Source of the DNA: Escherichia coli
Lineage (GTDB): Bacteria > Pseudomonadota > Gammaproteobacteria > Enterobacterales > Enterobacteriaceae
Assembly (NCBI RefSeq): GCF_003334405.1
Contig: NZ_QOWM01000001.1
Direction: 5' to 3' (one strand)
DNA length: 64,000 nucleotides
The notes beneath the pieces were generated by a model. The model was not told where the DNA came from. It was given only the letters and a program-made list of their open reading frames with translations, and made no database searches. The position numbers were made by a program, and so were the translations under genes. Shown here piece after piece: positions 1 to 64,000 of the stretch. Numbering within the stretch: the stretch's first letter is position 1; the number at the start of each line of letters is the position of its first letter.

Positions 1-15426: not shown

Positions 15427-16274
15427 CAGGGTTCCTGACGTAAATAAATAGCCCGATAACACATACTCACCAGCACCGCACCGCCGATAATATTACCCAG
15501 CATCACCGGGAGCAGATTGGCGGTAATAAAATGGCTGACCGTCAGTGCCGGAAAATTGTCTGCGCTACTGTGCGCCAGCTGCCAGAAGGGGGGAGGGGCG
15601 AAATGGCGAATGGCAATGGCGAACGGAATCACAAACAAATTGGCGATACAGTGCTCAAAGCCACTGGCGACAAACAGGGTGATGGGCAAAATCATGGCGA
15701 CGATTTTGTCGCATAACGAACGCCCGCAATAACTCATCCACAGCGCCAGGCAAACCATCAGATTGCACATAATGCCGAGGCTGACAGATTCAGTAAATGT
15801 ATGATGCATTTTGCCCTCGGCGCAGTGTAAAACCGCGACTCCCCACATCGCGTTTTCACTCATCACCAGCCCGGAAAACCAGATTAACAAACTGAAACAG
15901 GCAATACCTGCCAGATTACCGCAGGCCACCAGAAGTGCGTTAATCAGCCAAGTTCGCCAACTAATAACGCCCCGACTTTTTGCCATCACCGTCATTACCG
16001 ACGAGGTGAACAGGCTGGTGCCGCAAACCGCCAGCAAAATAAAGCCGAGTGTAAAGCAAAGGCCGCCCACCAGATGGGTTAATGCCTGTGAAGACGGGGC
16101 ATCGGCGATAACGGAAAGGTAAAAAGTAAATCCGATCGCCATAAACACGCCAGCGGACATCGCCATTAAAAAGACCGACACTTTACTGCGGGCAATTTTA
16201 TGGGCGGCAATCCGTTCAGCGATTGCCGCTTTTCTGGCGCTCAACTGCAAGTCGAAAGAGAGTTTGTTTCTCAT
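15426..16274 (-). CDS. focB: Formate channel FocB (FNT family)
   Basis: 282-aa membrane protein, last gene of the hyf locus. Confidence 0.85.
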   Translation of the reverse strand: MRNKLSFDLQLSARKAAIAERIAAHKIARSKVSVFLMAMSAGVFMAIGFTFYLSVIADAPSSQALTHLVGGLCFTLGFILLAVCGTSLFTSSVMTVMAKSRGVISWRTWLINALLVACGNLAGIACFSLLIWFSGLVMSENAMWGVAVLHCAEGKMHHTFTESVSLGIMCNLMVCLALWMSYCGRSLCDKIVAMILPITLFVASGFEHCIANLFVIPFAIAIRHFAPPPFWQLAHSSADNFPALTVSHFITANLLPVMLGNIIGGAVLVSMCYRAIYLRQEP

Positions 16275-16295
16275 GCATACTCCTGCAAAAGCAGA

Positions 16296-18308
16296 TTACA
16301 ACACCTCGCGAACCGAGATCCCCAGCCGCTGCATTCGTGACAGCAGCGTGGTGCGCTTCATCCCTAATCGCGTCGCTGCGCCACGGGGCCCGGCAACAAT
16401 GCCATTGGTTTCTCGCAATACCTGAACAATGCGCTGACGTTCTTCTTCGTCATTCTCTGGCGTCGTCGGGTGCAGTAACTGCGCCATTGAACTGCGAAGC
16501 GCTGAATCTTCATTTAGCGTCGGCAGTAAACGGCTTTGTCGGACATTTAGATGTAAATTCAGACTGTTACCACGAGTCAACAGTACCGCCCGCTCAATCA
16601 CGTTTTCCAGCTCGCGCACGTTGCCCGGCCAATCCCACGACATCAACTGGCGTAGTGCCTCGGTCGGGATGGCGTCAATTGCGCGATTCATATGGCGCGC
16701 CATTTTTTGCGTGAAATGTTTTGCTAAAAGAGGGATATCTTCCGGACGGTCGCGTAGCGGCGGCAATTCCAGTGGGAAGACATTCAGGCGATAAAAGAGA
16801 TCGCTGCGAAACTGGCGATCTTCAACCATTTGCCACAAATCACGGTTGGTGGCGGCAATGACTCTGACATTCACCGGGATCGTTCTACTCCCGCCGAGAC
16901 GCTCAATCTCCCGCTCCTGCAATACGCGCAGCAGTTTAGGCTGAAGTTCTAACGGCAGATCGCCAATTTCATCGAGAAACAACGTGCCGCCATCGGCAAT
17001 TTCAAAACGACCACGATGGGTATTAATCGCACCAGTAAACGCCCCTTTGTCATGACCGAATAACTCACTTTCCAGAAGACTGGCGGGGATGGCAGCGCAG
17101 TTGATTTTGACCAGCGGCTTGTCGCGTCGCGGGCTAAGTTGATGGATCGCTCTGGCGATCACCTCTTTGCCAGTTCCGGTTTCACCACAAATCAACACCG
17201 TACTGTCGCTCTTCGCCACAATATCTACCTGCTGGAGCAGGTCTTCCATTGCCTGGCTTTGATAGATAATGTCACCGATGCCCAGATTCGAAAGGAGCTG
17301 CTCGCTAAGCTGGTGGTTTTCTTGCTGCAAACTTTCCTGCAAATCGGTCATGCTACGCCAGGCATCGGCATTGCCAACGGCAATAGCGATGCGATCGGCT
17401 ATGTGTTGTAGTAGCTGGCAGTTTTCCTCACTAAAGAGAGTGGAAGAGGTATGCGCCAGCAACAATGCACCCGGTGTATGGTTGCCAAAGGTAAGCGGTA
17501 TAAGGAGCGCAGATTCGCAGCCGTTAGATGCAAGTAAGAGTAATAACGGGTCGCGTTGCCAGAGAAACAGATCATCTGCACGGTGCGTCAAGGTCGGTTG
17601 TCGGGTTTGTAGCGTTTGTGTCAGCAATACACTTTCGCCAGGCATACAGCGTGGCAGACACGCACAATGTGAGGCAGAAAGATCGCTGCACCACAGGCTG
17701 AACTTCTCGTTCTTTCGATGATCGCCCAGTACCATACTGACTGAAGCCAGACCGAAAAAATGATGGATCTCACGAGCGACGTCAGCGATCAGATCGTCGA
17801 GATCAAGATGTGACAGCACTGCATTAGTAATATCAACCAGTACCCGATGATGATCGCGATCTTTCTCCAGCAAACGCAGCGCCACCTGCTGTTCTTCATC
17901 ATTGAGCCATGATTGCAGAACCGGGGTGATTATCCGCGCCAGCCAGTTAAACAGTGTGCAATCCTGGGAAGTAAAACGACTGCCGTGGGTGCGAATAAAG
18001 CGTAGCTCCGCCATTCCACTACTGCCGAGAAGGACGGCGTGACGCGAATAATCGACCATCTCGCCCTGATACTCTGTTGTTGCCGTCACATCGCTGCCAT
18101 CATCATGGTAGCGGTAATAGAAGTTGCTTTTGAGAACATGCAGTTCAATAAGTTGTACCGGGCTGAACGGCGGCGGCAGCGGGATGAAGGCGCGTAATAA
18201 AGACGCCTTGCCGTGTTTCTGTGCTAACCGCTCCGCGAGCATTCCGTTTACCGCTTCAATTGTTATTCCTTGTGGCGGGGCAAACATCGCCTCGTCTGAC
18301 ATAGCCAT
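16296..18308 (-). CDS. hyfR: Sigma-54-dependent transcriptional activator HyfR (FhlA-like)
   Basis: AAA+ sigma-54 activator motifs GETGTGKE (Walker A), [15 protein letters not shown] (GAFTGA loop); C-terminal helix-turn-helix. Start is either of the two adjacent Met codons (18308 or 18311). Confidence 0.85.
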
Positions 18309-18337
18309 CAACAGTCCTTATTAATGAGAAATCCTTC

Positions 18338-18751
18338 TCACGCAATTTTTCTGGCCATCAGATAGATGGCCGGTTCCTGCACAATTTCATCCAACAGATG
18401 AATGAATTGAATGCTACGCGCCTGCCACACAGACGTCGCGTCATCCGCCAGTGGCGCGAATGCCCGGGTCAACAGGGCGGTGTGGCTGGCGTCAATAACA
18501 ATCTCACCAAAAGTCATCACCCCCAGCATCTTACGTCGGGCTTGCTCCTCTTCGACCAGTGCAAGCCAATCTTCGTATTCCGTCAGTGGGCAGCGGAAGG
18601 CGACATTCAGACAATCAATCACGCCAACGTGATGGCCGATAGCTAGCGAGTAATACATTACCTGAGAGCTGTGTTCCGGCATCTCGTCGCTACTGGCGAC
18701 AAACTTTTTTCGCAGCGTCCAGAAAACAATTTCCCCGCACTCTTCAGTCAT
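18338..18751 (-). CDS. hyfJ: Hydrogenase-4 component HyfJ (HycH-like maturation/assembly factor)
   Basis: 137 aa from the ATG at 18749-18751 ([11 protein letters not shown]), which overlaps the hyfI stop; the track ORF is extended upstream. Confidence 0.8.
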
Positions 18752-19502
18752 GTAACCCCCGGAGTACGCGAAAGAGTTGCTGAACGATACTATTGAGACG
18801 TGGATCGTCGGCATCGCGCAACCAGGTGTTAACCCGATTTCCTGTAGGATCGTCGCTTAAATGGCGCAGGAGCCGATCGCAAATTTCTCGCCCCTGACGA
18901 TAGCCCGCCAGCCGCCGCGCTTCTCGCTCAATGGCGATACGCTGTGATGGCGGGATCTGCGGCCACAACGGTTGCATAGTCACCCCGGTGGGATCGCGAT
19001 AATCCACAGCGTGAATCTTCTGTTGCAGCAAACCGAGCGCCACGGCGAAACCGTGAATGGTGGCGGCCGGTGTTGGCGGGCAGCCGGGGATCCAAACATC
19101 AATGGGGACAATGGTGTCGCTACCGCCCCAGACGCTGTAGAGATCGTGGAAAATACCGCCGCCGACACCGCACGCGCCGTAGGAAACACAAATTTTATGA
19201 TCGGGGGCAGACTCATACGCCCGAAGTGCAGGCATACGCATCGCCCGGGTGACTGCGCCAGTAAATAACAAAATATCGGCGTGACGCGGTGATGAAACAA
19301 CCTTAATGCCAAAACGTTCTGCGTCGAATACTGGTGTAATGGCAGCAAAAATTTCGATTTCACAGGCGTTGCAGCCGCCGCAATCGACGCGATAAACGTA
19401 AGCCGAGCGACGGATATCCTGTAGCAAATGCCGCTTCATCTTTTGCGTTTGCTCGTCCAGCGTGATGGGCTGGCTGACATGTTGTGTAAGCACTGGACTC
19501 AT
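18744..19502 (-). CDS. hyfI: Hydrogenase-4 small subunit HyfI (NuoB-like, [4Fe-4S])
   Basis: 252 aa; NuoB-type cysteine motifs (CGGCNAC, GCPP). Confidence 0.9.
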
Positions 19503-20044
19503 AGCTGCTCCTTAGCCACCAGCAGTACATCTGTATCGTCGTTGATCAGCGTCGCGCGTTGTTTGCATTCCGGGCAGACGCTCGCTTGCGCCCACAACAT
19601 TTCGCGGTTTTGTGGCGCATTTTGTTGCTGTGCTAACAATTCAGCAGCCAGTGCGATGGTTTTTTGCGGGGCAAACGGGCGTTCGCAACGGCTGCAACGT
19701 TGTAGATGGAACGTCGCGCGGGTATAGAGATCGGCTTTATTGGTGACGGTCAGTTCAAAGTTATTGGTAAGCTGGATGGCTCTGGTCGGGCACACTTCTT
19801 CACAACGTCCGCAGTAAATACAACGCCCCAGATAGAGCTGCCAGGTGCGCGAATTTTGCTGGTCGTCGGTCTGGATAGTCAGCGCATTTGCCGGACAAGC
19901 ACAGGCGCAGGCACCGCAGGCAATACATTGGCTGGGCATCAGGTCCGGTTTTCCGCGAAAGCCAGGGCTGACCTCCAGTGGCGCGAAGGGATATTTCACC
20001 GTCGCGGTTCCGGCGCGCATAATAGTTTTCAGTAACTTCAGCAT
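19499..20044 (-). CDS. hyfH: Hydrogenase-4 ferredoxin subunit HyfH (2x[4Fe-4S], NuoI-like)
   Basis: 181 aa; two CxxCxxCxxxCP motifs ([24 protein letters not shown]). Confidence 0.9.
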
Positions 20045-20053
20045 CTTCTGTCC

Positions 20054-21721
20054 TTACTTCAGCGGCGAACGGTTACGATCAATGCCGTAGCGTTCGATCT
20101 CTTTATACGGCACGGTTTTTGACTGGCGCTTGCGCACATCTACCAGCGTCACACGGTCGGTACAGGAGTAGCAGGGATCAAGGCTACCGATAATCAGCGG
20201 TGCGTCAGAAACGGTATTGCCGCGCAGCATGTAACGCAACACCGGCCAGTTGGCGTAGGTGGCGGCACGGCAGCGCCAGCGGAACAATTTTTGGTTATCA
20301 CCGAGCATGCTCCAGTGCACGTCTTCACCGCGTGGCGCTTCAACAAAGCCCAGCGCGAATGCGTGAGGTTTATAGCTAAAGCCTTCGGTCAGCAGTGGGG
20401 TATCCGGCATGTTGTCGAGGGCAAATTCCAGCATTGCCAGCGAATCAAACGTCTCTTTGACACGGACCATCACGCGGGAGAAAACATCGCCGCCGGTAAA
20501 GGTAAACAGTGTTTTTGGAATATTGCCGTAGTCGGCGTAGGGGTGATCAAAGCGCAAATCACGGGCGATTTGTCGGTCGAGAATGCCAATGCCCTGAGTG
20601 CGTTGTTCCATATTCGGCGTAGCAAGCAGCATCTCTACCAGCTCCGACACGTCGGCGCGCATCTCGCGCACCAGTTTCAGCGTTTGCAGACGTTGCTCTT
20701 TGAGAATATCGCGGCGAACACCACCAATCAGATTCAGACCGTAGGTTTTACGCGACCCGATCAGCAATTCCGCCATCGTCATCGACTTTTCCCGCACGCG
20801 GAAAAATTGCATAAAGCCGGTATCAAAACCAACGAAATGGCAGGAGAGGCCAAGGTTAAGCAAATGACTGTGTAGCCGTTCGACTTCCAGCAGAATCGAG
20901 CGAATAGTATGTGCTCGTTGCGGCACCTCAATCCCCAGTGCATTTTCAACCGAATTGGTATAGGCCACACTGTGGGCAAAACCGCAAATCCCACACACGC
21001 GGTCCGATAAGAAGGTCACTTCGTTGTAGCCCATCCGCGTTTCTGCCAGTTTCTCCATGCCGCGATGGACATAAAACAGGCGGTAATCAGCATCGACAAT
21101 TTGCTCGCCATCCACAAACAAGCGGAAGTGACCCGGTTCATCGGAGGTGATATGCAGCGGGCCGACAGGGATCACCCGCGCATCGCTGTTGCCCTCATTG
21201 ATAAACGGATACGTTTCGGAATCAGTCGTCGGTTCAGGGCGCAGTCGATAATCCATCGCATCTTTGCGCAGCGGATGCATATCTTCCGGCCAGTCATCGG
21301 GCAACACCAGGCGACGCTGATCCGGCAGGCCAACCGGAATCAGCCCGTACATATCGCGAATTTCTCGCTCGCCCCAGACCGCGGCAGGGACGCGCGGTGT
21401 GACTGACGGAAACTCCCGACTGTCGGCATCGACCAGCGCCTTCACCACAATCCAGCATTTTTCGGCCCCTTCCATTGAAAGGGCATAATAAACCGCGTAA
21501 TGACCGTTAAGTGTCCGCTCGTCGTTGCCAAACAGGACCGGAAGCCAGCCATCATGTTGATAATAAAGATACTGTACAACGTCAGGCAGCAGATTGATTT
21601 TCACCGTAATGGTGACCTGTTCAGGCGTTTGTCGCTCTTCATCCAGCACCGCGCCGGGGAACTGCGTTTTCAGGGCGGCGAGAATCGCTTCGCCACGATT
21701 TGACGATGAATTAACGTTCAC
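20054..21721 (-). CDS. hyfG: Hydrogenase-4 [NiFe] large subunit HyfG
   Basis: N-terminal [11 protein letters not shown] and C-terminal DPCYSCTDR Ni-Fe ligand motifs; start placed at the GTG at 21719-21721 ([10 protein letters not shown]), overlapping the hyfF 3' end. Confidence 0.9.
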
Positions 21722-23291
21722 TGTGTTTCTCCGAAACAGATGCGGTGCCTGAAGGCAAAAAATCATGCCAGGTGCTACGTTGTGCAGGCAGATCGTGCGT
21801 CCCTGAGAGGACTATAGTGGAAGCGCCCGCCAGGATCCTGATGACAGGTTGTGGAATATGCGTTCCCATCGCCAGCATCATGACCAGCAGAATCACCATT
21901 GGCGAGGTGGTCAACCAGCCGAGATCACCCCGGTTAACGGCCTGCGGCGGTTTCGCCATTAACACCCGCGCAGCCATCCGTACCAGGCCCGCCAGCACCA
22001 GCGTTAACAGCAATAACAGCAGGACGATAATCAGCAGGTGATTACGTGCCAGTCCGGCGGTAATGGTCATAAATTCGCTAAGAAAAATGTTGAAGGGCGG
22101 CATCCCTGCCAGCGCCAGCGCACCGCCGCCAAACAGCACGGCGGTAAATGGCATGATTTTGAGCATCCCACAGACGACGTTGAGATCGCGCGTGCCGTAC
22201 TTGAGCAGTACATTGCCGGAACCGCAGAACAGCAGCGTTTTTGCCAGACTGTGGTTTAAGATGTGCAGCAGCGCGGCAAAAATTCCCAGCGGCCCGCCAA
22301 TGCCTAGCTCCACCGCGACCAGCCCCATGTTCTCCACGCTGGAGTACGCCAGCAGACGCTTAATGTCCCGCTGTACCAGAATGAAAAATGCCGCCACGGC
22401 AACCGACAACATGCCGAAGATGAGCAACAACCGGTTGGGGAAATCGCTGCCGATGGCTTGGCAAATAATGATGTAATAGCGAATCAGCACCAACAGCGCG
22501 CAGTTCAGCAATACGGCGGAGAGCAGGGCGCTGACCGGACTCGGCGCTTCACTGTGAGCATCCGGCAGCCAGGCGTGCATGGGAAATAGCCCGGTTTTGG
22601 TACCAAAGCCAATTAGCAAAAACACAAAGGCCAACAGCATTAATGTTGGGTCAAGCAAGGACGATTGCTTAAGAACCTCGCTCCAGAATATCGCCATTTC
22701 TGCCTGCGGCATAACGCTGGCGGCGTTGGCGTATACCAGCACGGTACCGAACAGACCAAAAGCGACACCAACAGTACAAATAATGATGTACTTCCATGCA
22801 GCTTCCAGCGATGAACGCTGACCGTAAATGCCTACCAGAAACGCCGAGCTTAAGGTGGTGGCTTCGATCGCCGCCCACATCACAATCAGGTTATTGCTGG
22901 TAACAACCAGCAGCATGGTGAACAAAAACAGATGGAAGAAACCGTAGTAATCGCACAGCGTAACGGGTGAAAGCTCGCCGTGTGCCACTTCATGACGCAT
23001 GTAGCCAATCGAGTAAATACCGGTGAGAAAGCCAATCACACCAAGAATGGCGAGGAACAAACCGCCCAGACCATCAATATGAAGCCACAGTCCCGCAGCG
23101 AATATTTCTCCTGCATCAGCGGCAGTTTGGACCACCCAGAGTGCCAGAATCAGCAGCAGTGTGATCCCTAAGCTATGTAATACGGTCACCGTGCGAGTCG
23201 CAGAAAGTCTCCGTTTCCGGCAGGCAAAACAGAGCAGCGAAAAAAGCAGCGGCGTGAGCAGGAGTAAAGCGAACATCACAGAATAACTCAT
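21711..23291 (-). CDS. hyfF: Hydrogenase-4 membrane subunit HyfF (NuoL/M/N antiporter-like)
   Basis: 526-aa polytopic protein of the complex I antiporter-like family. Confidence 0.9.
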
Positions 23292-23295
23292 CTCA

Positions 23296-23946
23296 TTATC
23301 CCTTCAGCGCGGTCAAGTTGTTCACGTCCAGCGTGCCGTGGGTACGCCATATTTTTCTTGCCAGTAACACCATCACAATGACGGCGAAGATGGCGTCGGT
23401 AGCGATACCTATTTCCACCAGTTCCGGTGCTCGCCAGGCAAGAAGCGCCAGCACCAGATGGGAGCCGTTTTCCATCAGGCAGTAACCAAAAATTTGCCGC
23501 AGGATATTGCGCTGGCTGACAATGCACAGCAGGCCAAGCAGAAAATGACCTAACGCTACCGCCAGCGCCGGTTTCAGCCCGGTAGCCATCGGTAGCTTCA
23601 CGGGCTGAACGACAAATGCGCAAAGCAGGACAATTAACGCCGCGAGCAGTGCCATCATTGCCGGACCGAATAACGCTTTTTCCGGGATGTTCTGGGGAAT
23701 ATTTCGTGCAGCGTAAGTCATGATTAACGGTACCAGCAGCACTTTGGTGATAAAGGCGCTGGCGGACCAGATCAGCAGTTGCTCTGCGGCGAACAGGCAC
23801 GAGAGAGTGGCGAAAATAGACACCAGCACCAGTGACTGGCAGGCGTAAAATCCGCATGACAGGCGATAGCTTTTGACGCTAATCACAAACAGCGATGTCA
23901 GCATCATCAGTCCCGCCAGATTATTTACGATCATAGAACCGGTCAT
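23296..23946 (-). CDS. hyfE: Hydrogenase-4 membrane subunit HyfE
   Basis: 216-aa integral membrane protein. Confidence 0.85.
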
Positions 23947-23957
23947 TCATCATCTCC

Positions 23958-25397
23958 TTACTGCAACCAGGTCGCGGCGATTACGCTGGAAATCAGCGAC
24001 ATCACAATCAGTACAATCAACACCAGGCGCATTGATCCTGGCAGCGGTGCGGCATCGGCGACGGCCTCGCTCGGTTTGCCAGGCACAACGCGACCAAACC
24101 AGCGAATAAACCAGGCGAAACTGGCGACCGATTCAATCATCAGAAGAATCATGGCGGGCAGCAGGATCCAGTACTCCACTGACAACGCAAAACCGGCAGC
24201 AAACAGCGGGAATTTACTGAAGAAGCCGTTGAACGGCGGCACGCCGGTAATCGCCAGCGCTGCCACGCAGAAACCCACGCCTGGCAACGGCAGGGTGTGC
24301 AATACGCCACGCAGACGCGGCAACAAGCGCGTGCCGCAGCTGTAACTCAGCGCACCTGCTACAAGGAAAAACAGGCTTTTAGCGAACGCGTGGTTGACGA
24401 TGTAGGCGATGCTGCCCTCCAGCGCCAGCCGCGAGCCGAAGATGGAGAGCGACAAGCCGAAGAACATCCAGCCAAGTTGAGTGATGGTCGACCAGGCTAG
24501 CAACCGCTTCATATCCTGCTGTGGCAAATACATCAGAAAGCCATAAAGAATGGTGACCAGTGCCATGACCATGCCAACGCCGCCAATCACATGCGGGATA
24601 TTGCCGCCGTCGATAATAGCGCGGGCAAAAATGTAAACGCCCACTTTCACCATCGATGCGGCGTGGAGATAGGCGCTGATCGGTGTTGGCGCTTCCATTG
24701 CGTCCGGTAGCCACGCTTGCATCGGTAGCTGGGCCGATTTCCCCCACGCGGCAAACAGGATGCCGCCATAAACCAGATAACGTGCGTCGCCGTGTAACTC
24801 GCTCATCGCGCTAAGCGCAAACGTTCCGGTCTGCAAAAACAGCGTGGCGGCGGCAAGATACAACCCCAACGAGCCGATATGAGTGATAAGTAACGCTTTT
24901 AGTGCTGAACGCTGCGCTTTATCGCTCTGGTAATAACTGATCAACGCCCAGGAGCAGCCGCCTGTAATTTCAAAAAACAACAACTGACCGAGCAGCGTCG
25001 AGGAGAGTACCAGTCCCGCCATCGCGCCGATAAACACCAGTAAAAATGCGTAATAACGATTCGTGCCGTTATGCGGGTGTTCGCGATTTTTATCCGTCAG
25101 ATAACCCGTGGAGTAGATCGTGACCAGCAAACCGAGAAACACCACCACAAACAGAATCAGCGTACTCACGCGATCAATGACCAGGCCAAACAACGCCACA
25201 TCCCCCACGTTGACCAACGTCAACGTGACGGCAACTTTATCGGCCTGATAAAACGCGGAGATCAGTGACAACATGCACAGCGTGGTCAGCGCGGCGAACA
25301 AAACCCCCCATTCGGCGGCCCGACGTTGTGGCGAAAACGAAACGACCAGTGCGCCGATAAAAGGCAGCAATAACGTCGTCAGAGCAAGATTTTCCAT
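23958..25397 (-). CDS. hyfD: Hydrogenase-4 membrane subunit HyfD (antiporter-like)
   Basis: 479-aa polytopic NuoM/N-like protein. Confidence 0.9.
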   Translation of the reverse strand: MENLALTTLLLPFIGALVVSFSPQRRAAEWGVLFAALTTLCMLSLISAFYQADKVAVTLTLVNVGDVALFGLVIDRVSTLILFVVVFLGLLVTIYSTGYLTDKNREHPHNGTNRYYAFLLVFIGAMAGLVLSSTLLGQLLFFEITGGCSWALISYYQSDKAQRSALKALLITHIGSLGLYLAAATLFLQTGTFALSAMSELHGDARYLVYGGILFAAWGKSAQLPMQAWLPDAMEAPTPISAYLHAASMVKVGVYIFARAIIDGGNIPHVIGGVGMVMALVTILYGFLMYLPQQDMKRLLAWSTITQLGWMFFGLSLSIFGSRLALEGSIAYIVNHAFAKSLFFLVAGALSYSCGTRLLPRLRGVLHTLPLPGVGFCVAALAITGVPPFNGFFSKFPLFAAGFALSVEYWILLPAMILLMIESVASFAWFIRWFGRVVPGKPSEAVADAAPLPGSMRLVLIVLIVMSLISSVIAATWLQ

Positions 25398-25413
25398 ATT
25401 CCGTCAGTGCTCC

Positions 25414-26361
25414 TTACAGACCGGTTAACCAGAAGACCCATGCAAGCGCAGCAAGGCTGAAGCCAAGCCAGGTCACATGGTGAATGAGTAAAAAACGCCC
25501 GCGTGCCAGCGTGTTTTCTGCGATTGAGGCCAGTACAAAAATCAGCAAAACCTTGAGCAGCGTAACGACAAGTGAAGTCAGCAGGCAGGCGAGAGAAAGT
25601 TCTTGCGCGCGCCCAAAGGGCAGAAACAGGGCCACAAACAGTGATGCCATCACGACCTGTTTCAGCCCCAGCCCCCATTTCGCTAGCGCCAGCCCGGCAC
25701 CGGAATATTCGGTCAGCGGGCCTTCCTGTAATTCCTGTTCTGCTTCAGCAACATCAAAGGGAATTTTTCCCATCTCAATGAAGCAGGCAAAACCACAGGC
25801 CAGTAACGCCAGTACGGTGGTTAGCGGCGAGTTCCAGCCCATCGCCAGCGTATTGCTGATCATCTCGATATGCGTGGAACCTGCTATCAGCGCCAATACC
25901 AGCAGTGAGAGAATAAGCATTGGTTCGACCAGAATGCCGAGCGTCAACTCGCGACTGGCACCGACTCCCGCAAACGGACTTCCGGTATCCAGCCCGGAAA
26001 GAGCAAAGAAAAAACGAAACAGGGCAAGAAGATAGATAAGGGTGATCAGATCGCCGCCGCCCGCAAAAGGGGAAACGGTAATAAACAGTGGTAAGGCCAT
26101 CGCCAGCACCAGCATGCTGCTGATTAATACCCACGGCATCAGGCGGAACATCAGACCTGAAGATGTCGGCGCAACTTCCTGGCGTTTAAACAGTTTGTGG
26201 ATATCGCGATAATCCTGCCAGATCCCCGGCCCGCGGCGGGAGTGCATACGCGCGCGTATCTGCCGGGAAATACCCGTAAAAAGTGGGGTTAGCATCAGCA
26301 GAATCACGGCCTGTGCTAACGCAAAAATGACCAGATATCCGTCGCAAAGAGTTTGTCTCAT
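25414..26361 (-). CDS. hyfC: Hydrogenase-4 membrane subunit HyfC (NuoH-like)
   Basis: 315 aa from the ATG at 26359-26361 (MRQTLCDGYLVIF); the track ORF is seven codons longer and overlaps hyfB. Confidence 0.9.
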   Translation of the reverse strand: MRQTLCDGYLVIFALAQAVILLMLTPLFTGISRQIRARMHSRRGPGIWQDYRDIHKLFKRQEVAPTSSGLMFRLMPWVLISSMLVLAMALPLFITVSPFAGGGDLITLIYLLALFRFFFALSGLDTGSPFAGVGASRELTLGILVEPMLILSLLVLALIAGSTHIEMISNTLAMGWNSPLTTVLALLACGFACFIEMGKIPFDVAEAEQELQEGPLTEYSGAGLALAKWGLGLKQVVMASLFVALFLPFGRAQELSLACLLTSLVVTLLKVLLIFVLASIAENTLARGRFLLIHHVTWLGFSLAALAWVFWLTGL

Positions 26362-26371
26362 GGTGATTTCC

Positions 26372-28390
26372 TTAGACGGCAATAGCGATTAGCAGCACAA
26401 CCAGTGCGGCGACCACATACAGGCAATAGAGACGAAAGTCGCCGCTTTGCAGATGCTGTATTTCTTTGGCCAGCCGTTGGGTGGCGCTCACGATGGGGCG
26501 GATCACCCGCTCATCCCAGAAGGGTTCTGTGCTCTGAGCCCTGGCGGTGACGTGCGCAAGACCTTTATTTAGCCTCAGCGTAGGGTCGAGCTGTTGTCGT
26601 AGACGAAATAGCGCAGAAAAGACCACACGCAGCGGCTGCATCACGCCATTGCCTGACGGGGCCATCGCATTTTCCCAGCCGTAGCCGCATGCCCAGGCAT
26701 CTCCTGTGCGACGAAACGCTGCGCGGCGCGAACGACACCACAGCCAGTAAAGGCCAGGCAGCAAAGGCATCGCCAGTAGTAACAGCAACAGTAATGAGGG
26801 GGTGACCTGTGTATGAAACGTGCCGGGTACAAGTGCTATTCCGCTGGCGACAGTGGCGGGAGGGGTATTGGTAAACGCATGGGCAATATGCATTATCTTC
26901 GGTGCCAGCCAACTGGCACTAAGCGCAATTAATACGCAGAGTGCCGCGAGCAGTAGCATGGCGACGATCATCGTATTTGGCACTTCCTGTGCCTCTTCAG
27001 CGTGTGTACTGCGCGGCGCACCACAGAAAGTAATACCGTACATTTTTACGAAGCACATTACTGCCAGCCCACCAGTGACTGCCAGCATTACCATAGCAAT
27101 AGGACCCGCAAGTTGTAGCGCTACGGCTTCCACACGACTTAGTGAGAACAGCGACTGCCAGGTGTACCATTCGCTGATAAAACCATTCAGCGGAGGAATG
27201 GCTGATATCGCGAGGCAACCAATCAGGCATGCTGCGGCTGTCCACGGCATCCGTTTCGCTAGTGCCCCCATTTTTTCCATGTCGTGGGTATGCAAACGCG
27301 AAATAATCGCTCCCGCGCCGAGAAATAGCAGCCCTTTGAACAGCGCATGGTTGAGCAGATGAAACAGTGCGCCGAGCAGTCCAACCACGGTGAGCAGCGG
27401 GTCGTGCAGTGACAGACCGACCATCGCCACACCGACTGCCAGCAAAATAATGCCGACGTTTTCGACGGTACTCCAGGCCAGCAGCCGTTTGATATCCTGT
27501 TCCGCCAGCGCATATAGCACGCCCAGGAGCGCGGAGATTGCGCCGATCGCCATCACCAGAATGCCCCACCACAGAGGCAAACCCGTTTGCGCCAGCAGAT
27601 CCATCGCTACTTTCAGGATGCCGAAAATACCTATTTTGACCATTACGCCAGACATCAACGCCGAAGCGTGCGATGGTGCGGCAGGGTGAGCGCGCGGCAA
27701 CCAGCTGTGCAACGGCATCATCCCGGCTTTCGCGCCAAAACCGAAAAAGGCCAGCAGGAACACCGCCGACGCCAGCCCCGGAGAAAGTGAAAGCGTGCGG
27801 AAACTGGCAAAATCGAGGCTGCCGCTTTCGCGCCCCATCAGCAAGAAGGCGATCATTATCAGCACCGATCCGGCGTGGGCGATAAAAAAGTAGAGCATGC
27901 CAGCGTTGATCGACGTTTTATCCTGCCTGGCAATGACCAGAAACCAGGAAGACAGCGACATCATTTCAAACAGCACGATGAACCAAAAAGCGTTGTCCAT
28001 CACCAGCAGGGCAACCATCGATGCGATGAAAATATTCATAAAGAAGCCCATCGCCGCCGCGCCTTTGCCCTCGTATTCGCGCATATAAGTCAATGAATAG
28101 AGAGAACAAACCACCACCAGCAAGGAGATAACCAGCACCATAAATGCCGAGAGGCTATCCATTCGCAGGGTTAAATCGGCAAATTCAAAAGGGGTGGCAA
28201 AACGGGCGACTAAAGTTACACCAGCATGTAATTGCGTAATTCCGCTGATGATGCCAATCACGCCGCCCACCAGCGATGTGATGCCGGAAAGCTTAATAGC
28301 CAGTCTGTCCAGACCGAGTAAAAACAGCGAAGCCAGACTAGCAAACAGATAGAGAATCAGCGACCAGGTTAATAATTGCAGGGCATCCAT
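26372..28390 (-). CDS. hyfB: Hydrogenase-4 membrane subunit HyfB (NuoL-like antiporter-like)
   Basis: 672-aa polytopic protein. Confidence 0.9.
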   Translation of the reverse strand: MDALQLLTWSLILYLFASLASLFLLGLDRLAIKLSGITSLVGGVIGIISGITQLHAGVTLVARFATPFEFADLTLRMDSLSAFMVLVISLLVVVCSLYSLTYMREYEGKGAAAMGFFMNIFIASMVALLVMDNAFWFIVLFEMMSLSSWFLVIARQDKTSINAGMLYFFIAHAGSVLIMIAFLLMGRESGSLDFASFRTLSLSPGLASAVFLLAFFGFGAKAGMMPLHSWLPRAHPAAPSHASALMSGVMVKIGIFGILKVAMDLLAQTGLPLWWGILVMAIGAISALLGVLYALAEQDIKRLLAWSTVENVGIILLAVGVAMVGLSLHDPLLTVVGLLGALFHLLNHALFKGLLFLGAGAIISRLHTHDMEKMGALAKRMPWTAAACLIGCLAISAIPPLNGFISEWYTWQSLFSLSRVEAVALQLAGPIAMVMLAVTGGLAVMCFVKMYGITFCGAPRSTHAEEAQEVPNTMIVAMLLLAALCVLIALSASWLAPKIMHIAHAFTNTPPATVASGIALVPGTFHTQVTPSLLLLLLLAMPLLPGLYWLWCRSRRAAFRRTGDAWACGYGWENAMAPSGNGVMQPLRVVFSALFRLRQQLDPTLRLNKGLAHVTARAQSTEPFWDERVIRPIVSATQRLAKEIQHLQSGDFRLYCLYVVAALVVLLIAIAV

Positions 28391-29007
28391 TAGCGTTGCT
28401 CCTGAGTGAGGGAAAGGGGATCCTCCCCGCCATTGGCAAACCAGCTTGCGGCAAGGCGCTGTTTTTCTTTCATCTGACGTTGCAGGCTATCACCGGTGAT
28501 CAGCCGTAACGCCTGATTCGGGCAAGCGCGAACGCAGGCCGGACCTTCTGGCAAGAAATCACACAGGTCGCATTTCACCGCGACGGTCTGGACACCAGGT
28601 TCCCAGCGCAGCAAAGCATGTTGTGTTGGCGCGTTTTCTTCGCCGTCTTTGAGTGAGCCTTCAGCCTGAAAAACATATTGCGCATGGGCATTCACCGGAC
28701 GGCTTCCTGAAGCGCTGATTGCGCCAAATGGGCAGACCACGGCGCAAAGCTTGCAGCCAATACAGAGGCTTTCGTTGAGTTGGATCGCATCATCCCTCTG
28801 AGAGATGGCATTGACCGGGCAGACCTGCAGGCAAGGGGCTTCCTCACAGTGATGACACACGACAGGGGCAGTGATTGTTGACGTCTTCGCCAGGGCCAGG
28901 CGCGGGTGTTGCTGTAAACCTTGCGTTTTATGCACGTCCGAACAGGCAGCGAGACAGGTATTACATCCTGTACACCACAGTGGTTCGGCCACCACAAAGC
29001 GGTTCAT
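28390..29007 (-). CDS. hyfA: Hydrogenase-4 ferredoxin-type subunit HyfA (multi-[4Fe-4S])
   Basis: 205 aa from the ATG at 29005-29007 (MNRFVVAEPLWCTGCNTCLAAC); four Cys clusters. Confidence 0.9.
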   Translation of the reverse strand: MNRFVVAEPLWCTGCNTCLAACSDVHKTQGLQQHPRLALAKTSTITAPVVCHHCEEAPCLQVCPVNAISQRDDAIQLNESLCIGCKLCAVVCPFGAISASGSRPVNAHAQYVFQAEGSLKDGEENAPTQHALLRWEPGVQTVAVKCDLCDFLPEGPACVRACPNQALRLITGDSLQRQMKEKQRLAASWFANGGEDPLSLTQEQR

Positions 29008-29047
29008 GTCGGCTCCTTGAAAATGATATGAAACATTGCATTTCATA

Positions 29048-29065
29048 TTGCATAAAGGATGCCAT
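29048..29065 (-). promoter_or_regulatory. Candidate sigma-54 (-24/-12) promoter of the hyf operon
   Basis: Reverse strand reads TGGCATCCTTTATGCA, with GG and GC at the canonical 12-bp spacing (consensus TGGCAC-N5-TTGCA), about 40 bp upstream of hyfA and consistent with the sigma-54 activator HyfR encoded in the locus. Confidence 0.5.
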
Positions 29066-29259
29066 TCTGATTAACTCAATATATTCAATAAGTTATGTAT
29101 TAACTGGATTCTGAACGGTACAAAAATGATGGTCATTAACGTTCAGCAAAAAATGGATTCGACACCCGTGTCGCAGGGGAAAGCGAGAATGTGATCTTGA
29201 TCACGAGAAGTGAGGTATGCTGGCCGCAAGCGCAGCCAGCACGGAATGGAGCAAAGTAA

Positions 29260-29730
29260 TCAGGCGTGTTCTTTCAGCCAGTTCAGCACAACGTCGTGGT
29301 GATTGCTGGTTTTGAAATCGTCAAAGACATGTTCGATTTTGCCATCAGCGTCAATCAGGAAGCTGATGCGATGAATGCCATCGTAGGTTTTGCCCATGAA
29401 GGACTTTTCACCCCAGACGCCGAATTGTTCGCACACCTGGTGGTCCTCATCAGACAGGAGCGTAAAGTTAAGCAGCTCTTTTTCCGCAAAACGGGAGAGT
29501 TTTTCGGGTTTATCGGTGCTGATACCCAGCACATCAACGCCCGCTTTTTTCAACTCATCCATGTTATCGCGTAAGCCGCAGGCCTGTACGGTACAGCCGG
29601 GGGTCATGGCTTTCGGGTAGAAATAAACCAGAACACGCTGTCCCTGGAAGTCGGTCAAATTAACTTGTTCTCCGTCTTGATCCGGCAAGCTAAATTTCGG
29701 TGCGATATCACCGGCTTTCAGTGGATTCAT
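29260..29730 (-). CDS. bcp: Thiol peroxidase Bcp (peroxiredoxin)
   Basis: 156 aa; peroxidatic-Cys motif AMTPGCTVQACG. Confidence 0.95.
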   Translation of the reverse strand: MNPLKAGDIAPKFSLPDQDGEQVNLTDFQGQRVLVYFYPKAMTPGCTVQACGLRDNMDELKKAGVDVLGISTDKPEKLSRFAEKELLNFTLLSDEDHQVCEQFGVWGEKSFMGKTYDGIHRISFLIDADGKIEHVFDDFKTSNHHDVVLNWLKEHA

Positions 29731-30302
29731 TACTTAACTCCATCCTGTTCATCATGTTGGGAATAATTGACGACGTTAATACTGCCTTGTGCATTGAGTT
29801 CTGTACATAGGGCTTTGAACGCTTGCTCAATATTTGCTGCGTCCGCAGATGCGGGGCTGTGGGCGGTTATCTGAATATGCAACTGCGCAGCCCGTTCATT
29901 TTCAGCAGGTTGCGTGCGCGACACCAGCTCCGCAATGTTCATATGATGCGCGTCGAAAAGTGCTGTGAAGCGTTCAATTAAATGCGGGGAGTCTGCCACA
30001 TCGACCTGAACCCAGACAGATGCTGGCATTGGCGGACGCGGACGCGCCGTCGTGCGCTTCATCACGATTAAAAGATCCAGTTCGGCACCTTTCAACGGTA
30101 ACGTTGATTCAATCAGAGTAATGGCATTCCATGAACCGGAAAGCAGCATAATAAACGTGAACTCTTCTCCCAGCATCGCCAGGCGACTGTCTTCAATATT
30201 ACAGCCGCAACTACTGACATGACGGGTGATGGTGTTCACAATTCCAGGGCGATCGGCACCCAACGCAGTGATCACCAGATAATGTTGCGATGACAGTGTC
30301 AA
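29730..30302 (-). CDS. gcvR: Glycine cleavage system transcriptional repressor GcvR (tandem ACT domains)
   Basis: 190 aa if started at the TTG at 30300-30302 (then TLSSQHYLVITALGADRPGIV); the track ORF is 22 codons longer; stop overlaps the bcp start by 1 nt. Confidence 0.8.
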   Translation of the reverse strand: MTLSSQHYLVITALGADRPGIVNTITRHVSSCGCNIEDSRLAMLGEEFTFIMLLSGSWNAITLIESTLPLKGAELDLLIVMKRTTARPRPPMPASVWVQVDVADSPHLIERFTALFDAHHMNIAELVSRTQPAENERAAQLHIQITAHSPASADAANIEQAFKALCTELNAQGSINVVNYSQHDEQDGVK

Positions 30303-30447
30303 ACTGGTTATTCCTTTAAGGGGTGAGTTGTTCTTAAGGAAAGCATAAAAAAAACATGCATACAACAATCAGAACGGTTCTGTCTGCTTGCTTTTAATGC
30401 CATACCAAACGTACCATTGAGACACTTGTTTGCACAGAGGATGGCCC

Positions 30448-31326
30448 ATGTTCACGGGAAGTATTGTCGCGATTGTTACTCCGATGGATGAAAAAGGTAA
30501 TGTCTGTCGGGCTAGCTTGAAAAAACTGATTGATTATCATGTCGCCAGCGGTACTTCGGCGATCGTTTCTGTTGGCACCACTGGCGAGTCCGCTACCTTA
30601 AATCATGACGAACATGCTGATGTGGTGATGATGACGCTGGATCTGGCTGATGGGCGCATTCCGGTAATTGCCGGGACCGGCGCTAACGCTACTGCGGAAG
30701 CCATTAGCCTGACGCAGCGCTTCAATGACAGTGGTATCGTCGGCTGCCTGACGGTAACCCCTTACTACAATCGTCCGTCGCAAGAAGGTTTGTATCAGCA
30801 TTTCAAAGCCATCGCTGAGCATACTGACCTGCCGCAAATTCTGTATAATGTGCCGTCCCGTACTGGCTGCGATCTGCTCCCGGAAACGGTGGGCCGTCTG
30901 GCGAAAGTAAAAAATATTATCGGAATCAAAGAGGCAACAGGGAACTTAACGCGTGTAAACCAGATCAAAGAGCTGGTTTCAGATGATTTTGTTCTGCTGA
31001 GCGGCGATGATGCGAGCGCGCTGGACTTCATGCAATTGGGCGGTCATGGGGTTATTTCCGTTACGGCTAACGTCGCAGCGCGTGATATGGCCCAGATGTG
31101 CAAACTGGCAGCAGAAGGGCATTTTGCCGAGGCACGCGTTATTAATCAGCGTCTGATGCCATTACACAACAAACTATTTGTCGAACCCAATCCAATCCCG
31201 GTGAAATGGGCATGTAAGGAACTGGGTCTTGTGGCGACCGATACGCTGCGCCTGCCAATGACACCAATCACCGACAGTGGTCGTGAGACGGTCAGAGCGG
31301 CGCTTAAGCATGCCGGTTTGCTGTAA
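30448..31326 (+). CDS. dapA: 4-hydroxy-tetrahydrodipicolinate synthase DapA
   Basis: 292 aa from the ATG at 30448 ([17 protein letters not shown]); DHDPS family. Confidence 0.95.
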
Positions 31327-31342
31327 AGTTTAGGGAGATTTG

Positions 31343-32377
31343 ATGGCTTACTCTGTTCAAAAGTCGCGCCTGGCAAAGGTTGCGGGTGTTTCGCTTGTTT
31401 TATTACTCGCTGCCTGTAGTTCTGACTCACGCTATAAGCGTCAGGTCAGTGGTGATGAAGCCTACCTGGAAGCGGCACCGCTTGCGGAGCTTCATGCCCC
31501 GGCTGGAATGATTTTGCCGGTGACCTCCGGTGATTATGCAATCCCGGTGACCAACGGTAGTGGTGCTGTCGGTAAGGCGCTGGACATTCGTCCACCAGCC
31601 CAGCCGCTGGCACTGGTTTCTGGCGCGCGTACCCAGTTCACGGGCGATACCGCTTCATTGCTGGTGGAAAATGGTCGTGGCAATACTCTGTGGCCGCAGG
31701 TGGTTAGCGTGCTGCAGGCGAAAAACTACACCATCACCCAACGTGATGATGCTGGTCAGACACTGACCACCGATTGGGTACAATGGAACCGTCTGGACGA
31801 AGACGAGCAGTATCGTGGTCGTTATCAAATCTCTGTTAAGCCGCAGGGTTATCAGCAGGCGGTTACGGTTAAACTGCTGAACCTGGAACAGGCGGGCAAA
31901 CCGGTTGCAGACGCGGCTTCCATGCAGCGTTACAGCACGGAGATGATGAACGTTATTTCCGCCGGTCTGGATAAATCTGCCACTGACGCCGCGAACGCTG
32001 CGCAAAATCGTGCCTCCACCACTATGGACGTACAAAGTGCAGCTGATGACACCGGTTTACCAATGCTGGTCGTACGCGGGCCGTTCAATGTGGTTTGGCA
32101 ACGTCTGCCAGCGGCGCTGGAAAAAGTGGGCATGAAAGTGACCGACAGCACCCGTTCGCAGGGCAACATGGCCGTAACTTATAAGCCGCTGTCTGACAGC
32201 GACTGGCAGGAACTGGGCGCGAGCGATCCAGGCCTGGCATCCGGTGACTATAAACTGCAGGTTGGCGATTTAGATAACCGCAGCAGCCTACAGTTCATCG
32301 ATCCGAAAGGTCATACTCTGACTCAGAGTCAGAACGACGCGCTGGTAGCTGTCTTCCAGGCTGCGTTTAGCAAGTAA
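31343..32377 (+). CDS. bamC: Outer-membrane lipoprotein BamC (NlpB)
   Basis: ATG at 31343 after an AGGGAG ribosome-binding site; lipoprotein signal with LLAACSS lipobox. Confidence 0.9.
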
Positions 32378-32383
32378 AAATAC

Positions 32384-32410
32384 AGGGCTGGAATCATCCG
32401 GCCCTTTTTT
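32384..32410 (+). terminator. Intrinsic terminator after bamC
   Basis: GGGCTGGA-atca-TCCGGCCC hairpin followed by TTTTTT. Confidence 0.65.
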
Positions 32411-32426
32411 CTGATATGATACGCAA
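32411..32426. promoter_or_regulatory. Candidate PurR operator upstream of purC
   Basis: ACGCAAACGTGTGCGT matches the PurR box consensus at 14 of 16 positions; lies about 165 bp upstream of the purC ATG, so its position relative to the transcription start is uncertain. Confidence 0.5.
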
Positions 32427-32482
32427 ACGTGTGCGTCTGCAGGAAAACGCGATTTTAGCGGTAATTCGCACGAAATTTGTTT

Positions 32483-32540
<58 letters not shown>

Positions 32541-32589
32541 AGACAGCAAAAGATTTTAAAACGTTAATTCACACCCAGGAGTGATAAAG

Positions 32590-33303
32590 ATGCAAAAGCA
32601 AGCTGAGTTGTATCGTGGTAAAGCGAAAACCGTATACAGCACGGAAAACCCGGACCTGTTGGTGCTCGAATTCCGCAATGATACGTCAGCAGGGGATGGC
32701 GCGCGCATTGAGCAGTTTGATCGCAAAGGTATGGTGAACAACAAGTTCAACTACTTCATTATGAGCAAACTGGCTGAAGCGGGTATCCCGACTCAAATGG
32801 AGCGTCTGCTCTCCGATACCGAATGTCTGGTGAAAAAGCTGGATATGGTGCCGGTTGAGTGTGTCGTGCGTAACCGTGCTGCTGGCTCTCTGGTGAAACG
32901 TCTTGGAATCGAAGAAGGTATTGAGCTGAACCCGCCGCTGTTCGATCTGTTCCTGAAAAACGACGCCATGCACGATCCGATGGTCAACGAATCTTACTGC
33001 GAAACCTTTGGCTGGGTGAGCAAAGAGAACCTGGCGCGTATGAAAGAGCTGACCTACAAAGCGAACGACGTGCTGAAAAAACTGTTCGATGATGCTGGTC
33101 TGATTCTGGTCGACTTCAAGCTGGAATTTGGTCTGTACAAAGGCGAAGTGGTACTGGGTGATGAGTTCTCCCCGGACGGTAGCCGCCTGTGGGACAAAGA
33201 AACGCTGGAGAAAATGGACAAAGACCGTTTCCGCCAGAGCCTCGGTGGCCTGATCGAAGCCTATGAAGCCGTCGCCCGCCGCCTGGGTGTACAGCTGGAC
33301 TGA
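32590..33303 (+). CDS. purC: SAICAR synthetase PurC
   Basis: 237 aa from the ATG at 32590 ([17 protein letters not shown]). Confidence 0.95.
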
Positions 33304-33470
33304 TTTTTCTGTTCATCATCTTGCCGTGCAGCTGGCACGGCAAGACAACCGCTCTCGGAATATATGCATTGAACGCTCATTCCTCCGCCATTTCATCCCG
33401 CTTTCCTGTGGTAATCTTCCTCTGAACCACCTACGATCATTTCTATAATGAATATATTGTTGAGGTATCT

Positions 33471-34334
33471 ATGCGTTGGCAAGGGCGACGTGAAAGTGAC
33501 AATGTTGAAGACAGGCGCAACAGCTCTGGTGGTCCATCTATGGGCGGTCCCGGTTTTCGCCTGCCAAGCGGTAAAGGCGGGCTGATTTTACTGATAGTCG
33601 TGCTGGTTGCAGGCTACTATGGTGTTGATTTAACCGGGTTGATGACCGGGCAGCCGGTTTCCCAACAACAATCAACGCGGTCAATTAGCCCAAATGAAGA
33701 CGAAGCCGCAAAATTCACCTCGGTGATTCTGGCAACCACGGAAGACACCTGGGGACAACAGTTCGAGAAGATGGGTAAGACCTATCAGCAACCGAAGCTG
33801 GTCATGTACCGTGGAATGACGCGTACCGGCTGCGGGGCGGGCCAGTCCATAATGGGGCCGTTCTATTGCCCGGCGGATGGCACGGTTTATATCGATCTCT
33901 CCTTCTATGATGACATGAAAGACAAACTTGGCGCGGATGGCGATTTTGCCCAGGGGTACGTTATCGCCCATGAAGTCGGTCATCATGTGCAGAAACTGTT
34001 AGGCATCGAGCCGAAAGTTCGTCAACTGCAACAAAACGCGACGCAGGCGGAAGTAAACCGCTTATCTGTGCGTATGGAACTCCAGGCCGACTGTTTTGCC
34101 GGTGTCTGGGGGCATAGTATGCAGCAGCAAGGCGTTCTGGAAACCGGCGATCTGGAAGAGGCGCTGAACGCGGCGCAGGCCATCGGCGATGACCGTTTAC
34201 AACAGCAAAGTCAGGGGCGAGTAGTACCAGACAGTTTCACTCATGGCACTTCTCAGCAACGCTACAGCTGGTTTAAACGTGGTTTCGACAGCGGCGATCC
34301 GGCACAATGCAATACTTTTGGTAAAAGCATTTAA
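33471..34334 (+). CDS. ypfJ: Putative zinc metallopeptidase YpfJ
   Basis: 287 aa; N-terminal hydrophobic segment; HEVGHH zincin motif. Confidence 0.8.
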
Positions 34335-34348
34335 CTTCCGGGGCAGGG

Positions 34349-36364
34349 ATGGCTGAACTGACTGCGCTTCACACATTAACAGCGCAAATGAAACGTGAAG
34401 GGATCCGCCGCTTGCTGGTGTTGAGCGGGGAAGAGGGTTGGTGTTTTGAGCATACTCTTAAGTTGCGTGATGCCTTACCTGGCGACTGGCTGTGGATTTC
34501 GCCGCGGCCAGATGCTGAAAACCACTGTTCTCCCTCGGCACTACAAACTTTACTTGGGCGCGAGTTCCGGCATGCGGTATTCGACGCCCGCCACGGCTTT
34601 GATGCCGCTGCCTTTGCCGCACTTAGCGGAACGTTGAAAGCGGGAAGCTGGCTGGTTTTGTTACTCCCTGTATGGGAAGAGTGGGAAAACCAACCTGATG
34701 CCGACTCGCTGCGCTGGAGTGATTGCCCTGACCCTATTGCGACGCCGCATTTTGTCCAGCATCTCAAACGCGTACTTACGGCGGATAACGAGGCTATCCT
34801 CTGGCGGCAAAACCAGCCATTCTCGTTGGCGCATTTTACTCCCCGTACTGACTGGTACCCCGCGACTGGCGCACCACAACCAGAACAACAGCAACTCTTA
34901 AAGCAGCTAATGACCATGCCGCCGGGCGTGGCAGCGGTAACGGCTGCGCGTGGGCGCGGTAAGTCGGCGTTGGCAGGGCAACTCATTTCTCGTATTGCGG
35001 GCAGAGCGATTGTCACCGCGCCCGCAAAAGCGTCAACGGATGTACTGGCACAATTTGCGGGCGAGAAGTTTCGCTTTATTGCGCCGGATGCCTTGTTAGC
35101 CAGCGATGAGCAAGCCGACTGGCTGGTGGTCGATGAAGCCGCAGCCATACCTGCGCCATTGTTGCATCAACTGGTATCGCGTTTTCCTCGAACGTTGTTA
35201 ACCACTACGGTGCAGGGCTACGAAGGCACCGGACGTGGTTTTTTGCTGAAATTTTGCGCTCGCTTTCCGCATTTACACCGTTTTGAACTGCAACAGCCGA
35301 TCCGCTGGGCGCAGGGATGCCCGCTGGAAAAAATGGTCAGCGAGGCACTGGTTTTTGACGATGAAAACTTCACCCATACACCACAAGGCAATATTGTCAT
35401 TTCCGCATTTGAACAGACGTTATGGCAAAGCGATCCAGAAACGCCGTTAAAGGTTTATCAGCTCTTGTCTGGTGCGCACTATCGGACTTCGCCGCTGGAT
35501 TTACGCCGGATGATGGATGCACCAGGGCAACATTTTTTACAGGCGGCTGGCGAAAACGAGATTGCCGGGGCGCTGTGGCTGGTGGATGAGGGTGGATTAT
35601 CTCAACAACTCAGTCAGGCGGTATGGGCAGGTTTTCGTCGCCCGCGGGGTAATCTGGTGGCCCAGTCGCTGGCGGCGCACGGCAACAATCCACTGGCGGC
35701 GACATTGCGTGGACGGCGGGTCAGCCGGATAGCAGTTCATCCGGCTCGTCAGCGGGAAGGCACAGGGCGGCAACTTATTGCTGGTGCTTTGCAATATACG
35801 CAAGACCTCGACTATCTTTCGGTGAGTTTTGGTTACACCGGGGAGTTATGGCGTTTCTGGCAACGCTGCGGTTTTGTGCTGGTGCGGATGGGTAATCATC
35901 GGGAAGCCAGCAGCGGTTGCTATACGGCGATGGCGCTGTTACCGATGAGTGATGCGGGTAAACAGCTGGCTGAACGTGAGCATTACCGTTTACGTCGCGA
36001 TGCGCAAGCTCTCGCGCAGTGGAATGGCGAAACGCTTCCTGTTGATCCACTAAACGATGCCGTCCTTTCTGACGACGACTGGCTTGAACTGGCCGGTTTT
36101 GCTTTCGCTCATCGTCCGCTATTAACGTCGTTAGGTTGCTTATTGCGTCTGTTACAAACCAGTGAACTGGCATTACCGGCGCTGCGTGGGCGTTTACAGA
36201 AAAACGCCAGTGATGCGCAGTTATGTACCACACTTAAACTTTCAGGCCGCAAGATGTTACTGGTCCGTCAGCGGGAAGAGGCCGCGCAGGCGCTGTTCGC
36301 ACTTAATGATGTTCGCACTGAGCGTCTGCGCGATCGCATAACGCAATGGCAATTATTTCACTGA
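34349..36364 (+). CDS. tmcA: tRNA(Met) cytidine acetyltransferase TmcA (helicase-like ATPase plus GNAT domain)
   Basis: 671 aa; Walker A AARGRGKSA; C-terminal acetyltransferase region. Confidence 0.85.
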   Translation: MAELTALHTLTAQMKREGIRRLLVLSGEEGWCFEHTLKLRDALPGDWLWISPRPDAENHCSPSALQTLLGREFRHAVFDARHGFDAAAFAALSGTLKAGSWLVLLLPVWEEWENQPDADSLRWSDCPDPIATPHFVQHLKRVLTADNEAILWRQNQPFSLAHFTPRTDWYPATGAPQPEQQQLLKQLMTMPPGVAAVTAARGRGKSALAGQLISRIAGRAIVTAPAKASTDVLAQFAGEKFRFIAPDALLASDEQADWLVVDEAAAIPAPLLHQLVSRFPRTLLTTTVQGYEGTGRGFLLKFCARFPHLHRFELQQPIRWAQGCPLEKMVSEALVFDDENFTHTPQGNIVISAFEQTLWQSDPETPLKVYQLLSGAHYRTSPLDLRRMMDAPGQHFLQAAGENEIAGALWLVDEGGLSQQLSQAVWAGFRRPRGNLVAQSLAAHGNNPLAATLRGRRVSRIAVHPARQREGTGRQLIAGALQYTQDLDYLSVSFGYTGELWRFWQRCGFVLVRMGNHREASSGCYTAMALLPMSDAGKQLAEREHYRLRRDAQALAQWNGETLPVDPLNDAVLSDDDWLELAGFAFAHRPLLTSLGCLLRLLQTSELALPALRGRLQKNASDAQLCTTLKLSGRKMLLVRQREEAAQALFALNDVRTERLRDRITQWQLFH

Positions 36365-36437
36365 CTCCTTCAATTTTATCTCATGGTCATTGTGAGTCAG
36401 CGGCGTAAAATTAATGACATCAGTTAAGGAGTTCGCC

Positions 36438-37136
36438 ATGAAACATGACCATTTTGTTGTTCAAAGCCCGGATAAACCTGCGCAACAGTTGTTACTGCTT
36501 TTCCACGGTGTCGGGGATAACCCGGTGGCAATGGGGGAAATAGGCAACTGGTTTGCACCGCTGTTTCCTGATGCGCTGGTGGTGAGTGTCGGTGGCGCGG
36601 AGCCGAGCGGTAATCCGGCGGGGCGTCAGTGGTTTTCGGTGCAGGGTATTACGGAAGATAATCGCCAGGCGCGTGTGGATGCGATCATGCCGACGTTTAT
36701 TGAAACGGTGCGCTACTGGCAGAAACAGAGCGGAGTAGGGGCTAACGCCACGGCGCTCATCGGTTTCTCTCAAGGCGCGATTATGGTGCTGGAGAGCATT
36801 AAAGCCGAACCGGGCCTTGCTTCACGCGTCATTGCTTTTAACGGACGCTATGCGAGCCTGCCGGAAACTGCGTCTACAGCCACGACAATTCACCTGATTC
36901 ATGGCGGTGAAGATCCGGTTATCGATCTGGCGCATGCGGTTGCTGCGCAGGAAGCGTTAATCAGTGCCGGTGGTGACGTGACGCTGGATATCGTGGAGGA
37001 TTTAGGCCATGCGATCGACAATCGCAGTATGCAATTTGCCCTGGATCACTTGCGTTATACCATTCCGAAACATTATTTCGACGAAGCGCTAAGTGGCGGT
37101 AAGCCTGGCGATGATGATGTGATTGAAATGATGTAA
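36438..37136 (+). CDS. ypfH: Alpha/beta-hydrolase-fold esterase YpfH
   Basis: 232 aa from the ATG at 36438 (MKHDHFVVQSP); GFSQG nucleophile-elbow motif. Confidence 0.8.
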   Translation: MKHDHFVVQSPDKPAQQLLLLFHGVGDNPVAMGEIGNWFAPLFPDALVVSVGGAEPSGNPAGRQWFSVQGITEDNRQARVDAIMPTFIETVRYWQKQSGVGANATALIGFSQGAIMVLESIKAEPGLASRVIAFNGRYASLPETASTATTIHLIHGGEDPVIDLAHAVAAQEALISAGGDVTLDIVEDLGHAIDNRSMQFALDHLRYTIPKHYFDEALSGGKPGDDDVIEMM

Positions 37137-37149
37137 AAGACAGATTACC

Positions 37150-48568: not shown

Positions 48569-50572
48569 TCAGGCACCTTTCACTCCCAGCACCTTATGCG
48601 CTTTTGCCACAATATTCTCGGCGGTAAAGCCAAAGAACGGGAACAGCTTATCCGCCGGAGCAGATTCCCCGTAACCCGTCATCCCGACAATTGCCCCTTT
48701 CAGACCAACATACTTGTACCAGTAATCGGCAATACCTGCTTCCACCGCCACGCGAGCCGCAACGTTAGAAGGCAACACCGACTCCCGATATTCCTCATCC
48801 TGGGCGTCGAAAATATCGGTCGAGGGCAGGGAAACTACGCGTACATTGCGACCTTCTCCTGCTAATTTCTCTGCCGCTTGCAGGGTAATTTCCATCTCTG
48901 AACCGGTGGCAATCAGAATAATATCTGGCTTACCGCCGCTGTCTTTCAGCACATAACCGCCACGAGCAATCTCTTTAACCTGATCCGGCGTACGTTCCAC
49001 CTGGGCCAGATTCTGCCTTGAGAGGATCAGTGCCGTCGGTCCGTTGTGGCGCTCAACCGCCAGCTTCCAGCCCACCGCCGCTTCCACCTGATCGCACGGT
49101 CGCCAGGTGCTGAAATTTGGCGTTAAGCGCAGGCTGGCCAGTTGCTCAACAGCCTGGTGCGTCGGACCATCTTCGCCCAGGCCAATTGAGTCGTGGGTAT
49201 AAACCATAATCTGCCGCGCTTTCATCAGTGCCGCCATCCGCGCGGCGTTACGGGCGTATTCAACAAACATCAGGAACGTCGCGGTATACGGCACAAAGCC
49301 GCCGTGGTGCGCGATGCCGTTGGCGATAGCGGTCATGCCAAATTCACGCACCCCGTAGTGAATGTAGTTGCCCGCTGGATCTTCCTTCAGCGAAACAGAA
49401 CCTTTCCAGATGGTCAGGTTGCTGGGAGCCAGATCCGCCGAACCGCCGAGCAACTCAGGCAGCATCGGCCCGTAAGCGTTAAGCGTATTTTGCGAAGCCT
49501 TACGGGTAGCGATTTTCGCCGGATTTGCCTGTAACTCATTGATATATTTCTGAGTCGTTTTCTCCCAGTCCTTCGGTAAACCACCGCTCATCCGTCGGGT
49601 AAACTCTTCTGCCAGTTGCGGATGAGCCTTTTTATAGGCGGCAAACTTCTCATTCCAGCTCTGCTGCGCTTTTTCGCCTTTTTCACGGGCATCCCAGGCG
49701 TGATAAATCTCTTTAGGGATCTCAAATGGCGGATGGTGCCAGCCCAGTTTTTGCCGTGCCAGCGCCACTTCTTCTTCCCCCAGTGGTGCGCCGTGCGCCT
49801 CTTCCTTACCTGCTTTATTCGGCGAACCAAAGCCAATCACCGTACGGCAGATAATCAGCGACGGCTTATCTTTCACGCTTTGCGCTTCAAGGATCGCTTC
49901 CTTCACCGCCTGCGGATCGTGACCGTCGATTTCATGGATCACATGCCAGTGATAGGCTTCAAAACGTTTTGCCGTATCGTCGGTAAACCAGCCTTCTGTT
50001 TCACCGTCGATGGAAATACCGTTGTGATCGTAAAAACCAATCAGCTTGCCCAGTCCCAGCGTGCCTGCCAGCGAACAGACTTCGTGGGAAATACCTTCCA
50101 TCAGGCAGCCGTCGCCCATAAACACATAGGTGAAGTGATCGACGATCTCATGGTCTGGCTGGTTAAACTGCGCCGCCAGTGTACGCTCTGCTATCGCCAG
50201 CCCGACGGCGTTCGCCAAACCTTGTCCAAGCGGGCCGGTGGTGGTTTCAACGCCTGGCGTATAGCCAATCTCCGGGTGGCCTGGGGTTTTCGAATGCAAC
50301 TGACGGAAGTTCTTCAGTTCTTCCAGCGGCAGGTCGTAACCGGTCAGATGTAGCAAACTGTAGAGCAGCATCGACGCGTGACCGTTGGAAAGAATAAAGC
50401 GGTCGCGATCATACCAGGTTGGGTCGGTAGGGTTATGTTTAAGAAAATCGTTCCACAGCACTTCGGCAATATCAGCCATGCCCATCGGCGCGCCGGGATG
50501 ACCAGAGTTGGCTTTTTGTACCGCATCCATACTGAGTGCGCGAATCGCATTGGCAAGGTCTTTTCGGGACAT
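48569..50572 (-). CDS. tktB: Transketolase 2
   Basis: 667 aa from the ATG at 50570-50572 ([18 protein letters not shown]); TPP-binding motif GDGCLMEG. Confidence 0.95.
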
Positions 50573-50591
50573 ATAACACTCCGTGGCTGGT

Positions 50592-51542
50592 TTATAGTTT
50601 GGCGGCAAGAAGATCTTCCAGTTTGCGTTGATCAACGGCGAACAGACGAATGCCTTCAGACAGTTTTTCTACCGCCATCGCATCCTGATTGTGCTCCCAA
50701 CGGAACTCCGCTTCGCTCATGGGAGCTGGGCGTGGGAACGTCTGAGAAGGTGGGATTAATTTACGTACCACTGGCGAAACTTTTTCCTGCAGCTCCTTCA
50801 GTAAATTCGGTGCGATAGTCAGTCGATCGCAGCCGGTTAAGGCGAGGATTTGTTCGGTGCGACGGAAGCTCGCGCCCATCACAATGGTTTCATAGTGGTG
50901 TTGCTTATAGTAGTCGTAGATATTGCGCACCGATTTAACGCCCGGATCTTCTTCCACCACATACGGGTCCATCGGCTTGCGTGCCTGATACCAGTCATAA
51001 ATACGCCCGACAAACGGCGAAATCAGAAAAACGCCTGCTTCCGCACAGGCCCGTGCCTGTGCAAAAGAAAACAGCAGCGTCAGGTTGCAGTTAATACCTT
51101 CTTTTTCCAGCTCTTCTGCCGCGCGAATTCCTTCCCAGGTCGAAGCCAGCTTGATCAGAATGCGTGATTTCTCAACGCCTTGTTGCTGATACAAGTCCAC
51201 CAGATGGCGCGCCTTCTCAATACTCTTTTCTTTATCAAAAGAGAGGCGTGCATCAACTTCTGTTGACACGCGACCGGGTACGATTTTGAGGATTTCAGCA
51301 CCGAAATTGACCGCCAGTTTGTCACACGCTGCGACCACCTGTTGTTCCTGGGTCTTGCCATTTTTTTTACCCCAGGCGATAGCATCGTCTATTAAATGCT
51401 CATATTGTGATAATCCGGCAGCTTTGAGTAACAGCGAAGGATTGGTGGTGGCATCCTGGGGATGATAATGGCGAATGGACTCAATATCGCCGCTGTCTGC
51501 CACGACAGTGGTGAACTGTTTGATGCCGTCTAACTCGTTCAT
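50592..51542 (-). CDS. talA: Transaldolase A
   Basis: 316 aa; transaldolase family; 19 bp upstream of tktB. Confidence 0.95.
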
Positions 51543-51830
51543 AGGAAATACTCCTTGAAAAGTAAAGTGTTAGATGAGTGCGTTAATTCACACTTCTGAG
51601 AAATTTCGCTAAACGCATCAAAAAAGCATAGCAGACAGGCATGGTATTGCTGGATTAAGCAGGTAACATCAGTGTTATAGGATTATTACCAAAACATTAT
51701 ATTAATGGTGAGAGTTTGGACTTGCTCAAAGTCTGTAGACTCCGGCAGGGTAATAATGTGCGCCACGTTGTGGGCAGGGGCTGTTGCCCACACACTTTAT
51801 TTGTGAACGTTACGTGAAAGGAACAACCAA

Positions 51831-54110
51831 ATGGATGACCAGTTAAAACAAAGTGCACTTGATTTCCATGAATTTCCAGTTCCAGGGAAAATCCAGGTTT
51901 CTCCAACCAAGCCTCTGGCAACACAGCGCGATCTGGCGCTGGCCTACTCACCAGGCGTTGCCGCACCTTGTCTTGAAATCGAAAAAGACCCGTTAAAAGC
52001 CTACAAATATACCGCCCGCGGTAACCTGGTGGCGGTGATCTCTAACGGTACGGCGGTGCTGGGGTTAGGCAACATTGGCGCGCTGGCAGGCAAACCGGTG
52101 ATGGAAGGCAAGGGCGTTCTGTTTAAGAAATTCGCCGGGATTGATGTATTTGACATTGAAGTTGACGAACTCGACCCGGACAAATTTATTGAAGTTGTCG
52201 CCGCGCTCGAACCAACCTTCGGCGGCATCAACCTCGAAGACATTAAAGCGCCAGAATGTTTCTATATTGAACAGAAACTGCGCGAGCGGATGAATATTCC
52301 GGTATTCCACGACGATCAGCACGGCACGGCAATTATCAGCACTGCCGCCATCCTCAACGGCTTGCGCGTGGTGGAGAAAAACATCTCCGACGTGCGGATG
52401 GTGGTTTCCGGCGCGGGTGCCGCAGCAATCGCCTGTATGAACCTGCTGGTAGCGCTGGGTCTGCAAAAACATAACATCGTGGTTTGCGATTCAAAAGGCG
52501 TTATCTATCAGGGCCGTGAGCCAAACATGGCGGAAACCAAAGCCGCATATGCGGTGGTGGATGACGGCAAACGTACCCTCGATGATGTGATTGAAGGCGC
52601 GGATATTTTCCTGGGCTGTTCCGGCCCGAAAGTGCTGACCCAGGAAATGGTGAAGAAAATGGCTCGTGCGCCAATGATCCTGGCGCTGGCGAACCCGGAA
52701 CCGGAAATTCTGCCGCCGCTGGCGAAAGAAGTGCGTCCGGATGCCATCATTTGCACCGGTCGTTCTGACTATCCGAACCAGGTGAACAACGTCCTGTGCT
52801 TCCCGTTCATCTTCCGTGGCGCGCTGGACGTTGGCGCAACCGCCATCAACGAAGAGATGAAACTGGCGGCGGTACGTGCGATTGCAGAACTCGCCCATGC
52901 GGAACAGAGCGAAGTGGTGGCTTCAGCGTATGGCGATCAGGATCTGAGCTTTGGTCCGGAATACATCATTCCAAAACCGTTTGATCCGCGCTTGATCGTT
53001 AAGATCGCTCCTGCGGTCGCTAAAGCCGCGATGGAGTCGGGCGTGGCGACTCGTCCGATTGCTGATTTCGACGTCTACATCGACAAGCTGACTGAGTTCG
53101 TTTACAAAACCAACCTGTTTATGAAGCCGATTTTCTCCCAGGCTCGCAAAGCGCCGAAGCGCGTTGTTCTGCCGGAAGGGGAAGAGGCGCGCGTTCTGCA
53201 TGCCACTCAGGAACTGGTAACGCTGGGACTGGCGAAACCGATCCTTATCGGTCGTCCGAACGTGATCGAAATGCGCATTCAGAAACTGGGCTTGCAGATC
53301 AAAGCGGGCGTTGATTTTGAGATCGTCAATAACGAATCCGATCCGCGCTTTAAAGAGTACTGGACCGAATACTTCCAGATCATGAAGCGTCGCGGCGTCA
53401 CTCAGGAACAGGCGCAGCGGGCGCTGATCAGTAACCCGACAGTGATCGGCGCGATCATGGTTCAGCGTGGGGAAGCCGATGCAATGATTTGCGGTACGGT
53501 GGGTGATTATCATGAACATTTTAGCGTGGTGAAAAATGTCTTTGGTTATCGCGATGGCGTTCACACCGCAGGTGCCATGAACGCGCTGCTGCTGCCGAGT
53601 GGTAACACCTTTATTGCCGATACATATGTTAATGATGAACCGGATGCAGAAGAGCTGGCGGAGATCACCTTGATGGCGGCAGAAACTGTCCGTCGTTTTG
53701 GTATTGAGCCGCGCGTTGCTTTGTTGTCGCACTCCAACTTTGGTTCTTCTGACTGCCCGTCGTCGAGCAAAATGCGTCAGGCGCTGGAACTGGTCAGGGA
53801 ACGTGCACCAGAACTGATGATTGATGGTGAAATGCACGGCGATGCAGCGCTGGTGGAAGCGATTCGCAACGACCGTATGCCGGACAGCTCTTTGAAAGGT
53901 TCCGCCAATATTCTGGTGATGCCGAACATGGAAGCTGCCCGCATTAGTTACAACTTACTGCGTGTTTCCAGCTCGGAAGGTGTGACTGTCGGCCCGGTGC
54001 TGATGGGTGTGGCGAAACCGGTTCACGTGTTAACGCCGATCGCATCGGTGCGTCGTATCGTCAACATGGTGGCGCTGGCCGTGGTAGAAGCGCAAACCCA
54101 ACCGCTGTAA
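51831..54110 (+). CDS. maeB: NADP-dependent malic enzyme MaeB (malic enzyme fused to a PTA-like domain)
   Basis: 759 aa; N-terminal malic-enzyme domain and C-terminal phosphotransacetylase-like domain. Confidence 0.95.
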
Positions 54111-54402
54111 TTTTTTTTAACTCTCACGCTTACCCTGAATATTCAGGGTAAGCAGTTTAGCTGCAATATATTAGTAAAGCTTATTACTGAGTTTGCGAAT
54201 AATAAAAAAAAGCAGTCTATATAATATCTCGATATTATTTTATTTATATTCATGCGTTGCATATGAAAGTTTATGCACCACAGCGAATATCTCTCCATTC
54301 TTAGTGATCTACCTCACCTTTTAAACGCGCTTGCCGAATTTTGTTATTTACTCTGACGAAAAATTGTCACGATACACGAAAGTTTTTCACAGGCGGCGAC
54401 TC

Positions 54403-54738
54403 ATGGATAAAGAACGCATCATTCAGGAATTTGTGCCCGGCAAACAGGTCACACTGGCGCATCTCATCGCGCATCCCGGTGAGGAACTGGCGAAGAAAAT
54501 CGGCGTTCCGGATGCGGGCGCAATTGGCATTATGACGCTAACTCCCGGCGAAACGGCGATGATCGCCGGTGATTTAGCGCTGAAAGCCGCTGATGTGCAT
54601 ATCGGTTTTCTCGACCGATTCAGCGGTGCATTGGTGATTTATGGCTCGGTGGGCGCAGTAGAAGAAGCGTTATCACAAACCGTCAGCGGTTTAGGTCGCT
54701 TATTAAATTATACGCTTTGTGAAATGACCAAAAGTTAA
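54403..54738 (+). CDS. eutS: Ethanolamine microcompartment shell protein EutS (BMC domain)
   Basis: 111 aa from the ATG at 54403 ([14 protein letters not shown]); BMC-domain protein. Confidence 0.85.
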
Positions 54739-54750
54739 TACGAGGCATTC

Positions 54751-55230
54751 ATGAAACGAATTGCGTTTGTGGGTAGCGTCGGGGCAGGAAAAACAACGTT
54801 ATTTAATGCGTTGCAGGGGAATTATACCCTCGCCAGAAAAACACAGGCCGTGGAATTTAATGATAAGGGCGATATTGATACGCCGGGTGAATATTTTAAC
54901 CATCCCCGCTGGTATCACGCCTTAATTACCACGCTACAGGATGTAGACATGCTGATCTATGTCCATGGCGCAAATGACCCGGAAAGTCGGTTGCCTGCCG
55001 GGTTGCTGGATATTGGCGTCAGCAAACGGCAAATCGCCGTCATCAGTAAAACGGACATGCCAGATGCTGACGTCGCCGCAACGCGAAAGTTATTGCTTGA
55101 GACGGGCTTCGAAGAGCCGATTTTCGAGCTAAACAGCCACGACCCGCAAAGCGTGCAGCAACTGGTGGATTATCTGGCATCTCTCACCAAACAGGAGGAA
55201 GCAGGTGAAAAAACTCATCACAGCGAATGA
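54751..55230 (+). CDS. eutP: Ethanolamine utilisation protein EutP (P-loop NTPase)
   Basis: 159 aa; Walker A GSVGAGKTT. Confidence 0.85.
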   Translation: MKRIAFVGSVGAGKTTLFNALQGNYTLARKTQAVEFNDKGDIDTPGEYFNHPRWYHALITTLQDVDMLIYVHGANDPESRLPAGLLDIGVSKRQIAVISKTDMPDADVAATRKLLLETGFEEPIFELNSHDPQSVQQLVDYLASLTKQEEAGEKTHHSE

Positions 55231-55906
55231 TATTCGTGAAGCACACGCGCGCGGCGAACAGGCAATGTCCGTGGTTCTGCGCGCCAGCATTATTACCCCG
55301 GAAGCCCGTGAAGTGGCGGATCTACTGGGTTTTACCATCACCGAATGTGATGAATCGATCCCGGTAACGGCGTCCGTGCCCGCCAGCGTGCCAGCCGACA
55401 AAACCGAAAGCCAGCGCATCCGCGAAACCATCATTGCCCAGCTGCCGGAAGGCCAGTTTACCGAAAGCCTGGTCGCACAGCTGATGGAAAAAGTGATGAA
55501 GGAAAAACAGTCGCTGGAGCAGGGCGCAATGCAGCCGAGCTTCAAATCGGTGACCGGCAAAGGCGGCATCAAAGTGATTGATGGCAGTAGCGTCAAGTTT
55601 GGTCGTTTCGACGGCGCAGAGCCGCATTGCGTGGGCTTGACTGATCTTGTGACCGGAGACGACGGCAGCAGCATGGCCGCCGGTTTTATGCAGTGGGAGA
55701 ACGCATTCTTCCCGTGGACCCTGAACTACGACGAAATCGACATGGTGCTGGAAGGGGAGCTGCATGTTCGCCACGAAGGCCAAACCATGATCGCCAAAGC
55801 AGGCGACGTGATGTTTATCCCGAAAGGCTCCAGCATCGAATTTGGTACGACATCCAGCGTGAAATTCCTGTATGTCGCCTGGCCGGCTAACTGGCAATCC
55901 CTATGA
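55205..55906 (+). CDS. eutQ: Ethanolamine utilisation protein EutQ (cupin)
   Basis: 233 aa; start overlaps the eutP 3' end by 26 nt. Confidence 0.8.
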   Translation: MKKLITANDIREAHARGEQAMSVVLRASIITPEAREVADLLGFTITECDESIPVTASVPASVPADKTESQRIRETIIAQLPEGQFTESLVAQLMEKVMKEKQSLEQGAMQPSFKSVTGKGGIKVIDGSSVKFGRFDGAEPHCVGLTDLVTGDDGSSMAAGFMQWENAFFPWTLNYDEIDMVLEGELHVRHEGQTMIAKAGDVMFIPKGSSIEFGTTSSVKFLYVAWPANWQSL

Positions 55907-56706
55907 AAGATTTCATCACCGAAGCATGGCTAAGAGCGAACCATACGCTCAGCGAAGGCGCAGAGATCCATCTCCCTGCGGACAGTCGCCTGACGCCCTC
56001 TGCCCGGGAGTTGCTGGAAAGCCGCCATCTGCGCATCAAGTTTATTGACGAGCAGGGCCGCCTGTTTGTTGACGATGAACAGCAGCAGCCGCAGCCCGTT
56101 CATGGGCTGACCAGTAGCGATGAACATCCGCAGGCGTGCTGCGAACTGTGTCGCCAGCCGGTGGCAAAAAAGCCGGATACGCTGACTCACCTGTCGGCGG
56201 AAAAAATGGTCGCCAAAAGCGATCCGCGTCTGGGTTTTCGCGCGGTTCTCGACAGCACCATTGCGCTGGCAGTGTGGCTGCAAATTGAACTGGCGGAACC
56301 GTGGCAGCCGTGGCTGGCGGATATCCGTTCGCGTCTTGGCAACATTATGCGCGCCGATGCGCTGGGGGAACCGCTGGGCTGCCAGGCGATTGTCGGGCTT
56401 TCTGACGAAGATCTGCATCGGCTTTCTCATCAGCCGCTGCGCTATCTCGACCACGATCATCTGGTGCCGGAAGCCAGCCACGGGCGCGATGCTGCGTTGC
56501 TCAATCTGCTACGCACCAAAGTGCGGGAAACCGAAACCGTAGCGGCGCAGGTCTTTATCACCCGCAGCTTTGAAGTATTACGCCCGGACATTTTGCAGGC
56601 GCTGAACCGCCTTTCGAGCACGGTCTACGTGATGATGATCCTGAGCGTAACGAAGCAGCCGCTAACGGTGAAGCAGATCCAACAACGACTGGGGGAAACG
56701 CAATGA
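55903..56706 (+). CDS. eutT: Corrinoid adenosyltransferase EutT
   Basis: 267 aa; ATGA start/stop overlap with eutQ. Confidence 0.85.
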
Positions 56707-57719
56707 TTATTGAACGTTGTCGTGAACTGGCGTTGCGAGCGCCCGCCAGAGTGGTTTTTCCGGATGCGTTAGACCAACGTGTGCTGAAAGCCGCGCAATA
56801 TTTACATCAACAAGGTCTGGCAACGCCCATTCTGGTCGCCAATCCGTTTGAACTTCGTCAGTTTGCGCTCAGTCACGGCGTGGCGATGGACGGGCTACAG
56901 GTGATTGATCCGCATGGCAACCTCGCAATGCGGGAAGAATTTGCTCATCGCTGGCTGGCCCGCGCGGGCGAAAAAACGCCGCCGGATGCGCTGGAAAAAC
57001 TTACCGACCCTCTGATGTTCGCCGCAGCAATGGTCAGCGCCGGTAAAGCGGATGTCTGTATCGCGGGCAACCTCTCTTCCACGGCAAATGTGCTGCGTGC
57101 CGGATTACGCATTATCGGCTTGCAGCCAGGCTGTAAAACGCTCTCTTCCATTTTCCTGATGTTGCCACAGTACAGCGGCCCGGCGTTGGGCTTTGCCGAT
57201 TGCAGCGTGGTGCCACAGCCGACGGCGGCGCAGCTGGCGGATATCGCGCTTGCCAGTGCCGAAACCTGGCGCGCCATCACCGGAGAAGAGCCGCGCGTGG
57301 CGATGCTGTCGTTTTCCAGCAATGGTAGCGCCCGTCACCCCTGTGTTGCTAACGTCCAGCAGGCGACAGAAATCGTCCGTGAGCGCGCACCAAAGCTGGT
57401 GGTGGATGGCGAGTTACAGTTTGACGCCGCCTTCGTGCCGGAAGTGGCGGCGCAAAAAGCGCCTGCCAGCCCGCTACAGGGCAAGGCCAATGTGATGGTT
57501 TTTCCGTCGCTGGAAGCCGGAAATATTGGTTACAAAATCGCACAACGACTCGGCGGATATCGTGCCGTCGGGCCACTGATACAAGGACTTGCCGCGCCGA
57601 TGCACGATCTCTCTCGTGGTTGTAGCGTGCAGGAAATTATCGAGCTGGCGCTGGTGGCAGCTGTGCCGCGTCAGACAGAAGTGAACCGCGAAAGCAGTTT
57701 ACAAACACTGGTTGAATGA
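56703..57719 (+). CDS. eutD: Phosphotransacetylase EutD
   Basis: 338 aa; PTA family; ATGA overlap with eutT. Confidence 0.9.
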
Positions 57720-57757
57720 ACGGTCCCGTTCTGGACCCTGATAAAGAGGAAAGCACA

Positions 57758-58051
57758 ATGGAAGCATTAGGAATGATCGAAACCCGGGGCCTGGTTGCAC
57801 TGATTGAGGCTTCTGACGCGATGGTGAAAGCTGCGCGCGTCAAGCTGGTTGGTGTTAAGCAGATTGGCGGCGGCCTGTGTACTGCCATGGTTCGTGGTGA
57901 TGTTGCAGCCTGTAAAGCCGCGACCGATGCAGGTGCCGCAGCGGCACAGCGTATCGGCGAGCTGGTATCTGTACACGTTATCCCGCGTCCGCACGGCGAC
58001 CTGGAAGAAGTCTTCCCGATCGGCCTGAAAGGCGATAGCAGCAACCTGTAA
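57758..58051 (+). CDS. eutM: Microcompartment major shell protein EutM (BMC hexamer)
   Basis: 97 aa from the ATG at 57758 ([26 protein letters not shown]); canonical BMC domain. Confidence 0.9.
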
Positions 58052-58157
58052 TCACCCTGTGTGACGTCGATTCGGGCGTCACGCTCTCTCCTTTTTCATT
58101 TTACCTTCTGCGGAGGGTAGGGGGAGCTTTTACCTGAAATACGCCACGGAGGCGGGT

Positions 58158-58445
58158 ATGAAACTGGCAGTCGTCACTGGACAAATTGTTTGTACCGTAC
58201 GCCATCACGGACTGGCGCATGACAAATTGCTGATGGTGGAAATGATTGATCCACAAGGTAATCCTGACGGGCAATGCGCCGTCGCCATCGACAATATTGG
58301 CGCGGGAACCGGGGAGTGGGTGTTACTGGTGAGTGGCAGTTCCGCCCGCCAGGCGCATAAAAGCGAAACGTCACCGGTCGATCTGTGCGTGATTGGCATT
58401 GTCGATGAGGTGGTGTCTGGCGGTCAGGTAATTTTCCACAAATAA
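58158..58445 (+). CDS. eutN: Microcompartment vertex protein EutN (EutN/CcmL family)
   Basis: 95 aa (MKLAVVTGQIVCTVRHHGL). Confidence 0.9.
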   Translation: MKLAVVTGQIVCTVRHHGLAHDKLLMVEMIDPQGNPDGQCAVAIDNIGAGTGEWVLLVSGSSARQAHKSETSPVDLCVIGIVDEVVSGGQVIFHK

Positions 58446-58456
58446 GGCAGAACATC

Positions 58457-59860
58457 ATGAATCAACAGGATATTGAACAGGTGGTGAAAGCGGTACTGCT
58501 GAAAATGCAAAGCAGTGACACGCCGTCCGCCGCCGTTCATGAGATGGGCGTTTTCGCGTCCCTGGATGACGCCGTTGCGGCAGCCAAAGTCGCCCAGCAA
58601 GGGTTAAAAAGCGTGGCAATGCGCCAGTTAGCCATTGCTGCCATTCGTGAAGCAGGCGAAAAACACGCCAGAGATTTAGCGGAACTTGCCGTCAGTGAAA
58701 CCGGCATGGGGCGCGTTGAAGATAAATTTGCAAAAAACGTCGCTCAGGCGCGCGGCACACCAGGCGTTGAGTGCCTCTCTCCGCAAGTGCTGACTGGCGA
58801 CAACGGCCTGACCCTAATTGAAAACGCACCCTGGGGCGTGGTGGCTTCGGTGACGCCTTCCACTAACCCGGCGGCAACCGTAATTAACAACGCCATCAGC
58901 CTGATTGCCGCGGGCAACAGCGTCATTTTTGCCCCGCATCCGGCGGCGAAAAAAGTCTCCCAGCGGGCGATTACGCTGCTCAACCAGGCGATTGTTGCCG
59001 CAGGTGGGCCGGAAAACTTACTGGTTACTGTGGCAAATCCGGATATCGAAACCGCGCAACGCTTGTTCAAGTTTCCGGGTATCGGCCTGCTGGTGGTAAC
59101 CGGCGGCGAAGCGGTAGTAGAAGCGGCGCGTAAACACACCAATAAACGTCTGATTGCCGCAGGCGCTGGCAACCCGCCGGTAGTGGTGGATGAAACCGCC
59201 GACCTCGCCCGTGCCGCTCAGTCCATCGTCAAAGGCGCTTCTTTCGATAACAACATCATTTGTGCCGACGAAAAGGTACTGATTGTTGTTGATAGCGTAG
59301 CCGATGAACTGATGCGTCTGATGGAAGGCCAGCACGCGGTGAAACTGACCGCAGAACAGGCGCAGCAGCTGCAACCGGTGTTGCTGAAAAATATCGACGA
59401 GCGCGGAAAAGGCACCGTCAGCCGTGACTGGGTTGGTCGCGACGCAGGCAAAATCGCGGCGGCAATCGGCCTTAAAGTTCCGCAAGAAACGCGCCTGCTG
59501 TTTGTGGAAACCACCGCAGAACATCCGTTTGCCGTGACTGAACTGATGATGCCGGTGTTGCCCGTCGTGCGCGTCGCCAACGTGGCGGATGCCATTGCGC
59601 TAGCGGTGAAACTGGAAGGCGGTTGCCACCACACGGCGGCAATGCACTCGCGCAACATCGAAAACATGAACCAGATGGCGAATGCTATTGATACCAGCAT
59701 TTTCGTTAAGAACGGACCGTGCATTGCCGGGCTGGGGCTGGGCGGGGAAGGCTGGACCACCATGACCATCACCACGCCAACCGGTGAAGGGGTAACCAGC
59801 GCGCGTACGTTTGTCCGTCTGCGTCGCTGTGTATTAGTCGATGCGTTTCGCATTGTTTAA
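58457..59860 (+). CDS. eutE: CoA-acylating acetaldehyde dehydrogenase EutE
   Basis: 467 aa; aldehyde-dehydrogenase family. Confidence 0.9.
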   Translation: MNQQDIEQVVKAVLLKMQSSDTPSAAVHEMGVFASLDDAVAAAKVAQQGLKSVAMRQLAIAAIREAGEKHARDLAELAVSETGMGRVEDKFAKNVAQARGTPGVECLSPQVLTGDNGLTLIENAPWGVVASVTPSTNPAATVINNAISLIAAGNSVIFAPHPAAKKVSQRAITLLNQAIVAAGGPENLLVTVANPDIETAQRLFKFPGIGLLVVTGGEAVVEAARKHTNKRLIAAGAGNPPVVVDETADLARAAQSIVKGASFDNNIICADEKVLIVVDSVADELMRLMEGQHAVKLTAEQAQQLQPVLLKNIDERGKGTVSRDWVGRDAGKIAAAIGLKVPQETRLLFVETTAEHPFAVTELMMPVLPVVRVANVADAIALAVKLEGGCHHTAAMHSRNIENMNQMANAIDTSIFVKNGPCIAGLGLGGEGWTTMTITTPTGEGVTSARTFVRLRRCVLVDAFRIV

Positions 59861-59870
59861 GGAGTAACAG

Positions 59871-60707
59871 ATGGCGCACGACGAACAATGGCTCACCCCA
59901 CGTCTGCAAACGGCGGCAACGCTGTGTAACCAGACGCCCGCCGCGACGGAATCTCCGCTGTGGCTGGGGGTGGATCTGGGCACCTGCGATGTGGTGTCGA
60001 TGGTTGTCGACCGCGACGGTCAGCCAGTGGCGGTATGCCTCGACTGGGCCGATGTGGTTCGCGACGGCATCGTCTGGGATTTCTTCGGCGCTGTCACCAT
60101 TGTTCGTCGCCATCTCGACACGCTCGAGCAGCAATTCGGTCGTCGTTTTAGCCATGCGGCGACTTCATTTCCTCCAGGTACGGACCCGCGTATTTCCATC
60201 AACGTGCTGGAATCTGCCGGACTGGAAGTGAGCCATGTGCTGGATGAGCCAACCGCAGTTGCGGATCTGCTGCAACTGGACAACGCCGGTGTAGTGGATA
60301 TCGGCGGCGGCACTACCGGCATTGCCATCGTGAAAAAGGGCAAGGTGACGTACTCGGCGGATGAAGCCACCGGCGGACATCACATCTCTCTGACTCTCGC
60401 CGGAAATCGCCGTATTTCGCTGGAAGAGGCGGAGCAGTACAAGCGCGGTCACGGTGAAGAGATTTGGCCTGCGGTGAAACCGGTGTACGAAAAAATGGCG
60501 GACATTGTCGCCCGGCATATTGAAGGGCAGGGCATTACTGATTTATGGCTGGCGGGCGGCTCTTGTATGCAACCGGGCGTGGCGGAACTGTTTCGCAAAC
60601 AATTCCCGGCGTTACAGGTGCATTTACCGCAGCACAGTTTGTTTATGACCCCGCTGGCGATCGCCAGTAGTGGGCGAGAGAAAGCGGAGGGGCTATATGC
60701 AAAATGA
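59871..60707 (+). CDS. eutJ: Ethanolamine utilisation protein EutJ (actin/Hsp70-like ATPase fold)
   Basis: 278 aa; ASKHA-type motifs (GVDLGTCDV, DIGGGTTG). Confidence 0.85.
   Translation: MAHDEQWLTPRLQTAATLCNQTPAATESPLWLGVDLGTCDVVSMVVDRDGQPVAVCLDWADVVRDGIVWDFFGAVTIVRRHLDTLEQQFGRRFSHAATSFPPGTDPRISINVLESAGLEVSHVLDEPTAVADLLQLDNAGVVDIGGGTTGIAIVKKGKVTYSADEATGGHHISLTLAGNRRISLEEAEQYKRGHGEEIWPAVKPVYEKMADIVARHIEGQGITDLWLAGGSCMQPGVAELFRKQFPALQVHLPQHSLFMTPLAIASSGREKAEGLYAK

Positions 60708-64000: not shown

Follow-up and report, generated by a model that had tools for sequence, protein, structure and literature searches.

The sigma-54 promoter of the hydrogenase-4 operon in Escherichia coli: a background-level motif in a conserved control region

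Upstream of hyfA, the first gene of the Escherichia coli operon for hydrogenase-4, lies a short sequence that resembles a sigma-54 -24/-12 promoter element, and the operon itself encodes HyfR, a sigma-54 enhancer-binding protein. The question raised by this locus is whether such a match is the promoter from which the operon is transcribed or one of those that chance alone would place in the window (as we call the whole stretch of DNA that was analysed, 64,000 nt), and, if it is the promoter, through which neighbouring elements it might be made to work.

The element and the bcp-hyfA spacer

The preliminary description of this locus had placed a sigma-54 element at 29048-29065, which is one base longer on each side than the sequence TGGCATCCTTTATGCA that we find on the minus strand at 29049-29064. 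Its GG (29063-29062) and GC (29051-29050) stand in the register of the consensus TGGCACG-N4-TTGCW, 10 bp apart as in the context TGGCAC-N5-TTGCW, so the spacing was rightly called canonical. Addition of the 5' A gives a 17-mer form of the element that spans 29049-29065. Read along the minus strand, TTAATCAGAA is followed by TGGCATCCTTTATGCA, then by ATATGAAATGCAATGTTTCATATCATTTTCAAGGAGCCGAC and then by the first codons of hyfA (ATG AAC CGC), with 41 nt between the 3' end of the element and the ATG at 29007 on the same strand, close to the 40 bp given earlier.

Table 1. Features of the hyfA control region and of its operon-encoded activator, in window coordinates
Feature	Position	Strand	Basis or remark
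hyfR, operon-encoded sigma-54 enhancer-binding protein, 670 aa	16296-18308	-	NCBIfam match; annotated HyfR in K-12
hyfA, first gene of hyfABCDEFGHIJR-focB	28390-29007	-	RefSeq annotation of identical DNA; ORF list
hyfA ribosome-binding site AAGGAG	29013-29018	-	read in the sequence; GGAGCC part invariant in alignment A1
Transcription start, predicted here and published as mapped	29037-29038	-	30-31 nt upstream of the hyfA ATG
Sigma-54 -24/-12 promoter element TGGCATCCTTTATGCA	29049-29064	-	exact sequence match
IHF-like site TAACTTATTGAAT	29083-29095	-	reverse complement of consensus WATCAANNNNTTR, 1 mismatch
Conserved block TGACCATCATTTTTGT / TGACCATCAYTTTTGT	29120-29135	-	about -90 from the start; between dyad and IHF-like site
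Candidate HyfR/FhlA upstream activating sequence, dyad CGACAC-GG-GTGTCG	29160-29173	-	perfect 6+6 inverted repeat
CRP-like (or FNR-like) palindrome cGTGATCAAGATCACA	29190-29205	-	9/10 to TGTGA-N6-TCACA; about -160 from the start

The operon extends down to focB at 15426, in the order hyfA, hyfB to hyfJ, hyfR, focB, and the gene on the upstream side of the spacer is bcp, whose stop lies at 29260. The bcp-hyfA spacer of 252 nt is the same, base for base, as that of E. coli K-12 MG1655; over the hyf region as a whole, 1 of 13,707 nt differs from MG1655. Since the spacer is K-12 sequence, experimental data obtained with K-12 apply here. A simple scan of 28950-29320 found no sigma-70-like promoter where 0.8 would be expected, in keeping with the earlier remark that no sigma-70 pair of comparable quality is nearby, and the leader and spacer gave no Rfam match at E <= 1.

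Several smaller features share this stretch. An in-frame ATG at 29046 on the minus strand precedes the annotated start of hyfA by 39 nt and opens a 218-aa ORF in the program-made list; since its place is upstream of the predicted start of transcription and a ribosome-binding site is lacking, the annotated start at 29007 stands. The -12 region and the start site are covered by a perfect 8-bp inverted repeat, ATATGAAA-N7-TTTCATAT (29026-29048, minus strand), which we considered as an operator and rejected, the repeat being specific to E. coli and one of its kind appearing in 17% of simulations; it is probably due to chance. Directly after bcp is a hairpin (29218-29241, minus strand) with 10-nt arms, a 4-nt loop and, in E. 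coli, no T-run; the equivalent place in Citrobacter holds a canonical GC hairpin with a T-run. This hairpin is the only part of the spacer that strains devoid of hyf have in common with the window.

Taken as a motif, the element is unremarkable. The loose pattern TGGCA-N7-TGCW has 3 matches in the 64-kb window against 2.0 expected. With hyfA left out, the intergenic ChIP-seq sites that Bonocora et al. 2015 give for sigma-54 number 41, and a matrix derived from them gives TGGCATCCTTTATGCA 13.65 bits, where the training sites have 8.8-21.8 bits. The element thus comes third in the window, and set against the real sites, of which it is 37th of 42, it is in the lower range; a site as good is present in 96 of 100 simulated composition-matched 64-kb sequences, with a mean of about three. 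With the independent Barrios matrix (186 promoters, taken from PMC7658346), the score is 11.94 bits and the rank ninth in the window, where about nine such matches are expected. The -12 region is off consensus, with TATGCA instead of TTGCA. Only when the search is restricted to 80 nt on one strand upstream of hyfA does the element reach P of about 0.002-0.006. We have accordingly dropped any claim to significance by sequence alone, the loose pattern and both matrices being not beyond chance across the window. With the motif alone at background level, the case for a promoter must be carried by its position, its conservation, its partner elements, the presence of HyfR and published binding.

Four sigma-54-like matches equal to or better than the promoter lie within hyf coding sequence, all on the minus strand (16471-16487, 17869-17884, 22231-22247 and 24561-24576). 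The first of these (ATGGCGCAGTTACTGCA) belongs to the 3' end of hyfR and precedes the focB ATG by about 185-200 nt. The ChIP-seq tables in the main text of PMC4591121 contain none of the four, and because their number is close to the chance prediction and they are outside that main-text list, we treat them as chance matches.

Conservation and the upstream partner elements

A scan for relatives of HyfA, with one genome per species, returned 45 loci of which 43 were usable, and each was scored by its best forward-strand matrix match within 300 bp upstream of the start, with a threshold of 12 bits. A strong forward-strand sigma-54 element precedes the HyfA-like start in 26 of the 43, at 38-83 bp from the start codon in 25 loci and at 136 bp in one (Uliginosibacterium, L033). 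The controls reached 12 bits in no locus, neither on the reverse strand (0/43) nor in coding sequence (0/43), and the median best scores were 14.4 bits for the forward upstream region as against 2.7 for the reverse strand and 4.0 for coding sequence. The genera covered include Citrobacter, Kosakonia, Atlantibacter, Sodalis, Morganella, Providencia, Dickeya, Pectobacterium, Photobacterium, some Burkholderiales and others. In about a quarter of the loci the 300 bp upstream contain no sigma-54 element (L025-L028, L030-L032, L034, L036-L038 and L046), and among them are Serratia, Pseudescherichia, Siccibacter and some Alphaproteobacteria; here the HyfA homologue presumably either stands further down its operon or is under different regulation.

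At closer range, alignment A1 sets the bcp-hyfA spacer of E. coli beside the syntenic ones of four Citrobacter and two Kosakonia; its element columns T-G-G-C-A and T-T-x-T-G-C are invariant, and variation falls between them (TCCTT, CAGCT, CATCT). Critical bases that are fixed around a spacer that is free to change are the pattern to be expected under selection for recognition by sigma-54. Among E. coli alleles, those that diverge most included, there is no variation in the dyad, the TGACCATCA block, the IHF-like site or the -12 region.

That the locus encodes its own sigma-54 activator, as the preliminary description had stated, is clear from HyfR (16296-18308), whose GAFTGA motif is found at residue 423 (window 17028-17045). 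The best NCBIfam match of HyfR is to the FhlA family (E 1e-192), and its 642 bits are under the equivalog cutoff of 830 bits, as would be expected of a paralogue.

If HyfR or FhlA activates this promoter from upstream, the dyad at 29160-29173 would be the most likely place, and it answers to the inverted-repeat activator site for which the preliminary description had proposed a scan there. It consists of two YGWCR pentamers with 4 bp between them, centred 103 bp upstream of the GG and at about -129 from the start, and it shares its pentamers with the FhlA site CGACATCATCGACA in the K-12 hyc-hyp spacer. Across the 32 loci with a sigma-54 element, CGACA/TGTCG pentamers are about fivefold enriched upstream. 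In 29 of these 32 loci the pattern CGWCR-N4-YGHCG is present in the 220 nt that precede the -24 element, where its density is 4.69 per kb as compared with 0.072 per kb in other parts of the loci, an enrichment that is optimistic because the pattern was defined post hoc, after the sequences had been seen. Independent of the choice of pattern is the distance from dyad to GG, which is fixed at 101-103 bp in Escherichia, Citrobacter, Kosakonia and Atlantibacter. We also considered the dyad as a terminator of bcp, since a scan reports a 5-bp stem with a weak T-run at this place; that reading is unlikely, given that the dyad keeps a constant distance from the -24 element in different genera.

The published 13-site FhlA matrix gives the dyad only 5.6 bits, which is not significant, and for this reason its occupation by HyfR, FhlA or both is something that we infer. 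Over the whole spacer the best match to the same matrix has 9.6 bits, under the 95th percentile of random pieces (10.6 bits), so the matrix identifies no upstream activating sequence here; this non-significant match coincides with the CRP-like palindrome.

Between the dyad and the promoter lies the IHF-like site, with its centre 26 bp upstream of the GG and at about -51 from the start. With the consensus WATCAANNNNTTR fixed before inspection, at most one mismatch allowed and the search confined to 70 nt upstream of the -24 element, 24 of the 32 loci have such a site, whose distance to the GG is mostly 25-26 or 36-38 bp; the density is 13.8 per kb, compared with 0.75 per kb in the remaining DNA of the loci. 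Its AAC...TTGA is invariant in A1 and within E. coli. This regularity suggests that IHF would bind at 29083-29095 and bend the DNA there.

Two further blocks lie upstream. The one at 29120-29135 is invariant at 15 of 16 positions in Escherichia, Citrobacter and Kosakonia and at all of them within E. coli, where it includes the palindrome AATGA-CCA-TCATT; one possible role for it is that of a second activator site of lesser strength. The CRP-like palindrome is conserved in A1 and becomes a perfect TGTGA-N6-TCACA in all four Citrobacter loci examined (4/4). The window holds 4 CRP-like matches against 1.8 expected, which is not significant by itself, and we retain the palindrome as a conserved block with a putative assignment to CRP.

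Published binding, the proposed mechanism and its rivals

This stretch of DNA has also been recovered by direct study of sigma-54. In the ChIP-seq survey of Bonocora et al. 2015 (PMC4591121, Table 1), site OS23 was assigned to hyfA with the motif ATGGCATCCTTTATGCA, to which the 17-mer of the window is identical. It has an in vivo enrichment of 16 and carries the flag "C" for sites confirmed experimentally in EcoCyc (PMC4591121). Its predicted start, by a rule that counts 19 bp downstream from the motif centre, is 31 nt from hyfA (PMC4591121), which in window coordinates is 29038, the very position near which the preliminary description had expected transcription to begin. In vitro, the gSELEX data of Shimada et al. 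2021 (PMC8743547) have a peak in the bcp/hyfA spacer that reaches 92% with RpoN holoenzyme alone and becomes the highest of all, at 100%, with RpoN holoenzyme and NtrC, which places it first or second among the peaks of the genome.

The neighbouring position 29037 corresponds to column A229 of alignment A1, which is invariant. Skibinski and co-workers reportedly found in 2002 that hyf expression depends on sigma-54 and is activated by FhlA and HyfR, and HyfR is said, from the same work, to bind the hyfA promoter region; the start that they reportedly mapped by primer extension, 30 bp upstream of hyfA, would be 29037. The mapped start and the dependence on rpoN have as their basis the EcoCyc flag quoted in PMC4591121 and what Skibinski et al. 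2002 are reported to have found. Among relatives, rpoN and fhlA mutants of Proteus mirabilis show lower hyf promoter activity (PMC7658346), and deletion of hyfR in Pectobacterium atrosepticum leaves almost none of its FHL-2 activity (PMC7384014). FhlA has likewise been reported as a regulator of hyf (PMC7658346), and formate, low pH and anaerobiosis, acting via FhlA or HyfR, have been reported as inducers in E. coli and its relatives (PMC7658346; PMC7384014).

These lines of evidence leave us nearly certain that the element is PhyfA, the sigma-54 promoter of the hydrogenase-4 operon hyfABCDEFGHIJR-focB, and that it works as follows. Sigma-54 RNA polymerase would occupy the GG (-24) and GC (-12) of 29049-29064 as a closed complex that is unable to start transcription alone. 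A hexameric AAA+ activator, HyfR and/or its paralogue FhlA, would bind upstream at about 130 bp from the start, most likely at the dyad, and the intervening DNA would be bent, in all likelihood by IHF at its candidate site, bringing the activator to the closed complex. The GAFTGA loop would then contact sigma-54, and ATP hydrolysis would open the promoter, with transcription beginning at about 29037-29038. What is shown is the sequence with its position and conservation, HyfR with its GAFTGA motif and, from published work, the binding of sigma-54 in vivo and in vitro; which protein binds which of the upstream blocks, IHF and CRP included, is the part of this scheme that we infer.

The motif statistics invite a plainer reading, in which the match is fortuitous and hyf owes its transcripts to a sigma-70 promoter within the spacer or to read-through from bcp. 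Between 3 and 9 equally good matches are expected per 64 kb, equal or better ones do lie in hyf coding sequence outside the published main-text ChIP list, and the hairpin after bcp has no T-run in E. coli. A chance match, however, would not be expected to keep its position and critical bases across genera, nor to be accompanied by a conserved dyad of the activator-site type and an IHF-like partner; the spacer yielded no sigma-70-like promoter in our scan, and binding of sigma-54 to this exact sequence is published from both ChIP-seq (PMC4591121) and SELEX (PMC8743547). We regard a fortuitous match as exceedingly improbable.

A different doubt concerns use rather than identity. The site could be a true sigma-54 promoter that is poised and essentially silent, a decaying remnant that fires only upon artificial overproduction of HyfR, and hyf is said to have been called a silent operon by Self and colleagues in 2004. 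Wild-type E. coli is reported to express the operon poorly (PMC7384014), the whole locus is missing from 1,129 of 5,426 E. coli genomes, and the O157:H7 lineage carries a change of GG to GA at the -24 position. A remnant in decay sits poorly with critical bases, a dyad and an IHF-like site that show no variation among the remaining E. coli alleles examined and are conserved in other genera too, and with an operon in which 12 of 12 genes are intact; we consider it very improbable that the promoter is nothing more than this. Silence of this kind is in any case compatible with activation by the proposed mechanism, since it limits when the promoter operates and not how.

The variation among strains deserves its own description. 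The strains without hyf are found among complete E. coli genomes (ST131, for example), and in them bcp is followed by yfgO. The block that is present or absent runs from about 15390 to 29210 and takes in the whole hyf locus with its control region: similarity to hyf-less strains extends for about 49 nt past the bcp stop and ends just before the CRP-like block is reached, which makes the entire hyf control region part of the indel.

In O157:H7 strain 611 (L049:216-218, equivalent to 29062) the element reads CTGACATCCTTTATGCA, with GG changed to GA at the near-invariant -24 dinucleotide. The exact 41-mer around this change is found in 139 complete E. coli genomes, nearly all of them labelled O157:H7, and the change lowers the matrix score by 4.7-7.5 bits; the 12 hyf genes of strain 611 are all annotated as intact despite it (12/12). 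We found no mention of this substitution in the hyf promoter of O157:H7 in the literature that we searched. It is quite possible, though we lean slightly away from it, that the change is a natural knockout of the hyf promoter. If it abolishes binding of sigma-54, there would be no transcription of hydrogenase-4 from this promoter in O157:H7, and this would be a recent loss at the level of the promoter, alongside the absence of the whole locus in about a fifth of E. coli genomes.

PhyfA is, then, a real and ordinary promoter that is already known, catalogued in EcoCyc and confirmed by ChIP, and it has for that reason little weight as a discovery. The preliminary description is fully supported, though it was silent on the prior characterisation of the promoter and on the unremarkable statistics of its motif. 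The case is of use as a calibration example, a correct call from a motif that is statistically like background and that becomes convincing only through its context. The view of the hyf control region across genera is also cleaner than that from E. coli alone, with its fixed distance of 101-103 bp from dyad to GG and its conserved IHF-like site, and could guide activation of the poorly expressed hydrogenase-4 of E. coli.

Comparison with known systems

Among the closest known systems are the FhlA-dependent promoters of the formate regulon, those of hycA, hypA, fdhF and hydN. They have in common with hyf a -24/-12 element with a leader of about 20-40 nt, upstream pentamers of the TGTCG/CGACA type about 9 bp apart, and activators that are paralogues of one another (FhlA and HyfR). 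The hyf control region differs from them in a dyad that scores poorly with the 13-site FhlA matrix (the 5.6 bits given above) and has a GC-rich spacer (CGGG) where theirs are A/T-rich, as well as in the TATGCA at -12, an activator of its own and a CRP-like palindrome further upstream.

The promoters of the hyf/FHL-2 systems of Proteus mirabilis and Pectobacterium atrosepticum likewise place a sigma-54 element ahead of the hyfA homologue and have, in addition, a dyad and an IHF-like site. The distance from dyad to GG is 58-71 bp in Providencia and Morganella as against 103 bp in E. coli. The system is well expressed in Proteus mirabilis and Pectobacterium atrosepticum, which is reportedly not the case in E. 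coli (PMC7384014).

With PhyfA of E. coli K-12, as recorded in EcoCyc and as OS23 by Bonocora et al. 2015, the comparison is one of identity. The spacer, the 17-mer and the 31-nt distance from start to ATG are the same, the single difference from MG1655 in the 13,707 nt of the hyf region leaves the promoter untouched, and the element described here and the K-12 promoter are the same object.

Follow-up and report, generated by a model that had tools for sequence, protein, structure and literature searches.

The analyzed window, a 64-kb stretch of Escherichia coli DNA, carries the dapA-bamC-purC-ypfJ-tmcA region on the strand opposite to that of the K-12 reference; subtracting a window position from 2630208 gives the K-12 coordinate (NC_000913.3), a conversion that was checked base by base on the K-12 sequence. 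The purC coding sequence (32590–33303, plus strand), which encodes the 237-residue SAICAR synthetase, ends with a TGA stop codon at 33301–33303 and is followed on the same strand by ypfJ (33471–34334), encoding a zinc metallopeptidase of the KPN_02809 family. Both genes were assigned from the list of open reading frames and from RefSeq annotation, taken, in the case of purC, from E. coli records that match the sequence exactly or almost exactly. The 167-nt spacer between them (33304–33470) has the same sequence in K-12 MG1655, NCM3722, and other strains.

On the upstream side of purC, the published transcription start site (TSS; K-12 2597781) corresponds to A32427 and lies within the PurR box ACGCAAACGTGTGCGT (32421–32436), and the probable −10 element TATGAT (32415–32420) overlaps the T-tract of the dapA-bamC terminator (32384–32405). 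Promoter, operator, and upstream terminator are thus interleaved within 32384–32436. The 163-nt purC leader also contains a REP-like palindromic element at about 32470–32540, which gives a subthreshold match to the Rfam family naRNA4 (30.9 bits, E = 0.003).

A perfect stem-loop without a U-tract follows purC

The purC-ypfJ spacer carries a stem-loop close to the purC stop codon. A first-pass annotation of this DNA had described it as a 10-bp stem, CTTGCCGTGC-AGCTG-GCACGGCAAG, located at 33320–33344 and starting 17 bp after the stop; the element is found exactly there, with 16 nt between the TGA and the stem. An eleventh pair, T33319:A33345, extends it to a perfect 11-bp stem with seven G-C pairs and a 5-nt loop (33319–33345, plus strand), composed of the left arm TCTTGCCGTGC (33319–33329), the loop AGCTG (33330–33334), and the right arm GCACGGCAAGA (33335–33345). 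With ten pairs the calculated ΔG is −17.6 kcal/mol, and the eleventh pair lowers it to −19.5 kcal/mol. The first 80 nt past the purC stop have a fold z-score of −3.55 relative to dinucleotide shuffles, and a 91-nt stretch has a z-score of −2.67. The 64-kb window has five places with a perfect stem of 10 bp or more and a loop of 3–9 nt, as against about 0.3 per shuffled window, which, taken together with the fold z-scores, indicates that the purC hairpin exceeds chance expectation.

The other perfect hairpins of this size are located at 3518–3546, 9978–10002, 39462–39493, and 54128–54153. Those at 9978–10002 and 39462–39493 are accompanied by T/A runs and resemble canonical or bidirectional terminators; those at 3518–3546 and 54128–54153 are devoid of T-runs, as is the purC hairpin.

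The missing T-run had already been pointed out in the first-pass annotation, and the 8 nt past the stem, CAACCGCT, indeed include a single T, with none in the first seven positions. No T-run follows the stem on either strand, and a terminator acting on the opposite strand was rejected for this reason. A terminator scan made no call at the purC hairpin, yet it detected the bamC terminator at 32384–32405: the d'Aubenton-Carafa-type scores are −46 and +27, and the tail scores 0.04 and 4.18, respectively. The sequence preceding the stem, TTTTTCTGTTCATCA, is not A-rich, so that there is no upstream A-tract either. An Rfam 15 covariance-model scan of 32300–33600 (E ≤ 10) gave no match overlapping 33304–33470.

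The main 3′ end of purC transcripts maps to the hairpin

Full-length, 5′-triphosphate-selected transcripts of E. coli K-12 have been sequenced by SMRT-Cappable-seq (Yan et al. 2018, Nat Commun, PMC6131387). The M9_TTS row for b2476 (purC) in Supplementary Data 1 of that study (PMC6131387) spans NC_000913.3 2596861–2597781 on the reverse strand and is typed as "novelTTS". Upon coordinate conversion, the steady-state 3′ end of transcripts initiated at the purC promoter in M9 (K-12 2596861, minus strand) falls at 33347 on the plus strand of the window, 2 nt beyond the last base of the stem, with an ambiguity of 1–2 nt because the next base is an A and the method relies on poly(A) tailing. Among the 88 reads that start at the purC TSS, 58 (about 66%) end at the hairpin, eight end within 50 bp downstream of it, and 19 (about 22%) pass the site into ypfJ, the median read-through length given in the purC row being 1077 nt (PMC6131387). 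The same study reports a bicistronic purC-ypfJ variant from the purC TSS, as well as a "dapA-ypfJ operon" transcript (PMC6131387). This evidence comes from a single dataset and one growth condition (M9 minimal medium), and, as the method selects intact 5′ ends only, processed and terminated 3′ ends look alike in it.

The hairpin is thus the main 3′ end of purC, but a leaky one, with 58 reads ending against 19 passing and with the purC-ypfJ and dapA-ypfJ transcripts. The first-pass annotation had named 3′-end mapping as the way to check its proposal and unimpeded transcription into ypfJ, with no ends at the hairpin, as the outcome that would speak against it; the published end at 33347 is the opposite outcome. 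Its statement that the hairpin separates purC from ypfJ holds for the majority of transcripts and has to be restricted for the fraction that continues into ypfJ.

Expression of purC is repressed by PurR in rich medium. The accessible part of the Term-seq data published by Adams et al. 2021 lists the bamC terminator but neither of the genes purC and ypfJ, nor any position 25968xx. This absence may result from PurR repression of purC in LB or from detection thresholds, and we weigh it as weak negative evidence on account of that repression. Neither purC nor ypfJ is mentioned in the accessible supplements of Shashni 2014.

The downstream spacer is rich in C and overlaps the ypfJ promoters

The hairpin is followed on the plus strand by an untranslated tract rich in C and poor in G (33346–33445), with 34 C and 13 G per 100 nt; the first 78 nt past the hairpin contain 27 C and 11 G. 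The best 78-nt segment, 33367–33444, reaches a (C − G)/78 value of 0.244, which falls at the 99.9th percentile when all 78-nt windows of the 64 kb, from both strands, are ranked. Such an excess of C over G is as expected of a Rho loading site and makes the tract a candidate rut region.

The same tract overlaps the promoter region of ypfJ (33407–33445, plus strand), which contains two published TSSs. These are K-12 2596784 and 2596763, corresponding to G33424 and A33445 (PMC6131387, Supplementary Data 2), and the spacing suggests that TAATCT (33412–33417) and TACGAT (33432–33437) are the likely −10 elements. The ypfJ and tmcA genes are also served by promoters of their own, at distances of 77 and 98 nt past the hairpin. 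A motif, TATGGTAATC...CCTACGATC, which coincides with the two TSSs, is kept across the Enterobacteriaceae, and the ypfJ-proximal half of the spacer (33379–33470) is almost invariant in E. coli, with one variable site in 92 nt, the preceding segment 33346–33378 being polymorphic. Since the C-rich tract holds these conserved promoters, its composition may be constrained by them instead.

The stem is invariant within E. coli, but the segment can be replaced

BLAST searches with a 90-nt query found the spacer in 3,806 of 5,426 complete E. coli genomes, and the 41-nt hairpin region is matched with at most two mismatches in 3,801 of these 3,806. The hairpin is single-copy, with exactly one locus in each of the 3,806 genomes; the second "place" that BLAST returns per genome arises because the palindrome also matches in reverse orientation. 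A dispersed repeat was rejected on these grounds (one copy per genome with the 90-nt and 41-nt queries over the 5,426 genomes). We then compared 11 haplotypes chosen to span the range of identities, one of them belonging to the most divergent class. Within 33304–33378, none of the 22 stem positions varies, as against 15 of the 53 non-stem positions (Fisher p = 0.004). Variation inside the hairpin is confined to the loop, which reads AGCTG, TGCTG, TACTG, or TGCTA in these haplotypes, with the stem kept. A metagenomic E. coli-like allele (JFBN01314080.1; L094, 579–633) has a 1-nt insertion that enlarges the loop to the 6-nt AGGCTG, and its stem is also intact. In E. albertii, the top pair of the stem is changed from C-G to U-G, which pairs only in the plus-strand RNA. 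Covariation analysis of the stem found no compensatory double substitutions and this single G-U change only. The invariance of the stem amid a varying loop and varying flanks argues for selection on the stem, as judged from these alignments.

The hairpin-containing segment (33312–33378, plus strand) is itself replaceable and polymorphic among E. coli: it is missing, from 33312 to about 33365 or 33378, in about 1,600 (1,620) of the 5,426 complete genomes, or roughly 30%. The three such genomes that were inspected (L001, 5175–5990; L002; L012) carry in its place about 815 bp with a different hairpin and a vapB-vapC pair of toxin-antitoxin genes. The replacement hairpin has a 12-bp stem, ATTTAGCCGGAG-GGTA-CTCCGGCTAAAT, that lies 20 nt past the purC stop and is followed by vapB-vapC in all three. 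Plasmid-borne vapBC homologues are about 77% identical and cover the core of the cassette alone. No direct or inverted repeats were found flanking the cassette, and the purC hairpin sequence does not occur elsewhere in the 1,620 E. coli genomes without the hairpin allele. The hairpin allele is probably ancestral, because E. albertii carries it. The replacement also brings a hairpin right after purC, which fits a need for a terminal stem-loop at this position.

Enlarged spacers of 325–1,600 nt are seen between purC and ypfJ in several other genera (L039, 3215–4814; L031, L045, L052, L056, and L058), which suggests a recurrent insertion site for small cassettes.

Unrelated hairpins occupy the orthologous spacers of Enterobacterales

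The purC-ypfJ synteny is widespread in Enterobacterales, and nearly all of the 48 orthologous contexts compared have a GC-rich hairpin 0–42 nt past the purC stop. The sequences of these hairpins are unrelated between genera. In nearly all of the contexts, the 80 nt past the stop are much more stably folded than shuffled sequences, with a median z-score of −2.9 and z < −2 in 37 of the 48. A U-tract, by the strict gapless criterion of at least five T in the 8 nt past the stem, is present in 22 contexts, for instance in Cedecea, Shimwellia, Pluralibacter, Phytobacter, Serratia oryzae, and Erwinia persicina; the 26 others, a few of which are false negatives with bulged stems, include Escherichia, Citrobacter, Kluyvera, and Leclercia. 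As unrelated hairpins are found nearly everywhere and the U-tract in about half of the contexts, the conserved feature is a terminal RNA hairpin, while the U-tract comes and goes.

A PurR-box-like 16-mer (consensus ACGCAA[AT]CG[AT]TTACGT) was observed shortly past the purC stop in 21 of 80 loci (L027, L030, L031, L035, L036, L038, L040, L043, L046, L048–L051, L053, L056, L058, L061, L063, L064, L071, and L079), mostly at 3 nt and in a few loci at 6–27 nt from the stop. The taxa belong to several families and include Cedecea, Mangrovibacter, Shimwellia, Pectobacterium, Brenneria, Photorhabdus, Yersinia, Budvicia, Proteus, and Rahnella; the 16-mer is absent past the purC stop of E. coli. It could act as a PurR roadblock or as a regulator of the downstream gene.

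A probable route to the purC 3′ end and its alternatives

We consider it fairly probable that the purC mRNA ends in this stem-loop as a result of factor-dependent (Rho-dependent) termination within or beyond the spacer and subsequent exonuclease trimming back to the protective hairpin. E. coli RNA polymerase requires a U-rich RNA:DNA hybrid for intrinsic release, and intrinsic 3′ ends normally lie 7–9 nt past the stem. Because the U-tract is missing, the polymerase would most likely not release at the hairpin and would run on into the 127-nt untranslated C-rich, G-poor spacer. Rho could load there, as the base composition suggests, and would stop transcription at scattered downstream positions. 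The 3′-to-5′ exonucleases PNPase and RNase II would then shorten the tail until they met the stable stem, which would block them, thereby fixing the 3′ end and protecting the purC mRNA. Transcripts that escape would constitute a purine-regulated read-through into ypfJ-tmcA. The first-pass annotation had proposed an RNA-stabilizing 3′ structure or a Rho-dependent site instead of a classical terminator, and this proposal is supported by the lack of a U-tract, by a 3′ end close against the stem, and by the C>G spacer.

The hairpin could alternatively release RNA polymerase by itself, at or just past the stem and without a U-tract, perhaps with the help of NusA/NusG or of a pause, the +2 end then being a true or slightly nibbled terminus. 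Such a noncanonical intrinsic terminator would account for a precise 3′ end shared by about 66% of the reads; its stem matches real terminators in stability, and it is located where relatives have hairpin-plus-U-tract terminators. Direct intrinsic termination is nevertheless rather unlikely because the RNA has no U in the first 7 nt past the stem (one T in 8 nt of the DNA), where the polymerase requires a U-rich hybrid, and because only 2 nt, instead of the normal 7–9 nt, separate the stem from the 3′ end; the terminator score of −46 points in the same direction. The hairpin might also be a processing stop, the purC-ypfJ(-tmcA) transcript being cut by an endonuclease in the spacer and trimmed to the hairpin, which would then be an intra-operon element of differential stability. 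The purC-ypfJ bicistronic and dapA-ypfJ transcripts exist, and the 5′-end selection of SMRT-Cappable-seq cannot separate processed from terminated ends, both of which suit this scheme. We judge it improbable, however, as only 19 of the 88 reads extend past the hairpin, conserved promoters serve ypfJ separately, and an untranslated, C-rich spacer such as this one is a textbook Rho substrate. We also know of no cleavage site in the purC-ypfJ spacer.

A role at the DNA level, with the 11-bp inverted repeat bound by a protein or targeted by recombination or insertion in connection with the vapBC polymorphism, would be in line with a palindrome that is perfect, invariant in E. coli, and placed inside the segment exchanged for the cassette. 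Orthologous positions, however, are unrelated in sequence and share just the potential to form an RNA hairpin, the G-U pair of E. albertii keeps the RNA pairing and breaks the DNA symmetry, neither direct nor inverted repeats flank the cassette, and the hairpin is found nowhere else in E. coli genomes, which together make this role very improbable. Chance is the explanation to which we give the least credence: compensatory covariation and an Rfam family match are indeed absent, which would suit a functionless palindrome, but chance would produce only about 0.3 such hairpins in 64 kb, a 3′ end maps to the base of this one, its stem is invariant amid polymorphic flanks, and hairpins are positionally conserved across Enterobacterales.

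Beyond the favored scheme of Rho-dependent termination and trimming, one may speculate that the hairpin and the C-rich spacer form a conditional valve, in which Rho or the growth state tunes read-through from purC into ypfJ-tmcA-ypfH, and that the spacer is perhaps also a hot spot of cassette exchange where the 3′ hairpin is swapped with a vapBC module. We regard this extension as a long shot. If the valve did operate, a tRNA-modification gene would be coupled to the purine supply, purC being induced by purine starvation through PurR.

Comparison with known termination and 3′-end elements

The purC hairpin shares with canonical intrinsic terminators, such as the adjacent dapA-bamC terminator (32384–32405) and those that follow purC in Cedecea, Shimwellia, Pluralibacter, Phytobacter, and Erwinia persicina, a GC-rich stem of similar size and energy and, for the latter, a similar position past the purC stop. 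It differs from them by the lack of a U-tract, by its score (−46 as against +27 for the bamC terminator), and by a 3′ end 2 nt instead of 7–9 nt past the stem; among the features that define such terminators, it thus has the GC-rich stem of about 5–14 bp with a short loop but neither the adjoining U-tract of 7–8 nt nor a 3′ end within one. Like the REP/BIME palindromes, which stabilize upstream mRNA, it is an intergenic palindrome proposed to form an exonuclease-resistant 3′ hairpin, but it has no REP consensus and belongs to no repeat family, being present in one copy per genome. A transcription-factor operator palindrome was also considered and rejected, since the sequence is not conserved and the hairpins of other genera are unrelated to it.

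The closest likeness is with the Rho-dependent E. coli transcripts of Dar & Sorek 2018, the accessible part of which describes a precise steady-state end right past a stable stem-loop devoid of a U-tail, an enrichment of C over G downstream, and trimming to the stem by PNPase and RNase II. At purC, a stable stem-loop of the dimensions seen in intrinsic terminators likewise lies directly upstream of a precise 3′ end, has neither a U-rich tail nor an upstream A-tract, and is followed by an excess of C over G from right past the hairpin. The match concerns the 3′ end and these features, and Rho and the exonucleases would have the corresponding roles at purC. In its accessible part, the same study also predicts easy evolutionary switching through the gain or loss of U's (Dar & Sorek 2018), and the presence of a U-tract in about half of the orthologous contexts, and its absence from the other half, correspond to the predicted toggling between intrinsic and Rho-dependent termination.

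The purC 3′ end is already public, as an unlabelled "novelTTS" row of a supplementary table; our results assign to it a concrete element and a probable mechanism, with little import beyond annotation. They also provide a clean comparative case, over about 48 Enterobacterales, of the terminal hairpin of one gene gaining and losing its U-tract, and the partial read-through from purC into ypfJ is relevant to any use of the spacer as an insulated boundary and to studies of ypfJ and tmcA expression. In the reading that best accommodates the data, the purC hairpin is an unremarkable member of a class already described, the protective 3′ stem-loop of a factor-terminated transcript.

Follow-up and report, generated by a model that had tools for sequence, protein, structure and literature searches.

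The window, a stretch of 64,000 nucleotides of Escherichia coli DNA analyzed as a whole, contains maeB (b2463), encoding the NADP-dependent malic enzyme, and the eut operon, which are adjacent and co-oriented. In the list of open reading frames (ORFs), the maeB coding sequence occupies positions 51831-54110 of the + strand and ends with a TAA stop codon at 54108-54110, corresponding to the annotated positions 2576098-2578377 on the - strand of MG1655. The first gene of the eut operon, eutS (b2462), is placed by the MG1655 annotation and the ORF list at 54403-54738 (+ strand), with its ATG at 54403. Alignment of 54090-54420 revealed 100% identity to the reverse strand of E. coli K-12 MG1655, such that a window position x equals 2630208 minus the MG1655 (NC_000913.3) coordinate. 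Three maeB transcription start sites (TSSs) have been published on the MG1655 reverse strand at 2578531, 2578498, and 2578443 (Yan et al., 2018, Supplementary Data 1), equivalent to 51677, 51710, and 51765 on the + strand of the window, and the transcripts that end at the hairpin described below originate from these three sites.

The region between the two genes harbors a perfect palindrome. The original prediction had reported a 24-bp inverted repeat at 54129-54152, about 20 bp past the maeB stop codon and about 250 bp ahead of eutS. We found this 24-mer (CTTACCCTGAATATTCAGGGTAAG) at exactly that position, beginning 18 nt past the stop codon, and an inverted-repeat search together with folding extended the perfect repeat slightly, to 26 bp at 54128-54153 (GCTTACCCTGAATATTCAGGGTAAGC), beginning 17 nt past the stop codon and ending 250 nt ahead of the eutS ATG. 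The 17-nt spacer from stop to stem (54111-54127 on the + strand, as delimited in E. coli strain alignments) includes a run of eight T residues (T8, 54111-54118), and such a run lies on the upstream side of the palindrome only, as had been described.

The palindrome exceeds the chance level. No second perfect palindrome longer than 14 bp occurs in the 64-kb window, the longest palindrome in 200 shuffles of the window measured 22 bp and thus always fell short of the observed 26 bp, and the arithmetic expectation for such a palindrome is approximately 0.001 per window. The original prediction had also suggested searching the genome for other copies, and this search returned a single locus both in the window and in E. 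coli genomes. Within the window the palindrome is single copy when up to three mismatches are allowed, and a 34-nt palindrome query matched 5,410 of the 5,426 complete E. coli genomes by short-query BLAST, with more than one mismatch in only 11 of them; the two matches per genome are the two strands of one palindrome, hence a single copy, and neither search yielded further copies. A permissive Rfam search of 53900-54600 gave chance-level matches only, with no family for the palindrome, and our literature search found no paper on the palindrome sequence itself.

Folding of the + strand RNA gave a hairpin with an 11-bp stem (5' arm at 54128-54138, 3' arm at 54143-54153; 6 G-C among the 11 pairs) and a 4-nt AUAU loop (54139-54142), with a free energy of -18 kcal/mol and a z-score of -6.7 relative to shuffles; counting a 12th pair found in other strains (see below), the stem has 11-12 bp and -18 to -20 kcal/mol. 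When the final 170 nt of the mature transcript were folded, this hairpin was the only robust element of the centroid structure, and no competing pairing was seen. Being a perfect palindrome in K-12, the element folds equally well on either strand. Past the stem on the + strand comes the K-12 tail AGUUUAGC, which has 3 U in its first 8 nt, below the criterion of at least 5 U in 8, and upstream of the stem there is no A-tract but a run of T. Read on the - strand, the stem runs into GUGAGAGUUAAAAAAAA, an A-run and not a U-tract. Scanned with a simple promoter and terminator search, the K-12 sequence gave no call, the hairpin being missed because its tail is AGUUUAGC, and the earlier view that the palindrome is not a textbook terminator for maeB is borne out in this respect.

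Published transcript ends place the 3' terminus of maeB at this hairpin. SMRT-Cappable-seq, by which full-length primary transcripts of MG1655 were sequenced (Yan et al., 2018), yielded three transcription termination sites (TTSs) for transcripts containing b2463 only. In M9 medium, the TTS lies at MG1655 2576050 (window 54158), with 11 reads at the TTS, 0 passing, and 12 ending within 50 bp downstream (Yan et al., 2018). In rich medium, it lies at 2576049 (window 54159) for both TSSs reported, with 37 reads at the TTS, 3 passing, and 2 ending within 50 bp downstream for the first TSS, and 21, 4, and 7 such reads, respectively, for the second (Yan et al., 2018). Thus, the mapped ends fall in the tail AGUUUA (54154-54159, + strand), at the end of GUUU and 5-6 nt past the last stem pair, and the share of reads passing the TTS is 0-11% (Yan et al., 2018). 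The original prediction had made its case depend on finding transcript ends or protein binding at the palindrome, and transcript ends are indeed found there. All three TTSs carry the label 'novelTTS', meaning that they are missing from the RegulonDB terminator list (Yan et al., 2018). Since these rows are in the published data, the feature is already public as a transcript end: the maeB 3' end is known, and the hairpin belongs to a familiar type of element rather than being a new regulatory site. The curated Term-seq table of Adams et al. (2021, Supplementary file 1) has no maeB 3' end, which may reflect low expression only. The TERMITe and RepRanger supplements gave no match, and a literature text search for maeB with 'terminator' or 'bicyclomycin' returned nothing relevant.

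We compared the hairpin and its flanks within E. coli. Among ten E. coli strains aligned in all, the 26-bp core differs in one. Most other E. coli have a palindrome of 28 bp, in which C54127-G54154 adds a 12th pair, because K-12 has A and not G at 54154. In the environmental E. coli 23S01245-7 (locus L092), the position equivalent to 54153 is changed from C to T, turning the outer stem pair G54128-C54153 into G·U on the + strand, that is, the maeB strand, and at the equivalent of 54159 the tail reads GGTTTGGC; this allele is rare, the hairpin being invariant otherwise. The flanks vary more. The T8 run at 54111-54118 is the K-12-type allele, other E. coli having TTCTTTTTT or TTCATTCTT in its place, and because the upstream T-run is polymorphic within E. 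coli it is unlikely to be functional and is probably irrelevant. Downstream of the stem, the tail AGTTTAGC of K-12-type strains is found in 1,333 genomes, GGTTTAGC in at least 1,777, and GGTTTTCC (the EcPF15 type) in at least 400; as these three counts fall short of all genomes, further tail variants must exist. Tails of other E. coli are also given as GGUUUAGC and GGUUUUCC. With the GGTTTTCC tail of E. coli EcPF15, the terminator scan calls the hairpin, and does so for the + strand alone.

We compared 80 loci around the maeB 3' end taken from Enterobacteriaceae. In this set the hairpin was found in only three Escherichia lineages other than K-12, one of them with an unchanged 28-bp palindrome. 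E. whittamii carries A>G at 54145, a 5-nt non-palindromic loop, and the tail AUUUUUAUAU (the E. whittamii-type tail is also given as ATTTTTAT), while Escherichia sp. MOD1-EC7003 (MOD1) carries C>T at 54134, A>G at 54138, A>G at 54145, and the tail GGUUUUAUUG. With their native tails, both hairpins are terminator-like in the scan, again for the + strand alone. When genomes labelled E. coli were searched for the flanks of these variants, the MOD1-type flank had only 86% matches and the E. whittamii flank had none; a metagenome scan for the A>G hairpin variant after a TGTAA stop gave 3 matches, which are unrelated and arose by chance.

The four stem substitutions (54145 A>G in E. whittamii and MOD1, 54134 C>T and 54138 A>G in MOD1, and 54153 C>T in the environmental E. 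coli strain) are all transitions that produce a G·U pair on the + strand and an A·C mismatch on the - strand. Pairing on the + strand is kept as G·U in every stem substitution except at the terminal pair, and 98.6% of the pair cells in a six-sequence alignment are paired on the + strand. The MOD1 sequence folds with -16.3 kcal/mol on the + strand versus -7.5 on the - strand. Base pairing on the transcribed strand is thus maintained in the relatives represented by the six-sequence alignment and the ten E. coli strains, and neither set contains compensatory double changes. A wobble pair in the maeB-sense RNA against a mismatch on the opposite strand argues against both a symmetric DNA operator and an antisense terminator, and it shows that the DNA dyad is not the thing maintained. 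Owing to the few independent events (3-4) and the lack of compensatory changes, this strand test is suggestive and not conclusive.

Outside Escherichia, the hairpin sequence is absent from the Enterobacteriaceae loci compared. Instead, maeB is followed by unrelated GC-rich hairpins with T-runs in Citrobacter, the Klebsiella oxytoca group, Yokenella, Pseudocitrobacter, and Salmonella. These hairpins start 14-20 nt past the maeB stop codon in Citrobacter, the Klebsiella oxytoca group, Yokenella, and Pseudocitrobacter, and by reading of the sequence about 16 nt past it in Salmonella, compared with 17 nt in Escherichia. In an all-lengths scan, a hairpin with at least 5 T in the 8 nt downstream was present in 30 of 79 loci. 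A hairpin of -10 kcal/mol or below occurs in 78 of the 79 loci, a count that has no shuffled control and is not counted as evidence, so that the evidence is limited to the 30 loci with T-runs and to the shared offset. Unrelated hairpins at the same offset across genera mark this position as a conserved terminator slot in which the hairpin sequence has been turned over, and in evolutionary terms the Escherichia hairpin occupies the slot of the maeB intrinsic terminator.

Other loci in the set have a different 3' flank of maeB. In Enterobacter, Leclercia, Lelliottia, Pluralibacter, and relatives, a simple terminator is replaced there by repeated palindromic units, both of the CCCTCTCCC..GGGAGAGGG type and of a REP-like type exemplified by GCCGGATAAGCGCAGCGCCATCCGGC, located at about positions 3600-3720 of loci L035, L041, L044, L047, L056, L058, L061, L063-L067, and L079-L084. 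From such repeated units in other genera, the slot after maeB seems to attract hairpin elements of different origins. In Salmonella enterica subsp. diarizonae (L059) and Intestinirhabdus (L010), eutS lies 2.1-2.5 kb downstream of maeB, indicating that extra DNA was inserted between the two genes, and the conserved block upstream of eutS (see below) has moved together with eutS at these loci. The subsp. arizonae locus (L075) has no eutS within the 3-kb downstream flank.

Downstream of the tail, Escherichia alone has an AT-rich spacer (54160-54305, + strand; 20-33% GC), as seen in the composition profile and by comparison with Citrobacter and Klebsiella. It contains two small ORFs, at 54143-54298 (- strand) and at 54193-54324 (+ strand). 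The spacer is followed by a conserved eutS upstream control block at 54306-54402 (+ strand; TTAGTGATCTACCTCACCTTTTAAA ... CTTGCCGAATTTTGTTATTTACTCTGAC.AAAAATTGTCACGAT), covering about 100 nt upstream of the eutS ATG. Alignments showed no change in this block among 6 E. coli and conservation over 7 genera, the block being kept in Citrobacter, Klebsiella, Yokenella, Pseudocitrobacter, Salmonella, and Intestinirhabdus; it probably represents the region of the eut promoter and the EutR operator. In the genera with T-run hairpins, the terminator runs nearly straight into the block matching E. coli 54306-54402, and for this reason eutS starts only 154-161 nt past the maeB stop codon in Citrobacter and Klebsiella versus 292 nt in Escherichia. 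The block begins about 150 nt downstream of the Escherichia hairpin and is separate from it.

Transcription downstream of the hairpin is sensitive to the Rho inhibitor bicyclomycin. A Rho termination region has been reported at window 54348 (MG1655 2575860, - strand), with a Rho score of 5.5 and p = 1.5e-13 (Adams et al., 2021, Supplementary file 2). In the 800 nt on either side, untreated cells gave 161 reads upstream and 21 downstream, and bicyclomycin-treated cells 195 upstream and 140 downstream (Adams et al., 2021). From these counts, the downstream/upstream ratio rises from 0.13 to 0.72 with bicyclomycin, a figure for 800-nt windows in which the start of the extra reads is not located. 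Because the score derives from 800-nt windows and low counts, its position is approximate and holds at the level of the region; the published coordinate itself falls within the conserved eut block. The composition profile revealed a patch with more C than G at 54260-54348 (+ strand; GC skew about -0.4) that is rut-like, and the strongest C-over-G excess of the spacer, at 54260-54340 with the same skew, lies directly upstream of 54348. The bicyclomycin-induced reads in eutS and eutP need not stem from maeB read-through, as promoters within the AT-rich spacer or the eut promoter itself could give rise to them. The sole binding datum that we found for the AT-rich spacer is an RpoS-holoenzyme gSELEX peak (PMC5493296).

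Taken together, these results lead us to conclude, with a probability of roughly 0.85, that the palindrome forms the hairpin closing the monocistronic maeB mRNA at its 3' end, and that this hairpin would act as RNA on the sense strand and, with Rho, isolate eut from maeB transcription; that this is the best overall explanation of the locus seems to us probable. The U-rich tails of several lineages would make intrinsic termination the natural reading there, while the decayed U-tract of K-12 and the Rho region of Adams et al. (2021) make Rho termination, with the hairpin fixing and protecting the 3' end, the likeliest mechanism in that strain. Specifically, we infer for K-12 a division between intrinsic and Rho termination, a rut site, and a trimming step. 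A large share of the polymerases would pass the hairpin owing to the decayed U-tract, and the AT-rich spacer would then become untranslated RNA open to Rho loading. Rho would load on its C-over-G sequence and terminate ahead of eutS, and 3'-to-5' exonucleases would trim the maeB RNA back to the protective hairpin to give the sharp 3' end 5-6 nt past the stem, so that hairpin and Rho together would shield the eut block from maeB transcription. To this particular sequence of much read-through, Rho termination in the spacer, and exonuclease trimming we give about even odds.

The chief competitor to this mechanism leaves the hairpin in place as an RNA element and holds that in K-12 it is a self-sufficient intrinsic terminator, weak or factor-assisted, releasing most maeB transcripts at 54158/54159 without Rho; the Rho signal would then reflect a small read-through fraction or unrelated spacer transcripts, with Rho only as a back-up. 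The mapped ends at the close of GUUU and the 0-11% of reads passing fit an efficient terminator equally well, relatives carry U-rich tails on the same hairpin, and other genera have canonical terminators at the same spot. Against it stand the K-12 tail, which with only 3 U in 8 fails the scan, and the rise of the bicyclomycin ratio from 0.13 to 0.72, which would fall into the Rho-dependent class under the >30% threshold used by Dar and Sorek. We regard such self-sufficiency as possible, though we would not bet on it. Much further from the evidence lies a terminator or 3' stabilizer for antisense transcription running from the eut side toward maeB; an antisense terminator was among the options of the original prediction. 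The K-12 palindrome does fold equally well on both strands, but the - strand stem leads into the A-run of GUGAGAGUUAAAAAAAA where a U-tract would be needed, the varying pairs are lost there as A·C mismatches in the natural variants, the scan made no - strand call in any lineage, and the published ends are on the maeB strand; we set this proposal aside as extremely unlikely.

The other proposal for the palindrome, a DNA operator for a dimeric regulator of maeB or eut, draws on its perfect dyad of 26-28 bp with a self-complementary center, its lack of variation in almost every one of some 5,400 E. coli genomes, and its position upstream of the eut operon. However, a stem made entirely of Watson-Crick pairs is automatically a DNA palindrome, to which a self-complementary 4-nt loop is added by chance in 1 of 16 cases, and the sister Escherichia lineages alter one half-site alone, at up to 3 of 12 positions, and the center as well, breaking the DNA symmetry while keeping the RNA pairing in the maeB sense. 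The element is moreover absent from genera that share the conserved eut control block and the maeB-eutS arrangement and that have an unrelated terminator hairpin in its place, the eut block itself lies some 150 nt further downstream, no second copy exists in the window or in E. coli genomes, and the palindrome sequence did not surface in the literature search. An operator is therefore very unlikely, even if the perfection of the palindrome in E. coli proper means that it may have a second, DNA-level role. One might also see in the palindrome a copy, or what is left of one, of some repeated palindromic element, REP/BIME-like or a transposon end, that has no function itself; the repeated elements in the maeB 3' flank of Enterobacter, Leclercia, and related genera and the resemblance of the Escherichia spacer to an insertion relative to Citrobacter would speak for this. 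Yet it is single copy and has no Rfam match, whereas true REP-type elements of the window match naRNA4, transcript ends map to the hairpin, and the substitutions preserve pairing, all of which render a functionless remnant highly implausible. More elaborate versions, in which the K-12-type decayed terminator is a conditional gate that couples acetate-induced maeB to basal eut expression, with Rho loading on the 250-nt untranslated spacer deciding the read-through, or in which the dyad additionally binds an Escherichia-specific protein, strike us as improbable.

The maeB 3'-end hairpin sets where the maeB transcription unit ends, at window 54158/54159 (MG1655 2576049/50) and explains how the adjacent and co-oriented maeB and eut can be expressed independently; in agreement with independent expression, MaeB was not induced by ethanolamine and vitamin B12 in proteomics. 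The original prediction had offered an insulator between maeB and eut among its options, and this stands in the ordinary sense that maeB transcripts stop at the hairpin. Overall its reading is supported in part, the explanation favored by the evidence being one that it had played down. The locus offers a natural example of a terminator slot kept despite hairpin turnover, in which decay of the U-tract is apparently offset by Rho, and it might serve as a test case for models separating intrinsic from Rho-dependent 3' ends. It also cautions that a perfect palindrome past a stop codon should be read first as RNA. Beyond annotation its significance is slight, as this is an ordinary element in the best-studied bacterium.

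How does the element compare with known systems? With the operators of dimeric regulators it shares a perfect 26-28 bp dyad and an AT-rich center, but unlike them it has asymmetric half-sites in relatives, no regulon of similar sites, and a location outside the eut block. The TGAAT/ATTCA core of the palindrome presumably recalls ARG-box and Cra half-sites, though with the wrong spacing. Like REP/BIME elements, it is an extragenic palindrome at a gene 3' end, able to stabilize the upstream mRNA; unlike them, it is single copy, lacks the REP consensus, and has no match to Rfam naRNA4 (RF02564), which we take to be REP/BIME-derived. In the window, matches to naRNA4 above the gathering score are located at 37151-37227 (both strands) and 61939-62020.

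The resemblance to intrinsic terminators is closer: a stable sense-strand stem-loop lies shortly past the stop codon, the RNA 3' end falls a few nt past the stem, canonical examples occupy the orthologous positions, and some Escherichia have a U-rich tail on the same hairpin. The K-12 element departs from them in its U-tract, which is cut to UUU after AG, in its AU-richer stem, in having no upstream A-tract, and in the bicyclomycin sensitivity of transcription downstream of the hairpin. As an intrinsic terminator it fails the U-tract criterion, and its independence of Rho is doubtful. The K-12 lineage seems to have moved from intrinsic termination to termination assisted by Rho. Rho-dependent transcripts of E. 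coli are known to end precisely past stable stem-loops without U-tracts or upstream A-tracts, which protect the RNA from PNPase and RNase II and are followed by sequence with more C than G (Dar and Sorek, 2018, PMC6061677). The maeB hairpin differs from this class in that trimming is a step we infer, and in that its relatives show it to descend from, or double as, an intrinsic terminator. Like members of the class, it is a stable stem-loop lacking both a U-rich tail and an upstream A-tract, it has a precise steady-state 3' end, C exceeds G downstream, and read-through depends on Rho inhibition at the level of the region. In the features compared, the K-12 hairpin fits the class described by Dar and Sorek.

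Follow-up and report, generated by a model that had tools for sequence, protein, structure and literature searches.

We analysed a 64,000-nucleotide stretch of Escherichia coli DNA (the window), which carries the eut operon on its plus strand in the order eutS-eutP-eutQ-eutT-eutD-eutM-eutN-eutE-eutJ-eutG-eutH-eutA-eutB-eutC-eutL. Both the open reading frame list and the RefSeq annotation of identical DNA place eutM, the gene for the 97-residue major BMC-H shell protein (WP_000387713.1), at 57758-58051 with its TAA stop codon at 58049-58051, and eutN, the gene for the 95-residue BMC-P vertex protein, at 58158-58445. Both genes are on the plus strand and between them is an intercistronic spacer of 106 nt (58052-58157). 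The 730 bp around this spacer match many E. coli chromosomes with 100% identity; RefSeq labels pta (eutD), eutM, and eutN in this region and annotates no feature under the spacer in E. coli. In the first half of the operon the junctions measure 12 (S-P), -26 (P-Q), -4 (Q-T), -4 (T-D), 38 (D-M), 106 (M-N), and 11 nt (N-E), and in the second half 10 (E-J), -11 (J-G), 216 (G-H), -4 (H-A), 11 (A-B), 20 (B-C), and 9 nt (C-L). Three junctions, D-M, M-N, and G-H, fall outside the range of -26 to 20 nt, and the only one longer than M-N is eutG-eutH, which holds a block (BIME) of four REPs. These lengths uphold two statements of the original prediction, namely that eutM and eutN are 106 bp apart and that most eut junctions are tight or overlapping.

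The same prediction placed a GTGACG-N10-CGTCAC hairpin in the gap at 58061-58082. This hairpin is present, with its arms at 58061-58066 and 58077-58082, and its stem is longer than had been described. The core GTGACGUC/GGGCGUCAC, which spans 58061-58082, is lengthened to 10 bp by four additional pairs, the inner U67.G76 and C68-G75 and the outer G59-C84 and U60.G83. The resulting structure, which we call hairpin 1, occupies 58059-58084 on the plus strand, begins 7 nt past the eutM stop codon, and has a GAUUCG loop and a predicted free energy of -16.2 kcal/mol. It is a stable, independent stem-loop in both the MFE and the centroid folds of the E. coli sequence. A search for the pattern GTGACGYC-N4-24-GRCGTCAC gave a single hit in the 64-kb window, and 100 shuffles gave none. 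The plus strand of the window has only 11 perfect-stem hairpins at or below -16 kcal/mol, so that about 0.02 would be expected per 106 nt. When the spacer was folded and compared with dinucleotide shuffles, z was -3.4 for the gap alone and -2.0 for a 131-nt piece. Across 5408 E. coli genomes the spacer sequence was found in one place per genome, even at E <= 10.

To compare this junction across species, we scanned one genome per species (GTDB) for EutN, which gave 48 loci, and built an alignment for 39 enterobacterial species that runs from the end of eutM across the gap into the start of eutN. All 39 have a spacer, 52-144 nt in length, and a tight junction was seen in none of them. Hairpin 1 is carried by 24 species from six genera (class A), comprising four Escherichia species or clades, the Citrobacter freundii complex, the R56/NCU1/Awk4 group, Klebsiella spallanzanii, four Buttiauxella, Entomohabitans, and Yokenella. 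In these species it has the form RTGACGYC(N)-loop-(N)GRCGTCAY and starts 6-9 nt past the eutM stop codon. The loops vary from 4 to 20 nt and are unrelated in sequence, with the stem intact throughout, and the hairpin also appears in the MFE folds of ten class-A species folded one by one. Within the window, the eutM-eutN site is the only match of the class-A gaps from Escherichia, Citrobacter, and K. spallanzanii, and the gaps from Buttiauxella, Entomohabitans, and Yokenella have no matches.

The remaining 15 species (class B) are without hairpin 1 and have one or two enterobacterial REP-type palindromes instead. They include Salmonella enterica subsp. arizonae and diarizonae, four Klebsiella, C. 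koseri, C. amalonaticus, C. sedlakii, Pluralibacter, Pseudocitrobacter, and Intestinirhabdus. Eleven of the 15 class-B gaps match REP loci of the E. coli window (at approximately 12200, 14600, 37200, 48400-48500, and 62000); no match to a REP locus in the window was found for the two Pseudocitrobacter, K. oxytoca, and Intestinirhabdus. In three more distant proteobacteria where eutM directly precedes eutN (Pseudomonas nitroreducens, a Rhodocyclaceae MAG, and Pseudothauera), the spacer is G+C-rich and 131-211 nt long. In 41 of 42 species the spacer folded better than its own shuffles (median z about -1.9). Structure in the spacer after eutM is thus universal among the 42 species compared, and the sequence family that supplies it is interchangeable. 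The Granulosicoccaceae, Chromatiales, and Clostridiales loci have eutN homologues without an upstream eutM and are uninformative about this junction.

Results from ten representative species showed a mean pairwise identity of 94% for the core stem of hairpin 1. In the same species, identity was 96% at codon positions 1 and 2 of eutM, 56% at its third positions, 32% in the 9-nt spacer before the hairpin, and 46% in the loop-adjacent columns. Where the stem does change, pairing is kept: pair 7 is C-G in nine sequences, U.G in six, and U-A in five, and Yokenella has A-U at pair 1, where all others have G-C. When the proposed structure is taken as a whole, pairing holds in 88.7% of cells vs 42-58% in slid controls, 11 pairs have changes on both sides, and the observed score was reached by 0 of 500 shuffles; in this alignment some Buttiauxella and Entomohabitans rows are poorly aligned over hairpin 2. 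Hairpin 1 is strongly supported by these data, and its structure is real and under selection. As an observation apart from this, the sequence of the stem is near-invariant beyond what pairing asks for, which hints at sequence-specific recognition; a plain exonuclease barrier needs none.

Downstream of hairpin 1 the MFE and centroid folds contain a second structure, hairpin 2, at 58086-58126 on the plus strand. Its inner helix, UACCUUC/GAGGGUA, pairs 58102-58108 with 58113-58119 around a UGCG loop, and a putative outer helix, CUCUCCU/GGGGGAG, pairs 58086-58092 with 58120-58126. Covariation in hairpin 2 was recounted on 15 well-aligned sequences. In the inner helix, G-C has replaced A-U independently in the R56 group and in K. 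spallanzanii, and further changes are from C-G to U-A, from C-G to U.G, and from U.G to C-G. No variation between species was seen in the outer helix. The second hairpin of Buttiauxella and Entomohabitans is a different one, and Yokenella has hairpin 1 alone. Hairpin 2 is followed by a U-rich, single-stranded linker, UUUUACCUGAAAU, at 58128-58140 (plus strand), which is 80% identical among class-A species. Within it on the same strand is the octamer TACCTGAA (58131-58138), located 26-27 nt from the eutN ATG in 22 of the 24 class-A species. RNase E reportedly prefers the consensus R-N↓W-U-U (Chao et al., 2017), and G-C↓UUU at 58126-58130 would fit this preference. The eutN ribosome-binding region follows at 58142-58155 (plus strand) with its Shine-Dalgarno sequence, GGAGG, at 58148-58152 inside a small CGCC/GGCG hairpin that is seen in MFE folds. 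In all 39 species GGAG is invariant and the neighbouring Shine-Dalgarno bases are nearly so.

Variation among sampled E. coli bears on these elements differently. The SNP G58076A turns a U.G pair of hairpin 1 into U-A and so preserves the stem, and other variants change the loop of hairpin 1. By contrast, C58091A (found in the O157:H7 lineage) and G58124C each break the outer helix of hairpin 2. The former falls in a pyrimidine tract that follows hairpin 1, and T58099G is inside the second T-run of this tract. Because it is invariant between species and yet broken by SNPs within E. coli, the outer helix is weakly supported. Together, these data give good support to the inner helix of hairpin 2 and indicate weak constraint on its outer helix and on the T-runs. 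In one strain, E. coli 90-1, an IS911 element is inserted in the spacer.

We also considered a number of other elements for this spacer. A search with Rfam 15 covariance models over positions 57500-58700 on both strands had no matches up to E = 10, and a scan of both strands of the spacer for sigma-70-like promoters found none. The minus-strand TAAAAT, the complement of a T-run, was rejected as a promoter; it is without a usable -35 element, and its conservation does not extend to Citrobacter or K. spallanzanii. A small open reading frame was likewise rejected, there being no ATG, GTG, or TTG suitably spaced after the internal GGAGG-like motifs. The minus-strand frame at 58101-58274 is a mechanical open reading frame only and overlaps eutN. 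The antisense strand folds no better than its own shuffles (z = -0.63). A CRP-type operator (TGTGA...TCACA) was rejected on its spacing, which is 14 nt here and not 6, and any fixed-spacing dimeric DNA site was rejected on a spacing that differs by 16 nt between species. Nor does the spacer belong to a dispersed repeat family, since its sequence is single-copy.

To examine RNA levels across the junction we used published RNA-seq results for E. coli LF82, which give RPKM per gene in minimal medium and in bile salts that induce eut (PMC6379400, Table 1). In minimal medium, eutS, eutP, eutQ, eutT, eutD, eutM, eutN, eutE, and eutJ had values of 20, 39, 24, 13, 108, 55, 5, 14, and 13, respectively, and eutG, eutH, eutA, eutB, eutC, eutL, eutK, and eutR had values of 35, 106, 36, 61, 47, 30, 37, and 142. 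With bile salts, the values for the first group were 76, 166, 192, 83, 357, 177, 62, 149, and 147 and those for the second group were 168, 514, 223, 358, 286, 126, 94, and 308 (PMC6379400). In this one unstranded gene-level table, RPKM therefore drops from eutM to eutN 11-fold in uninduced cells and 2.9-fold in induced cells. Farther downstream, induced eutE (149), eutJ (147), and eutG (168) are back to approximately the level of eutM (177). Because of this rebound, termination of induced transcripts at the spacer is judged to be small, and net polarity after induction is small. The table, unstranded and at gene level, is only suggestive of a eutD-eutM-enriched RNA segment that ends at the spacer, and the eutN value below both of its neighbours could be a local or short-gene effect. 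Term-seq data for MG1655 come from LB and M63 glucose, where eut is uninduced and the sense strand thus uninformative; the only 3' end listed is antisense, a low-count end inside the 3' part of eutM at 2572217 +. The TERMITe supplements have no entry for eutM or eutN and the RepRanger supplements have none for eut.

At the protein level, label-free proteomics of W3110 grown with ethanolamine and B12 gave EutQ 100, EutM 96, EutL 39, EutB 37, EutE 27, EutC 24, EutS 11, EutD 10, EutK 8, EutG 7, EutP 7, and EutN 1 (PMC11334477). EutM:EutN:EutE is therefore 96:1:27. The eutE gene starts only 11 nt past eutN, yet EutE is 27-fold above EutN. Because of this difference the EutM:EutN ratio does not come from a step in mRNA at the junction and is mainly translational. 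This goes against the original prediction, in which an mRNA step at this site would give the stoichiometry of EutM to the vertex protein; the proteins point mostly to translation specific to eutN. Protein levels are also non-monotonic along the operon, which indicates that translation dominates and that the share of the spacer in stoichiometry may be minor.

Taken together, these results make it most likely that the spacer is a conserved, non-REP module with a post-transcriptional job. The specific reading that we favour, to which we give about an even chance, is that it works as a module in the sense-strand RNA, where its hairpins generate or shield the 3' end of the eutD-eutM segment. The parts of such a module would be hairpin 1, the pyrimidine- and U-rich tract, hairpin 2, and the U-rich linker before the eutN ribosome-binding site. 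An endonuclease would cut the mRNA in the single-stranded U-rich segments, or leaky termination would occur in the pyrimidine tract, or both; hairpins 1 and 2 would then stop 3'-to-5' exonucleases, and the segment bearing eutM would outlive the eutN side. In terms of protein stoichiometry, the module would probably raise or buffer eutM mRNA to a modest degree and is not the main cause of the 100:1 ratio. Hairpin 1 is conserved, lies on the sense strand, and is 3' of the more abundant cistron, as is expected of a stabilising stem-loop. The RNA profile is only suggestive here, but a stable upstream fragment bounded by the hairpins fits it better than does a terminator that acts on all transcripts. 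The nuclease barrier, the cleavage site, and the effect on EutM yield are what we infer from these features. An opposite influence is also conceivable by analogy with REPs close to a stop codon, since a hairpin 7 nt past the stop could hinder termination of eutM translation and so lower EutM.

An unlikely alternative, though one with several points in its favour, is that hairpin 1 and UCUCUCCUUUUU act as a leaky Rho-independent terminator that releases some RNA polymerases, so that RNA from eutS to eutM exceeds RNA from eutN to eutR. Such a terminator requires a G+C-rich stem of about 5-14 bp and a loop of 3-8 nt, and the stem here fits (10 bp, six G-C pairs, a 6-nt loop, and -16.2 kcal/mol), and the drop in LF82 RNA from eutM to eutN is in the expected direction. 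Just past this stem CTCTCTCCTTTTTCATTTT occupies 58084-58102, and the plus-strand pyrimidine/T-rich tract UCUCUCCUUUUUCAUUUU at 58085-58102 is G-free and C-rich, with T-runs at 58092-58096 and 58099-58102. A pyrimidine tract follows the stem in 23 of the 24 class-A species. The tail in E. coli, however, is not the nearly uninterrupted U stretch within 8-9 nt of the stem that intrinsic terminators have. In the post-stem tail UCUCUCCUUUUUCAU U makes up four of the first eight bases and is interrupted by C, and the first U5 run starts 8 nt beyond the extended stem. This tail, UCUCUCCU and then UUUU, has a U-tract score (d'Aubenton-Carafa-type) of 2.0, which is at the 95th percentile of 15-mers in the window but half the value of 4.2 for bamC, a true terminator within the window. 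The tails in Buttiauxella are better, with UUUCUUU right after the stem and scores of 2.2-3.6. A lax consensus scan calls the E. coli site terminator-like, but such sites are about as frequent in shuffled sequence (20 found vs 17.2 expected).

Other features of the tract also argue against this alternative. The T-runs are predicted to be within hairpin 2, in an internal loop and the 5' arm, rather than in a tail that abuts hairpin 1, and they are polymorphic within E. coli. Yokenella keeps hairpin 1 without a U tract, and all of the REP-bearing species are without the tract too. Twelve downstream genes, among them eutBC and eutR, need read-through, and the return of induced eutE, eutJ, and eutG RNA to about the eutM level speaks against losses at this point. 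The hairpin and T-run are thus not a canonical intrinsic terminator; a weak, leaky one may be conceivable, but the conserved features point elsewhere. Of the T-run that was predicted to follow the hairpin, its presence holds and its position next to the stem does not, since it is 8 nt away within predicted hairpin 2. Similarly, the suggestion of a partial terminator is weakened by the interrupted and displaced U tract, and the accompanying suggestion of RNA processing or a differential mRNA level remains a reasonable reading. Another route to attenuation would be Rho loading at the G-free, C-rich tract (a 30-nt window at 58080 has 11 C and one G). This is conceivable by analogy with BIMEs, for which the account in PMC12306157 cites a report of Rho-linked attenuation (Espeli et al., 2001).

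It is decidedly unlikely, in our view, that the spacer serves mainly to insulate translation. In that case a long structured spacer would uncouple eutN from the heavily translated eutM and prevent re-initiation, the small Shine-Dalgarno hairpin and hairpin 2 would hold eutN translation down, and a hairpin 6-9 nt past the stop codon may modulate eutM termination and ribosome recycling. The translational origin of the roughly 100:1 EutM:EutN ratio, with EutE at 27, fits this idea well, as does a spacer (52-211 nt) that occurs in all 42 species whatever its sequence family. The eut junctions that need no such contrast are all tight or overlapping, the distance from hairpin to stop codon is fixed, and the eutN Shine-Dalgarno sequence lies in a conserved small hairpin, or in Buttiauxella is buried in a long predicted helix. 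Distance alone would suffice for insulation, however, and a 94%-identical stem would not be needed. In addition, GGAGG at 5-nt spacing gives eutN an intrinsically strong Shine-Dalgarno sequence, and the hairpin around it, with 3-4 bp, is weak.

We regard as improbable the broader idea that the class-A spacer is a cis-regulatory RNA which a trans-acting protein or sRNA recognises and which thereby sets the roughly 100:1 EutM:EutN ratio. Taken as a whole, such an RNA would consist of hairpin 1, hairpin 2, the UACCUGAA box 26-27 nt from the eutN AUG, and the Shine-Dalgarno mini-hairpin. If it were real, shell-to-vertex stoichiometry would be actively regulated and not hard-wired. The related idea that the RTGACGYC/GRCGTCAY stem, as RNA or single-stranded DNA, is the binding site of a dedicated regulator of the operon, either a protein or an RNA, is highly improbable. 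It would account for the contrast between a stem that is near-invariant from Escherichia to Buttiauxella and Entomohabitans and a hairpin 2 that drifts and covaries over the same distances, and for a second conserved box at a fixed distance from the eutN ATG. To our knowledge there is no candidate factor. Against it are the absence of an Rfam match, the variable loop length, which excludes a classical dimeric DNA operator, and the REP-bearing species, which do without the motif; stems are in any case slow to evolve, two changes being required. Finally, it is scarcely credible that the spacer is a neutral landing place for mobile palindromes with decayed, functionless hairpins in E. coli, even with REPs in several arrangements filling the gap in 15 species and an IS911 insertion tolerated in strain 90-1, because hairpin 1 is single-copy and unlike REPs, its stem is as conserved as non-synonymous sites over six genera with compensatory changes, and E. 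coli polymorphisms spare or strengthen it.

Microcompartment shells need the EutM hexamer far in excess of the EutN vertex pentamer, and when eut or pdu operons are transplanted the shells are often malformed if ratios are off. Because the spacer at the EutM/EutN boundary is conserved, with REPs there in other lineages, it is a specific non-coding piece to keep or tune in engineered constructs. A full-text literature search found no description of this junction; a mention of REPs in Kofoid et al. (1999), on the Salmonella eut sequence, is possible. The hairpin pair, its conservation over six genera, and its replacement by REPs elsewhere thus appear to be undescribed as an instance. As a kind, an intercistronic stem-loop that tunes relative expression within an operon is well known. 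Such elements have been recognised since the 1980s, and no general principle is changed by this one.

Comparison with known systems helps to define the spacer. The Firmicute eut ANTAR (EutV) antiterminators are similar in having two adjacent hairpins by a U-rich tract inside a eut operon. The ANTAR substrate reportedly consists (Ramesh et al., 2012) of two hexaloop hairpins with conserved loop positions, an overlapping terminator, and a regulator encoded at the locus. By contrast, the E. coli operon has eutR and is without eutV and eutW, the loop of hairpin 1 is unconserved at 4-20 nt, that of hairpin 2 has 4 nt, and Rfam gave no match. The partial terminators at rpsU-dnaG (T1), rplL-rpoB (the attenuator), and gltI-sroC-gltJKL are alike in their hairpin followed by a pyrimidine- or U-rich stretch and in their position between highly and lowly expressed genes where read-through is required. 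They differ from the eutM-eutN spacer in that the U tract here is interrupted and displaced (2.0 vs 4.2) and that induced downstream RNA is about equal to eutM RNA.

A closer parallel in layout is provided by Rhodobacter pufBA-LMX and E. coli papB-papA, in which stem-loops are 3' of a cistron for a structural protein needed in excess, with processing in a nearby single-stranded AU-rich stretch, as would be the case at eut. In those systems half-lives have been measured and cleavage sites mapped, unlike at eutM-eutN, where both are deduced. REPs, imperfect palindromes of about 35 nt with a GTAG/CTAC end, are scattered through the genome in many copies, and their roles as mRNA stabilisers and attenuators are established. 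The E. coli hairpin is unlike them in having neither the REP consensus (GCCGGATG...CTTATCCGGCCTAC) nor the GTAG/CTAC tag, and in being present once per genome, locus-specific, and vertically inherited across genera. It resembles the REP/BIME stabilisers at malE-malF and hisJ-hisQ in being a stable stem-loop directly 3' of the most abundant cistron of the operon, and by analogy it would be expected to block 3' exonucleases and to raise the ratio of upstream to downstream mRNA. As cited in PMC12306157, REPs and other intercistronic stem-loops stabilise upstream mRNA, for example at malE-malF (Newbury et al., 1987), and the same stabilising role is credited there to Khemici and Carpousis (2004). 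The likeness extends to the locus itself, where true REPs are found in the orthologous eutM-eutN gap of Salmonella, Klebsiella, and C. koseri/amalonaticus. The junction is also a clean natural case in which one functional slot is taken either by a locus-specific hairpin or by mobile REP palindromes.

Transcript levels along the operon were taken from a gene-level, unstranded RPKM table for E. coli LF82 in uninduced minimal medium and with bile salts, the induced condition (PMC6379400). From eutT (55903-56706) to eutD, RPKM rises 4-8-fold, from 13 to 108 without induction and from 83 to 357 with bile salts. Such an increase suggests that transcription also starts from a promoter inside the operon or that a processed RNA covering eutD-eutM (56703-58051) is stable. 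A consensus scan upstream of eutD found no sigma-70-like site. A further step occurs at the 216-bp eutG-eutH gap (61885-62100), where RPKM for eutH is approximately three times that for eutG in both conditions (106 versus 35 and 514 versus 168; PMC6379400), and this suggests a second boundary or internal promoter there. This gap is a BIME (z = -3.2) in which four REP palindromes form two tandem copies of ~100 bp each.

Transcription also occurs on the opposite strand. Term-seq data (Adams et al., 2021) contain a low-count antisense 3' end (~946 reads) on the minus strand within the 3' part of eutM, at ~57981-57991 in the window (MG1655 2572217, + strand). Because this end lies within eutM, some antisense transcription must, without eut induction, span the eutM-eutN gap together with the strand complementary to hairpin 1. 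No conserved promoter was seen for an antisense RNA crossing this gap. At the start of the operon, the maeB-eutS intergenic region contains a perfect 11-bp palindrome, GCTTACCCTGAATATTCAGGGTAAGC (54128-54153), with an energy of -18 kcal/mol and no T tract 3' of it. This palindrome may mark where the maeB transcript ends, or it may serve as a regulatory element located upstream of the eut promoter.

The eutM-eutN spacer (58052-58157) varies between genomes. Klebsiella spallanzanii has a spacer of the Escherichia type and an EutM C-terminus, SSNL, that is also of the Escherichia type, whereas four other Klebsiella loci (L029-L031 and L036) have REPs in the spacer and an EutM ending in SNI. This difference in sequence hints that the eut region of K. 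spallanzanii was replaced horizontally. In E. coli strain 90-1 (NZ_CP050047.1; locus L055, 2599-3767), a copy of IS911 has inserted into this spacer, downstream of hairpin 2 but ahead of the ribosome-binding site of eutN, at the equivalent of ~58130 in the window, and cuts off eutN and every downstream gene from the operon promoter.

Close to eutN, the octamer TACCTGAA (58131-58138) is conserved in 22 of the 24 hairpin-bearing species, with a constant distance of 26-27 nt to the ATG; the REP-bearing species lack it. The eutN Shine-Dalgarno region, CGGAGGCG (58142-58155), is near-invariant across all 39 species compared, with GGAG itself invariant and the following bases deviating in two. This region is predicted to fold into a small hairpin whose loop contains GGA, and hairpin 2 has another GGA ~35 nt upstream (58113-58117). 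The two GGA sites resemble a two-site CsrA target, and such a candidate arrangement could be part of the reason why EutN is at ~1% of EutM despite a strong Shine-Dalgarno sequence.
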